Part shown: piece by piece, positions 1 through 64,000 of the stretch
Layout of the letters: every line of letters starts with the position of its first letter
Position numbering within the stretch: position 1 is the stretch's first letter
Source: Iphione sp. A-MEVVRFRX5
Lineage: Eukaryota
Reading direction: 5' to 3'
Length of the DNA stretch: 64,000 bases
NCBI GenBank assembly: GCA_976226885.1
Contig: OZ320313.1
Span: 64,976,001-65,040,000 of the forward strand
Position numbers and translations under genes: made by a program
The notes under the pieces: generated by a model
Seen by the model: only the letters and a program-made list of their open reading frames with translations
Told to the model about the DNA's origin: nothing
The model's database searches: none

Positions 1-1177
1 TTGGTCATTCGTGGCGTGTCGTGAGGTAGGGTTTCTTTGGCGTGAACGTAGTGACAGAGAAGTTGATAGGGCCGAGGATATCTGATAAGTGAAGCTCTTA
101 GGTGGTGCCTGGATGCAGCTTGCCAGTGGAAATTGAATCCGCCCCAGAAGCGATCGCTCATAATGTATTGAATCGACAGTATAGGACCGGAAAGGCTCGA
201 GCATTTGAACAATTGCTATATAATACAGATGCCACACACAGTTCACCCAGTATTACACGGTTTGAATCTGCATACAGTGAGAAACAGATGAGGCGACGGG
301 AAATTGGACAGAGGAAATCAGTGATGTGGCAGTCTCCAATGATGTGGCAGTCTCATGTATTAAACACTGAAGAGGACAAAGCTTGATTGCATTTAGAAGA
401 CCTTTTTGTCCCAACAGAATGACACAGTCTAACGCGAAGTATAATAGGAGAAATTGTCCCTTCGTTTTCTCTTCTGTTGAAATATAGTAGGGTCTTTCCG
501 GACTTGGTGTAGTGCGCCAATAATTAAATCACTGGAGAGTTTCAACTTTGTCAGATCTTAGTTTGGGGAGTGAATGCTCAAAGAATCAACAGATAGTCCT
601 TTGAAGTAATATCTATGTTCCTGCTCGTGTTCTACAAATGTCAGAGTTAATGTGACATCTGTTATCATTTGTATGCCGAGACCCTGAAAAAGGGTTCCCC
701 TCTGGGGCGCTGTCGGGAGGAGAACCGTTAAGCCATGGATAAGACCAAGTGGATAGCATAAAATTAGTCACGGTAGACTGCTTTGGGTAGCTCTCCCCAA
801 TATCCTTTCCTCCCCGAGGAATAGACGATGGTATGGAATGTGCAGATACCCTCTTTCAAATTTTTAGTCGCACCCCGTTTATCATGTCTTCGCTAGGCAG
901 ACACCAGGCGACCTAAGCCCAGATAAATGCTGCTCCCAACTGCAAACTCTTATCTCATTGTCGTCTGCCTTTGCCAGCCAGAAGTCCAGCCAGACATTGA
1001 TGGTTAGCAGGGAACACAGATGTCAGTTTGGGTCCCATCTAGATGAAAAGGAAAGTGCTCTACCAGTGCTTCTACAAAGGGAATTAGAACAGGGTGTATG
1101 TGCTCTTGGTCAAACTGGCACGACAGTACATGTACATGTATATGCCATCATGCCCAGCTAAGTAAGGAGATAGATAG

Positions 1178-1180
<3 letters not shown>

Positions 1181-1235
<55 letters not shown>
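1181..1235. repeat. (GA)n microsatellite, ~27 units
   Basis: Uninterrupted GA dinucleotide run read directly from the sequence. Confidence 0.98.
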
Positions 1236-1236
<1 letters not shown>

Positions 1237-4074
1237 CAGATGTGTCGCCGTTCTAGCTTAAGTAGAGGCGATGCCTGCTTGAGCTACTCCATGCATTACG
1301 GGGTTTGTTCATCATTGTCGGTGTTCACACCTAAGAAGATACAGTTAAACCTCATTTTAGGGTCTTGTTTCATAACTGCTTGTCCGAAAAGTAAAGGCAG
1401 AGGAAATGGTCAACGCAGCAGTTCTGCAGGAATATAAATTAGACAAGATAGCTGGATTGTGAGGGAAGATGGATGAGGGTATGCTTTCTTAACCAGTACT
1501 AATTTAAAGAACTGATCGAGGAACATATCCACATAGGGGTTTATACATAGCAAGAAAGCAAAAGATATCTACTATTAGAGGAGACCAGAGCAGATTAGAA
1601 ATATTTTTTAATAGCGAATTTTATTTACGTTGATAAGCGTCGAGATAATCTAACCAGACTGTCAGCCAGACAAACAGACCTTTCCGATTAAAAGAATGAC
1701 TCGGTTTTATTTTGGGTTGTCAGCAGAGGAACGATAGGTAATAACTATTGATAGGTAATAACTGTTGACGGTTGTGTTCTAGTAGTACACTAGCATAGAA
1801 AACGTCTCGGGCAATCAATAGGCACAGATTTGCTGAAGTTTACCGATGACTGGATCCGAAATAGCCTCTGACGGAAATCCCAATATACCGATTACACTTT
1901 TAAGCTCTGAGAAAATAGTTCCTGGATTCTTACAGTCTCATCATGGCACAGGATCACTGAGTTACAGTGTTATCCTCCCGTATACATACTTTATCTAGTG
2001 AGGCACCATGGAGGATATCTCAAGACTAGTAAGGATATCATTATACCTGACGACTGCGCCAAGGGGCCGTGGGTGTGCTGGGCTTTTAGTGCTCGCTGTC
2101 GCTAGCTGGTAGATACGCGCGGGTGGACCTCATATCATCTGTCATTCTAGTCTTCCGTCACCATACAGGGACAGGCAATAGCCAGTGATGCTGCATAGAA
2201 AAATCTTTCATAAAAGCTTTCAGCTCCCTTTGCTATACTTCAGTCCATGGTCTAACCGCCATCAACCTCGAGTGAATAGTTGTTTTGTGTAAGAGCCGAA
2301 ACATAGGAAATCCCCAGCCAGCGCCGCCGCATACCAAACTATACTTAACGGACAACCTGTGCCAAATGGACGGCCTGACTCGACTGTGTTTATTGGTGAT
2401 GTGCCTAGAACTATGGTCCTCCAAGGCTCATAGGGCCGGGTGTCCCTTTGGCGGAGGGCAGACAGCAGAAGTCTTTGATAATCACGTCACAATTGGCTAC
2501 ACCCTAGACACTACAGCAAGGGTGCGCTGAGTGCAGGCAAAATCTTCTTCGCGGTTTTATTATAATAGCAAAAATAGTCCAAAATAGGATACGTTTTCCT
2601 GAACCATTAGTTGGACAATAACGTCTGTTCATGTAGTTTTGCCTTGAATGAAAATAGTTCATATGGCCCAGATTCGTTTGCTCGCACCCTTCTGTAATTG
2701 ATCACTGTTCAACACGTCTTTGATTGTGCATCTGGAGATGAGTACGGTTGCGGTCATCCTTTGCTAGACAGTCCCATATCTGTGTCATTGACGACCTCAA
2801 GCAATAGCAAAGTGTTGTTCTCCGTCATTTTATCATCCCATTGATCGTTCAGCTGGGGATGGCAACATTGCCCTCTAAATCTTTTTAACATAATAGGTAT
2901 GTGGTATCTACCCTGAAACGTCTTTGTCTACCCATATCTGTGACAGAATGACTGGCATACGCCAGCCTCCTCATACTGTCCCATGAGAGAAGCCACAAGC
3001 CGCCCATGGTACCACTGCCTTCGTATGAATATCCATACTAGCCCCACGACCATATCTCTTCATTGCTTTTAAGCAGACCATCAAACCGAGGTGTTTGCCC
3101 CTATTATACATCCAGTCTAAGTTATCGTCAGCTGTGCATAGTGAGACACAACATTCCAGTCTCATTTTTGGTCTTCCTGTGCTTCTGTGCTTTCATTTTT
3201 TTTCGGAAATTTTATGGGGAGACAGGCTTTGTCCTCAAAACGTTTAAAGGTTAGCGTACCGTTCTCTTCATTGCGTTGTATCAACCGTGCGGTAAGTGCA
3301 TATTATACACGCTACAAGAGGTTGGAAAATATATATTTTCCAGTCTAGAAATTGGAAAGGTTAAGCAGGATTTACCCGTTAAGTCTGGCTTTTAGAGAGA
3401 CCCTTGCCTCGACAATAGTTCGGGTGCAGCGGACACGGTCTCTAAGGCAACTTTATTGACGATAGTCTTCAATGAGAGCCATTGGTTTGCCGGTATCCTA
3501 TTCGCCCAGAAAGTCAGGTTAACGAGGCACACAAAGGTACCTCTGGTAACCGGGACTGTCAATTGTGCTTCGTTAGAATGGCTCACGTTGTAAGGACCAT
3601 ACTTCTAGCATGGCTGGCTTGAAGTAAAGGTAATGCTATCTTCTCTAAATAAAATAATCATTGCTCTGTAAGCTTGACACACAAAATCCATGAAAGAGAG
3701 ACGCATTTTCTTCCGTCTCAATGCATTACTTTTATGCATGCGCCGCAAAGCAGTGTTTCCTGTTGATTGCAGGTGTAGAGGTCATACAGGAATTTTTTTT
3801 ATTCAACACCACTGTCAAATAGAAGAATAAGATAGAAAAAAAATATAGGTCTATGGGGCCAGACGGAACATCCAGCGAATGTTTCATCTTGAAGCGAACT
3901 TTACTCTGTTGCCTGTAGATACTAAAATAGACCTGACATGTATAGTTCACGATGAAGTTATGTTCAGAAATACTGAGACAAATTTGGACAATCACTTAAA
4001 GAAACTGACTGTATAGAATATTAGGACCATGAGCTCTCCTTACCTTGGCGGAAGGCCTGTCGTGGTGTACTATG

Positions 4075-4226
4075 TGACGTACAGTCACCCCCACGACAGG
4101 TCCTGCTGGTTCTGTGCCCAGCATCACGGTCAGAATGTAGCGGGTAGTCCTACAGACTCTCTTACGTCACCGACGTCGATGGCGTCATCGACTCTAACGT
4201 CACGTCCTAGACACCACGCCACGTCA
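4075..4226. promoter_or_regulatory. Cluster of CRE/ATF half-sites (CGTCA/TGACG) in a CpG-rich patch
   Basis: TGACG at 4075 and CGTCA at 4165, 4183, 4198 and 4222; 7-bp hairpin GTCGATG/CATCGAC at 4175-4192. Function is inferred from motifs only. Confidence 0.3.
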
Positions 4227-4764
4227 GTGACAAGTCCACAGTACCAAGGATCATGGGTAAGGCCAAGTCCTTTTCACAATGTCTTAGTTAGTTCGCAACA
4301 CCTATAATGCTCGAGGTTCAAATGAAGTTTATATTGTTTAAATACACAGAGGAATTAACCTTTATATGTTTTGCTTGCAATACCTTCAACGTTACGAGAG
4401 AAACGTTTTGTAGTAATTTTTAATCTCCGTGGTGCCAACAGCCTACTTAATCCTGTTTGTTCAGTATATCGTAAACACATTGATGATTACAATCTTTAGG
4501 ATGTACAATGCTTCTCATAAATTGTGGTTCTCATTATTAGGAAGGCACAAACTAATTATACTCGCTTTTCCTCACAGTCATCAGTGAGCCAGCCATTGGC
4601 GTCGGTTTTGATCGATAGTTTGACCAGGCCATCGATTCCCTGGCCCATTTCTTGAGGGGAACGGTCTTGTTTTTCAGTCTGTTGAAAAGATCGATCTGGA
4701 TTGAACCCTGCAGCATTTTCATTCAGGCCAGCTGGTGATTGACAGAGGAGTCTGCAATCCTAAA

Positions 4765-4791
4765 CCCCCCCCCCCCACCACCACCACCACC
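4765..4791. repeat. C12 homopolymer followed by (CCA)n
   Basis: Read directly from the sequence; it explains the poly-Pro/poly-Thr in ORFs 4735 and 4739. Confidence 0.95.
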
Positions 4792-5894
4792 TTTAAAGCG
4801 AATGCTTTCACAATCGTCTATCCATTATGTTATCCGGGTATCATTGCTCGTATTAGTCAGGAATTGTCAACTATGTATGTATATATACATACGTGTAATA
4901 CGCGTTTGGTTCATTCAAGCCAGTTAAAACACTGGGATGGTGATTAAATATTAGGCGATTATTGCAACACATACAGGCGATCTTTGACTTGTTTTTATAT
5001 CTCTCTGTATAGTGTTTCCCTTCCTACGGGCTCGATCCGTCTATAAGATATGATTGGACCTACCAGCCAGCAATTACTTAACTCAAGCCTTTTTGTAGAT
5101 ACCCTCTCTACACCAGCTTTTGTAAGGAACGCTCCCCACCACAGGAATAGTCATGCATGCCTAGAGGGTATTTACAGAATGATTCTTGAAGCGAACTGCA
5201 TCTCACTTTACAAAATTAAAGCAGGCGTTACGTCACAAAACAGACTTCTTTTGTCTTTACTGGTAAACACACCTCATACATCTATCAGTGATGCTGGTGG
5301 AACTGAATCTACTTTACAACATAGCGCCTCTACTTAAATACCTTTTTCCGTATAGACAAAAAACAACTGCATAGGCATACTTTTCCAAGGTGTTCATATA
5401 CCTTTTTGTCCCCTACCTCACAGAGAGGATGGGACCTTAGGAATGCTGCTGGCTGACTGCCAAACTTCTGTCACACTCTTGTGGGTCTTACAAGTCTAAA
5501 ACCCTTTAGTCAAATGAATAAATTTTGATATATTATACATGTACTTATATACATGGGTCCATGACACTGTGTAGTTTAGTAATAATTCAATTGATCTGAA
5601 GGTGACATGATGTCAATTTTACTCTTTTGCTAACATATTCACCAACATACATATCTTATTTAGGGATTTCTAGGTCTGACAATGCACTCACATGCACACA
5701 CACACACTCACCAATACCCCCTTCTACCAGTACCATCAAGTTTGTCATTATTGTCTGCGTAAACATGACAACATGTCACATCATTTCAACTATCATGTAA
5801 AAGGTCTCTGAGAAAGAACTGGATTCAAAATACATGTACTAAAATGTATGTACTTCTCCAGTGATATAAACGCTATAAGGTCAAGGTCAAGGTA

Positions 5895-5898
<4 letters not shown>

Positions 5899-5979
<81 letters not shown>
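5899..5979. repeat. (GA)n microsatellite, ~40 units
   Basis: Uninterrupted GA run; it is the source of the SLSLSL ORFs on the - strand. Confidence 0.98.
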
Positions 5980-5981
<2 letters not shown>

Positions 5982-7759
5982 TGCACCCCGATCTCCCCCA
6001 GCTGTGCATACAATCAACCATGAAATGGGTCATTGATGGTGGGTGGCACAAGACCTTGAAGGTCAACACTCTTTTTGAAAAATAGCTCTATTCCACAACA
6101 GCACAAAATTATATGACTGTCTATCTCCATTTTTATTAAATGTCAGAGTGTAGAACCCATACATAGGAAGTGTAGCTTCAGCGGCAGTTTGAGTCTGCAT
6201 GCCTCATTGATGGGACTGCTCCTTTCATGCCTAGTAATACGCATTTCTCAAAACTTCGCATCCAAGCAAGGACATTACAGCTAGAAACATTTATAGCACG
6301 CTGTGGGTTGCTTAGGTTAGAAAAAAAGTTCAAAAATACCAAGCTAGGATACAGGATCTTTACAACCTAATAAATTTTGAAATAATAATGTGCCACTGCA
6401 CCAACGTTAAAAAGAAGTTGAGCCATTGTAAGAACATCGTAAATCATAATGTTATGACAATCTTGGAATATGATATTCCTGGAATATGGTAGTTTTTAAA
6501 CATGATCTAAAATGATCGAATAAGAAATCAAGGTAGCTAAGTGGGTGAGGTGTTGGGCTTAGATTTCAAGACTGTTGGTTGCAGATTTGGAAGTCCGTTC
6601 TTAACAAAATGAAAAAGTATTACAGTAGAGTTAGACTTCACAACGGGCATTAAAAGATATATTCCAGTTTATTTGAGAGTATTTATGAATCATTTAGTTT
6701 TTTTCATTCAGGTTGCAAATACAACTGAGTTGTCAGGAGGTTTTGTGAAGGTTTGTTGCCATGTTTTGTAAATGTTAAAAAAACTTAACTCCAATGTTCA
6801 TACACTTCTTATTAAATTTAAATGGTTACCTGGAATTGTACCACTGAAATGTTTTCTTAATTGGTCGATCATAACAAATATGTAATCAAACTTTAAATTT
6901 CGCTTAATCTTCAATTTCCTTTGTGAGATCTCTTATGAATCGTTTTTCCCTCATACAAATGAAATACTATCATTCTGCCGTAGCATTTGAGAGATTACCC
7001 GTAAAGCTTTTAACTGATCGGCAAACGTCGCCATAAGCTGTTAAAATTTATAAGGACTTAATGGTGGTAGTAGTAAATTCATGTCCAGATTTAGTTCAGG
7101 TATTAAAGAAAAGTGAAATTATGGTCGGTGCATATTTTAGTACTTAACTTTCAACACTACGCACTCAGAAGAAATCTGTTACTACAAGCATTTACTACCG
7201 AACAAATCACTTTGATGGCCCTGTGTTGCCATGTTTCCAAATTGGCATTTAGCTGACCCAGTAAATTGGCAGGACTTGGTCGTTATTTAAAAAGTAGCCA
7301 CGTTGCTCAGGAATAATGTTATGGGCCGGTTCAATCAACATCCAGAGGCTAGGTGGCGTCACCAGGTAGAATAGCAGGTCGGTAAATATTTAGTTTGTGT
7401 GAATTAAAATGAGCTTTTTTCACGAATGCCACCACCAGAAGCTTAATTATTGATAGAAGCTTGTGAATGTTTCTCCTGTATTCGGTTTTATATATAAAAT
7501 AAAGAATTTTGAAAAACTCTAGTTGACTCAGATGGCAGTTATTCCAGCAGGCGCAGATGTACTAATAAATGGCGATTATCACAGGGTGTACCGGTTTGGG
7601 TAATATTTGTGTCAGATATTGACGCGATGCATGGAAACCCGTCGCTGACCGCCAAATGACGAGACCGACTGTGATGTTGTCAGTCTTCCTGTACGAGAAG
7701 GTTCAGGCCTATGAACGCTCGTGAGATGCCACCAGTGACAGGTGTAGTCTCTTTGAAGT

Positions 7760-7792
7760 CACACACTAGTGTGTGTCGGTTGCTATGACAAC
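7760..7792. promoter_or_regulatory. RFX X-box next to a 16-bp perfect palindrome
   Basis: GTTGCTATGACAAC (7779-7792) fits the X-box consensus GTHNYYATRRNAAC; CACACACTAGTGTGTG (7760-7775) is a perfect palindrome. Confidence 0.35.
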
Positions 7793-8829
7793 AGCCGCTC
7801 CCATCCTACTTCAGTACAGGAGAACGTGTCTCTGATCGAGCAGAAACCTCTAGTGTTTGGTGTACAAAGGCAGAAAGCAGGTCCTGACGAACCAATTCAG
7901 ATATTTTTCCCAGTTCATGTTTCGTTCCTAAAAATAAAAAAAGATCAATTGATTTTCCCTCATGCAACATAACCGCGGCTTCATGTGCCACCTACATATA
8001 CAATGTATATCACAACCAGGTCAGACGTTTGCACCGAAATGAACTCTTTTCTTTTACGCATTGGAAGGGAACAGAACGAACCAGTTGAACTACAATGAAA
8101 ATCGATTTTAAATGCTGGCAGATCGCTTCTTAGGGGTTTTGTATATGATTTTCCCCCATTTTGTATACATAATATTCAGGAATGTAGGAGCCTGCTGACC
8201 GTCTCTTAGTCATATTTATACAAAACACATGAACTATCAGTTGGCATCTTTTTTTTTATAGGAGAGCCTGTGGCTTACCCCGTCAGAGCGTTTGCATGCA
8301 GTCCCCTATTAACTTTTAAGTGCCAGACATGTGCGCTGTGGTCCAAAAAAATCCCAATGTAGGAAATGGTTCAGATCTGTCGAATAGTCTTAGACTGTTA
8401 CAAAGCAACAGAACCGAAGATTAGCATTATAGTTCATTCACACGAGACTCTCAGAACAGTATCTCAGTATCTTTGCATAATAAAATTAAGTAATGCTAGG
8501 TATTGTTTACGTGGGAAATATTCCTCTTCACACTTCCTTTTCTCATAACATGACATCTGTTTTTCAGTCGTATGATATTCAATTTGATGTCTTTTCCTGT
8601 TTACTTCTGCATTGTGCTGTTCATTGTCAGTACCACTGGTATGCGGTAGGGGGCAGTAGCGTTTCGTAGTAACAAAATGTTTTCCTTACTGGTGAACCTA
8701 AACAAAGAGGAACTTTTTTAAAGGGAAGGATGATGCTTGTAACAGACAATTTGCATCTACTTACAACGATATGCAGATATAATAACTTCTTGAATCCTTT
8801 TAAAATAGTATTTAATATCAGTCTGAGTG

Positions 8830-8900
8830 CTTCTCTTTCTCTTTTCCTTTCAGGTAAGTGTTTGGTCCATGCTGTTTATTTAACTTCTTTCACGGTAAGA
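8830..8900 (+). other. Candidate recursive splice site (ratchet point) with a 41-nt cryptic exon
   Basis: 22 consecutive pyrimidines (8830-8851) ending at the C of CAG (8851-8853), directly followed by GTAAGT (8854-8859); second donor ACG|GTAAGA at 8895-8900. Confidence 0.55.
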
Positions 8901-9313
8901 TTTTCTTTTACTAATCTTGGCCAATTATTGATACTTATCTGATTTAGATATGATAGCCACGTCCATGCATATACGTTGATAGCCACGTACATATATAGAC
9001 GTATCTTCTTGACAACAAAGAGAGTAAAAGTGTGTACTAAATCCGCAATACGTACATTGACGAAAGTGTGGCGTGACAAAGGTAGAAGTAGATTGATGAT
9101 GTCAAACTCATTACAGATTTATTAATAAGTAGTCATGAGCGGTTAATGTCTGTCTAATTGCGCTATTTTACAAAATTCTGTCAGTTAAAACATGTGTATG
9201 GAAGAAACTCGAATCGGCATAAGTGGTACTTTTTTGCAGTATTATTTCAATATGAATGGAATCCCCATTTTCAGACATTTACACAGTCTGATTCAACTGG
9301 TCATCTTATGTTG

Positions 9314-9357
9314 GTGCCCTCTAGCGGAGCGATTCCCACATATTCCACCAGGGGGCA
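9314..9357. promoter_or_regulatory. Divergent pair of CTCF core motifs
   Basis: 9314-9327 reads CCGCTAGAGGGCAC on the - strand; 9345-9357 is CCACCAGGGGGCA on the + strand; 17 bp apart and pointing away from each other. Confidence 0.65.
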
Positions 9358-11366
9358 TTACTTGTCGTTCACATCGAACACGTAAAAGAATCAAACAGTT
9401 CGTTTTAAATGCCTTCCCTAAGTGCGTTGAAACAGCATCTAATGTGACAACATATATTTCAACTATCTAATGACAACCATTTCCGTTCTTTTTTGTCAGC
9501 AGTTGCTTTACTGGGATGCACGTTATTGAAAAAAAGGCCTAAAAAAGTACTGAGCATTTTCTAGCTACCTTGATTCCTACCAGGTGTCAGCACTGTACCT
9601 CAAGGGACACGTCTCGATGTTGCCGAATGGTGACATTGCTGGTTACAAACACTTGCTTTCTTACTAACTATTAAGAATTATTTCCAATATTTTCAGTCGC
9701 TTACAGATTTGAGTTCATGTTTCCTGTTTGTATATTTATGTAGAGTGTCGTTATGAGCTCGTGGAGGAGTTGTAGTGCAGCTGGATGTTAGATTTTCTTA
9801 AATACATTCAGCTTTAAATGGTTAAGTGGCTAAATCAAGGAAAAATATCCCGAGTCGTGATGCTGATACTTGTAAGCACGCAAGTCAGCAATGACAAGGA
9901 GAAATCGTGGGGTGCTCTTCATTCTTTCGTATGTGACATAGACCTCATATTACTAGTCGTTAGTCTGTCGAAGAGTGACGGCGGCCCATTAAGGTGCAGG
10001 GAATATTTTGTGATCGTTAGTAGTTAGTGTTGTCTTCACCATTCATTCAGTTTAAGAAGTGGAAGCAGAAAGTCATACTGATATTCAGTGATCGCAGAAC
10101 ATTTAGGTTGGTTGTAAAAGCGATTGTGAAATCTCACCCGTTTGTGTGTCGTGTGAAATGGACTGATGACTGCATGTTTGAATTGTGGGCATGTGTGTAT
10201 GCGTGAGTGTGCATACATATCGAAGTTACCATGTTTCTGTACTTTTTGTCTACTATAGGCCGTGTTATCATGCGTGCGGATTGCATGTGCAGTGCGTGCA
10301 TGTAAGAATTAGGTGTATAGTGAGATAGGACTCTACCTGTTATATTAAGAGGACGATGCAGTCGACTCTATATCCAGCGGATGCTACATTTCGGATGAAC
10401 ATGAAATTGATCAACTGTAACTGCTGTTGTTATTGCCAGCTCTACGCTTATTCGTTGTGACATCATCCATTTTGACATTACTTGTGGTCATGGATCTCAT
10501 TGTTTGATATAAACAAAAATATTTTGAGTCTATTGGCTGTTTATAAATCAGGAATATGAGTTCTGATTTTACTCATGTCATAGAAAGGATGTTTGGTTTC
10601 TATTCTGGTGGCATTTATCACATCAAGGTATTGGCAAGCAAGGCTTATCAAGCATCATAAATGTGGCTCGTTTCAAGGTGTACAACAGCTGTCGATTTTT
10701 CCGTCTGGTATCTTGTTTGATGGTTATTTCAATTTTCTGATTTGCATAGAGAGTCCATGTGATATACATTTCCATAGCGTGTGGTGGTGCAGAGAGCGTG
10801 CACCAGTGGTTTAGTGGAAATTAACAGGCAGCATCCGTAATATCCTGCACTTCCCCGCAGAGAACTGCGTGAAACCTCCAGTAGGATATCGAAGTCAGGT
10901 TAGAAGCAGGATGTTATATGTTTGAGCATTTGTTAAAAATGATCTTAATTTGCATATTATTAGCATAAAGAAGCATAATTCCTGTATAGGGCGCCTAAGC
11001 TCACGCGAGTTCCACTTCCTGTTGGGGAGGAGCTGGGCACAGGCAGTGATTCTCACAATGCATTATGTATGGGACCAGATCTATGAATGTCTCTAGAAGC
11101 TGAACCATTGGTCTGTTTTCTTTGAAATTTTCAGTGATTATACACCTACCCCATATCTATGAGTAAGCAAAAGCATTTTACTGTAATCCTATATTTTATA
11201 TTTTAATAAATTATTTTCAGATCAAAATATTCTTTATTCTTAAACCTGTATACATTTAAAATTTTAGACAAAAAGAACCAAAACTTTTTATGGTATGAAC
11301 AGAAAATGATTTGGGTATAGGCATTTCCCATAGTACAGACTGGAGACGTGCCCAGCTGCTTTGAAT

Positions 11367-11425
11367 TTCCCGGGAATTCCCCACTTCTCGCGCAGAGCGC
11401 GTGACTTACTTTGGCGCCCTATAAA
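11367..11425 (+). promoter_or_regulatory. Overlapping STAT-like and NF-kB palindromes upstream of a TATA box
   Basis: TTCCCGGGAA at 11367-11376, GGGAATTCCC at 11372-11381, TATAAA at 11420-11425 within CpG-containing sequence. Confidence 0.4.
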
Positions 11426-12136
11426 GGTAGGGAGGTGGAGGGTAAGGACCAGGGATACGCATGCCTTGATGAAAACAGCCCACGCAGAAGGCTGCGGAAA
11501 CAGCCAAAAATTATATATCTAAATATTTATAGATATGTAGACTGGTCAGCTTACTGGCTGTTACATTCCTGACCGCTGTTAAACAAGCGCAGGGCACCAA
11601 ATTGTGTAAACAGCTTCCTAAGGTAACACTGAGCTAACATCCTGTCAAAATATGCTACAAAGACTGGGCAAACTCTCATTTTGACGCACTACGCACTTAA
11701 CTTCTTGTGGCCCGTCTCCTGCCGTCATCGTTGCGGACACGGTGACTGGAAATATGACAGCTCAGAATTATGTTTCTAAACCGGCAGTGGACGAATAGGG
11801 CACAGATCCCTCGTCAAAAAAGCAGAGAATATTTTAATTCCTCCATTTATCCACTCACATTTATCAGCCTCTATAATGAACTGCCGTTTAACACGTGAAC
11901 AGCACATCTCATCGCTGCAGCGGCCGGTAACGTTCCTACATATTAGCGGAATTAAGGAGCGATGCTCACAGGGGAGTACATTGGTAATTGCTACGTATGA
12001 TTTCCACCGTGCTCTGTGATGTTGCACTGTAGAGAAACATCTCCCATGTCAATAAAATGGAGGCTTCTAAAGCGTGGCGTTCAAGTGTGAGCCATCCCAT
12101 TGTCTTATGGTAAATTCACTCGGCTGCGTTGTGGTT

Positions 12137-12280
12137 ACCGGAAGCAATTACCCGCCAAGTGTTTCCCGCGCGCTATTGATTATCCTTAGCGTGCCTGTTC
12201 CCTGTGACGTCACAAACGCCGGCCGAGAGCAGCCTACAGCTAATTTACACTTTCGGCCGTGCCCCGCTTACCCCCGCCCC
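12137..12280. promoter_or_regulatory. CpG-rich promoter-like cluster (ETS, E2F, CRE, GC box)
   Basis: ACCGGAAG at 12137-12144, TTTCCCGC at 12162-12169, GTGACGTCAC at 12204-12213, CCCCGCCCC at 12272-12280. Confidence 0.5.
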
Positions 12281-15200
12281 CCTCCCACCCGAACACACCT
12301 ATCACATCATCTTTATCATTCAAGCAAAACCCTCTTAGCAGTGAACCAAAACCATTGCATTCTTGCCTACTTTGTGATGCTATGGCTCTCGAAACTGACA
12401 TGTTTTATTTATTTAATGGCACCAATCTGTCCAGAACTGATTAAATGGATTAGGGATCTTTGCAACTCCACAGCGGTGAAAAGTTATGTCTCATCAGTGG
12501 TTGCCTTACTCGATAGTCTTGATGTAGTGCCTTTTCCTTCTCAGTGTTGCGTCGATGGGTGTCTCCTCGTCGTTACGTTCGGGTCTTTATTGTTCTTTAC
12601 TCCTGTGCCTCCTTTATCTTTTCTCGCCAGTGTCTGCCGTCCTTGTCAGTTTTCATTCATTTATTTCCTCTCTCTGCCTGTCCTCAACAAGATCGCAAAG
12701 AAGTATCAAACTAGTAGAACGTCATCTGGGAGCGATACTCGAAGCTGTTTACCTTTCCCTTTTCCATTTATTTATTTCATCAGTTTTTTTTTAATTTGTC
12801 CATTTTGATTCGGACCTATTGCTCAACAGAACCCCCCCCCCCCTGTATGTGTGTTTACGGGTGCCTACATGCATGCGTCTGTGTATATGTATGTATATTC
12901 CGTCTCTGTCTATTTACATGTATCTAGAGTCTTATGAACTATCATTTTATTGTCATGTCTTATCACTGGGGGGACGTTATTGGTTCCGGTTACACATACC
13001 GCACATCCCGGTCTTAATATCAAAGAAGCCCGAACACTGCACCTCAGACCGAGAGGCTTTGGCTAGTTTCCTTCATCATCGGGCCTATCATCAACTAATG
13101 GGGAAGAGATGAGCAGCCCTCCTGGCTCTTATCAACTCCTCGTGCTATTATATGCACTTTAAGTCACTAAGTTTGACATTTGGGACGTACATGTCCTTAT
13201 TCCTAGTAATTTTAACTTCTGATTCAATAATACATTAGGTTGTCATTCTGAATGGTTGTTCTTCTCGTCCTCATGTTGATTCTTAGGCGTTGTAGAGCAT
13301 GTTGGACGTCATGGTATCCTAAAGCTATTTTATGTCACTAAGGAGAAGCCTAAGAAGTAGTAAGCAGTATAGATAAATGGTTGGTTGATGCAGGCGTTAG
13401 CCTTTATTGCAAGCGAGTGTCGCTTGAGTAGCTGGTTTTTTTCATCTTGTCAGTTATATATCAAAATCTGCCAGGATAACAATAAAGAGAATCCTGTCCC
13501 TTTTACACGGTATACGGTGGTAATATCGCATTCCATTGTCTCGTTTCCAAAGTGGCAAAAGCTTCAGGTTAAACAGTATTTACTGAAATGTCATTCAGGA
13601 ATCTTGATTGTGTTATTGCGTGAGAGGGAATGGGTCTTTGGCGGCAGATATTAGGAATGACTGTTAGTTACGGATAAATTGTTGGTGGCGGTGCACTGTA
13701 CCCACTTCCCTTGTTCAATTTAGCCATGCTAGGCGTAATATTCAACAAAATGTGTAGATTGCCACTAAATCACTTTGGGGCAAGACATAGCTAGACCAGA
13801 ATATGGAAATGTCCTTTCAGGTCGGTGAGTAGTGTGAGTAATCACCACTGGAGGCCGTCTGTACTGGAGCGTCACCCAGCGGCCGAGCCACGCAGCAAAG
13901 GCTGTTGACATTACATACAGGAGGGAGGGAGGCTGTTCTTTCTCCTCTTTATTGTGTACAGCTGCCATTCCTTTGTGTTTGCGCACCCCCTCCTGCCCTA
14001 GCCTTGTTCCTCATAGTGACAGCCGTGGGGTACATACTGCAGGCTTTGTCCTCTTTCTTGCATACTACCCCTATCTCTTACTGCCTGGCATGCGAGGATG
14101 GGCACTGTCTTACATGCGAGGATGGGCATACATTGCTAGTGTCAGGTGCTGGGGTTTAGCACGCAACAATACCAACGTCACCGCCAGACAATATCTGTTG
14201 CTGCCCTCCCGTGTACAGCGAGAGGCAGCGCAAATAGAAAAGATGTTACGTGATACGCCAGTAGAGAATAGGGGAACATAACCAATTACATCTGTTTATA
14301 CAGAGGAGTAGGGGATAAAGACGGACGGTTATCTCGGGAGGAATAGAGACAGAAAAGTGTAGGAGGCCTGCACTGACCTATAAAATGAACGAAGAAACAT
14401 ATTTAAGTTCAGCTCATTCTCTCTGATATGAACATATATAAATATGTATTTATTTATATTAACCCATAGTTTCTTCCCACTTCATCAAATGATATTTCTT
14501 GTCCCCTTTTAGGATAAAATCTTAATTGCCCGTGTTCTTTTTTATTGGTACTAGTATGGTTATATACAAAAACAGAGGCAATTAGAACATCATACTGTCC
14601 AGGGGCAGTGGACTCCAGTCGTTAGAAAGTTCCAGTGTGTCCGGCGCTGATGGCTTGCACAACTTATCGACCGATACACCTTATGTAAGCACCATGCCCT
14701 TAGTTTTATTATCTTGAACGAGACCTGCTGAAAGTGGCCAAGGGGGTAATCTCTCCTACCGCTGGTATGATGCTTCTTCTGTGACATGCAATATCGCATG
14801 GCAAGATACCAATGACGTCATGCCTGTATTTTCTTACGGTTTTGTGATTTGTGACTCCATTAATAGCATTTTATTTGTATTTTTCTCACCCACCTCCTAC
14901 GGAGGGTGCTAAGGGTTGCTGCTGTCTTAGAACCAGCTGACCCTCTGTCACAATGTTGTGATTCTTACAACTGCAAATGTATTGTGTCTCTACTGAGCTG
15001 ATATTTTTGATATAATATACTTCCGTGTGGACCCTTGCAACTGGCTCGTTTCTGTTTCATTGGAAGTAATTCAAAGATAAAAGCATTGCATTTTAATATA
15101 TTGTGCTCACCAACATGCATGAACACACTCTCTCTCATTGTGTAGGGGACAAGTGGACCTTAAAGGTCCCGTTGTTGTCCCCCACATCAGAGAGGAGTCG

Positions 15201-16638
15201 GGTTTTAGGATCACTGCTGTCCAACTGTCTGACCTTCTTTCACAAACCTTTGGGTCTTACAACTTCAAATGGACTGAAAGTTGGATATGATACTTATCCA
15301 TATGGATACATACTACTGGCTCATACCAACGCACTCTATTTGGGATGCAATTTTATGCTGGTCAACTGTGTGCATTAAGGCATAAACTTCATGATACAAG
15401 CGTTGTGATAGATGATACAGGTTAAGGACAAATGGCAGTGATGGTTTACTCTCTTTTTGAATTAGGATTTCTGGCCCCTTCTTTCACATCTTGTTGCTTG
15501 TTTCTTATTTCTTTTTTCCCCTATCTTTTGTTCTGTCTTATTTTAATAGAGATCCTTGCCAAAACAGGTCACAACAAGTATTGTAGAGCATAGCCAGAGG
15601 ACCTACTTTTATGGATAAGTATAGAATGCAGCACTTCATCTCGACTTTCGTTTGCAAAAATTGCATAACCTGAAATGGAGAAGGATGGGTATATATCGAG
15701 TGGTAACAGATAATTAGTCCCTCTCTTAAAACTGTACCTCATATTACCAATACCTCAAAACAATCTGAAGCAAAGGTTGGATTGGTTTCCGTTTTGATAA
15801 AAAGAAAATAGTCCATGATAAGGGACTCTGATTATATAATTTGAAATTTAAGAAAAGAGACGTAACCGTAGACCCCCAAGGACTACTGTAAATCTCCTTT
15901 GATTTGGCATTTTCATCTCTGAACACTAATGGGTCTGTACCATGTAAGCACACTAAGTCTTATTCAGTGAGATTTGAACTTGCAGTGACGTAATTATCGG
16001 CAAGTAGTATTGACAAACTAAATCATATGATGAAGAGCCTTTGATCTGAGACTTATTAATCAGTTAATATTGACTTATTGAGTGGCCTACATTGTATCTA
16101 TGACAGTTGTTTATTTGGGTTATAGTTTCACGTGATGGCCTAGCTTTAACTTGAAATGAAGAGTTTTTAGTCTGGATTTAGGTAAAACCTGCGTAGGACA
16201 CTGACATTTGTTATATAAATGGCGATGGTTTGGAAGTAGTGCAGAGGTGGTCACAGGCATATTACTATTTCCTTCTCCTTCTCATTTCCATCCACCTTTG
16301 ACTGCCGCAACTATACACATGACTACTCTAGCCGTCTTTTGTACAATAGCGTCAGTACCACCCCTTGGTCTCCATTATTACGTAGTGATTGTGTGATCTA
16401 CATGTAATTAATTTTGTATGGCACTGTCAGGAGATTACCTCACTGTCAGGAGATATCCGAACAGTACTATCTGCTCACTATACATTTTGCTTTACCGTAT
16501 TCTATAGGTCCTTGAAGCATGAGTCATAACGTTATATATAGCCACCTTTAAATCTAGCGGCAGCAGTTGCGTTTCACATGCAACAGGGTCATACCTGAGG
16601 TACATGTAGAAAGACAAAAAGTCCAGCCAACTATACAG

Positions 16639-16768
16639 NNNNNNNNNNNNNNNNNNNNNNNNNNNNNNNNNNNNNNNNNNNNNNNNNNNNNNNNNNNNNN
16701 NNNNNNNNNNNNNNNNNNNNNNNNNNNNNNNNNNNNNNNNNNNNNNNNNNNNNNNNNNNNNNNNNNNN
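16639..16768. other. Assembly gap (130 N)
   Basis: Run of N. Confidence 0.99.
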
Positions 16769-19040
16769 TTCTTTTTCCTCAAACAGCAGTATATATGATA
16801 TAATTGGTTATACGGAGGATTATTTAAATTCTGAAGATGTTCTGTCATTAACACTACCCATCCAGACACCAGACCATTGATGGACTTTACGGGGCCATTA
16901 GTCGAGTTGTACGCCGGCACCAAGTTACGTGTATAGCTACACTTATCTGTAGAAATCTTAGCCGTGGGACCAAGCCAGGTTTCCGTAGAAATTGGATCTA
17001 ATATAGACAAAAAGAAATAAAACTGACTCCTTCTTGGCGCGGATGTCGTGTTGTATCTATGTTGTCGCAGAGAATACGAAGACAGTGGTACTACCTGTTG
17101 TTTTTTCTCCTAAAGTGTAGGATAGCAACCATTAGTTCTTACGATATTATCCTGTGCACACGCAAAGACAGTCTTTTAATTTGTTGAAAAACAAATATCT
17201 TGAGCTTCGGAAGCCTAAAACTTAGCTAGATTTTAAGATTTTCTCTCCATCGAAGAAAATGCTCTTCAGATTCAGATAACTAAAAGTAAAACAATTTATC
17301 GCTGTCAAATTCCTTTTACCTGTTACCGTCTTCTGCTGTGGTTTTGGTATGATTCCCGTATTGACGGCTCAATTCCAATTCAGTAGTGTAGCTTTAAGGG
17401 GCACACGTTATATGCAGGACGTTCCTTGGGTGCTTCCTCTGGAAATATTCAGTGGCTTCCCACTTATAGCTGGATCTGGAGCACACCTGTGTATGAAACA
17501 TTCGAGCGGCGGTCTCCAACAAGCAAGGTGTAGCCTTGCGCTAGATCTAGTAAAAAGCAAATTGTGTAACGTCTGATTGGATTTGTAACCAAAGCATGAT
17601 TATGACAATTTGACTTCAAGCCTCCCGAGAGAAGAAGTATTGTTTTCCTTCTCTTCTTTTGTTGCTAGTCTCTAGTTTCGTTCTGCTCAGTAAGAACCTG
17701 CTTTTTGAATACCTCTCCGGCATTTAGATATCAACTTATCATCTAGACATTTGTATCGTTTTAGACATCGTTTATATGTACATGAATGTTGTGGTAGAAC
17801 TCCGATGTCTGTCAGTGGTGAAATGTGCTTTTGTGTAGATAATACTACGTTCGTGGTCAAGCCTGATTTTAATTCAGGGACTTATCTGTCGTGTGATATC
17901 ATAGACGTTTCTGAGGGTATATCAAAATCAAACGAAGCACCTGTCTCTTTTAAGTATTCAGAATTATTTTCCAACATTTTAAAACTATTACTGATGCCTG
18001 ACATATTGGTGCACTACTTCGCAAATACATATGTCCATATCTGTAAGAGCTACGTGGTACCAATCACTGAGTGTATTAGCCATGTCCTTAGTTTGCGAAA
18101 CAATTCGTACTTTCTTAGAGAAATATAGATATCCGTTTAAGAATTACTGGTGCTAACAAATCCAGAAACGGAGAAAGACAGTAGACAATGCCTGGTACAT
18201 ATCATGCCAGTGCACACATGGAGAAACACGCTTCTGGTATTATATTGCCTGAACCTGACGATATGGTCTGTGTACAAGGGTGGAAGAGACCTCTAGAGTA
18301 ATGTCGATCCTGGACAAAGGGGCAACATTTTACATTGTGCTTCACCTTATGTCTGCTAGAAGAAGCATAAATGAACTGTGGATTTTTGTAACTTTTAATA
18401 ACTCTGCCCACCTACCCCCCGCAACCGCACACACATGCACATGCACACACCAGGAAGGGGAGAACTCTAGAATTCCATTATCAAACTAGCATTCGACTGT
18501 GATCCCAGACTTTCATGGTTTTAATAGATTATGAACCAGTATATGTGTAACTTTTCTGAGGTAACTGACACCATGTCTGTCAGACGCACCCTCCGGAACT
18601 TGGCAAATAGACTCTGATCCTCCGAGCCGGCACTAGCTCTTGTTAACAAGATAACCGCCTAATACATGTTAGTTGTGCATCTTAATACATCTTTAGTTGT
18701 GCACGTGGAGGCAAACACCGTGATAAGTTGAGTACCGATCTCGGCACATTTTATGCACAGAAATCCGTAGAGTACCGCGTACTGATTTAAGAAGAATGTA
18801 TGTTTGATAGCATTTGTAACGCGTACATCTATCTATAATAGAGAGTCCTTGAACAAAGCTCATGAATGTAGGAGAGTAACATATCCGACAAGGCGAAATT
18901 TCAAATGTTAATAATCATGGAATGATCATTTACGTATTCTTGCTTATAAACTAGCTTACGAAATGAGGTTCTATTTTAGACAGCTATAGGCAATAAGTTA
19001 CAACGGCGGTTTGGAGAAAAAACTTGATGGAAATGATACG

Positions 19041-19270
19041 AAACTAGAGATGGTGTTTTCAGTTCGTCTCACACACAGATTAAAGAAAGCCCAGTTGACC
19101 TGACTAACATGTCTCCTAGTTGTCATGAGCCCCATAAATAATTCTGAATTGTGCGAAACTAGAGATGGTGTTTTCAGTTCGTCTCACACACAGATTAAAG
19201 AAAGCCCAGTTGACCTGACTAACATGTCTCCTAGTTGTCATGAGCCCCATAAATAATTCTGAATTGTGCG
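19041..19270. repeat. Perfect 115-bp tandem duplication
   Basis: 19041-19155 is identical to 19156-19270 (AAACTAGAGATGG...GAATTGTGCG). Confidence 0.95.
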
Positions 19271-22200
19271 ATTATCACTGAACCCCCCCCCCCCCCACAA
19301 TATGCTGTAAGACGAGAGGAACATAACGACATTGCACAGGCAATGTACTCGCTGACATTGCAAGGGCCAATACATTACAAGCAATCAGAGCACTGTATGT
19401 GGTGACATCTACTAACATGATTACTGTTCCCTGTCTGTCTTGTTTCCTATTGACCGTCTGTTTGACTCACGTCTCTGAGTCATGGCATGCTCACACAAAT
19501 CGTTCTCGCGGGTGTATTGGCAACCTCTGCAAGCCTGTTTTACCTCTGCAAGCCTGTTTTTTCCTACCCGCTCGGCTGTCAGTTTTTCCTCGGAATGAGA
19601 TACGATTTGATTTTTCAACGTCGATGTGTTTACTACATTTTGTATGTTGGTTTCTACCTGCACTGGTTATCTTTCGCTACTTTATTTTGAATGACGTGCC
19701 GTCAAATAAATTCATTTACGTTTCCGATTATCCTAAAGTGTTGTGTTTTGTTTTTCCAACTTTATATGCTGAAGCATGTGCTGCGCCTGGCAGGAATCTC
19801 CTTAAAACTATCATTACTCCCTTCAGACCAAGAGTGTAGTTCCGGAAATATGTGTTTTTCTTTGACTTGGATATTTTGTAGTCTGTTATCAGTTTATTTT
19901 GTACTTAACTTAATCTCTCAATGTCCATTAGTAAAGGTATCTATGAGAGACGACAATTTGGCGAAGCAGAGAACGAGACCTTGTGTCAGCCGACGGATGC
20001 CATTGTTTTCTTGCCTTTTAGTAATTTCAAGTTATAATATTATGGTGATTATTGTCCCCCACTTCCAAGAGGATAAGTATGGAACAATAAATAAAAAAAT
20101 GCGTTTGCAATTTTTATTGAGTGATATTAAAAAGTTATATAATGCACAAAAAACAATGATACAAAGTTAACTTGTTCCAAAGGATCGAGCTGTTAGTCCG
20201 CAGGGAGCACTGTATAAGATCTATTGGTTCTTTCTCCTAATCTCTTTAGTTATTCTGTGTCTCTCCCCAGGCAGTAATACAATGGCCGATCCGTGAAATG
20301 GACCGTCGTAAAAGTTGTCCCTAGCATCTCTAAACGCTATTAATTATAGATCGTAATCGCTGCCTCAAAACTGACCTGAGGGATAGCAGCTTAATGCTTG
20401 ATGATGATGTTAAAAAGGGCTTTCGATTATGCTTGGTGAAATTAAAAAAACGGTCTTCGATAAATGATATGGCACTTTTGGGCTTCATAAATTGATCTAT
20501 TCTCAAGGTGCAAATAAATGAATCAAGCGATTTGGAATGCCTCTACGTGAAGGTATTACCTTTTTTCGAAAAGTAAATCAATACTTCATTTTTAAATCCT
20601 TGTGTTCATGCTAATTTCCCAAATATATAATACATTGTGCTATGTAATTTTCATAAAACACTCCAACATTGGGGTATTTTTCTGAAATTGCCCTCATATG
20701 AAAAAAAAAACTTAGCTTCGCGTGTTGTGGGGATCGTGTATGTGAGACAACCCAGACTGCCAAAAGTGTCTCTCATTTCTCTGTCAGGACTAACCGTAAT
20801 GTGCACGAATAGAGGTGATCTTAGGCACCGTCTAGACATTTTCGCGACAACCTTTGTGCCTGTGATTTATTACATAAAGCATTCGTGAGACATGACAGCA
20901 GAACTTAATCAGGCTGAACTGAAACTGCTTACCTGAGAGTTGGTGGTGACATTGCTGACGCTGGTTTGCTACTTTACTGACAAGGTCGGCACTAAAGTGA
21001 GGCTTAGCGGGGAAAACCAACACTTATTGCCGTCATTGTGAGCCCTAAGGAGGCACTACAGTAGAACCTCTCATAAATCGGCTGGAAACATGAGATCCCA
21101 AAGGTAGCCGAAGCTGACAGGTGATTTTATCAAACTAGCGGTAAGTGAGCAATTAAATGTCACGGCCTGCAGAAATTTTGCCGTCGCCAATATAGGGATG
21201 AATAGGCATCTTGAACCCTTGCTCAGATCACGCTTTTGGAATCACTCACTTTCGTAACGCCCTCCGTTGCACTTGCAATGTAACAGCATCCATGCTGTTG
21301 GCTGCCAAGCTCCACATATCCATACACTGTATGTAAAAAAATTCTAATGGTTCCTTTTAAAGTCCAGCTAAATACCAAGTAACAAAGTACCGACTTTGAA
21401 ATAGTGAAGTACTTGTAGTTGAATATGTGTACTTGTTTTATATTTTTTGAAGTACTTTCCTGTCGTTCCGTACCTGTGTGAAGGGACAGCCGCGATACGT
21501 TTTCTTTTCGACAAAACGACCTTAACTATCATATCACTTTTTTCCCATTATTTTTTAAGCATTTAGTTTTACGAGCGGGGCAGTACTTATTGATCAGAGA
21601 CCAAGATGATCGATGTTGAACTAATAAATACTGTGCACAGTGGCTTTTACTCGGCTCGGAACCCTCAAGATCGCTCTTATAGCATAATGTATGTATTTGG
21701 TTCCAACAATGGAAAGTTTTTGTGCCCGCGAGGCGCCTGTCAGTTTTTAATCATAGAGGATGAAATATGGGAGCCCTTAGAGGGAGTTATTGCGGCCTTA
21801 CTCGTACTTTTAACCAGGCTTAACCATTGTAAAAGGCGCACTAGTGTCTGCCTCGAGGTGCTGCCGTAGGTGGAGAAGTCGCCCATTTAACATTAATTCT
21901 CCGGGGTTGGGGCCTATGCCGTGGCTGTTTTTCAGGCCGCTGGTTCTTTGTAATAGTGAAATAACATTGGGGGCTTATTTCGAGAAGTTCCGTTATATAA
22001 AAAGCCGGGACATAATTTGATTTTTTTTGTGTACCTAGAACACGCCTCTGCTTTATCCGATCTAGCATGCTTATGGTCCGGAAGGCCTGCAGACATAAGC
22101 AGACCTGTAATGTACGCAGTTCTCCCACATGTATTGAATTCAAGTTTATGTTTTGGGACGAATCTCGGCTGCTTTTAATCCAGAGTTATTTGTTATCGTG

Positions 22201-23978
22201 AAAAAATATTTATAAAGCCTCAACAAAATCTGTCGCCATCAAAACAAGGAATCAGACCTATCCGCCCTCTGCCCTGCCTTTGGGCCCGACGGCCGAGCGT
22301 CAATAAGTAATCTGCAAGATTTCTCCACGCTAAGTAGATAATGGATTCCAAGCCGATAATAGCTGCGGTGCTGGGGCTATGGGTAAGCTAATCTAAATGT
22401 AAGTGTGGCTCTCAGTATTGGCTCCTTGTGTAATGCTTCACCTGCAGACTCTAATGGCTGGACCTGCCTTCCATTTCCAAACCTTTGGCCGCCTGGTGAT
22501 GGATGGACAAATGCTGTAATCATATACGTTGCATGCAGTGCCCTTAGCTTCCTGCCTCTGAGTTGGACGTGTAATATGCAAATCGCACTGTATGTGTTCC
22601 AAAACTATAAATTTTTGGGCATTACATTATTGAGAATGGTCCTTAATCACAAGCTAATTTCGAGAACAGTGAATTCAATATAGGCCGTTAGTTAATGAAG
22701 AGTGGCATTGCTGCGAACTGTAGCTAATTTGATGAGGACTTAAATGTATTGTGTCCCTATTTGATAATTGAATGACGCAACATAAAGACGAAGTCTAGAT
22801 GAATTTCTGTATTCGCGTAACTACATCAGAACGCCCAGAGCGCCCTGTACCGAAATGGACCATTAGAACTTGTAAGTGCCATTATGCTGGCGAAATAGGC
22901 ATCAGCTACTGACATTGTACACAGTGTGAACATATAAATTCCAGCATGGGTATAAAACTTTGTTCTGTGACTCGTCTATTGTGTGGACAGGACGATACAG
23001 GAATAGATAAAGATTAAATAGATGGACGAATAGAATTCAGTTCAAAACTGTTTATATTAGTACTCTCCTTCGAATAACAAAGAATATCTGTGATGGTCAA
23101 ACCCTATGCATCCAATCTTTTTATAGCTAACTGTTCATTTACGCCCGACATGTGGTACTACATGTTGTAATATATCTTGGCCTGATGAGGAACTGTGTCA
23201 GCATTTCGTTTAAAATGGATAGACTTGTCAAAGAAAAATCCGGTTCACTCGAAGTACACGATGTCAAGTTGTATGGATTTCTGTTTATTCAGTATCAGCT
23301 CCTTAAATACAGTTAGAGCCTTAAAGGCCTTCACAGCAATAACATCATGTTTTGTAATCTTACTTGTGCAAGACTTTCCAGGAACTTCTTGGGGTGCAGA
23401 AGCCGGATGCCAGATCCTGGAGTACCAGAGCATATTCCAGTATACAAAACTCTGGTGCGGTTAATTGCCTGCGACGTAGTATCCATGCCGGCCGAGACAT
23501 GGTACTCTGTCTACCATATTGTACATGGACATCAGTAGCCTCCTTTATGCTCTCTTTTAATAGGTACCTAACACCCTATTTAGACATATTACCTGCTAAG
23601 TTGCTGAATGGGATACTTGTGCAATCTAGCCCACATGGTACCCCTTATGTGGACCCATATAAAAGTTTATCTGGTAGGCTAACGTTGGAAGCCCGCACAA
23701 AGTCTCCTAAAGCTTTCAGCATCGAAGACAAATTGGCCAGCTGCCAGCTGGTGGCGGGGAGGGGGGTTTGGGACGACCCGGTATGAGGCTGTCTTCTCTC
23801 TCCATCTCCCACGACGGTTGTAACTCTCCCACGCTGGAGGTGTGGAACCACGGACGTGCTGCCCCCTACCGACTGGCCTTTAGACCCCGCTCTATCGAGG
23901 AGAGAAGGAAGAGCAAAGAAAGTAGGAGAAGAGGAGGGTGGAGAAGAAGGGGAAGGGCTTTGGGCTAAGCACATACAT

Positions 23979-24535
23979 CACGTGCAAGCGCAATGTCACC
24001 TGGGCGTTTCACATCTGCTGTGAATATCTTTATAAATCCAATCGGTCCTGCTGGGAGGGCTCGCTACGTTATACTAATTCGCACGTGCTTGGGTCAAGCA
24101 TGACCTGACATCACTGGGGCAAAGGCTTATTGCACTATTGGGATGCCAATCAGAAGCGAAAAAGAGCCATTTTTGTAGGTTCGGCTCCAGGACCCGCGGG
24201 CGCATGGAGCGCATCACGTGACCTGATCACGTGACCGGCTTATCCTACCAATCCATTCACTTGACGACCTTTAAGTATCCTCTACGCTGAGAGTAGAGGG
24301 AAGTTCGGGATAGACTGATCACACATTGAGACCTCCTTAAGTACAAACCTAAGTTTGTTTTCTCAACGTGGGGAGGAGAGGCTTCTAGTGGCATGCAGCG
24401 TAGCAGTCAGGGAAGCCTGTCGTTAAATATCTCACCCACTGGTGGCAGATGTTAAGTAGTATTTACGGATTGCTCACGGTGTGTTAATTCAGCTTAGGTG
24501 GAAGGCTAGATGGAACTATAGGCAAAGATGGCGGC
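23979..24535 (+). promoter_or_regulatory. E-box cluster, CCAAT box and YY1/Kozak motif; candidate promoter
   Basis: CACGTG at 23979, 24082, 24215 and 24228 (the last two as a tandem ATCACGTGACC); CCAAT at 24248-24252; AAGATGGCGGC at 24525-24535. Confidence 0.5.
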
Positions 24536-26631
24536 TTCTGTACAACCCCTGTGTGCCATCATCATGCCTCCATCAGGCTTTATTGATCCCCTCGCAGGAG
24601 GCGGTAGAGGAGGCAGGGCGCCTCTCGGAAACCTCGCGAGAAAGGGTCAGACACAGAGACTCTGGAAATGTGGACCCTCTCATTAGATCAGTCGCAAGCC
24701 ACTGTTGGGCCATCTGGCGGTGGGCTGGACAGTGTTCTCCTCGCTGCTTAGACGGTTGACCATCGCAGCGACAGATTGCCTGTTGATCGGCCAATATCGA
24801 ACCTGACAACTCAGGCCGTAACAAGCGCATCCGACCCAGACTCAGCTGTCCACTGACCCTTCGCTGACACTCAGCGTATTACCAGCTTCTATCGATACCC
24901 TCGCTACTTCAAACAGTAGCACCTCTTTGGAGAACGAATGATTAGTGATCCGAACATTATATATATATAGAGAGAGAGCTTCTGTACAGAGAAATGAGTG
25001 ATACAGAGAGGAAGAGGGAGATACTAACAGAGGGTCAGAAAACGACGAACGTATCTATGCACATCTACAAGGAATCAATAGACACGGCCAGGCGAACACG
25101 GGAAAAGTTTGCAGTTTGCATTGAAATACTAATGTTAGCATCTCAGAGATAATAAGTAGCAACTGTTCAGTAAAGAATTCTGTTAAGAAGGTAACAGTGA
25201 ATAATTAGGGATAGTGAGTGTGAGTGATGGGGTCGAAGTTGAACGAAGGAAAGCGGGCGAGGTTCAACTGTTTCAGAAATGACAGTGGCCGATAGTTGTC
25301 TGTACCACGAGAATAAGCAGCTGTGAGTGGAAACGATCTGAGAGTAGCACAGGTAGGGACGGCGAGAAGTAGCGCCCGTTCGATTGTTACTGGGGTTGGA
25401 TGAATGAGCCTTCCACATCGATTGTGCCGTCTTCAGCCTCCTCCTTACCTCGATGGGACTATTTCTATTACAGATTCTCTGTCAGTGCCGCAACATCACT
25501 GTCAGACTGAAAGACTACCTTGAATCCAGGCACATCTATTTGAGTTAACTGCTCTAAGTAAGTTGAAGTAATCCTGATTTAAAGCTTATCGGTATTCAGT
25601 TCAGGCGACCACCTGTCCTCACTGTTCAGAGTGAAATGTTCAGGGTTAGTTAGCTCATCGGAACATAAATGGATTTTTCCCATTGCACTGCAGAGGCAGA
25701 GACCCGAATATCTACTGGCCAACCATAACACTGTCGAAGCCGTTATATCTTAGTCAGTATTCCTTTTAATTGGTCAATATCCAGTATGTTTGAAAGCGCT
25801 GAATGTGTAGTAATTGATTTGATTCTGTTCTGCGTGCGAATGTGTTTAGAACTAATGATGAATGAAAGGAGAGTAGATTGGAAGACCTTTATCAGCTTCC
25901 AACAGCGTTATCTTACTATGCCTCCAGTCGTTGGAGACTTCGAGAGAAATGAACTCCCTTAAATGAATTGACGTAGCATTTGCTCATCAGCTGCTTATCT
26001 GATAAGGTGATCGATAACAACTGTTCAGCACATTATATATACAAAGTGAGCCGATAATACGTTTTCAACCCTCTTAGTCGACTTGTTATGATTGTATGTG
26101 TTATTCCAAAGGCATTCCTTTTTAGACCAGTAGGCCTACGTGATAGAATAATTTTCTTTTCTCCATGGTAGCAATTCTTTCCAGTGTTCTCTACTTCTAC
26201 GTCCGTCCGAATCTGTATTAGCTTCATTCCTTTGGTTCACTGCCTCTACGCCAACCTGTTATTAATACGCTTTGATTGTTCGCTATGAACGAATTAATTG
26301 TTATCAGTTGCAAAGTCTGCATTATCCTGTCTGAAGTCTCTCAGCCCATCAATAAAGATAACATAGATGGCATCCTTGTCTCTTCTTTACTTAATACTGA
26401 GTGGGGCGGGGTAGTTTTTAACCTTGATTACAGATGATTAATGCAGTCTCTGCGCGGCAACTTGATTGCGAGTAATATGATTTCGGTGAAGAATAAAAAC
26501 TACTCGAGAGCGATAGAAAATGGGGGTGAATTGAACAGCAGTCAGACTGTAGGACAGTGTGACCTTCTGTCTATAGCAACATTACGCATAAACGATCAAG
26601 AAACCATGACGGAAGGGAGAATGTGAGAGCC

Positions 26632-26811
26632 NNNNNNNNNNNNNNNNNNNNNNNNNNNNNNNNNNNNNNNNNNNNNNNNNNNNNNNNNNNNNNNNNNNNN
26701 NNNNNNNNNNNNNNNNNNNNNNNNNNNNNNNNNNNNNNNNNNNNNNNNNNNNNNNNNNNNNNNNNNNNNNNNNNNNNNNNNNNNNNNNNNNNNNNNNNNN
26801 NNNNNNNNNNN
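26632..26811. other. Assembly gap (180 N)
   Basis: Run of N. Confidence 0.99.
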
Positions 26812-28709
26812 AGAGGAAAACTGGCAGAACAACCAGCAAAAGTGGGTCTTTGCCAATCATCTATTCTATCATAAGCACTCCAGCAAGATTTGGCGTACTA
26901 ATCTCATTGTACCTAGGCCGCTTCTCATTGAACTTGGGAGGAGTTGGTTTCTACAGGAAAAAGGAGTGATTAATTGCTCCTCATAGCTTCAAAGAGGCTG
27001 TAAATCTTCCCTCCTCGGTGATAAAGCTGGGAACGATGTTCCTCGTGGCGATCACCGAAGCGTACCGATAAAGCAGTGTCAGATGAATGACAATCACTTA
27101 AGATGACGCACCAAAAACGTACCTTTGCCCGCCTAAGATGGAGTGGAGACGCTAGCAGTAGACAGTATAAGGTATTCGTATCAGTCCGGCACGAAGGAAT
27201 CGGATGTATAGTGTCAGAGCCCATCCCACTTTTCAGTGTCTACGCAGCCTCACCAGGGAAATTCAATTCATTTTCGTGATTTCCTGTAGTAAGTCCGTTT
27301 TAAATTTAATTTACAAGTGTCTATTTCTTTGCTGTCATTATGAACAGTTCTCTTTTGCTATTACCGTTTTCTTATGTGTTGCCTCTATTTGCCTCGCTGT
27401 ATGTTCAGTGTGTTCTCAAATTTTCTTCCGTCAACAGCCACCATTCTGTCCCTGATTATCTGCCTGTCTAGCTGGCTTTGCGTCTGCTTCTGTCTGTCAC
27501 CATGTATGTGTCCCTTATATTTATTCTTTTAGTTTGTTTTCCCAAATCAATCATTCAGTTTATCTTTTTTCTATTTACCTGGAAGGTTTTCGATTTTTCA
27601 TTCTTTGTATCGCCACCGTCTCCTTAATTGTCTTTCTATATAGATGTATACAGATAAGCACATATAGACATCTATACGTATTTATATGTGTATGCACATG
27701 CATGTATACACCTTGAGTTACAAAGTTCGAGCTCAGTAAGCATGAATAACGCATGGTGTAAACACAGTCTATATGCATGGATTCATACGTTTCCAGCGAG
27801 GCATGAACCTAATTTCCCAGAGTGACCCTAGCAATATTTCCACTCGGCTCGCTATCAGACGATGGACGTTACCAGACCATTTGACACGATTCACTAATGA
27901 CTCGCACTGATTGACATATTGATGACATGGCGACATTATGATGTCTCACAGACATTGCGTAACTACTACATGCGCATTGGGGGAAAAGTTACAACCTTAA
28001 TTCATTTAGTGAATCATGTCAGTGATATACATACAAAACGAAGAGTGCCTTTGTTTGCGGAATGCCCTTCTTGACTCGTGAATTTACATTATGGGTGAAT
28101 ATCATTGTTTTTTATATAGTACGTCACAGAAGTAAGCACGTAGATGGCTGCTGGCAACGTAAAGGGCTCCTCATGCATATCATTGATACGCAGGACCCAC
28201 ATAGTGCTTATTTGAAAGTCCTCTGAAGTAAGACCACTCGGATGGACGGACAAGGTCGAGGCCTTTATATCAGGACACGCTAATCTGATGGTGTGCTTCA
28301 TTAAATCAGGGCAAGCGACGAAGCACGTCTGTCTGAATTTGGTCACGCAGACAAGAGAACCCGCACAGAGAACACTGGTGTGGCGTTCACAGTAAGATGA
28401 TGTTAATTCGCAGGCGTCTAGGTTATTTTCACATTCGTAATGAAAGTCGTTTTTTAGGCAAAGACGCTTGACATTGGCCTTCATGACGAACGACGTCGCC
28501 AGGTTATCCTGGAATACATGTAGAACTACATGTACATATACGTCACGATTGAAAATAACGTTGCTTTGTTATTTTATTTTTTTTTATTTTATTGCCTTCT
28601 TACTTTTGACCTGTAATTTCCACTCACACATTCAAGAGAGAATATAAAATTATTATTTTCTCCTCTATACCTATCACTTTATTACATTTTAAATGAGATT
28701 TAATTTAAA

Positions 28710-28940
28710 TCACCAAAACATAGCCTGATGAGCTCTGATGAGCGAAACCCTGTTATTTCTCTATTTACTGTTGCACCGAGATGACAATAATTTATTATGA
28801 CAGAGAAATAAACCTCCACTTACATGAATAAGAAAGGACTATATCCTAGCATGGAGAGCCATTAAGTGATAGGGTATATCAATGGCCAGGAGACATAGTA
28901 ACAACATTCCATTTGCCACAACAGGGTAGCTATTTGGTGA
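28710..28940 (+). ncRNA. Type I hammerhead ribozyme with a 165-nt insertion in stem III; predicted cleavage 3' of 28928 (GUA)
   Basis: Core CTGATGA 28725-28731; stem II GCTC/GAGC with TGAT loop 28732-28743; GAA 28744-28746; stem III ACCCTGTT (28747-28754) pairs with AACAGGGT (28920-28927); H17 is A28928; stem I ATAGC/GCTAT (28720-28724 with 28929-28933), AAC bulge, then TCACCAA/TTGGTGA (28710-28716 with 28934-28940). All invariant core nucleotides are present. Confidence 0.9.
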
Positions 28941-29813
28941 CTAGACAGCTCTTTTTTCGTCTCACACTGAAAATAACCTCGCGTTTTGTTTTCCATGTAC
29001 ATGTTATTCGTTGTCGTTAGAAGCTAAAACCACGAAATATTGGTTGTTTAGAAATGAACCAGTGTTTTATGTATAAATATATTCTTAGGGCCCCAAGTAC
29101 TATTACATCTGCCATATTCAATTTCCTGAGTAATGTGCATTAAAGGGCAAAAAATATATAATAATGTTGGGAAAGATAGATCCCCTCTGCATTGACATTT
29201 AGGAAGGAAACATAGATCAGCTTCAACTCTCTGCTATGGACTCCCCCTCCTCCTTTCACAGCAAAACATGATGGAAGAGAAAATTACTCCAAATGACACT
29301 AACTCTGTAATGCTTCTACGTTTACATAACAAAACATATTTACAAGCAACGCCTCAAACTATCGCAATATTGATGTGTTATGGCTCTAGAATAAGTCACC
29401 TTGTGATTCCGAATGGACTGTGAAATGTGCAGAGAATACAATTCGTAATTTTCTACTCCAACCTGCTTATATTTAGAGTTGAAAAGAAGATCCCCAAGAC
29501 ATCATCTCGAGCAATCTGTGCAAAGATGTTTCGCAGCCTAAAAGAATCCTTATCCTTAACTCACGTAATGAAGAGGCCACCCAATTACAAGTAACTGTGT
29601 TTCTGTTCGTAGCCTTGTAATTATGCTTATAGGTAGGCGAATGTGATTTATCCCCAAACTAGGAGGTCATTACTCAACTTTGTTCCTAGCCTTGTCAGAC
29701 TTAAGTGGTTGCATTTCGTAGCCGTGCTCCCGAGTGGCCTCTTCTCACATTGGACCAAGTTACCGCGGTAACCACCCTGGGTTAGAAAGATCTTTTATGA
29801 TTGATGTCCAGTT

Positions 29814-29938
29814 TGACGTCAGCGCCACCTAACCGTCGACCCGCATGTCACAGGAGGTTAACCAATCAGCAAGCACCTTACTTGGACCGTTTGTCCATGG
29901 TGTAGATAGCAGGCGACTAAACTGGGCTTTGATTGGTT
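29814..29938. promoter_or_regulatory. CRE plus an inverted pair of CCAAT boxes
   Basis: TGACGTCA at 29814-29821; AACCAATCA at 29860-29868 and its exact reverse complement TGATTGGTT at 29930-29938. Confidence 0.35.
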
Positions 29939-32348
29939 GTGGGTCCTCATGCTCTCGGGCTGGCTAGTGTAGATAACTGGTGTCCCAGACCGCCGTTATG
30001 AAAGGTGTGCGTGGCGTTTCCCGCCGGCAAGCAGAAAAGCACGGGGCAATGACAGACCTATCAAAGCCGCTCTGGTTTGGTACTGAATATAGATACACAA
30101 TCAACATGGGAATCTCACGCAAAGAACTTCCTGCTACGTAATATACCGTCCATGTTGTAAACGACTGTTTGACATCTACTGTGATTTGCCGACCGGTGTC
30201 CTTGTACATATTTTCATGTGAGATTATGTCGGGTTTCATGTTAAGAAAATTCATCTGGCTCTCGGTCGAAGCCTTTGGTTATAGATGTAAGGTATTTTTT
30301 TAAAGTACATGTACTTCTGATGCTGCGGTAAACAGATATGATGGAAGCGGGAGAAGAAACACTGGATAGTGTAATACTGTACTGTAATTCATTGATTGCC
30401 AACATTGTCATATGATGCAAAACAGCCGCTTTCAAGTACATGTATACACATTGAAACTTCCAAGGCTAGTCTTGGCGAGCTATTTCTACTGGCGGACTGT
30501 AAGACTCTTATCATTTCCCTCGTCGCTTAGCACTGGAGCACCCAGTCCATCTTGCACTAATTCTGTCCAGACTAGACCTTCTTTGAGCCCGTTTGGAGAT
30601 TTGCTGGGTTCACGATATGTTTCCTTTTCGACACAAGACAAAAGAAACGAATGACAGGGCGTGAGGAAGCAGATGTTAGCCTTGGAGGAAGGTCTTTTGA
30701 AGGACTTTCAGTCTGCGATTTGATGTAGAATCCCGTTATTATAATGCTATTCGTCACCTGTGGAACCAAGAGGCAGGTCCTCCAAGCCTAAAGACGTACT
30801 ACAGCTTCAGCTGTCTGTTTAGTGTAATTTTACAATTAGCTTTTGTCTTTTGATTATTCACATGAGCCTTATGTTAGGTGCTCACTGGAATCTGAGTTTT
30901 AAGTACAAAGTTCGCGTTTTAGTAGTATAAGAAACCGAGAAAATGAACTCGACTCCACCCTAAAGGTTTTCGCGGTCTCTAGGCAGCATGTTTGTACCCT
31001 GCACTTCTCAATTTGTCCTCATTTTCGGCCCCTGTTCTTGGGTATAGGCACGTATACGTAAAACAAGGTTTATAACAGTGTTTATACTAGCCCTGTTTTT
31101 TCCGCGTTCAGAATTGCTGTCAAGGGAGCCATTGGTGGTGATTGACATTGATACGGGCAGGTCTCAAGGGGACACGAGACCTTGGTGGAAAGCGAATGGT
31201 TGTTTGAAGCAACATAGTGCTATGTGCACACTACTGCACTCGCTCTATTAGTAAATGGTAAATTGGCGAGAGCCTCAAGTATTCCTGACATAGAAACAAC
31301 AGACTTCCTGATGCAAATTCCTTACAAGCTCTTGTGAACAGTCATTGTGTTCGAGGATACCGTGTTTGGTCATGTGAGCGTGATAAATCGGTGAACTGTG
31401 GTTAACCCCTGGAGGACCTGCAGTGCTTAGGTTCCCTCCTCGGATTATTCTCTCTAGCCTGCTTACTTATAAGGAATTCCAGACTTTTTATCGTAGTTTC
31501 ACGTTTTATGGTTTGAAATAAAAAGTATTTGACAGAGATGAATATAGCAGCGAAAATCTTTTTCACTTTCGAAACCTGACGTCACTGGTATCCGAACCAC
31601 AGTGTTGACTGTGCTCGCTTATTTTCCGGTCCTTATAAATTGAAAGAGTTTAGAACATAAAGCTACAGCCCAGTAGACTTTATTGTGATTGTCCCAGGAC
31701 CATGCCAGCTGTCTGCACCAAACTTCAATTTCGGAGGTATTCCATCCACGCCTCTCCGATTGAGGAGGCGACTGGGAGCAGACATGGGGCAGCATGGACG
31801 TACTTAACGTATTGAAAGTCACTGCCACCAGAACCGTAATGATGATTGTTTTCATGCTACATTTGTTGCGTGTCACCTTGGAGCATGACTTGCCATAGTG
31901 ACCACAATGCTGCATGATAACTTTACAATACATGACGTCAAACACTTCTCGGCCATTTGATTCCTTCCATCTCACAAAGCAGGTGACAATACGACCTCGT
32001 TTGCTGCTCTCGTGTTTCAGATTTGAAAGTACAGTTTCATACATGTCCGTAGATCGTAGTCCTGTCAGTGTTGCAATTCCCTGAAGTCATAAGAATGACG
32101 TGTGTGCAAAGAATGTTAAAAAAAATCATACGCGCACACACAGACACATTCACACATATAGGCACACACGCACAGACAGATCATCATGCATACCATGAGA
32201 AACTGGCCGTCAGTTACAAAACTTAGGAAGATGCGAACTCTTCACCTTCCGGACACACCGGCCAAACTCCGTGACTATGCATCCTTCAATCTGAGACTGC
32301 GTCACAGCGTAGGAACATTGGCCAGATCGATGCAGAATCGATTAAAAA

Positions 32349-32429
32349 ACAAATGATGAGTTTCGCGCGCGACCAACTCATTTCCATTGATCCGTGCGAC
32401 GCAGGCGTCTCCCGCCGCATCGCTGATGT
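32349..32429 (+). ncRNA. Weak box C/D snoRNA-like candidate
   Basis: Box C ATGATGA at 32353-32359, box D CTGA at 32423-32426, 3-bp terminal stem ACA/TGT; internal C'/D' boxes are degenerate at best. Confidence 0.2.
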
Positions 32430-32746
32430 GCCAACACACTGCCCTGTGACATCACGAATCCTGCATCCTCAGGCTCGCCATCATTGGCCACTCCCAAGCG
32501 GTCGACCTTTCTTGTTCTCAATCAACCTTAGAGATGGCGTTTGGGATTAGCTCGTAGTCAATGGACTCCATGGCTCTCTACCATGGCTGAGGTATTGATC
32601 AGGTACCAAAATTAGTGCCAGTCTCCATGGCATCAAACGGTCCGGAACAAAAACGGTTGCATACGAACATTGATGTTTCGGAGGTCTAGTGTTACCGCCT
32701 CTCCATCACCTACACTGAGGTGACGGTGTCACTCTCTTCCTGTCGT

Positions 32747-32883
32747 NNNNNNNNNNNNNNNNNNNNNNNNNNNNNNNNNNNNNNNNNNNNNNNNNNNNNN
32801 NNNNNNNNNNNNNNNNNNNNNNNNNNNNNNNNNNNNNNNNNNNNNNNNNNNNNNNNNNNNNNNNNNNNNNNNNNNNNNNNNNN
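32747..32883. other. Assembly gap (137 N)
   Basis: Run of N. Confidence 0.99.
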
Positions 32884-34593
32884 GAATAAAAAAAAATCAG
32901 GAAAGACAAGGACGGCGGCCAGAATGGCAAAGCAACAGATACTGATAGACATCCTTGTGTGAAAACAATGGCGGGGGGATGAGGAGGAGTCCATTCCTAT
33001 GTGCGAATTCGTGTAATGATGCTTTCTTGAAGTGTTTACCTATGTTCGAAAGGCAGAAAAAAAACCCTAATCTATAAAACGATGCACCTGATTCCGCGAA
33101 GCTCGATACGACTCTCCTTTTATAATCTCCTCTGAGGTGCCACCATTGCCACGCCTTAGTAATGCCTGAAAACACCGCGAGTGCTTCTTAATAGAAAATA
33201 GAGCAAAACACTTTACTTTGATGTATAAATGAGACGCTCTGTAATGTATATATTTCACTAGAAAACATCCTTAAACGAGCGACATGAAAGTATTGGCCGA
33301 TGGGCACCCAACATCTCCTCTGCCAGCCTCCTGGCAACGCCTGTACTTCAGTAAAACATCAGTAGCTTTTTGTTGTCGTCGTTTTTTTCCTGTTACCTTA
33401 TGTAAAGATCTAGCCTTAGCAAACAGGATATTAGGGAGGAAATTACCAGTTAAAAGGAACTTGTAGATAGGACATTAAAAGAAGCAACCGTCTTGTATTT
33501 ATGTCTTTATGTATTCAAACAAATGTTGGCCAATGTTAACGAAGCAACGAAAGAACCAAGTTTTCACGAAGAGTCTTGCACCAAGAGTAAAATCCTTCGT
33601 TTTAACATGTAGTGTCCTCTTCACGTACACAAGCTAATGTACGTATTTCTTTTTTGCCATAATATCCTATAAATCTGGATGTCTAGCCTCTTTCTATCAA
33701 CAACTCTCGATATATCAGTTTATTAGACTGAAATACTTTGGAACAAATGGATAAAGGTACATCCAGCTGCAAAAGAGAAAAACTCTAGCTCAGATCACTC
33801 CGTTAAGCCCTTCTTTTCGTAATCGTAAGAGTAGCTATCCTCTATATGCAATATATTTGCCGAAGCAGTGAATATCGTAATAGGTTTCAAAAGAGATACA
33901 TATGCGCGCTTAACGATTTACAAAGATATGTCATCTTTTGAAATATATCTTCCATCACGGTACAAGACAACTTAAGAACGATTTTAATAAATTCGATTTT
34001 ATTGGTGAACTTAAGATTGTTCGCATGACGGTCACAAATACATTTAGAGAAAGGGAAGACAAATGTAGGAAGGGAGGAGATTGCGCAGGAGTGAAGCAAA
34101 ACTTCGATGGGGATCAGTTGATGTAATGCATAATTTCTGGCCAGAAATGCAATAAAGCCACCTCCGTAAAGCACATATTCTCGTTCCTCCTAATGGACGA
34201 TAGGGCCATCAGACATAGATTCTGCCATAGCCACACCCGCAGAAGTGACAGACTCTGTCACCGCAACTCGGAAACCGCGTTTGCGTGCACCCCGGGGGGC
34301 GTCTGGGTAACGCATGCGCCGTGACTTGACGATTGTCCTGCTCATTTCGAGGACGTAAGGGACATTTGTGTTCCGCACTTATCATACACATGGATTCAGG
34401 GAATGGTCTTATTATTTACACTACGAATCGCAGAAGATGGACGTTAGACTTAGTATGTATTTTAGCTGTACGGCCCTTAAGATTATTTCCAGTTATTAAA
34501 AAAGTACTGTTCCATATGGCAGTATGTTTATCTATGCGTAGCTTCCGGCCTCTTTGTGACTGTCACTATCTGTTTGCGTCTATATCTTTGTGC

Positions 34594-34657
34594 CTGTCTG
34601 TCTGGTTGTCTGTCTGTCTGTCTCACGCTGTCTGTCTGTCTGTCTGTCTGTCTGTCT
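34594..34657. repeat. Interrupted (TCTG)n microsatellite
   Basis: Read directly from the sequence. Confidence 0.9.
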
Positions 34658-36361
34658 TATTTTGATACATAACTCTTCATCCCTGTTTCTCATACAGTTT
34701 TGTCACCAATCTATGTGTGCAGCAGAATCACTAATGCCTTAGCAGGAAACGAGACAGCCGACAAAGAAAGTGAAATAAATGTTCTGATGGCGTCAGCACG
34801 ACTAAATTTATGGAGACAATATTCGTATAATGCCATGGAAGAGTTCTCTGTGTGTGTGACGTAATTATAGTTATCTTTAAGAAATACACACATCAAGCAG
34901 AATCTACTCGTAGCTTCAAACTTACCATTTCCCTTTCAACAGTGATTTTTCCGGCGAGTGAGTTCACTCAAATGCTGCTCTGACGATCTTTATTGCCTAG
35001 TGTGATATGAAAGTCTGTAAATGAAACGGAAAGAGCATGCTATCGTTGATCTTTCGTGGAAAGCGCGCAGAGGAGTATAACGATTTACATACCAGCTTAT
35101 CGAGGTTTCCCGCTACACGCCCAGATGGGACGTGCTCATCAACACCTTTCGTCTCCGCTTTGCTACGTCTTATATATGAATAAATATACGCAATGAATAC
35201 TGAACATATAAAAGAATAATGTGGAACAGTAATAGTCGTCTATAAAGAAAAATTGTCCCATTCCTTCCCATGACAATGCCGCCCTAGATTCCTCACGTGG
35301 ATAATGCAGATATCATGTATGATCGATATGAGAGACTTGTATAGGCTTGTCGGTCTGGAGACTCTGCGTGTCTCTTCTCCACTAACGAAAAGGCTGTTTC
35401 TCATACAAATCACACGTCATGTCTTCATAATCTATCACGGTGCCTGTAAAATGCTGTGTGTTTCCTGATTCCTTTTCCGTCATAAAATACCACTTCCCAA
35501 ATGGTGACCTCCTGCGCGGCTTTCAGTGTCTACTGCTGTACATAGGTAATTGCCCACGGGGCTCTTGGCGGTGCCGGCAGAGGAAGGAAGTCATACATAT
35601 ATGATCAATGGACTTAGCCTCAGATGTCCCTCGCCTGCTGCCACCTGCCCTCTCATCCGTCTAGCGCACATCCCGTGTCCTTCAAGGAATCCCCAATGGC
35701 ATTCTGTCACTCTCCTTCACTTTGTTGAACGCATACGTCACAGCGGTCGCCGTGTTTGTTGGGGAGAATACCGGCGGGTTGATACGAATCTTTATGTTTT
35801 GATAAAACAAGTCGGCACTGCTATGTCACAGATCCTCTATGCATATTTCTTCGGATTGAAAAAGCCTTTGTTGACACACCGTTGTTCACGGATAAAACTA
35901 TCCATTAAAAGAGAACTTGATGTTTCTGACGAAGCAGTGTTTTCTTTTTAAAATGACTTTTTGGGGGCCTTGTTCAAAGATTCATTGTCATAGATTATGA
36001 GACAGTCCTTTGGTTACACTCTGTATCCTACCAAACCTATAGATTCAATAACCGGAAATCCGATACATACCAAAGAAATGCCTCGAACCTCACAGCTTTT
36101 ACATCCATCCGTGTATTTTCACCACATTACACTCTTCAGAGGAAAGGTCTGCCTCGTGAAGAAGAGGGCCTATAATGTCCTCAGATTCCTTCGTATTATC
36201 CAGTGTTCAACCACAGGTTTGAGCTTTCTCTCTCTTTCATCGAAAAACTCACACGATAGATATACGTTCTGAACGATTACATTTATAGAGGGTCGGCATC
36301 ATAATATATAGATGATCAAATAAAGTTGAATACACCAACAACACAATGGAGTTCAGGTTTA

Positions 36362-36404
36362 AATCCCAACGTTTCGGCGTACAGAGTTGCCTTCATCGGG
36401 GATT
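36362..36404 (-). mobile_element. Degenerate minimal hammerhead motif of the Penelope-like-element type (likely PLE remnant)
   Basis: The - strand reads AATCC-CCGATGA-A-GGC-AACTCTGTAC-GCC-GAAA-CGTT-G-GGATT: stem I AATCC(C)/(G)GGATT, stem II GGC/GCC, palindromic AACGTT in place of stem III. Core U4 is replaced by C or deleted. No RT or GIY-YIG coding remnant was recognised nearby. Confidence 0.5.
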
Positions 36405-37209
36405 ATATAGATAAGTTCCGAATGGCGTCGTTCACTATCGTTCCGAATATATTGTACATAAATTTGCTTTTTGTCAATAGGGGAAGTCGATGTATTGGCA
36501 GTTGTCAATGCAGACCCTTTTCCTGGTGTCCTTTCAGGAACCCATACATTTCTGCATGAAAGGGTTACCCCTGTCCAAGAGTCCATGCCCTGTCAACAAC
36601 TTTCTTATTCTTGCAGCTCCCTGCAGGCATTGCGCTGTAGGTCTTTTGGAATTTTTTGTGAATACCGTAGCTGCAGCTCAGTCCCTGCAGGCGAAGGGCA
36701 ATGTTGTGTAATTGTGTGAGAGCGCATTTGCACGTGTATTTATCCGGCCGTCTTCGACAATGTGTTCCCAGGGAGCGTTCATTGGGTTTCCAATTGGGTT
36801 TCTCTGCATGCGTCTCGCTACCTGGCTCTGCCTCCCTTTAATGGTCCTCAGTAGCTCCCCTGGTGATGGCATCCTTGTTGACGACGTGCCCTTAGTGAAA
36901 ATAGCTTATCTGGACGTGCTGAACCGACCGTTGCTGTTTGGGAGAAAATTCGAAATCGACCGTCCTCCTTGACCTCTGGCCGCGGCTCCTTTCCCCTGCA
37001 CGTCTTCGCAAGAGAGTTTCGCACTGTTCGAGAGCTGGTAACAGTTCCTAGCCACCCTTTGACACGCACATTCGTGTATTCCTGGGGTAGCTAGGCTTAG
37101 TAACTCATAATAGTGGAGTAGCTACTTTTCATTTGAAAGGAAGGGGAGGGTTCGTTTTCGATGTACACCGAGGACTCTCCACCTCGACATACCCCGCCGG
37201 TCTATCTCC

Positions 37210-37235
37210 CTGTCTGTCTGTCTGTCTGTCTGTCT
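37210..37235. repeat. (TCTG)n microsatellite
   Basis: Read directly from the sequence. Confidence 0.9.
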
Positions 37236-39691
37236 CAGTCGGGGGGTCCTGTGCGGTATGTCTTTACGTGTCGTTCACTGTTCCTCTGGTACTGCCTATT
37301 GCCATATATTGTCATTCGCTCTTTTATGTGCCTATAGATTAACAAATGTTTGGCGCTGTACTCGGGAACACACTCTTTGGCGAATGGAGGTATACGACAC
37401 CCGTTATATTCTGATGAGTGATATCAATACAGTGCTTTTGTCCAGTGGAATAATACCCGCATATCGTTGAAATTAAACCCGATCTGTGCTTGTAATGTGA
37501 AGTATGTAGTTTTCAATCGACAACATTAATCACAAACCCACTCAGGCGCGCAATGACGGAGGGCATTTATGATAATTCTGCCTTTTCGTAAAAAGAGCAG
37601 ACTTGAATTACAATATAAGTATCTAATAGAAGCCATCCATTCTACTTGATGTAATTGCCTCAGACTGAAGCTCATAAGTGTGGTAGGGTGGGTAATCGCC
37701 CTGCAGTGCGTGCAACGCAAAACGCTAGCGTTTCAATATGTTCCAGTCCCATTTTCCTCTCCTTCATCGCATGGTATGGCGAGCTATTTGCCTGACTAGT
37801 GATAAGGGTTTTGGAAGTGCTGGGAACGAAACTCAAATGTAATCTAGCGCTCGCTGATCGTTTACCACTAACGGAGTCGATGCTTCCCTAACCTCATCTA
37901 GGTACCTATAGGGAAGTAGCTCTGAATTAAATATTGTTACTTATCAGAGACAGAAAAGCTAGAGCGAAAGCGCCACATGTTTATAGAATAAAGTAATTAG
38001 CATAAAACTCTCATCTATCAATATAATAATGTCAAAAAAAGAAAAAGCAGCCAGTTGGCTTTTACCTAACACGTGTTAGGGAGTAGGGTTACTGCTTAGA
38101 CAATGAACTTCACACAAGATAAAAGCTTGTTTGTACATGTATGTAAAATCTATTACGGATCGGTTGCATCTAAGGAGCATGGGAGTTGATAAATGTCATC
38201 CTCACGGAAGGTCACGTCCTTAAACAGTAGGTTCGGGCAAGACTTTGTTGGTGTCCAAGCAATAATGAAGCCTCATTCACTTTCCGCAAACAGGGTTCAT
38301 GATACACAGAGGACATCAGTTTGGCTATGGCTGTATGATACGATATTGAATTAAGGATCGCCCACTTGGGTAGGTCTCTCATAGATAAGGCTTGCTGCAC
38401 CACCTCATACATTTATCACTGCTGACCTCTGACGTTTTCTGCCTTATTTCAGGCCCGGTTAGTGCCTGTGAAGGATAATAGGAGAATTCCTATACATGTA
38501 TAGATTTAAACTACACATGTGTATATTCAGTAGGATACATCTCTATGTAAACCGTCTTGTTTAACTTCACCCACGTTAAATGAACATTTTATTCCCAGTA
38601 AATAGCGTCGGATGAGATTCTGCCCACGTGGAAGTAATTTTGAATACATGTATATACATGTACATGTGTACCATTTATATTTTGCATGAGGCAAGTTATT
38701 TGCGATTGTTTATACAAATGTAAAAATCTTGTTGACATCGGTGGGAAGAAACACTAAACAGTATACACAAAAAACGCTTAGTATCGATGGACGTCCATTG
38801 TCTTGAAAAGGATTGTCCCCTGAATCTCGGACAATATGTGGACATTTGTAACGAGATGTTCAGTAGACATAGGAACCAGAGAAGCTATCACCAAAACGTT
38901 AGTAAACAAACGTGAAAGGCAGGACGTCCACAAATGTCGCGTAACCAATTAATCCGTGCTAGACTTAAGCACCTGAGATAATGTTATATAATTGCCCTAC
39001 TTACTGCAATATGGCTCTGACGGAGAATCAATGAAGGTCTCCTACTCCTGAATTACCCATAGCTGTAATGGATGTCACATCTTACATTTCTCTCGTAGCC
39101 CTTCATGCCCAAAGAAATATTTGAATAGGGTGCCAGATGATGGCCCAGCATCATCTACATTTAGATTTTTGGCCTTCGATAGGTAGAGTTTGGTGAACGT
39201 TAGTGAGTGGATGGAAAAGGTCTTTTGTTCCTCCTTTGATGATAAGTGGACTAATTTCTTATGCCTTTCTTCTCGTTTTTTATTTTCGCATGCAGACATG
39301 TGCGGAGCATGTTTTGCCCAAAACATACCAAAAAAGTTAATACCATAATTTCGTTTTGGAGTCTTGTTTTCAAACTTCTGTCGGTGCCACTTTCCAAGTC
39401 AGCTGCGAAAGGTAATTCTGTGGGAGAGGCCAAGGATCACGTGATGTGGCGTATTCCAAAATAGATCTGGCAGGGGCCAGACAGTGTTAGCCTCGCCCCC
39501 TGTTTATCCGTATTCGTTGGTGAAGCCTGGTACGCTTACATCAGCAAGGATTCGGCCAAGTCTAGCCTGGTGAGCTAGCTCCTCTAAAGTGGATAACATA
39601 GTACAAATAGTGCTCTATCCGCAAACCTAGTCTTGGATCTAACTTCATCGTTCTTATTCCATTCGGCAGATGACGCTTGGTAGAGCCAAGC

Positions 39692-40060
39692 AGTCGACTA
39701 GTTGATTGCACGATCAACTAGTCTGACTCTCCCCCGCCCTCCTCGGTGTACGTAGGGTGCGGCGCCCCCTCGCTAAGTAAACCGACTCCAAGAGACCCTG
39801 GCACCGCACGCATGCGCACCGATAAAACCGTCGGCGGCGCGACGTCTGCCCCAATCAGATCAGACAATTGTATTAGGAGCCGCCTGGCGACCGTGTGGTA
39901 TTGTCACAGGCGTTGGGGTCGTCCCTCTCCGACCCTCCCGAGCACTCCTACTCGCCCTCCTCCCTGAGTCAGCAGGCCGAAGGTCCATTATTTATCGGGT
40001 CTTGTATTATCGCCCAACCCGCCGCTTATAATGTCGTCTGCCACAAGGACCGCCATTTAT
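39692..40060. promoter_or_regulatory. CpG-rich promoter-like island preceded by an 11-bp perfect hairpin
   Basis: Hairpin GACTAGTTGAT-tgcacg-ATCAACTAGTC at 39696-39723; NRF1-like ACGCATGCGCA at 39808-39818; CCAATCAG at 39851-39858; high CpG density. Confidence 0.4.
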
Positions 40061-42860
40061 TCTTCTTTCGTTCGTCTGGGGAGAAAAAAAGAGATTATCT
40101 TTTTGTGAGCACAACTTGTTCTGTCTTCGCCTTCAGTTGTACAGTGGACGAAAGCATCAGTTGTAGAAAGCAGTGGTAGCATTATTGTAAAGAAGTAATT
40201 CCACAGAGTATTTTATTCATTAGAAAATGAATACATGTGTAGCATTAGTCGTAATTTGAATATACATAATAGAAGTACATGTAACAGTATCTCTGACTCC
40301 CCAAATAGATTCTGCCAGGGGACAAAACAGTTTGGATGAAAGAAGTTCTAACCATTGCAGACGGTAATTTTCTCCTCTATTGCACTCTTGTCATGGCGGT
40401 CGTTGCTGTCGATTCATAAGTTATAGGCAGGTCTGGGAAAGACATACTTGAGGACAGCCGGCGTCTGTGGTCTCAGTGGGACTACATTCACCCAGATATA
40501 CAGTTGATATATGGTGGTCCTTTACACTTACTGCATGGTTGTCTTTATGGACGATAGCGGCCTCAGCCTTTCTTTCCGTTGCTTTCTGCCTGTACACACA
40601 GGTCTTTGATCCATTAAATCAGCCGAGCATGGTCTAAGATGGCGCTAAATCGGTGCAAAATATCCGTGCCATATCCCGTTGAAAGACAGCCCCAAAGTAC
40701 TTAAAAGAAATCATAGCCTGGGTCTGTCAAAGCAGCTGCTCTGTTGTAAATGGGACCAGGGGACTGTATGCAGATCCCTAGAAATGATACTGTGCAGAAA
40801 TCCATCCATTTTTACGGCATCATGCCTGTGTATGGAGACTTGGCTCGTCCATAAACATCCCAACGGAAGAAAATTCCTTCATAAATGAGAAGAAATGGTG
40901 ATTTCTTCATATTTATTATTTACGGTACGTCATCAGAGGTCTGTGGCATCCACTCAGGAAATATCCTGATCATTGGTTGTCTGTACTTGTTCTCTGTTGG
41001 CAAGAATCCTTTATCAATACCCTTTCCATACCTCTCTGTGGGGAAGATAACGAATTCAGTTTTCTAGGCACTTTTCACGGTAATCTATTTAATGAGGTAG
41101 AGAAAACTATCTCAAAGGTAGAGAAAACTATATCAAAGACGTTTTCTTCAACAAAAAAGAGTCTTTCCTAAGAAGTGTCAATATTTTGTATAATGTTTTA
41201 ACGTGCATCCACAGAGTTTCAAATAATCCCCAAGTGCTGGTTTTGATAGCAGTTCAAATAATAAAGTGTCAGGACAGTTTTATTTCTTAGATCATTCATT
41301 CCGGCCCTTGAAATTGTCATCATTAGTAACAAAACTCGAGAATTAATTTAATTTTATTCGATTGGGAAGCGAACGTGCCAAGATAACAATTTAATGTTTT
41401 CTCGTGCACTTCAATTAATGACAGACACTATGCATACAATTTCCGGAATTAACAAAAGCGGATCACGTTCTGGCCAATTTCCTGAAGAACGTGGTTCTTT
41501 TACTCATTTAATTACTCCAAACGTTCTGATGGTTGGAAAGTACCAGTTATGAATGTTTGTCTTTTTTGTAGCCCCGCTGGCAGGTTTGAAATCGTTTATG
41601 AAAATGACTTCCAGAAGCCTCTCACTGTGGAGGCAGACACTGCGTGATATATATGCTTTATTTGTATGATGAAGTTGTCAGTTAAAATCGTTGAGTAGAG
41701 TATACTTAATTTTGGAGAATACATATATGTTTTAGACAAATATACATGTCCATGTAATTCGAAGTTTGCCAGGTTTTATATACATCCTTTACTCTGGCTA
41801 TGGGTAGCACTGCATGCAAAATATTGCAGAATGATATAGTAAACCCATCTTTCCTCTGTCGGTGGCATATGGAACATTTAGTAGAGTTTTGCCATCTTAT
41901 ATACTGCCTAATCCCTCTCTGTGAGTGATATTCGGGTTCTCACAAAGACTTCGTTGTAGATGGATCAGCGCATGGCGTGCCCGTTTCCTTGCATACCAAG
42001 CGTCCAATCGAACATAAAGGATCCTCCAGCTGTTGAAGCTGTTGGCTCTTCCCTGCCAGCTCTGCCCTTCATCCCAACCATTCTTCTAGGTCAGTCTCCT
42101 TGAAAATTCGTCGCAGATGCGGATCGAAGGAGCATGAATTAGTTAGAAGCTGAAGTCGATGTGACCTAAAGGAATGGATAAATAGAGCCGCGTAGGAGGT
42201 GTAATTTAAGCTGCGTGTTACCGTCCTCTGCCGTAAAGTAGACCTGCATGGAGAGAATCGGGGCTACTTAGATTCTTTGATGGCCAAATTTTACGCCTCT
42301 GATTTAGGGGATGACTTTCCATTCTTCGGGCAATTGTCCTGAAAGCGTTCGCCACTGTTATGAAAAATTTACTTCCCAAGATATAGTTACTAGTTACGTT
42401 GATATCTTTGTAATCCAGGGGGTGGATACATACAGTTACATCAGTCATCGGTAGGAAGCCTTGAATCAGTATTAAGACGGGAAGTGCAGTTGTTAGCTGA
42501 GTCATGAATGAGTGATTACATACTGATTTACAGTACTTAATGTTTCATGCCCTGGTAGGATGCTGGTAGGAGACAGACCCATAACGTGAATGTGCGAGTG
42601 GTACTGTCCCTGTAGAGCTTTCCTTTAGAGCAGTTCCCGTATTCCTGACATGACAAACTCTAAGATGACTCCTACAGTTGTTATTTGGAAATACGTTCTG
42701 TTCATTTGAACGTCCTTGTTGTACGAGCGTCACGTTGAGATTTTAGTTTGAATCAGACCACTAGAAAGTGATGCACTATATCTACATCCAGTTTGATCAC
42801 AGTTCTTCAAATTGAACTTATAGAAGCTTAATAATGGCATATTGATCAGCGATTTAATGG

Positions 42861-42935
42861 TGTTCTTCTTTTTGCAGGTGAGTAGATTGGATGTAAGACG
42901 GAATGTAAGTTAATATTGCCATCCAAGAAGTAAGT
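42861..42935 (+). other. Candidate recursive splice site with a cluster of downstream donors
   Basis: TGTTCTTCTTTTTGCAG (42861-42877) directly followed by GTGAGT; further donors GTAAGA at 42893, GTAAGT at 42905 and GTAAGT at 42930. Confidence 0.55.
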
Positions 42936-43330
42936 AACCACAGCAGTAGCTGTCTCTAGTCATTATATCACTTTTCATTTCTTAACGTGTCTGTACGAAG
43001 ATGTACATGTTGATGTATCTGTTAATGTAATGAGATGTTTTTACATATATTAGATCAATGCCTAAGAAGATTGAAATTTCACGTTGTCTGCTTTGTGGCC
43101 CTGTATGTGCTATCATGACCGTTTCTTTCAGCTGCCACCTGAATAATAAATGCTTCCAACGCACGGTGGCTTATAAATAAATATCATTAACATAGGTTAC
43201 TCACGTGAAATTACTGTAATATGAAGTCGGCCAGAATTCAAGACTGTATCGTTTGTAATGATCCCCGTTCAGAATAAAATTGGTGTAAGTACTTTCTAAG
43301 TTGTGATTCCTGTTTGTTATCCTGTCGTGA

Positions 43331-43368
43331 TCTAACGCTCGACATCTGTATTGTTGCAGTAGGTAAGT
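43331..43368 (+). other. Candidate 3-nt microexon or NAGNAG ratchet point
   Basis: Branch-like TCTAAC at 43331-43336, then TCTGTATTGTTGCAG|TAG|GTAAGT (CAG 43357-43359, TAG 43360-43362, GTAAGT 43363-43368). Confidence 0.35.
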
Positions 43369-44689
43369 AGCTCCTGACGTCCATGCGTGGAGGAAGTCCC
43401 CGATCCCACGTTTAATTTTAATGTTAGCTTCAGGTATCTATAAAACGTTCTCTATTAAGACTTCTAGCCCAGGGCACAGACATTTAAAATAGCTTTGTTG
43501 AATAAAAATGTTAGAAAGAACTAATAAACAGAATGATGAATATGCTTGCTCCGATCTAGGGATGAAGACCGGCGCGGCATATCATAGATGTTATAGCAGA
43601 ATGCTGACATTTACAGCACTAGTTTCTTTTTATGCCAAGGATAAAACATATATGGCGTATTAAATGCGCATAAAGCATATGATGATATCTCTATGCCGAT
43701 ATATACATTAATATATGTGTGTATATATCTGTATACGTTCAATGCATTACATCAGTGAACGTCTCGACGCTGTTAATTTTGTAAACAGCTCTAACGTAAG
43801 GGAACCTCATGGATTGTGACGTTATTGATGTGCTGATTGAGTCACTTTGACGGCCAGGAGAGTGGGCAGGCTCCGCACTATGCATTTCCCCATGGTTTCA
43901 GTTTAATGACACCTTTCTAGGATGATGTGACAGTCTCTCGTGGCCAACGTCCAAGCCAATTTACCAGTACCAATGGTATAGGCACCGACCATTGAAAAAC
44001 AGACAAAAAAAGTTCTGTAAACAATTCTCCCGAAAAAGATAGGACTGACAGTTCACAAACTAATAACCAAGTTGTGCTCCTGAGAAAGGCAATCAAGCTT
44101 ATCGCATGGCGGGCCAGTGTATTGACACGCGTCTTTTTTCCCGTCGTTCTTTCCCACTGTCGAACCTCATTAACGATAACTGAAGCTGGTTGAACTCTTG
44201 GCAAATCATGGCTGGGGTGCTGATTACATGACGTCTGTGTTTCACCAGTCAGGGAGCACTTACTGAATACGAGTGGGCGTAATGTTTCATACAAGATGGT
44301 TAATTCAGGCTGCCGTCCACAGAACAGCAGTCGGTAAGGGAATGAACATCATAAGTCATACACATCTGTTGAACGACACCTATTTTCGCTGTATACTGTT
44401 TAATGCAATAGAAAAAAAGCAAACTTCTTAGAGCATCTAGCCCAAGCGGCGCTATTCTCGCAGGTACGTTACAAATGTGCAGCTTCATCTGTTTCCTATT
44501 TTATATCAACGCGGATTTCTCCCGCTTTAAAAGATTATAGCTCGACCGAGGAACTGAAAACCCTGTGTATCGTATTTGCTCATTAACAAACGCAAGTAGA
44601 CACTGCGGGTTAGTTCGGGCGCGAATTGCCACCACCGCGAAACGAAGGAGCTACAGTATTTGTCTGCAATCATGTCATGCATCACTCAG

Positions 44690-44702
44690 CCAGCAGAGGG
44701 CG
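44690..44702 (+). promoter_or_regulatory. CTCF core motif
   Basis: CCAGCAGAGGGCG matches CCASYAGRKGGCR at every position. Confidence 0.5.
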
Positions 44703-47700
44703 TTGATTCATGATAAACTAATTTGCAATGGCTGATTGCTTTCTAAGCCAGTGCATTCCTCTAATTACCCCCCATGACCAGATCTAACGCTGTTGCTTAC
44801 AGGGGAACCTCCAGAGCAACGACAATTGTTCGTAATTGATCCCGTAAATCGTTTATTATCCAAACCCCTATCATGTGAGATGATGAATTAAGCAGAGTTT
44901 TGACAAATTATGAGCGATTTTTTTTAGTGTAATATTGCCGGCGGCGCCGGGTCTGTGCGCCATTGCGATAACGGTGCAGGTTTTCTCTCGGTTTTCGAGC
45001 CAGTCCTGGCCTTCAGAAACTCAATTCTGCGTTAAATTATCTTTGATTGCAGACACTTGCGCCAGTTGCACAAGGCGCTGATAGAGGGGAACTGTATCCC
45101 GTAATACCGTTAGCCGTCTCCAAGTTGTGAGGAGACTGCCGTGATTAATGATATCGCCACGGGCACATGGTTGAATGGCATCCACACCTATCGCTGTGAT
45201 AATTGCCAACTCGGAATTCTGCGGTTCTGAAGTTCGCATTCAATTAGACTGTAATCTTTTTTTAAAGAAAGTAGATGTCATGTCGCTGAATGCTTGTCTG
45301 AATCATGGAACTTATGGTGTACAATTTCGCAAACCAGTTCAGCACAAAGACGGCACCTTTCGCTATTTTGAATTCGTTTGCGTTCATTATAACAAAGAAT
45401 AGTTTGAAACAAATTTAGGATTGTAAGCAGAGGTAGATTATATTACCGGCATATGCTTTCATAATATCTGATAATTTTGATGTATAACTCCTTATCCATG
45501 TTTTAAAAGAGGGATTAAGATACACGAGCTCAACAACTTTCATCAGAAAATTTAAGACATGACGGTTTAAATTCTAAATCCATCCCGAACGTGAAGGTTT
45601 TGCATGGTACCGGACGCGAATGTAGCGGGCAGAAACCACTGTGACTCAGCATTTTCCTTCATATTCTGCAGAGACCTCGGTCTGAAGACGCTAATCCCTA
45701 TGTGCCGTGGAAGTGGCCGTCACAGGCTTGCTTATCCCTTCACCTTGAAAGAAGATCGATAAGGTGTCTTTCTCGGCTTGGTATGGAAACGGAAAGGAAA
45801 ACGTGGCGAAGGATCGACAGTCGATCATACCTCATGAAACTTTATTTTCACTGACAACTTCAATCTTTCTCTCGATAAAGTAGAGACTTGCATATATTTA
45901 GAGATAAGGATATGAGGAAGGCGAGAGGGGGCCGAGGAGGAAATCTTCGGGCTGTCCCCCTGTGTTCCATATAGTCGGGTACCCTTAAGACGCTGAGACC
46001 GTGGAGCCTTCCTGTTGGCCATTACTGGATTATGCTTGCACCCGGTGTGAATATCATAGGTGTCCTTAAGATTTCACCGATGAACACAGTTAACAAAAAA
46101 AAACAAGTACGTCTGTTCATGACTGTCCTGGTTGTAAATTGTTGTTGTAATGCTGCTTCTTCAATCTTTTTCCATAAATAAAAAAAATTGTGCTCATCGT
46201 ATAACTACCTAGATAGAAATAGTTTTGATGTGTAAACAAAGCATTACTTATATTTCGCTGAAGTACGGTACATCGACTGAAAATTTAGATATTAGTTGTC
46301 TCAAAAAAGAAGCCTATGATTTGGACACGTTGGTATGTACAACTCCAAAAATACTGGCATGATCATACCATGAGAAAACTGAATGAAATGATAATGTGTG
46401 TAACTGAAATATAGAAACGCCAGTTTATTTGTGTTGTTCCATTAAGATTGGACAATGGACATGAATGTAACGGTCTTATTGGTTATATGAACTTGCGTAT
46501 CATGTTAACGTATGAGGAGCGTTCATGTGTTATTACGACTCATTGCAAATCAACATGAATATGTTGATGGAGCTAACCTTCTCCTATTATAATGTAGTCG
46601 CTATACTGAAAGCACAGACGTGGAAGCCATTTTAATCATCGACTATTCAGTAGTAATCATAGGAATTAAGGCATAAATAAATGCCGCTCAGGCGTATCAC
46701 CTTATGATGAGTAGTCCCTAATTCTGGTTGGAAAGCAAACATGTATATAAATTACACAGTATAGGATGCGCCTTTCGAAAGAGAATCATTACTGAAAGCA
46801 GTATTGACAGACCTCCTTGAGGATACAAACCACAAGAAATGCCTTAGCAAGACCGACGTGGCTGGCTTTCCCAAGTCGACGTGGCACTGAACCCTGTAAT
46901 AGCCCGAGGCATTTCTTTTACATTGCGGCTCCGCTTGTTATCTTGAAGTGAATCGTGTCGTTACTTGTTTCAGACGGCGATAAAAAGGGCTTTAGCATTC
47001 AGAAGAGCTATTCTCCCTTCTGTGCCTGTTGTCCGCCTTATCTGAACAAAGTGTATGAAAGGCTGAAACCTCCTTGAAAATATAATTCCACTAAGGATAC
47101 CAAAGAGTTTTTCGCCATGCCAGACACCATTTGATGTATGACAAAGCGTTTAGCCTTTAGAGAATACGAGAGGAGGCTACTATTGGTAAAGGCCTTGCTA
47201 CATTGCGGTCGGGGTTCAGCAAGGAGAAAAGTAGGATGGAAAGTCTGCCACTCTGGGCCCGCCCATCAGATGTCTTCCGAAGGCGGTGTGAGGCTAGTAG
47301 GGTGTAAAGATGGGGATTTTACGCAGGAGAGCGCCCAGCGAAGAGAAAGCCACCGACTGTACTGGAAAAGTCTCTCTCCAGCCCGTTTTTCACGGGCTTT
47401 TTTCAGATTGTGGCCGCAAAGCGGCGAATGGTTCCTGTCACAGATTGACGGTTCCGCCGCCATAGGATCCAAGCATCCAGCCAAGCGGGAAGGAGCCTCA
47501 TGCGTAGTTCCCACTGGGTAAGGAATAATTTGAATGTTTCAAGACACACATTTGGCAAAGAAGGACGAGGGGGAGGTGGGGTTCTCCCTATTTAAGACAA
47601 TTCCTAATGAGTGGCGTCAGGTGGTCATGAAGTAACTGGAGTACACAGTGGCAGGTCTCTGAAATCCCGGTGAAGACCGAATTCTGAGAAGCGACGAGGC

Positions 47701-50107
47701 CCACCAGTTACATAAAGCCTTCTTACGAAGAGTCGGTGTCACATGTTTCATTATGTCTCACATTTCACCTACTTTCCCTCAGACACCTCACGGCCTTGAT
47801 GTGAAATCCCTATTTATTCGTTGCTGCACGAGTATTTTTGCAATGTTTTTCCTTATTTTTTTTGGCCGAGTCAGCAGCAAAGCTGTATACGTTCCCTCGC
47901 TTAGCTCTGTTCCTTCGTTCTGTAACATAATGACAGTTATCAATTTCCAATCCCCCTCCAAACGATGGCCTTACTTTTAGTGGGCGTCCCAGCCTGGGGA
48001 AGGTGAGACAAGAGCCATATTATTGCCGATAACGCCGCATTATGATCTGAAAAGAACAGCCGATAAATATGCACTGACAGTTGATGGCGGTATCTGTAAC
48101 ATGATTTTTCAGGTGCCAGAAAATTGCAAGGAAGGCAAACCCTCGTTTTGCGAACCCATTTGCTGGGAGGTTTTCTCGCAGTTCTCCGTGGAACCTCTCC
48201 AGAAGGTCCGTCGTTATTCCGATTACATGTTTTCGGTCTCGTCCGTCATTTCTTTCGGCGAACCATTGTTGGTATTGTTTCCGTTGTTTTTGCTGCACTG
48301 AGGACCTTTCAGGTGATTCCTGTCGCTCATCCGCCCTAAACCGCATCCCCTTAATCCATTAGTCTGTCCACCAATGGGCTGCTATAATTACCCAGATTTC
48401 TTCAACTCCTTACGTTGTTATCCTTCACTGGGGGAAAAATCAACCGCTCTTCGGGAAATTCTCCAGCTACATACCATAGTGTGATATCCTTCTTTTCGTC
48501 ACACTACAAAATTCATCCATTGTTAGACATTCTGTTCTTAAATATTGAGGGTATACAATGTAGTTATAAGTCAAAAAAACCCACCAGAGTCACAGAACAG
48601 CGAATGGCCAGTATTGTGCTATACAAAACGCTATTTCCCCAAGTTAAACATATCTTCGAACCACCTAACCCTAACGTGGGTATGCCCACATTCCCTTAAA
48701 ACAGTGTACCCTTCTGGCTGTAAGTATCAATGACTGTACCGTACGATGCCGATCATACGGACCGCCCCTCCACACACTCCTCGTTTCGCGTGGTAAACTA
48801 CACTGTTGAAGCCGAAAGCAAGATAGGAGCCCCTTTAAATGCAGCGGATCGCATGGTAACAAGCACACTGATATACATACTAACTCAGCGGCATGTTGGT
48901 GCGGGCCCGTGAAACATGAAGGGCACCATATGTTTCCAATTGCTCATCTGCCCAGTGGTTACTTCTTATGACAAAATACTGTTTGCAGTACTCCAATATA
49001 GGCAGGCTGGTTATATATCAGGGAAACGTAGGGATACAGACGAACAACTACGATCTTTGCTGTCCTATTGTGTTAGCAGTACATTCTCAGTGACCTTTAT
49101 GTGGATTATGACCCCCAAATGATCGTGAATACAGGTGGCAGGGCACATGTCAAGCTAATTAACGCTCACCTTTAAGCTGAGTTCTGATCATGCCAGATGC
49201 CCTTTCGGTTGTTCGGCGCAGTACAAAGAAGAACCCTTTCGCCCACAGCACTTTGTACCTCATATCTGAAAGGCATGAGTGTATTACTTGTTACTTTAAC
49301 AGAGACATGTCAACAGAGCCCTGTGATAATATATGCATGCGTTTTGCCTCGATGCTACTCTATCAGAATGGTTCGCTGAAAGGTTATTTTGATCTACAAG
49401 GAAGATGACTCTGACATTTGTACCTGGGAGAGCGTATTGGGTTGATTGACCTTTGCCAGTGACTAGGGGTCAGACCCCGTAGCTTGAACCAGAGCAAAGC
49501 AGCGGTCAACGGAGTTGACTCCTTATTAAAGATCGTTTGGACCGTAGGCCACGTCGAACAGAAGCGCCAGTGAAATTAGCACTAAAAATATCCCGAAAAA
49601 TTGAATGAAAACAAATTTATCACATTAAATGAAATGGAAAAGGCATCCAGGTAGGTTGCTGTTGCTTTCTTAACGCATTATTGCTGAGCTTGGATTTCTT
49701 GCCCTGTTGTACAGCTGTAACGTAACGGCGCGAACAAAAGGGGTAAATGTCGGATACTTGTCATTGCAAAACATGGTTGCACCATTTAGTGATCGGTAAC
49801 AGTATTTATTTCCCCTGCCCACTTTAGTTTTTGTCCTTCATATTATATTTCATGCTCGTCTTTGATGTGTAGGCGGTGGGAAGCCTCCGCGAACGGGCAC
49901 CTGGTGGCTGGGGGACGTCTTGTAATGGAGTTTATCTGTCGTTCCCTCTCGATAGTCCTCTCGGCCCCATGCCGCCCGGGCTGTCTTGCAACGGGTCCCG
50001 CCCGGCGGCCGTCATCAAAGCTCCCGACCGCCTCTCCTAAGAAGCTTATTGGCGTGGCACTAGGGGCAGGAGGCACACCAGTAGGCGCCACATCCTCGTC
50101 CACATCT

Positions 50108-50160
50108 CCCAAGCCCCCACCCATCCACCCACTCCCACCCTCACCCCTCCCCACCATCCC
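50108..50160 (-). other. G-quadruplex-prone tract within a GC-rich island (~49860-50480)
   Basis: Nine C-runs of 3 or more on the + strand, equivalent to nine G-runs with 1-5 nt loops on the - strand. Confidence 0.55.
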
Positions 50161-53100
50161 ACACGGGCCACCGCAACCCTTAACAGCTGGGCCCCATCTT
50201 CCCTCCTCCGTAAATCCCTGCCTCCCCTAACCTCTGGTTAAGGGGCCTCTCCGTCCCCTCCACTGTCTCTCGGGCGGACGGGTTTCTCCCGTTCTCTCTC
50301 TTTCCGCTTTGCGACCTCCTCAACTAGGTGCCGCCACCGACAAAGACGCCTCATCGGAAACCGTGGCGGGATGCGGTCATACTTAAGACCTCACCACCAG
50401 GTCGTACTCGAGGAGCTTTCACTGGGAAATGCCAGCAGCTGCTCCTCATTCCGTAGAAGCAGCCAGTGAAGCCATACTTTGGGAAGGGGTTGGGAAGGGG
50501 CACCATTAGCTACATGGTGGAAGCCATAAACCCAGAAATATTAGATACAAGTGCTAAAAGTTACGTAGAACATTTGTTTAAAAATAACAGGTTTACAAAC
50601 AACGGGTGCGAGAAGATTTGCCAGCAACTGGAGCACCCCTGCGGAGTGGCAAAGGTCTCTCTACGATGCACCTCTTTAGCAGATGCCTCATTCACTTTTA
50701 GGAGCCTCCTGCTCTTATGCTTTGCCTTGGCTTGCTTTTGTCCGGCATGCCTGCGTTGCAATTGCTTTACAGTTTTTACTAGGATGGAAACGCTGGATGA
50801 CCTTTATTTCTTCGGCCGACAACCACACCATTTCTCTTTGGAATTTGTATCCTAGACGAATACTTTTATTTGACCGCTGTCTTCGTGAATACCTCGAAGA
50901 ACATTTAGACGAAATCTGTACAAATACAAGTCTAAAAAAATCGAAGCACCTGGCTTGAATACTGATGAGAGTACGGGACCCATTTAATTTATTGAAATAT
51001 CCACAGAGAACAAAGTGTTGGATGACCGAAATCACAGATCATGCATAAGGATCATGATTTTCTGTAATTATGGATCAATATATATGTATTTGGCACATGT
51101 TTGCTAAGGCACATGCGTGAATTAGGCATATGGGGCACTGCTGATATGTCAACATATATAACGCTCTATTCAACAACATCTATGACGTTCTCCCAAATGC
51201 AAATATTGATTTGTTTGAGTTTATGTTAATTAACCCCACTAATAATTGGAGTGAGGACATTGTTAAAACTCCTACAATACTCATAAGTATTCATTTCATC
51301 AAGATCACCCAGAATGTGTTCTCATCTGTACATATGTTAGGTACGCTGGAATCTACATACAAAATTTGTATATCTACTCCAGAGGAAATAAAGTGTTTAA
51401 AAAAATGTAAAGGGAGAGGGGCCTGTCCCATTAGTAAAGGGTCGCTCTCAAACTAATGACCTGAGCTAGTTTTGCTTTTTTTTATTATTGCCGTAGCGAA
51501 AGCTCACTGTGTAGTTCTTAATGACTTCTATTTTGCTTGATGTATCATCTAAAAAGACCCATATGAGGTAAAGGGCAACCAGTTCTCCTTATTCCTTAAG
51601 AACCATGTACGTTTTACTTACAGTGTGCTGTGTACATATGTAGGCGCATGCTTTAATTTTCCGTGGTTTTGACAAGAATCGTCCAGAGTTTGTAAAACCA
51701 AAAAGAGTTCATGTGTCCAGTTGCCTGTATTGGCCAATCCATGGAACAACCAACTTAAAATTATTTAAACGCAGACCATTATATAGATACCCCTGTAATT
51801 TCTCACTCTGTGAATTAGTTTTATTCTGTCATGCACTATGTTTGTCTGTGTGAACATTTCTCCGCCTTGTGTTCTGCATACCTGGTTTTCTCTGTTTCTG
51901 TTTCTCTCGCCTGCTTGCTCACTGTAAAGTCTGTTGACCACTGGTCTTGCCCGCCTTTATCTACCGTTATTTCTCGATATCTGTCCCCATGTCAAGGTAT
52001 TCATCTGAGGGGGACAGGCTTTGATGTTGGGAGACGCTGCATTGGGGGATCCGCCAGACTTTGATGTCTTCTATGGAGACAAACACCGAAACCATAGCGT
52101 GGCCAAAGGAGTATGAGATCCCCGTCTGTGTTCACATCATTAGTTCCCACGGTGAGATGCCACAAGGAGACGCAGTCATACCAGACGTAAATACTCGTCC
52201 ATCATCCCACAGCCGTCGCCGGCCCCATATGACAATTTCCATCTGTTTGTTATATGTCGATCCTGCAGTGTTACTATGGTAGCGGCAAAGATGGCATATT
52301 GTGGTAAGGGCAAACACAAAGCCTCACGTCACCATCACATTTCTCTTCTCTTTTTTTGCCTCCAGCTAATTGCCTCCACAGTGGATCTATTCTAGCGAAT
52401 TGCAAACTAATAGAATAAGGTACGAATACTCATCTGTAGTAATTGAGATGGGACGTAATTGTTCATTTCCATCATACAGACTGTCCGATCAGCCTTGCAG
52501 TTTTTAATACTTCCAGAGGATGACACAATGAGGATATTGTTAGCAGTCTTTGTGTTCAGGGAACAGTCTGGTTCCCACGGGGACGGATAATTGCACTGCA
52601 TTCAATTTGATTTCCAAGCATGTAAGATATAGGCTACAAGCAGAACAAAGCGTTCTTTGATAAATTGGCTTGAATGAGGCGTCCAGTGCGTGCGACTGTC
52701 GAAAGTCCAGTGAAGGGACAATGTCGGCTTGTTTGAGGACCGGCCAGGGCAGACTGCCGACAGGCAGACATAATAAGCCTACATAAGAGACGTGTTTTTT
52801 TTTTCTTCCCGGAATGTTGGCTCCGTGTTCATGTATCAAAGAGCGCGTACAAGAGTGAGTCATCGGTGACGTGACCGCTGTAGGAGGGGCACGGGTTGTT
52901 AGCCAATCATGGTCCGACTACGCCACTCGCTGCCTGTTGACCAGAAATGTCCATCCAGACCGGACGACCACAGGCCCGAGGCCACCCCCTCTCGACAAAC
53001 ACGGCACCAATGGCAGTCAATTAGACCTGCTCATCTGGTACTAAGTCCACCCTCCAGGAGGCGTGCTGGTGCATTCAGACCAGTGGCTCCGCGTGTTCTG

Positions 53101-53466
53101 CTCGACGTGGTTCTTGCCGCAGAAATTGTGAAATACACTAGGATAAGGAAAGTTATCCTCAGACTGAACATGGGATATAGGCAGATGGGTAATGCGTCAA
53201 CATGCTTAGAATATTTCTGTTTTTTTCCCAATTTACCTCAACACACATGGTAGGTGTTTTGAATTATTCCAAGTTTTTAACATGTAAAAAGAATGAAGGT
53301 TTTTGGGCTTTTATGAGGCTCCCAGAAGATAGTGGTCCGGCGGAAATGGAAGTAATATGTGTTGATATACAGTCCGTGCTGTAGGGAAACGAAGGAGACA
53401 GTCAGTCCGTGGAAGAGAAATGAGCTGGACGCTATGCCTTCTCGAGGACATCGTATTTACATAGGT

Positions 53467-53620
53467 CACGTGGGTGCCCTAACAATGAGAGGACCTCCGG
53501 CAGTCAGAGTGGTTGTCATGGTTACCTTCGCAGGAGGGAGAGAAGAAGGCAAAGTTTTCTTGTTTGTTTGCTCGGGATGCGCAGAAGAGGGGATAGCTGT
53601 GGTTACCTGGTGACGATTGG
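53467..53620. promoter_or_regulatory. E-box, RFX X-box, second RFX-like site and reverse CCAAT
   Basis: CACGTG at 53467-53472; GTTGTCATGGTTAC at 53512-53525 (GTAACCATGACAAC on the - strand, a full X-box match); GTTACCTGGTGAC at 53602-53614; ATTGG at 53616-53620. Confidence 0.4.
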
Positions 53621-56600
53621 AAGTCATAAAACGCAGCCGAGATTCTCACAAAAACTCGTTTCCTCTTTTCACTGACTTCCAATTTTAGTTCATGGGCTGC
53701 CACACGTTATCGTACATAATACCTTTACTATTTCACATCCTTGGCAGTTCATTGTCATTTAATATAACGTGTACATGGTAAAAAAAAATAGCACCTGTTG
53801 ACTAATCCTCGCTCTAACGCTGTCCTAAGGCCTGCTCTTAACCCTGCCCAAGTCCTCTCACTAACAGTATCCCTTGCCTTGTATGTAACGTTTTCTATTA
53901 CGTTTCCCAGCCCTAGTGCAGTCCCTAACCCTAGACGCACCCAGAGGATACTCAGTGACGAGATTATATCCTGGCGAGGGTACGTAGTAGTAAATGTACG
54001 AAGTGAAAAGGGTTCACAGTGCCGTGTTCCCTTCAACATGTAAATCACTCCTCTGTTTGCCTTTTAGATCGACCTGCTTGTTGCTGTCTGTCTGATTACT
54101 TGCTGCTTGTTTCTTGTTTCCCTTTTCTCCCTGTCTCTTAACTCTGTTTAGTGCCCCGTACTCACAACCATCCGTTGCCTCCATATGTTCCCTACAATCC
54201 GCCTGTGTGAACCACGTTGCCATCTTAGATGAATACAACGACTCTCTCCGCAAGCCTTATAAAGGCGCTGACAGAAGCTCTGGTTTTCCTTCAGGTCGTC
54301 TCCACAGTGACTTACTCCTTGTCTGTTTTACTAGCGGATTCAGAGGGGAATCTAGAAAACGGGAGAGGCAGTGATTAATGATTCTCTTTATAGAAGGCCT
54401 AATCGGCAGGGCTCACAACTGTCCTGCTTCTCATGCGGGCAGAATAAAGAATGATTTGCGAAAAAAAAGCATTTGCTTCGATTTCATGTAAATTAAGTTG
54501 TTTTTCTGTGTTTATTTTACATGCACTTAACTAGAAACCCACGTCATTCTCTGTAGCCTCCTAAATCACATAGCGACTAAAGTTTAATAGTTAGCAATGG
54601 TTGTCAATTGAGCAAACAATCCGCGGAAACGCTGTCCGAAGCGGGAACAAATGACCTGAAGTAGGAATATGGCCTTTCACTTCTTCCTGCCTGTCTGTTA
54701 GATTTATACATTTCTTGGCATCCTCACACCACCAAGGATGCAACCAGTAAGGAAATGTAGCATTTCTCTGTAACTAGTCTGTACACGAATTTACTCTCTA
54801 CATCAGTGAGAAAAGTATTAAAATGTAGAATCGATTACAATCGTATATCACCCAGTATATTTTCTCCCTCCCCCTAACGAAATATATTGATGAGTAGGGG
54901 TAAAAAATTGGAGCCACCAGTCATCGCCAGCATACAGTCTACCAGCGACTTTCCGTTGTCGGAAGATTAGTCGCCAGCAAAACTGAAGAAATATTTCTTT
55001 AATTGGCCAATAAACCAAGGTAATCGCATGTTCCTGGGTGGCAAATCAGTCTTCCAAGCCATTACATGTATTTCTCAGCAAACATAAACTGCTGGGCCTC
55101 CTGTCTTCCTCCTTCCTCATTAAGATACGTACGGGTGGCTTGCTTGTAGCACTGCTGAGACGGCAAATTTTCGCACTGCCTGTTAAAGACAACGTAGCAT
55201 GTAGTGAGAGAAATGGTTTCCAGGTCGTTGACCCAATCCCTCGAATAATTAAGGAATATTATTGTCCTTGTATTTACCTTCTCATTCTAGCTGCTTTCTC
55301 ACTCACAGCGAACAGGTCAATGGATATATTCCCAGGGGTGCCGGAGAAATGAGTATTATTATGTCATGATTGCTGATTGTTCTCAATGACTCATTAGTGG
55401 CGTAAGATCATACTTGAGAGCCTAATGAAGAGTGAAAATTTCAGGCTGATACCAGTGGAAATGACTGTTGCCCTATATTTTTGGCTGGTAACATATAATT
55501 GTGCTATGATCATTGTTTCATTTCTAGAAAACAAGTAAACATTTAGTAGTTGCAGTAACCATATAAATGTGCATGTTTGCACTAATGTAAACCAAGAGAA
55601 ATCCCAATAGAATATGTTTATGAGCCGGGCCAACCTGTCTGTGAACGACTGACTTCATCACTTGGTGGCGACAATACATTATGCATCACTGCAATCCCTC
55701 GTGAAAAAAAGTCACAGTCCACGCTTCCAGCTCAATGTAACAGCAATACCCTACATACATGTCCACTCCTCCATTACCGATGAAACAATCAGGCTGTAGA
55801 TGATTAATACAAAGATTGTCTAGCCCATGACGGAAGATCAGAGTAGTCATTTGATCCCCTATGTCCTCTTCCTCTTTTTAACGGCATGCTTATAGTTTCC
55901 ATTGGCTCTAGTTTCCGTATAGGAAATTGCATGGTTGCCCAGGGATGAATTCATTTATTGTAACGTAATGTGATCCATACTTGTTTCTGTATTGCAGGCA
56001 GTTTCCTTATGTTTTCTGTATGAAAATTTCAATCAAGGAAAGCTTCAGAAATACGAATAAAACAGTCCCAAAGGATAAACTTTCAGTCCGGTTGGAAATT
56101 CTTCTCGTTATGGTGGCATTCAAATCGAAGTTTTTACAATTTTGAAACCTCGTGGAAGTAAAGACGGCTGAAATGTCATGTGGCTCTGTTAATGGACAGA
56201 ATTTCTACAGCAAATGACAATCGAACTTTATATCTAATTTGCAACATAAGCATAGTCTACGTATGCTCGAACAAAGATTACGTTTCGTGAAGTAAGCACA
56301 ATATTTCCGGCTCAGCGGTTATGAGTTCATGCCATAGAGAAGCAGCCTTATTCTGCAGTGTATTTCAGTATTATTATGGTTACGTCTCTCTTCGTCGAAG
56401 GCTGACACACTATTCTGAGCACTCATATTGAATGTATAGTCGAGGAAAGGTAGGAATTGTAAGAGGAAACCTTTGTTAAAAGATGTATTTCAAGGTGTTC
56501 CTGTCTTCCTCTCAATAGAATGTAAATATGCAGTACGAAGACCCATAAATATTTGCAAGAAGGTTACTTTTAGTGAAGTTTATCCTGGGAACTTATGAAG

Positions 56601-59600
56601 GTACTCTGTGAGCGTGAATTAAATTATTCATAGGCCTATCTGCGTTATAGTTATTTTGAAAGGTCCCTTTGCCTTTCGGCATTCGAGTTATATCTCGATC
56701 GTAACATTATTGAAAATTTTGTATAGTTATGGCAATTCGCACTCCACGTCTACTGTTTTTAAAATAATGGTGACTGGAGATTTTCTTACGTTAATGGTAA
56801 GCCCAGTGCGATATTCTAAACGATCACGTTTGAATTGTTAAACGAGCACTAATGTCTCAATACATTTAAGTCTCAAAATCGGAATTCACTGGCCCACTGC
56901 CCACTGGCCATAATTGTCAGGTAATATAAAATAGTCTCTTCCTTGTGAAGGTTGAAGGTAGTACGGGTATGTTCGTATGTATGTGAGTACGGATGTAAAC
57001 GAATAACTCACCTTCACTCGTCTGTTTTATCCGGGCCAGTCCCTTTCTAATTGTTTGACCTTGATGCAGTTCCAACATAACTAACAACCTGTCTGTTCTA
57101 CCCATTTCACGGTAACCATGTTCATGATATGTTTAACAAGATATAATTCTGGATGGAAAAGTTAAGCAACCTTTATCTGGAATCCGTTACTGAATTTAGC
57201 CAGCAGTAAAGATTGCACTTCTCCTGACTTACACTGGATCGACACACCCAAAGTCCGGTGTACTTTAAAACAAAATAAATGTCATATGAAATTGAAAAAT
57301 ATGCCGATCGGTCTACTCCTTCACTATGTAAGAGGATTAACCTCCCAAAATCTGAAGTAGTTCTCACTCTGATTGTCAGATTTCCCGGGACAATCTCTTA
57401 CGATGGATTGATTCTAAAAACAGACAGATGGGATTGTTCTTAAAATAAGCCATAACTGCCTCACGTCCATATTGAAAGTAAAGTAAATGCCTTCTTAAGT
57501 TGTAGTTTAATCACATGGGCTATCTCAAACCAAACACCAAATCTGCTGTTGTAAAATTACTGATTAAAATGAGCTGTTTTCGGAGATATTATCTTGAAAA
57601 GGTGATGTAAAGTGTAGGTTTCAGAAATAGAGCATATTGCAGTGAAGCTGCTGTTATTTTTTAAAGTTGCTTTATCATTGCTTCGACATTGTATAATAGC
57701 TTTCCGGTTTCAAATATCATTTTTTCCATTACATGTTTAAACAAGTCGAAAGAGTATCCCCTCATTTCTCCTGCTGCCATTACCATCCTATCTTCACTGT
57801 TGTCCGATATTAGTAGGTTGTTACTACGCCATCTTAATTTTGGTCACTGCGCTTTCTAGCCTCCTGCATTGGGTCTTAATCCACATTTACTGCCGTACTA
57901 TATTCTCCAGTGGCTCTCCCAGCGGTGACCCCGGGGCCTGTCGAGGCCACATAACATGTCAGCTCCAAGGAGATCATTCACTCAGAGTCTGGTTAATCTT
58001 ACTGGAGAGCTGCACTAGAATAAAGAGGATAGATCCACCGTTAATCTGCAATCTACCCCCGTGACCATCCATGGATTACCCGGATAATATGGAGATCATT
58101 AAGGACTTCGGGGCCAAATTGAGTAGTAATCCTTACTGACGTGCCGCCCTATCTTGTCAAAACAGAGAATCTCCCTGCAGTGCTTATACCAGACCTTCAC
58201 ATAGTGAGATATAACGATTAATCACCGTCGTACGAGCGGGTCTGGTAACAGGGAGACAGGCCAGCATTGGCTATATTTGAATTATGAAGACATTGTAGAG
58301 ATATTATACTGCATCTTTCTTTATGTCAATATAATATCATTAATAAGACCGTATTTATATTACCAATATTGATATTATCAGTATAATGTTAGCGTTAATA
58401 TATTCAATAGGACGGCAGCATTATATTGTCTGATTTGGACTGCAGGACCACAGAATTTTGCCCTTCTTCTATATCGTGTAGTATTTGGACCACTTTAAGA
58501 TGTTCTTTTTCTGGTATGCTTGCGTAGTTGAATGGTCGCACTGAAGAGAAACTCTAACTCAAACTCTACTTACCTTTGAATACTAAGCAGTGGAGTTGGT
58601 TATTGCTTGTTTTGAAGCATGGCTAGAGGAAAAGTGTCACTGTTTCTTTTCATAATAAAACTTTTCTCTCAAACTTAACATTTTAATTTTTAAGGATTGT
58701 TGATCTTAACAGAAACTCGATGACCACTAATTCCATATACATTTAGACCTACTAGCAGGCAGTCTTCACTGTTGTCATCATCGCAACATAGCGAAGCAAA
58801 GTTACTGTTGGAAAAACATGTCTGGCAGATATCTTTCATGGAGATGGTAGGACACTGTTGTTCTACAGGAGGAGTCCCGTACTGTGCTGTTTTCACATGG
58901 GCTGGTCCCTATCTGTAACACTGACCACTGATTCTACTTTTTATGAACAATCACCTAATGAAGTCCCAATTAGTGAGGGCCCATTAATTACCAGCGTGGA
59001 CGCCCACGCCCGCCCGCTCGGACATTAACGAGATAGGCAGGAAAAATGGGTAAAACATTACACAAATGCAGGGCACCCCAACACTCTTGGTGTCTGTGGA
59101 ACATACCTCCTCAGTAATAACTGAAAGTACCTTTTATTTGCTGAAGTGCAAGTTTTCCTTATAAGGCCAAGTTTAAACGAGAGCAGATAGTGTGGAAATA
59201 ACAAAAACGTGGCTCTAAAACCACTTTCTTGGTAATAACAGGGATCGTCTGAACCCATTAGCGTTGTGTTTGTTGGATGCAGAAATAGAAAATTGAGTGT
59301 ACTACGTTTTGTCCTAAAATGTCTAATCGCATCATTACCATACTAAGCCGATCCATCATACTTAATAATCTTTTTCGAGTCTTCGAAGTCTTCTTTATAA
59401 CTGTGGTCCCTACAGGGCAGATAGACACAGGAAAGACACATTTGCTAGGTTGCCCCAGATGGCTGTAGCTCTCCGTACTGCACAAACTGTAACGGGCACG
59501 GTCATTTTCAACCTCCTTAGTTATCAGTACCTCTGTAATATAGCACAGATAATTGCCTCACTTAAGAATGGAGTTTTACCACTGCAGCTCGACTGGCTTG

Positions 59601-61740
59601 TAGCTGACAACAGTTAATCACATTCGATTGAGACAAAAAGGAGCCGATGCATGACGACTGCAATCATTTGTCTGATTCGGATGGATCAATTTATCGATTT
59701 CTTATCATGTCGGAACCCAACATGATAATTCCACAAAGCATGATTAGTATTTGCCGATTGGCCGTGTTCTTTCCACCCTTTTTCACGAGATGTGCCATCG
59801 TTCATTACTTTATAAACTGAAGAATGGAGTGAACAAGTAATAGAAAGTCACCGAAATTAACGATCCGATTGTTGAACGGTTATTGTTCTGCGACTTACAG
59901 TAATTGCTGTCATCGAAAGATGTTTTTGTTTAATAGAATAATTGAATGTGGTGAATCACAGAATCTGTCCGGGCATGCGTCAGCAAAACCGTAATACACA
60001 AGTACAACTGCCTGGACAGGCGACATGTTCATTTTTAAAAGTTAATGTTAGAATCAGTTGAAATGACTCTACAGAATGCAGGACGAGCGATTTTGTTTAA
60101 GTCAGATTCACCTCACTTCATTGGTGTGTGACTAACTGGAACATACCTTCTCCCTATTAACGTTCGACCTTTGTTAACACAGCAGCATTGTGTATGTTAC
60201 GTATATGTATATCAGGTACTAATACGAGCAATACTACTGTTATGCCAGAGTACTCAATAGGGGGCGTGTGAGACTATGGACCGCTCGATTCCATTACAAT
60301 ATGGTGTCGGCCCTGAACCAACCAGATACGAGCTGGATATTGAATTATTTGCCACCGGAAACAGACAAAGAATCACGAACGCAATTAGCCATTTCTGTTA
60401 GAATCAATGTCAAAGACATGCTTGCAGTTTTAACATATTTTGTACACCTTGAGCAGCTCAAATTAATCTCCGTGGATCTGAGGCAACTAGTGCCCATCTC
60501 ACCCAGCTCACATCATGTCTAACTCCTGCCATGACCAGATTGCACTGTCACCAATTTAGGCTCTTTCCCCTCGAAGTATGTTTTTGTGATACCACTATAG
60601 AAGGATAACATCCCTGGTGAACAAATGTGAATATAGCTGTAATAGACGTCTCAGAGATAATCGTGAGATAATTTCACTGAGTAGAACCAATCGTGGCAGT
60701 TCATTGTTCTCAGTGGGACAAGGTAGATGCTCCATGCTTCTTTGGGTGACAAATTTGTTGTATTCAGATAAACATCTGTCATCTGTAAGATATGTAATTG
60801 ACATCGGCACAGCAGATATATTGAGAATTATTGTTCTAAAACACGAAGGAGTTTCTCCCATTAGAAACTGGTTCGCAGTCTGTGATTGAGTGTATCAGCA
60901 AATGTGCATGTCCTGTGATGACTTGTGCCTTTTCACTTTGGTTTATTTATAATTTGACACACCCGTAGTGCTTGTATTGTTTAGTTACCCTCAGTTATTC
61001 TTCGTAAGAGATACTTCGTTTCAACGTTAGCCGTATTGTGAGTTGTCTCTTGTGTGAGATGGTTAGGAAATGTACTGGTAATAGAGTGAGCTGGCTACCA
61101 CAGGAATCATCCTAATCTCAGTCATCTAAGTGACTGTTCCATTAGCGTCTTTACGGTTGTCCCTTTCAGAAGACAGTAGGAGGACTTGATGCTGAAATAA
61201 GAAAATTCGTAAGAACAGACGGCCTTTATAGTAGTACCTTACAAGATTAACACCCCAAAATATACTCTCTTTCAAAGGAACATTGTCTTCTAATCGAAAT
61301 GATATGTTCTACAAGGTCTCACTCTAGTAATTGACCATGTAGCCAGCACCCCCGGGCAGTGATGGATGTAGCTCAGTCAAGGGAGTTGGGAATTAGTGTT
61401 GTGATAACCGATCGTCTCTACTGCTGCAAATTGGCACTATGTGTTTGGTGATGGATTGGCATGCTAATCGAATTGGACCTGCATTGACACATACTTCATC
61501 TCTGTATGTTAACTAGCATCATTTGCCCGAGTGTTGTGAAATATGGCCGTGGGAAGTCATTTACGTCCGGATTGGCCGTACACTTTAGATAACCCTTATC
61601 CTTTAGACGCACTGGAAACAAATGCTCGAATGATGGGGACGTCATTGATAATGCTGTACAGTTTTATCTCTCTTATGTGAGTTATGTGAATAGCTATGTA
61701 GGATGAAAAGCGAAATAGCTATTTTGCCGCCACTCCAACA

Positions 61741-62040
61741 TCCCTTACTTCCCCACTACTAGAACCACTGCAGGAACCACCACCACCACCCACCACTACA
61801 GCCCCCCACCTACAAATAACAGCTACCTTCCACTAACCAGTGACCCTTACCTGACCAGCAGTATACACCACCTACTTTCACCGTCTTTCTTCTTCATCTT
61901 CACCCTCACTATTGCCAGCTACCTGTATCTTTTTCACTAGCAGCAGTCATTTGCCATTACGCATCACCACTATCCATTTGTTTCACCATCACTACCGACC
62001 ACTACCAGGGCCACTCCCCACCACTACCAACATACCCGTC
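61741..62040. repeat. Degenerate ACC/ACT-rich low-complexity tract
   Basis: Strongly C/A-skewed + strand with decayed (ACC)n and (ACT)n triplets. Confidence 0.7.
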
Positions 62041-62789
62041 CAGGAGCAAATCAATCAACACAAAGTACCGTAAAAGCGCGAGCAGCGGACCCGAAATCGA
62101 TCAAAGCATAACACTATGGGGTAGGCGCCTGGCTGAGTCCTCTGCCTCACTGATCAAGGCCATATTACCGTAAAAACTTGCCAGTCCGACAGCGCATTCA
62201 TCACTTGACTGTAAGTACTTCCCCATACCTGGCGCGCTAAATAACCAAGTAACCTATATTGTCTAGTGGAAATCATTTGTCAAGTAGGTGTAAGATTGCC
62301 CTACGGCAATAAAAATTACAAAAATGGAGAAAATATCCTTTGTCAAGCAATATCCATCGTATGTCTTTTTTATCTTCCGATTTTTAAAGATAAATGATAT
62401 TGAAATTCCTGTATGAAATAAACATTCGATCACAGAACAAAACGTACAAGAAATATAAATCCTGCCCATACGTTTCCTTTTTTTGAAAGTGGTCACGTCA
62501 ATGATCCATACCTTCTGGGTGTTTATGTATGTTTTCCTTACGTGTTGCGTTGTCAGGTTGTTCGGAATTGAAACGTTTTGAAGACTTTATCCAGGGCCCC
62601 TAGTCCTTCACTCATCCACACAGTAGCTCCTCTTATCCATCTAGCCATTTGGAACCATTCAGCCAGTTTGTGCCATAGATCACCGAGTACATTAGCTGCT
62701 GCACAGCCCAACGATTGACCCACCTTCAAGAGACCGTCTTCCGTATCAGTAGGTTTGCCCCTGCCTGGGGGATGAAATGTTTGAGGGTC

Positions 62790-64000
62790 GAGTCCATGCC
62801 AGCCCCCTCCTCCCAACCAGCCTCACCCCAGGCCGTCCAGCAGCTGCACTACCACCACGACCACCATAATTACCACCACCACCATCACCTGACCAGGTGG
62901 AACGGTGGACCTAGCCAACCTAGCCAACCCATCCCCATGTTGCCGAATCACTGCCCCTCTTCCTGGTCGCAATCGATGAGTCCCTCCAGCATTGATTTTC
63001 CGGAGGGCAGGCATATTCATGACGCTCATTACTACCGGCTGTCGGCCGTAGCTTCCACTACCGGTCCAGTCAGCTAGCATTGCTACTACTTGCCATTGCT
63101 TCCCACACCAGTTCTGGCCATCTGGACCACCCCTTTGCTGACAGTACCTGCCAAGAAGCAAGCTCCTATACTAGACCGTACTGCCGTCGGGACCGCTCGG
63201 TCTCGCCCCTGTGTTGCTACCACCGCCTTCACCACCATCACAAGCACGAGCAACAGCAGCAGGAGCAGCAGTAGGAGACAGCAGCAGCTGTGAGTGCCGC
63301 AGATGGCGTAATTATTGAACAGGGTGGGCAGGGCAGCGGGAGCAGCGGTGAGTGGCTAAATAGCCTAGTAGTGTGCAGATGGCCAGAGGAGCAGCTGGAT
63401 CTGCAGGAGGCCACGCCAGACATGACTACAGCAGAAGAAGGAGTAGGAGGGGAAGCAGCAGCAGCAGCCGCAGCAGCAGGTGCAAGTGGCATATAGACGA
63501 GGCCGTTGGAGCGCTGGCCCCAGTCATGTAGCGACCGCCTCGACGACTGGCAGTTACAGCAAGAGCAAGAGCAAGAGCAGCAGCACCAGCAGCAGTGGTA
63601 CCCCCAGCATTGCCAGTCAGTATCGCTCTTTCTCCTGCTGCCTTCGACACTACCGTTGCTACGAACTGTTCGACTGGCTGCTGCTCGCAACCACCACGAG
63701 CAGTTGTTGTACAGGCGGCGTATGGTGTCGCTGCCGCCAGTCACACGCTTATCGGGAGTAGCCGGGCAGTAGGGCCGGGTTTCATCCAGCCAACACCGCT
63801 ACCACCGTGCACTGACGGCCAAGCCCTGGATGATGTTGCTGGCTTGCATGGCGCCTCCGCCCGACGCTGGAGGAGACGTACATTCATGCGTCGTCGTCCA
63901 CCTGTGGATTAACCCTCCGTGGAGTACAGCTACCGGCTACCACCGCCCGACCATGAGGGATCATCGCTGAGTGAGCCGCGCACTGTACTACTACCAGCGC
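62790..64000. repeat. GC-rich (~60%) degenerate trinucleotide region (CAC/CAG/GCA), possibly a decayed coding sequence
   Basis: Two sampled lines were 57% and 62% GC; His-, Gln- and Ala-rich runs appear in several overlapping short ORFs; no recognisable domain; the region runs off the window end. Confidence 0.55.

What the first reader, a model, noticed from the sequence alone, without database searches (positions are those of the whole stretch)
28710..28940. Complete hammerhead ribozyme split by a 165-nt structured insertion in stem III
Seen: every invariant hammerhead nucleotide (C3-U4-G5-A6-N7-G8-A9, G10.1:C11.1, G12-A13-A14, A15.1:U16.1, GUA triplet), an 8-bp stem III, and a 5+7-bp stem I with a 3-nt AAC bulge. 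The cleavage strand lies 165 nt downstream of the core. The insertion is itself foldable: TATTTCTCT (28754-28762) pairs with AGAGAAATA (28802-28810), AGGA/TCCT forms a small hairpin, and GCCATT (28858-28863) pairs with AATGGC (28881-28886). It also contains AATAAA at 28807-28812. Known: type I hammerheads use a stem I bulge-loop II tertiary contact, and they occur in metazoan retrozymes, Penelope-like elements and amniote introns. Discontinuous hammerheads are known (mammalian CLEC2), but there the insertion is in stem I. Inference: this is a functional, possibly selected, discontinuous type I variant that descriptor searches with short loop limits would miss. No second copy is visible in this window, so a simple tandem retrozyme is not supported here.
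Basis: partly seen in the sequence, partly recalled or inferred. Interest (0 to 1): 0.9.

Follow-up and report, generated by a model that had tools for sequence, protein, structure and literature searches.

The report
Hammerhead ribozyme with giant stem-III loop
A complete self-cleaving hammerhead ribozyme motif really is here, with its catalytic half and cut site held together across 165 unrelated bases; it is most likely the tail end of a Penelope-type jumping gene, and it has a ribozyme shape that the papers I read do not describe.

Summary
It is a type I hammerhead (HHR) with every core nucleotide, a 4-bp stem II, a 7+5-bp stem I with an AAC bulge, and an 8-bp helix III closing a 165-nt loop. 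Cleavage would fall after A28928.

It is not chance. A Watson-Crick-only descriptor gave 0 hits in 400 shuffles of the window. RNAfold's MFE and centroid both form the three-way junction, and it persists with 400-nt flanks.

- The insert is no more structured than shuffles (z +0.35).
- The insert is no better than shuffled inserts at letting the ribozyme form.
- The "decoy" strand is a chance 6-mer.

Rfam misses the motif at gathering thresholds. I found no second copy, tandem array or PLE ORF in the window, and no homologue or sequencing run elsewhere, so selection and activity are untested.

Best reading: a solitary, 5'-truncated Penelope-like-element or retrozyme-type 3' end of about 390-410 bp. 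It has a candidate target-site duplication, and the cut site lies 33-39 nt from the element end. It sits in the sense direction in a long + strand intron.

The scan's first readers noted the same split architecture (130-273-nt loops) at at least nine other places in this genome. Those notes are unchecked. The papers I read describe metazoan PLE hammerheads as minimal, dimer-dependent motifs, so I class this as a new variant of a known kind.

The parts
28710..28724 (+). Stem I, 5' strand: UCACCAA (distal 7 bp), AAC bulge 28717-28719, AUAGC (proximal 5 bp)
   Evidence: Sequence. All 12 pairs are Watson-Crick. Pair probability is 0.74-0.97 with flanks of 0-100 nt.
28725..28731 (+). Catalytic core strand C3-U4-G5-A6-U7-G8-A9
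28732..28743 (+). Stem II hairpin GCUC-UGAU-GAGC (G10.1:C11.1 at its base)
   Evidence: Pair probability is at least 0.96 in all contexts. The stem sequence is identical to the Rfam HH9 consensus.
28744..28747 (+). G12-A13-A14 and A15.1
28747..28754 (+). Helix III, 5' strand ACCCUGUU
   Evidence: 8 Watson-Crick pairs with 28920-28927.
28755..28919 (+). 165-nt loop III ('insert'). It contains AATAAA at 28807-28812 and has no recognisable identity.
   Evidence: Not unusually structured. Not better than shuffles at permitting the ribozyme fold. No similarity to the ribozyme halves or to anything else in the window. No good splice donor.
28920..28927 (+). Helix III, 3' strand AACAGGGU (ends in G16.2-U16.1)
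28928..28928 (+). A17; predicted cleavage between 28928 and 28929 (GUA triplet, NUH rule)
   Evidence: The sequence and established hammerhead rules. Cleavage itself was not tested.
28929..28940 (+). Stem I, 3' strand GCUAU-UUGGUGA
28543..28570 (+). Left copy of an imperfect ~28-nt direct repeat (exact 10-mer TGAAAATAAC at 28550-28559): candidate target-site duplication
   Evidence: The local alignment score of 27 was reached by 8 of 500 shuffles.
28962..28990 (+). Right copy of the direct repeat (exact 10-mer at 28968-28977)
28571..28961 (+). Candidate retroelement body (391 nt; 28560-28967 if only the exact 10-mer is the duplication). The 5' part is T-rich with TATAAAA at 28643-28649. The hammerhead is in the 3' half. 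A T6 run lies at 28952-28957. The cut site is 33-39 nt from the right end.
   Evidence: The boundaries are inferred from the direct repeat only. No other copy was available to confirm them.
8846..8859 (+). Context: recursive-splice-like site CCTTTCAG|GTAAGT on the + strand
   Evidence: (2 matches, 0.06 expected, both on +).
42870..42883 (+). Context: second recursive-splice-like site TTTTGCAG|GTGAGT on the + strand

Best explanation
This is a genuine hammerhead ribozyme. It belongs to a short, solitary retroelement copy of about 390-410 bp. The copy is most likely the 3'-terminal part of a 5'-truncated Penelope-like element, or a non-autonomous retrozyme-type relative that such elements mobilise.

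In this lineage helix III is not the usual 1-3-bp stub. It is an 8-bp helix that closes over a long, sequence-unconstrained domain (165 nt here).

How it would work. Once the + strand is transcribed through 28940, stems I, II and III assemble around the canonical core. The RNA should then cut itself after A28928 as a monomer, without the dimer that minimal PLE hammerheads need. In a full element or a tandem array this cut, about 33-39 nt from the unit end, would trim read-through or multimeric transcripts to unit length.

At this locus the copy is a passenger. It lies in the sense direction in a long + strand intron.

Shown: the motif, its non-random nature and its predicted fold. Inferred: the retroelement identity, the boundaries, cleavage and its role.
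For: - Motif exact and complete.
- Chance excluded: 0 Watson-Crick-only hits in 400 shuffles, against an observed 5+4+8+7 bp.
- The MFE and centroid of 28705-28945 both form the three-way junction.
- The ribozyme-constrained fold is within 0.5-0.7 kcal/mol of the MFE. Helix pair probabilities are 0.5-0.97 with flanks of 0 to 400 nt.
- An 8-bp helix III is far longer than the 1-2 bp described for canonical metazoan type I hammerheads (PMC4209133). This argues that the long loop is native, not an accident in a short hairpin.
- An imperfect ~28-nt direct repeat with an exact 10-mer flanks a ~390-410-nt unit. Metazoan retrozymes and PLEs are reported with large duplications or 30-40-bp tails (PMC7229834; PMC8557442; PMC11167929).
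- Most PLE insertions are 5'-truncated and keep a single terminal repeat (bioRxiv 10.64898/2026.07.22.740005).
- At least nine unchecked first-reader notes in the same genome describe split hammerheads with 130-273-nt loop III at PLE 3' ends or pLTRs. One puts the cut site 33 nt from the element end, the same distance as here.
- Both recursive-splice-like sites are on the + strand, so the motif is probably transcribed in the sense direction.
Against: - There is no PLE ORF, pLTR pair, tandem repeat or second copy anywhere in the 64-kb window.
- No homologue was retrieved from any collection, so family membership rests on analogy and on unchecked notes.
- The candidate duplication is only marginally significant (p about 0.016, tested post hoc) and imperfect (22 of 28 matches plus indels). 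If it is an old duplication, a perfectly intact ribozyme is unexpected under neutrality.
- Published metazoan PLE hammerheads are minimal: long helix II and no helix III. This one has a 4-bp helix II and looks more like canonical or HH9-type motifs.
- No RNA data are available.
Confidence: 0.6

Rival explanations
1. A canonical, continuous hammerhead-bearing element suffered a secondary 165-nt insertion into loop III. On this reading the split is an accident, and the copy is a damaged relic that only happens still to be foldable.
For: - The insert has no structure beyond chance.
- It is no better than shuffled sequence at allowing the ribozyme fold.
- It has its own AATAAA.
- Nothing in the papers read describes such loops in metazoan hammerheads.
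Against: - An 8-bp perfect helix III is not what canonical metazoan type I motifs have (1-2 bp, PMC4209133). An insertion into such a hairpin would leave almost no closing helix.
- The insert has no duplication, poly(A) or terminal repeats at its ends.
- Unchecked notes report the same architecture, with different loop lengths, at many PLE ends in this genome.
Confidence: 0.12
2. A host-selected (domesticated) intronic ribozyme. It would work like HH9/HH10 in amniote introns, cutting the nascent pre-mRNA of the surrounding long, recursively spliced + strand intron. The 165-nt spacer would delay ribozyme assembly.
For: - The orientation is sense relative to two recursive-splice-like sites.
- AT skew is negative across the window.
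- All 59 or so constrained positions are intact although the flanking repeat has diverged.
- The stem II sequence is identical to the HH9 consensus.
Against: - No orthologue or conservation data exist.
- The HH9 match is not significant (13.4 bits against a gathering score of 52; E 5.5).
- Hammerheads in animal genomes are overwhelmingly retroelement-borne (PMC7229834, PMC4209133).
- The same architecture is noted at PLE ends elsewhere in the genome.
Confidence: 0.1
3. A splicing-gated ribozyme. The insert would be a spliceosomal intron of the retroelement (PLEs are known to keep introns), and its removal would convert the motif into a short-helix-III hammerhead.
For: - PLEs retain introns next to their hammerheads (PMC4209133).
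- A reasonable acceptor, catttgccacaacag|G, lies at 28924.
- One first-reader note proposes this for another locus.
Against: - No good donor exists. The only GT near the start of the insert is cct|GTTATT, matching 5 of 9 consensus positions. The other donors in the insert match 3-6 of 9. The two recursive-splice-like sites in the window match their pattern exactly.
- The unspliced form already folds as a complete ribozyme.
Confidence: 0.05
4. A chance assembly of hammerhead-like strings with no biological meaning.
For: A relaxed descriptor that allows G-U pairs and 4/3/4-bp stems gives 0.09 hits per shuffled window.
Against: - With Watson-Crick pairs only there were 0 hits in 400 shuffles, even at minimal thresholds. 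The real site has 24 Watson-Crick pairs.
- My analytic estimate is about 1e-10 per window.
Confidence: 0.01

Closest known systems
Canonical metazoan type I hammerheads of non-LTR retrozymes (Cervera and de la Pena 2020, PMC7229834)
   Same: - Type I topology and a full canonical core.
- A 4-bp helix II.
- A helix I of 5-6 bp followed by a bulge or internal loop.
- A host element that is AT-rich and a few hundred bp long.
- Duplications larger than 4 bp.
   Different: - Helix III there is 1-3 bp with a 2-4-nt loop. Here it is 8 bp closing 165 nt.
- Retrozymes are tandem arrays. Here there is one copy and no tandem repeat.
- The loop 2 (UGAU) and bulge (AAC) sequences do not match the archetypal tertiary-contact nucleotides.
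Minimal hammerheads in pLTRs of Penelope-like elements (Cervera and de la Pena 2014, PMC4209133; review PMC6765202)
   Same: - Type I topology.
- Sits near the 3' end or terminal repeat of a retroelement.
- 5'-truncated solo copies are common.
- 30-40-bp 'tail' or large duplications at insertion ends.
   Different: - PLE minimal motifs have a long helix II (6-8 bp), an extra unpaired base, no helix III or a palindromic stub, and cleave only as dimers.
- This motif has a 4-bp helix II and a stable 8-bp helix III, so it should act as a monomer.
- There is no RT/GIY-YIG ORF in the window.
Discontinuous hammerhead of mammalian Clec2 3' UTRs (Martick et al. 2008; summarised in PMC6155905 and PMC2920678)
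   Same: Enzyme and substrate strands lie on the same transcript, separated by more than 100 nt of unrelated sequence.
   Different: - Clec2 is type III, with the large insert (150-1500 nt) in helix I.
- Here the insert is in helix III of a type I motif, and the enzyme strand is transcribed first.
[quoted passage not shown]
   Same: - Type I topology.
- Sense-oriented in an intron (inferred here).
- Identical CUGAUGAGCUC...GAGCGAAAC core and stem II sequence.
   Different: - HH9 is continuous and conserved across amniotes.
- This motif reaches only 13.4 bits against a gathering score of 52.
- Nothing is known about its conservation.
Type I hammerheads with a large helix III in EN-deficient PLEs of fungi and protists (PMC4209133)
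   Same: - PLE-borne.
- A stable helix III.
- Active as a single motif (kobs 1.97 per min at 10 mM Mg2+ for the Serpula example).
   Different: - Those are continuous motifs in telomere-associated elements of fungi and protists.
- The paper does not describe loops of 100 nt or more.

Membership tests
Hammerhead ribozyme (Rfam clan CL00010) | Conserved core C3-U4-G5-A6-N7-G8-A9 and G12-A13-A14 | tested here: met
   CUGAUGA at 28725-28731 and GAA at 28744-28746.
Hammerhead ribozyme (Rfam clan CL00010) | A15.1:U16.1 pair and an N-U-H cleavage triplet | tested here: met
   A28747:U28927 and G-U-A at 28926-28928.
Hammerhead ribozyme (Rfam clan CL00010) | Three helices I, II and III radiating from the core | tested here: met
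   12, 4 and 8 Watson-Crick pairs respectively. All are present in the MFE and the centroid and are robust to flanking sequence.
Hammerhead ribozyme (Rfam clan CL00010) | Score at or above the gathering threshold of an Rfam hammerhead model | tested here: not met
   No hit at gathering thresholds. The best is HH9 at 13.4 bits against 52, and it aligns to the core plus a wrong nearby 3' strand. The 165-nt loop explains the failure. A scan with the loop deleted could not be run with these tools.
Hammerhead ribozyme (Rfam clan CL00010) | Site-specific self-cleavage | not testable with these tools
   This needs in vitro transcription. No sequencing run was listed for end mapping.
Hammerhead ribozyme (Rfam clan CL00010) | Covariation in the helices among homologues | not testable with these tools
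   No homologue was retrieved.
Metazoan non-LTR retrozyme | Tandem repeats of a 170-400-bp unit, each with a type I hammerhead | tested here: not met
   There is a single copy and no tandem array. Only a ~28-nt flanking direct repeat at 418-nt spacing is present. Monomer copies are reported in the literature.
Metazoan non-LTR retrozyme | Short helix III (1-3 bp, 2-4-nt loop) | tested here: not met
   Helix III is 8 bp and closes 165 nt.
Metazoan non-LTR retrozyme | Loop 1 or bulge to loop 2 tertiary contact | tested here: inconclusive
   A 3-nt bulge (AAC) lies 5 bp from the core, as in the Schistosoma and HH9 motifs. Loop 2 is UGAU, not the CAAAUA or CAAAAA type. Sequence alone cannot settle the contact.
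Penelope-like element (pLTR hammerhead) | Hammerhead inside a terminal repeat flanking an RT plus GIY-YIG ORF | tested here: not met
   No such ORF or domain in the window: 3-frame view of 26900-30700, Pfam on the 29 longest ORFs. A 5'-truncated solo end would lack the ORF, so this does not exclude PLE origin.
Penelope-like element (pLTR hammerhead) | Minimal motif: long helix II, no or palindromic helix III, dimer-dependent | tested here: not met
   Helix II is 4 bp. Helix III is 8 bp and not palindromic.
Penelope-like element (pLTR hammerhead) | Variable large duplication or a 30-40-bp tail at insertion ends | tested here: inconclusive
   An imperfect ~28-nt direct repeat is present, p about 0.016, with an exact 10-mer core.
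Discontinuous (Clec2-type) hammerhead | Enzyme and substrate strands on one transcript, separated by more than 100 nt | tested here: met
   165 nt lie between the two helix III strands.
Discontinuous (Clec2-type) hammerhead | Type III topology with the large insert in helix I, located in a 3' UTR | tested here: not met
   The insert is in helix III of a type I motif. The context looks intronic, not 3' UTR.

The most novel reading that the evidence does not exclude
The long-loop-III hammerhead is the native, monomer-active ribozyme of a whole lineage of Penelope-like elements and their non-autonomous derivatives in this animal genome. Helix III encloses most of the terminal repeat. The cut about 33 nt from the unit end defines the RNA end, and perhaps the 30-40-bp 'tail' seen at PLE insertions. 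If so, metazoan PLE hammerheads are not always minimal, dimer-only motifs, and descriptor or covariance-model searches have been missing a class of them.
Probability: 0.35. Interest if true: 0.7.

Novelty: new variant of a known kind. Interest (0 to 1): 0.5.

Why it matters
Hammerheads in animal genomes are catalogued with descriptors and covariance models that assume a short helix III. Metazoan PLE hammerheads are described as minimal motifs that need to dimerise and cleave poorly.

A complete type I hammerhead whose helix III spans 165 nt is invisible to Rfam at curated thresholds. If it recurs at PLE ends as the scan's other notes suggest, it would show three things:
- Some PLE or retrozyme lineages carry a monomer-competent ribozyme.
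- Hammerhead censuses undercount.
- Discontinuity can occur in helix III as well as in helix I (the Clec2 case).

It also gives a concrete system for testing how a delay between the synthesis of the enzyme and substrate strands affects co-transcriptional cleavage inside a long intron. As a single passenger copy with no expression or conservation data, this locus is only one example.

Tried and rejected
- **Rfam at gathering thresholds, whole window:** nothing. At permissive E-values there was only a partial HH9 match and noise.
- **Second copy, tandem array or tRNA-like part in the window:** none.
- **PLE or other transposon proteins:** none in a 3-frame reading of 26900-30700. None by Pfam on the 29 longest ORFs. 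I did not run all 147 ORFs in one alignment call because of the typed-text limit.
- **Homologues elsewhere:**
  - The exact 24-nt core gave 0 hits in metagenome contigs and 0 in prokaryotic genome contigs.
  - The 20-nt substrate strand gave 0 hits in metagenomes.
  - A degenerate core pattern in viral contigs gave 47 hits. I did not inspect them and assumed they are unrelated hammerhead cores of viral contigs.
  - The neighbouring 131-aa ORF, used as a handle to fetch allelic or orthologous contigs, had no protein hit.
  - The scan's own look-alike index was blank.
- **Sequencing runs:** none was listed for 601 or 4001 bases, so read laying could not be used.
- **Collapsed-dimer idea** (the insert as two decayed ribozyme halves) and the sister note's 'decoy strand': the best matches are 6-7-mers at chance level.
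- **Insert selected not to interfere with folding:** rejected. 33-45% of shuffled inserts do as well for stems I and III, and 10% for stem II.
- **Insert as an intron:** weak donors only.
- **Literature:** I found no description of loop III of 100 nt or more in a metazoan hammerhead. Hammann 2012, Seehafer 2011 and Lunse 2017 were not held, so prior description cannot be excluded.

Full report
**1. What is there**

- Stem I 5' strand: UCACCAA-AAC-AUAGC (28710-28724).
- Core strand: CUGAUGA (28725-28731).
- Stem II: GCUC-UGAU-GAGC (28732-28743).
- G12 A13 A14 (28744-28746).
- Helix III: ACCCUGUU (28747-28754) pairs with AACAGGGU (28920-27), 8 Watson-Crick pairs including A15.1:U16.1.
- A17 at 28928.
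- Stem I 3' strand: GCUAU-UUGGUGA (28929-28940).
- Loop III is 165 nt (28755-28919).

Because stem I is open-ended, the topology is type I.

**2. Is it more than chance**

CUGAUGA-N(6-36)-GAAA occurs six times in the window against 1.6 expected. Only this occurrence has helices.

My descriptor (core, stem II, GAAA, helix III with a loop up to 400 nt, H17, stem I) finds only this site on either strand.

- With G-U pairs allowed and thresholds of 4/3/4 bp, shuffles give 0.09 hits per window.
- With Watson-Crick pairs only, 400 dinucleotide shuffles give no hit at all, even at those minimal thresholds. The real site has 5+4+8 contiguous pairs plus a 7-bp extension of stem I across the bulge.

A back-of-envelope estimate is about 1e-10 per window. 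The motif is a real hammerhead by descent, not a coincidence.

**3. Does it fold**

RNAfold on 28705-28945 gives an MFE of -54.8 kcal/mol. Both the MFE and the centroid contain stems I (7+5 bp), II and III with the core unpaired (z -1.97).

Forcing the hammerhead costs only 0.5-0.7 kcal/mol relative to the unconstrained MFE. The mean pair probabilities of the four helices stay at 0.5-0.97 when 0 to 400 nt of natural flank are added on each side.

In a growing-transcript series the junction appears as soon as 28941 is reached.

**4. What the insert is not**

- Alone, it folds no better than shuffles (z +0.35; 129 of 200 shuffles fold at least as well).
- Replacing it with dinucleotide shuffles leaves the ribozyme helices as probable as with the native insert in 33-45% of trials for stems I and III, and in 10% for stem II. 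There is no sign that it was shaped either to fold or to stay out of the way.
- It has no similarity to the ribozyme halves. The CUAUUU 'decoy' raised in a sister note is a chance 6-mer. It also has no similarity to anything else in the window.
- It has no convincing splice donor. The best candidates match 5-6 of 9 consensus positions. By contrast the window's two recursive-splice-like sites match their pattern exactly.

**5. Why I think the long loop is native**

Canonical metazoan type I hammerheads have a helix III of 1-2 bp with a 2-4-nt loop. PLE hammerheads often have none (PMC4209133; PMC7761336; PMC6765202).

An accidental insertion into such a hairpin would leave almost no closing helix. 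Here eight perfect pairs close the loop, which is what a long-range helix needs. This is an inference, not a demonstration.

**6. Context**

The window has no tandem array, no second copy, no tRNA and no recognisable protein domain. The three + frames around the motif show no RT or GIY-YIG remnant.

An imperfect direct repeat flanks the motif at 28543-28570 and 28962-28990.

- It has 22 identities plus indels and an exact 10-mer, TGAAAATAAC.
- The alignment score of 27 was reached by 8 of 500 shuffles.
- Read as a target-site duplication, it delimits an element of 391 nt, or 408 nt if only the 10-mer counts. The cut site is then 33 or 39 nt from the right end.

Within that unit the 5' part is T-rich with TATAAAA at 28643-28649. 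A T6 run at 28952-28957 follows the ribozyme. I attach no weight to these two features without other copies.

Two Y-tract-CAG|GTRAGT sites (8846-8859 and 42870-42883) both lie on the + strand, 2 against 0.06 expected. AT skew is mostly negative. A scan note places an IQCJ-SCHIP1-like exon 21.5 kb upstream of the window (unchecked). The locus is therefore probably inside a long + strand intron, and the ribozyme is in the sense orientation.

**7. Relation to what is known**

- Rfam does not report the motif at gathering thresholds. The permissive scan aligns the core and stem II to HH9 (13.4 bits, E 5.5) with a wrong nearby 3' strand.
- The Clec2 discontinuous hammerhead is type III with the insert in helix I (PMC6155905; PMC2920678). 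This is the other discontinuity.
- Metazoan retrozymes are tandem 170-400-bp units with continuous type I motifs (PMC7229834).
- PLE pLTRs carry minimal, dimer-dependent motifs (PMC4209133; PMC6765202).
- Fungal and protist PLEs have a 'large helix III', but as continuous motifs.
- A 2026 preprint argues that animal retrozymes derive from PLE terminal repeats and that most PLE insertions are 5'-truncated.
- PLE insertions carry a 30-40-bp tail.
- Craig et al. noted PLEs with hammerhead cores that fit no descriptor.
- I found no paper describing a metazoan hammerhead with a loop III of 100 nt or more. Three relevant papers were not held.

**8. Earlier notes of this scan**

First readers recorded at least nine other 'split hammerhead' loci in the same genome. 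Loop III is 130-273 nt, mostly at PLE 3' ends or in both pLTRs. One has 'compensatory changes', and one has the cut site 33 nt from the element end. None has been checked, and I could not read those windows.

They are leads, but they fit the reading that this architecture is a family trait. The 33-nt figure coincides with my boundary, which I derived independently. So the scan had found this kind of thing before, on other DNA of this genome.

**9. Verdict**

Claims of function and selection are untested, and 'structured insertion' is not supported.

The best explanation (0.6) is a solitary 5'-truncated PLE or retrozyme-type 3' end. Its native ribozyme has a long helix III domain and should cleave as a monomer after A28928.

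Rivals:
- Secondary insertion into a continuous motif (0.12).
- Domesticated intronic ribozyme (0.10).
- Intron-gated ribozyme (0.05).
- Chance (0.01).

One tension remains unexplained. If the imperfect 28-nt repeat is an old duplication, the perfectly intact ribozyme would imply constraint. If only the exact 10-mer is the duplication, the tension disappears.

No external copies, alleles or RNA data could be obtained. The decisive steps are therefore a genome-wide copy and covariation analysis and a cleavage assay.

Noticed in passing
window 8846-8859 and 42870-42883 (+): Two polypyrimidine-CAG|GTRAGT sites are the only matches to the pattern, and both are on the + strand (2 found, 0.06 expected).
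   Followed up: partly
window 19039-19271: A perfect 2.0-copy tandem duplication of a 115-bp unit (100% identity), which implies a very recent event or an assembly artefact.
   Followed up: no
window 27637-27707 (-): A weak Rfam match to the mir-297 precursor family (34.2 bits against a gathering score of 90; E 0.031) lies in a TG/CA-rich, low-complexity stretch. It is probably compositional.
   Followed up: no
window 28725-28742: The string CTGATGAG occurs twice, 10 nt apart (CTGATGAGCT CTGATGAGC). Stem II and loop 2 therefore look like a 10-nt duplication of the core strand. The second copy has no stem II of its own and cannot serve as an alternative core.
   Followed up: partly
window 28643-28649 and 28952-28957: TATAAAA lies about 60 nt upstream of stem I, and a T6 run lies 12 nt after it. 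This would suit a small transcription unit with an upstream TATA and an oligo-T terminator, but it is speculative without other copies.
   Followed up: no
window 28089-28484 (-): A 131-aa cysteine-rich ORF lies on the opposite strand just upstream of the element. It has no Pfam domain and no homologue in the protein collection, so it is probably spurious.
   Followed up: yes
window 62001-64000: GC rises to 0.53, with several overlapping ORFs on both strands and alanine- and cysteine-rich translations. This may be a CpG-island-like or promoter region at the window's end.
   Followed up: no
L001-L047 (IMG/VR contigs): The core pattern CTGATGAGCTCNNNNGAGCGAAAC occurs in 47 viral contigs. The same stem II sequence is therefore used in viral-contig sequences unrelated to this locus. 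I did not inspect these loci.
   Followed up: no
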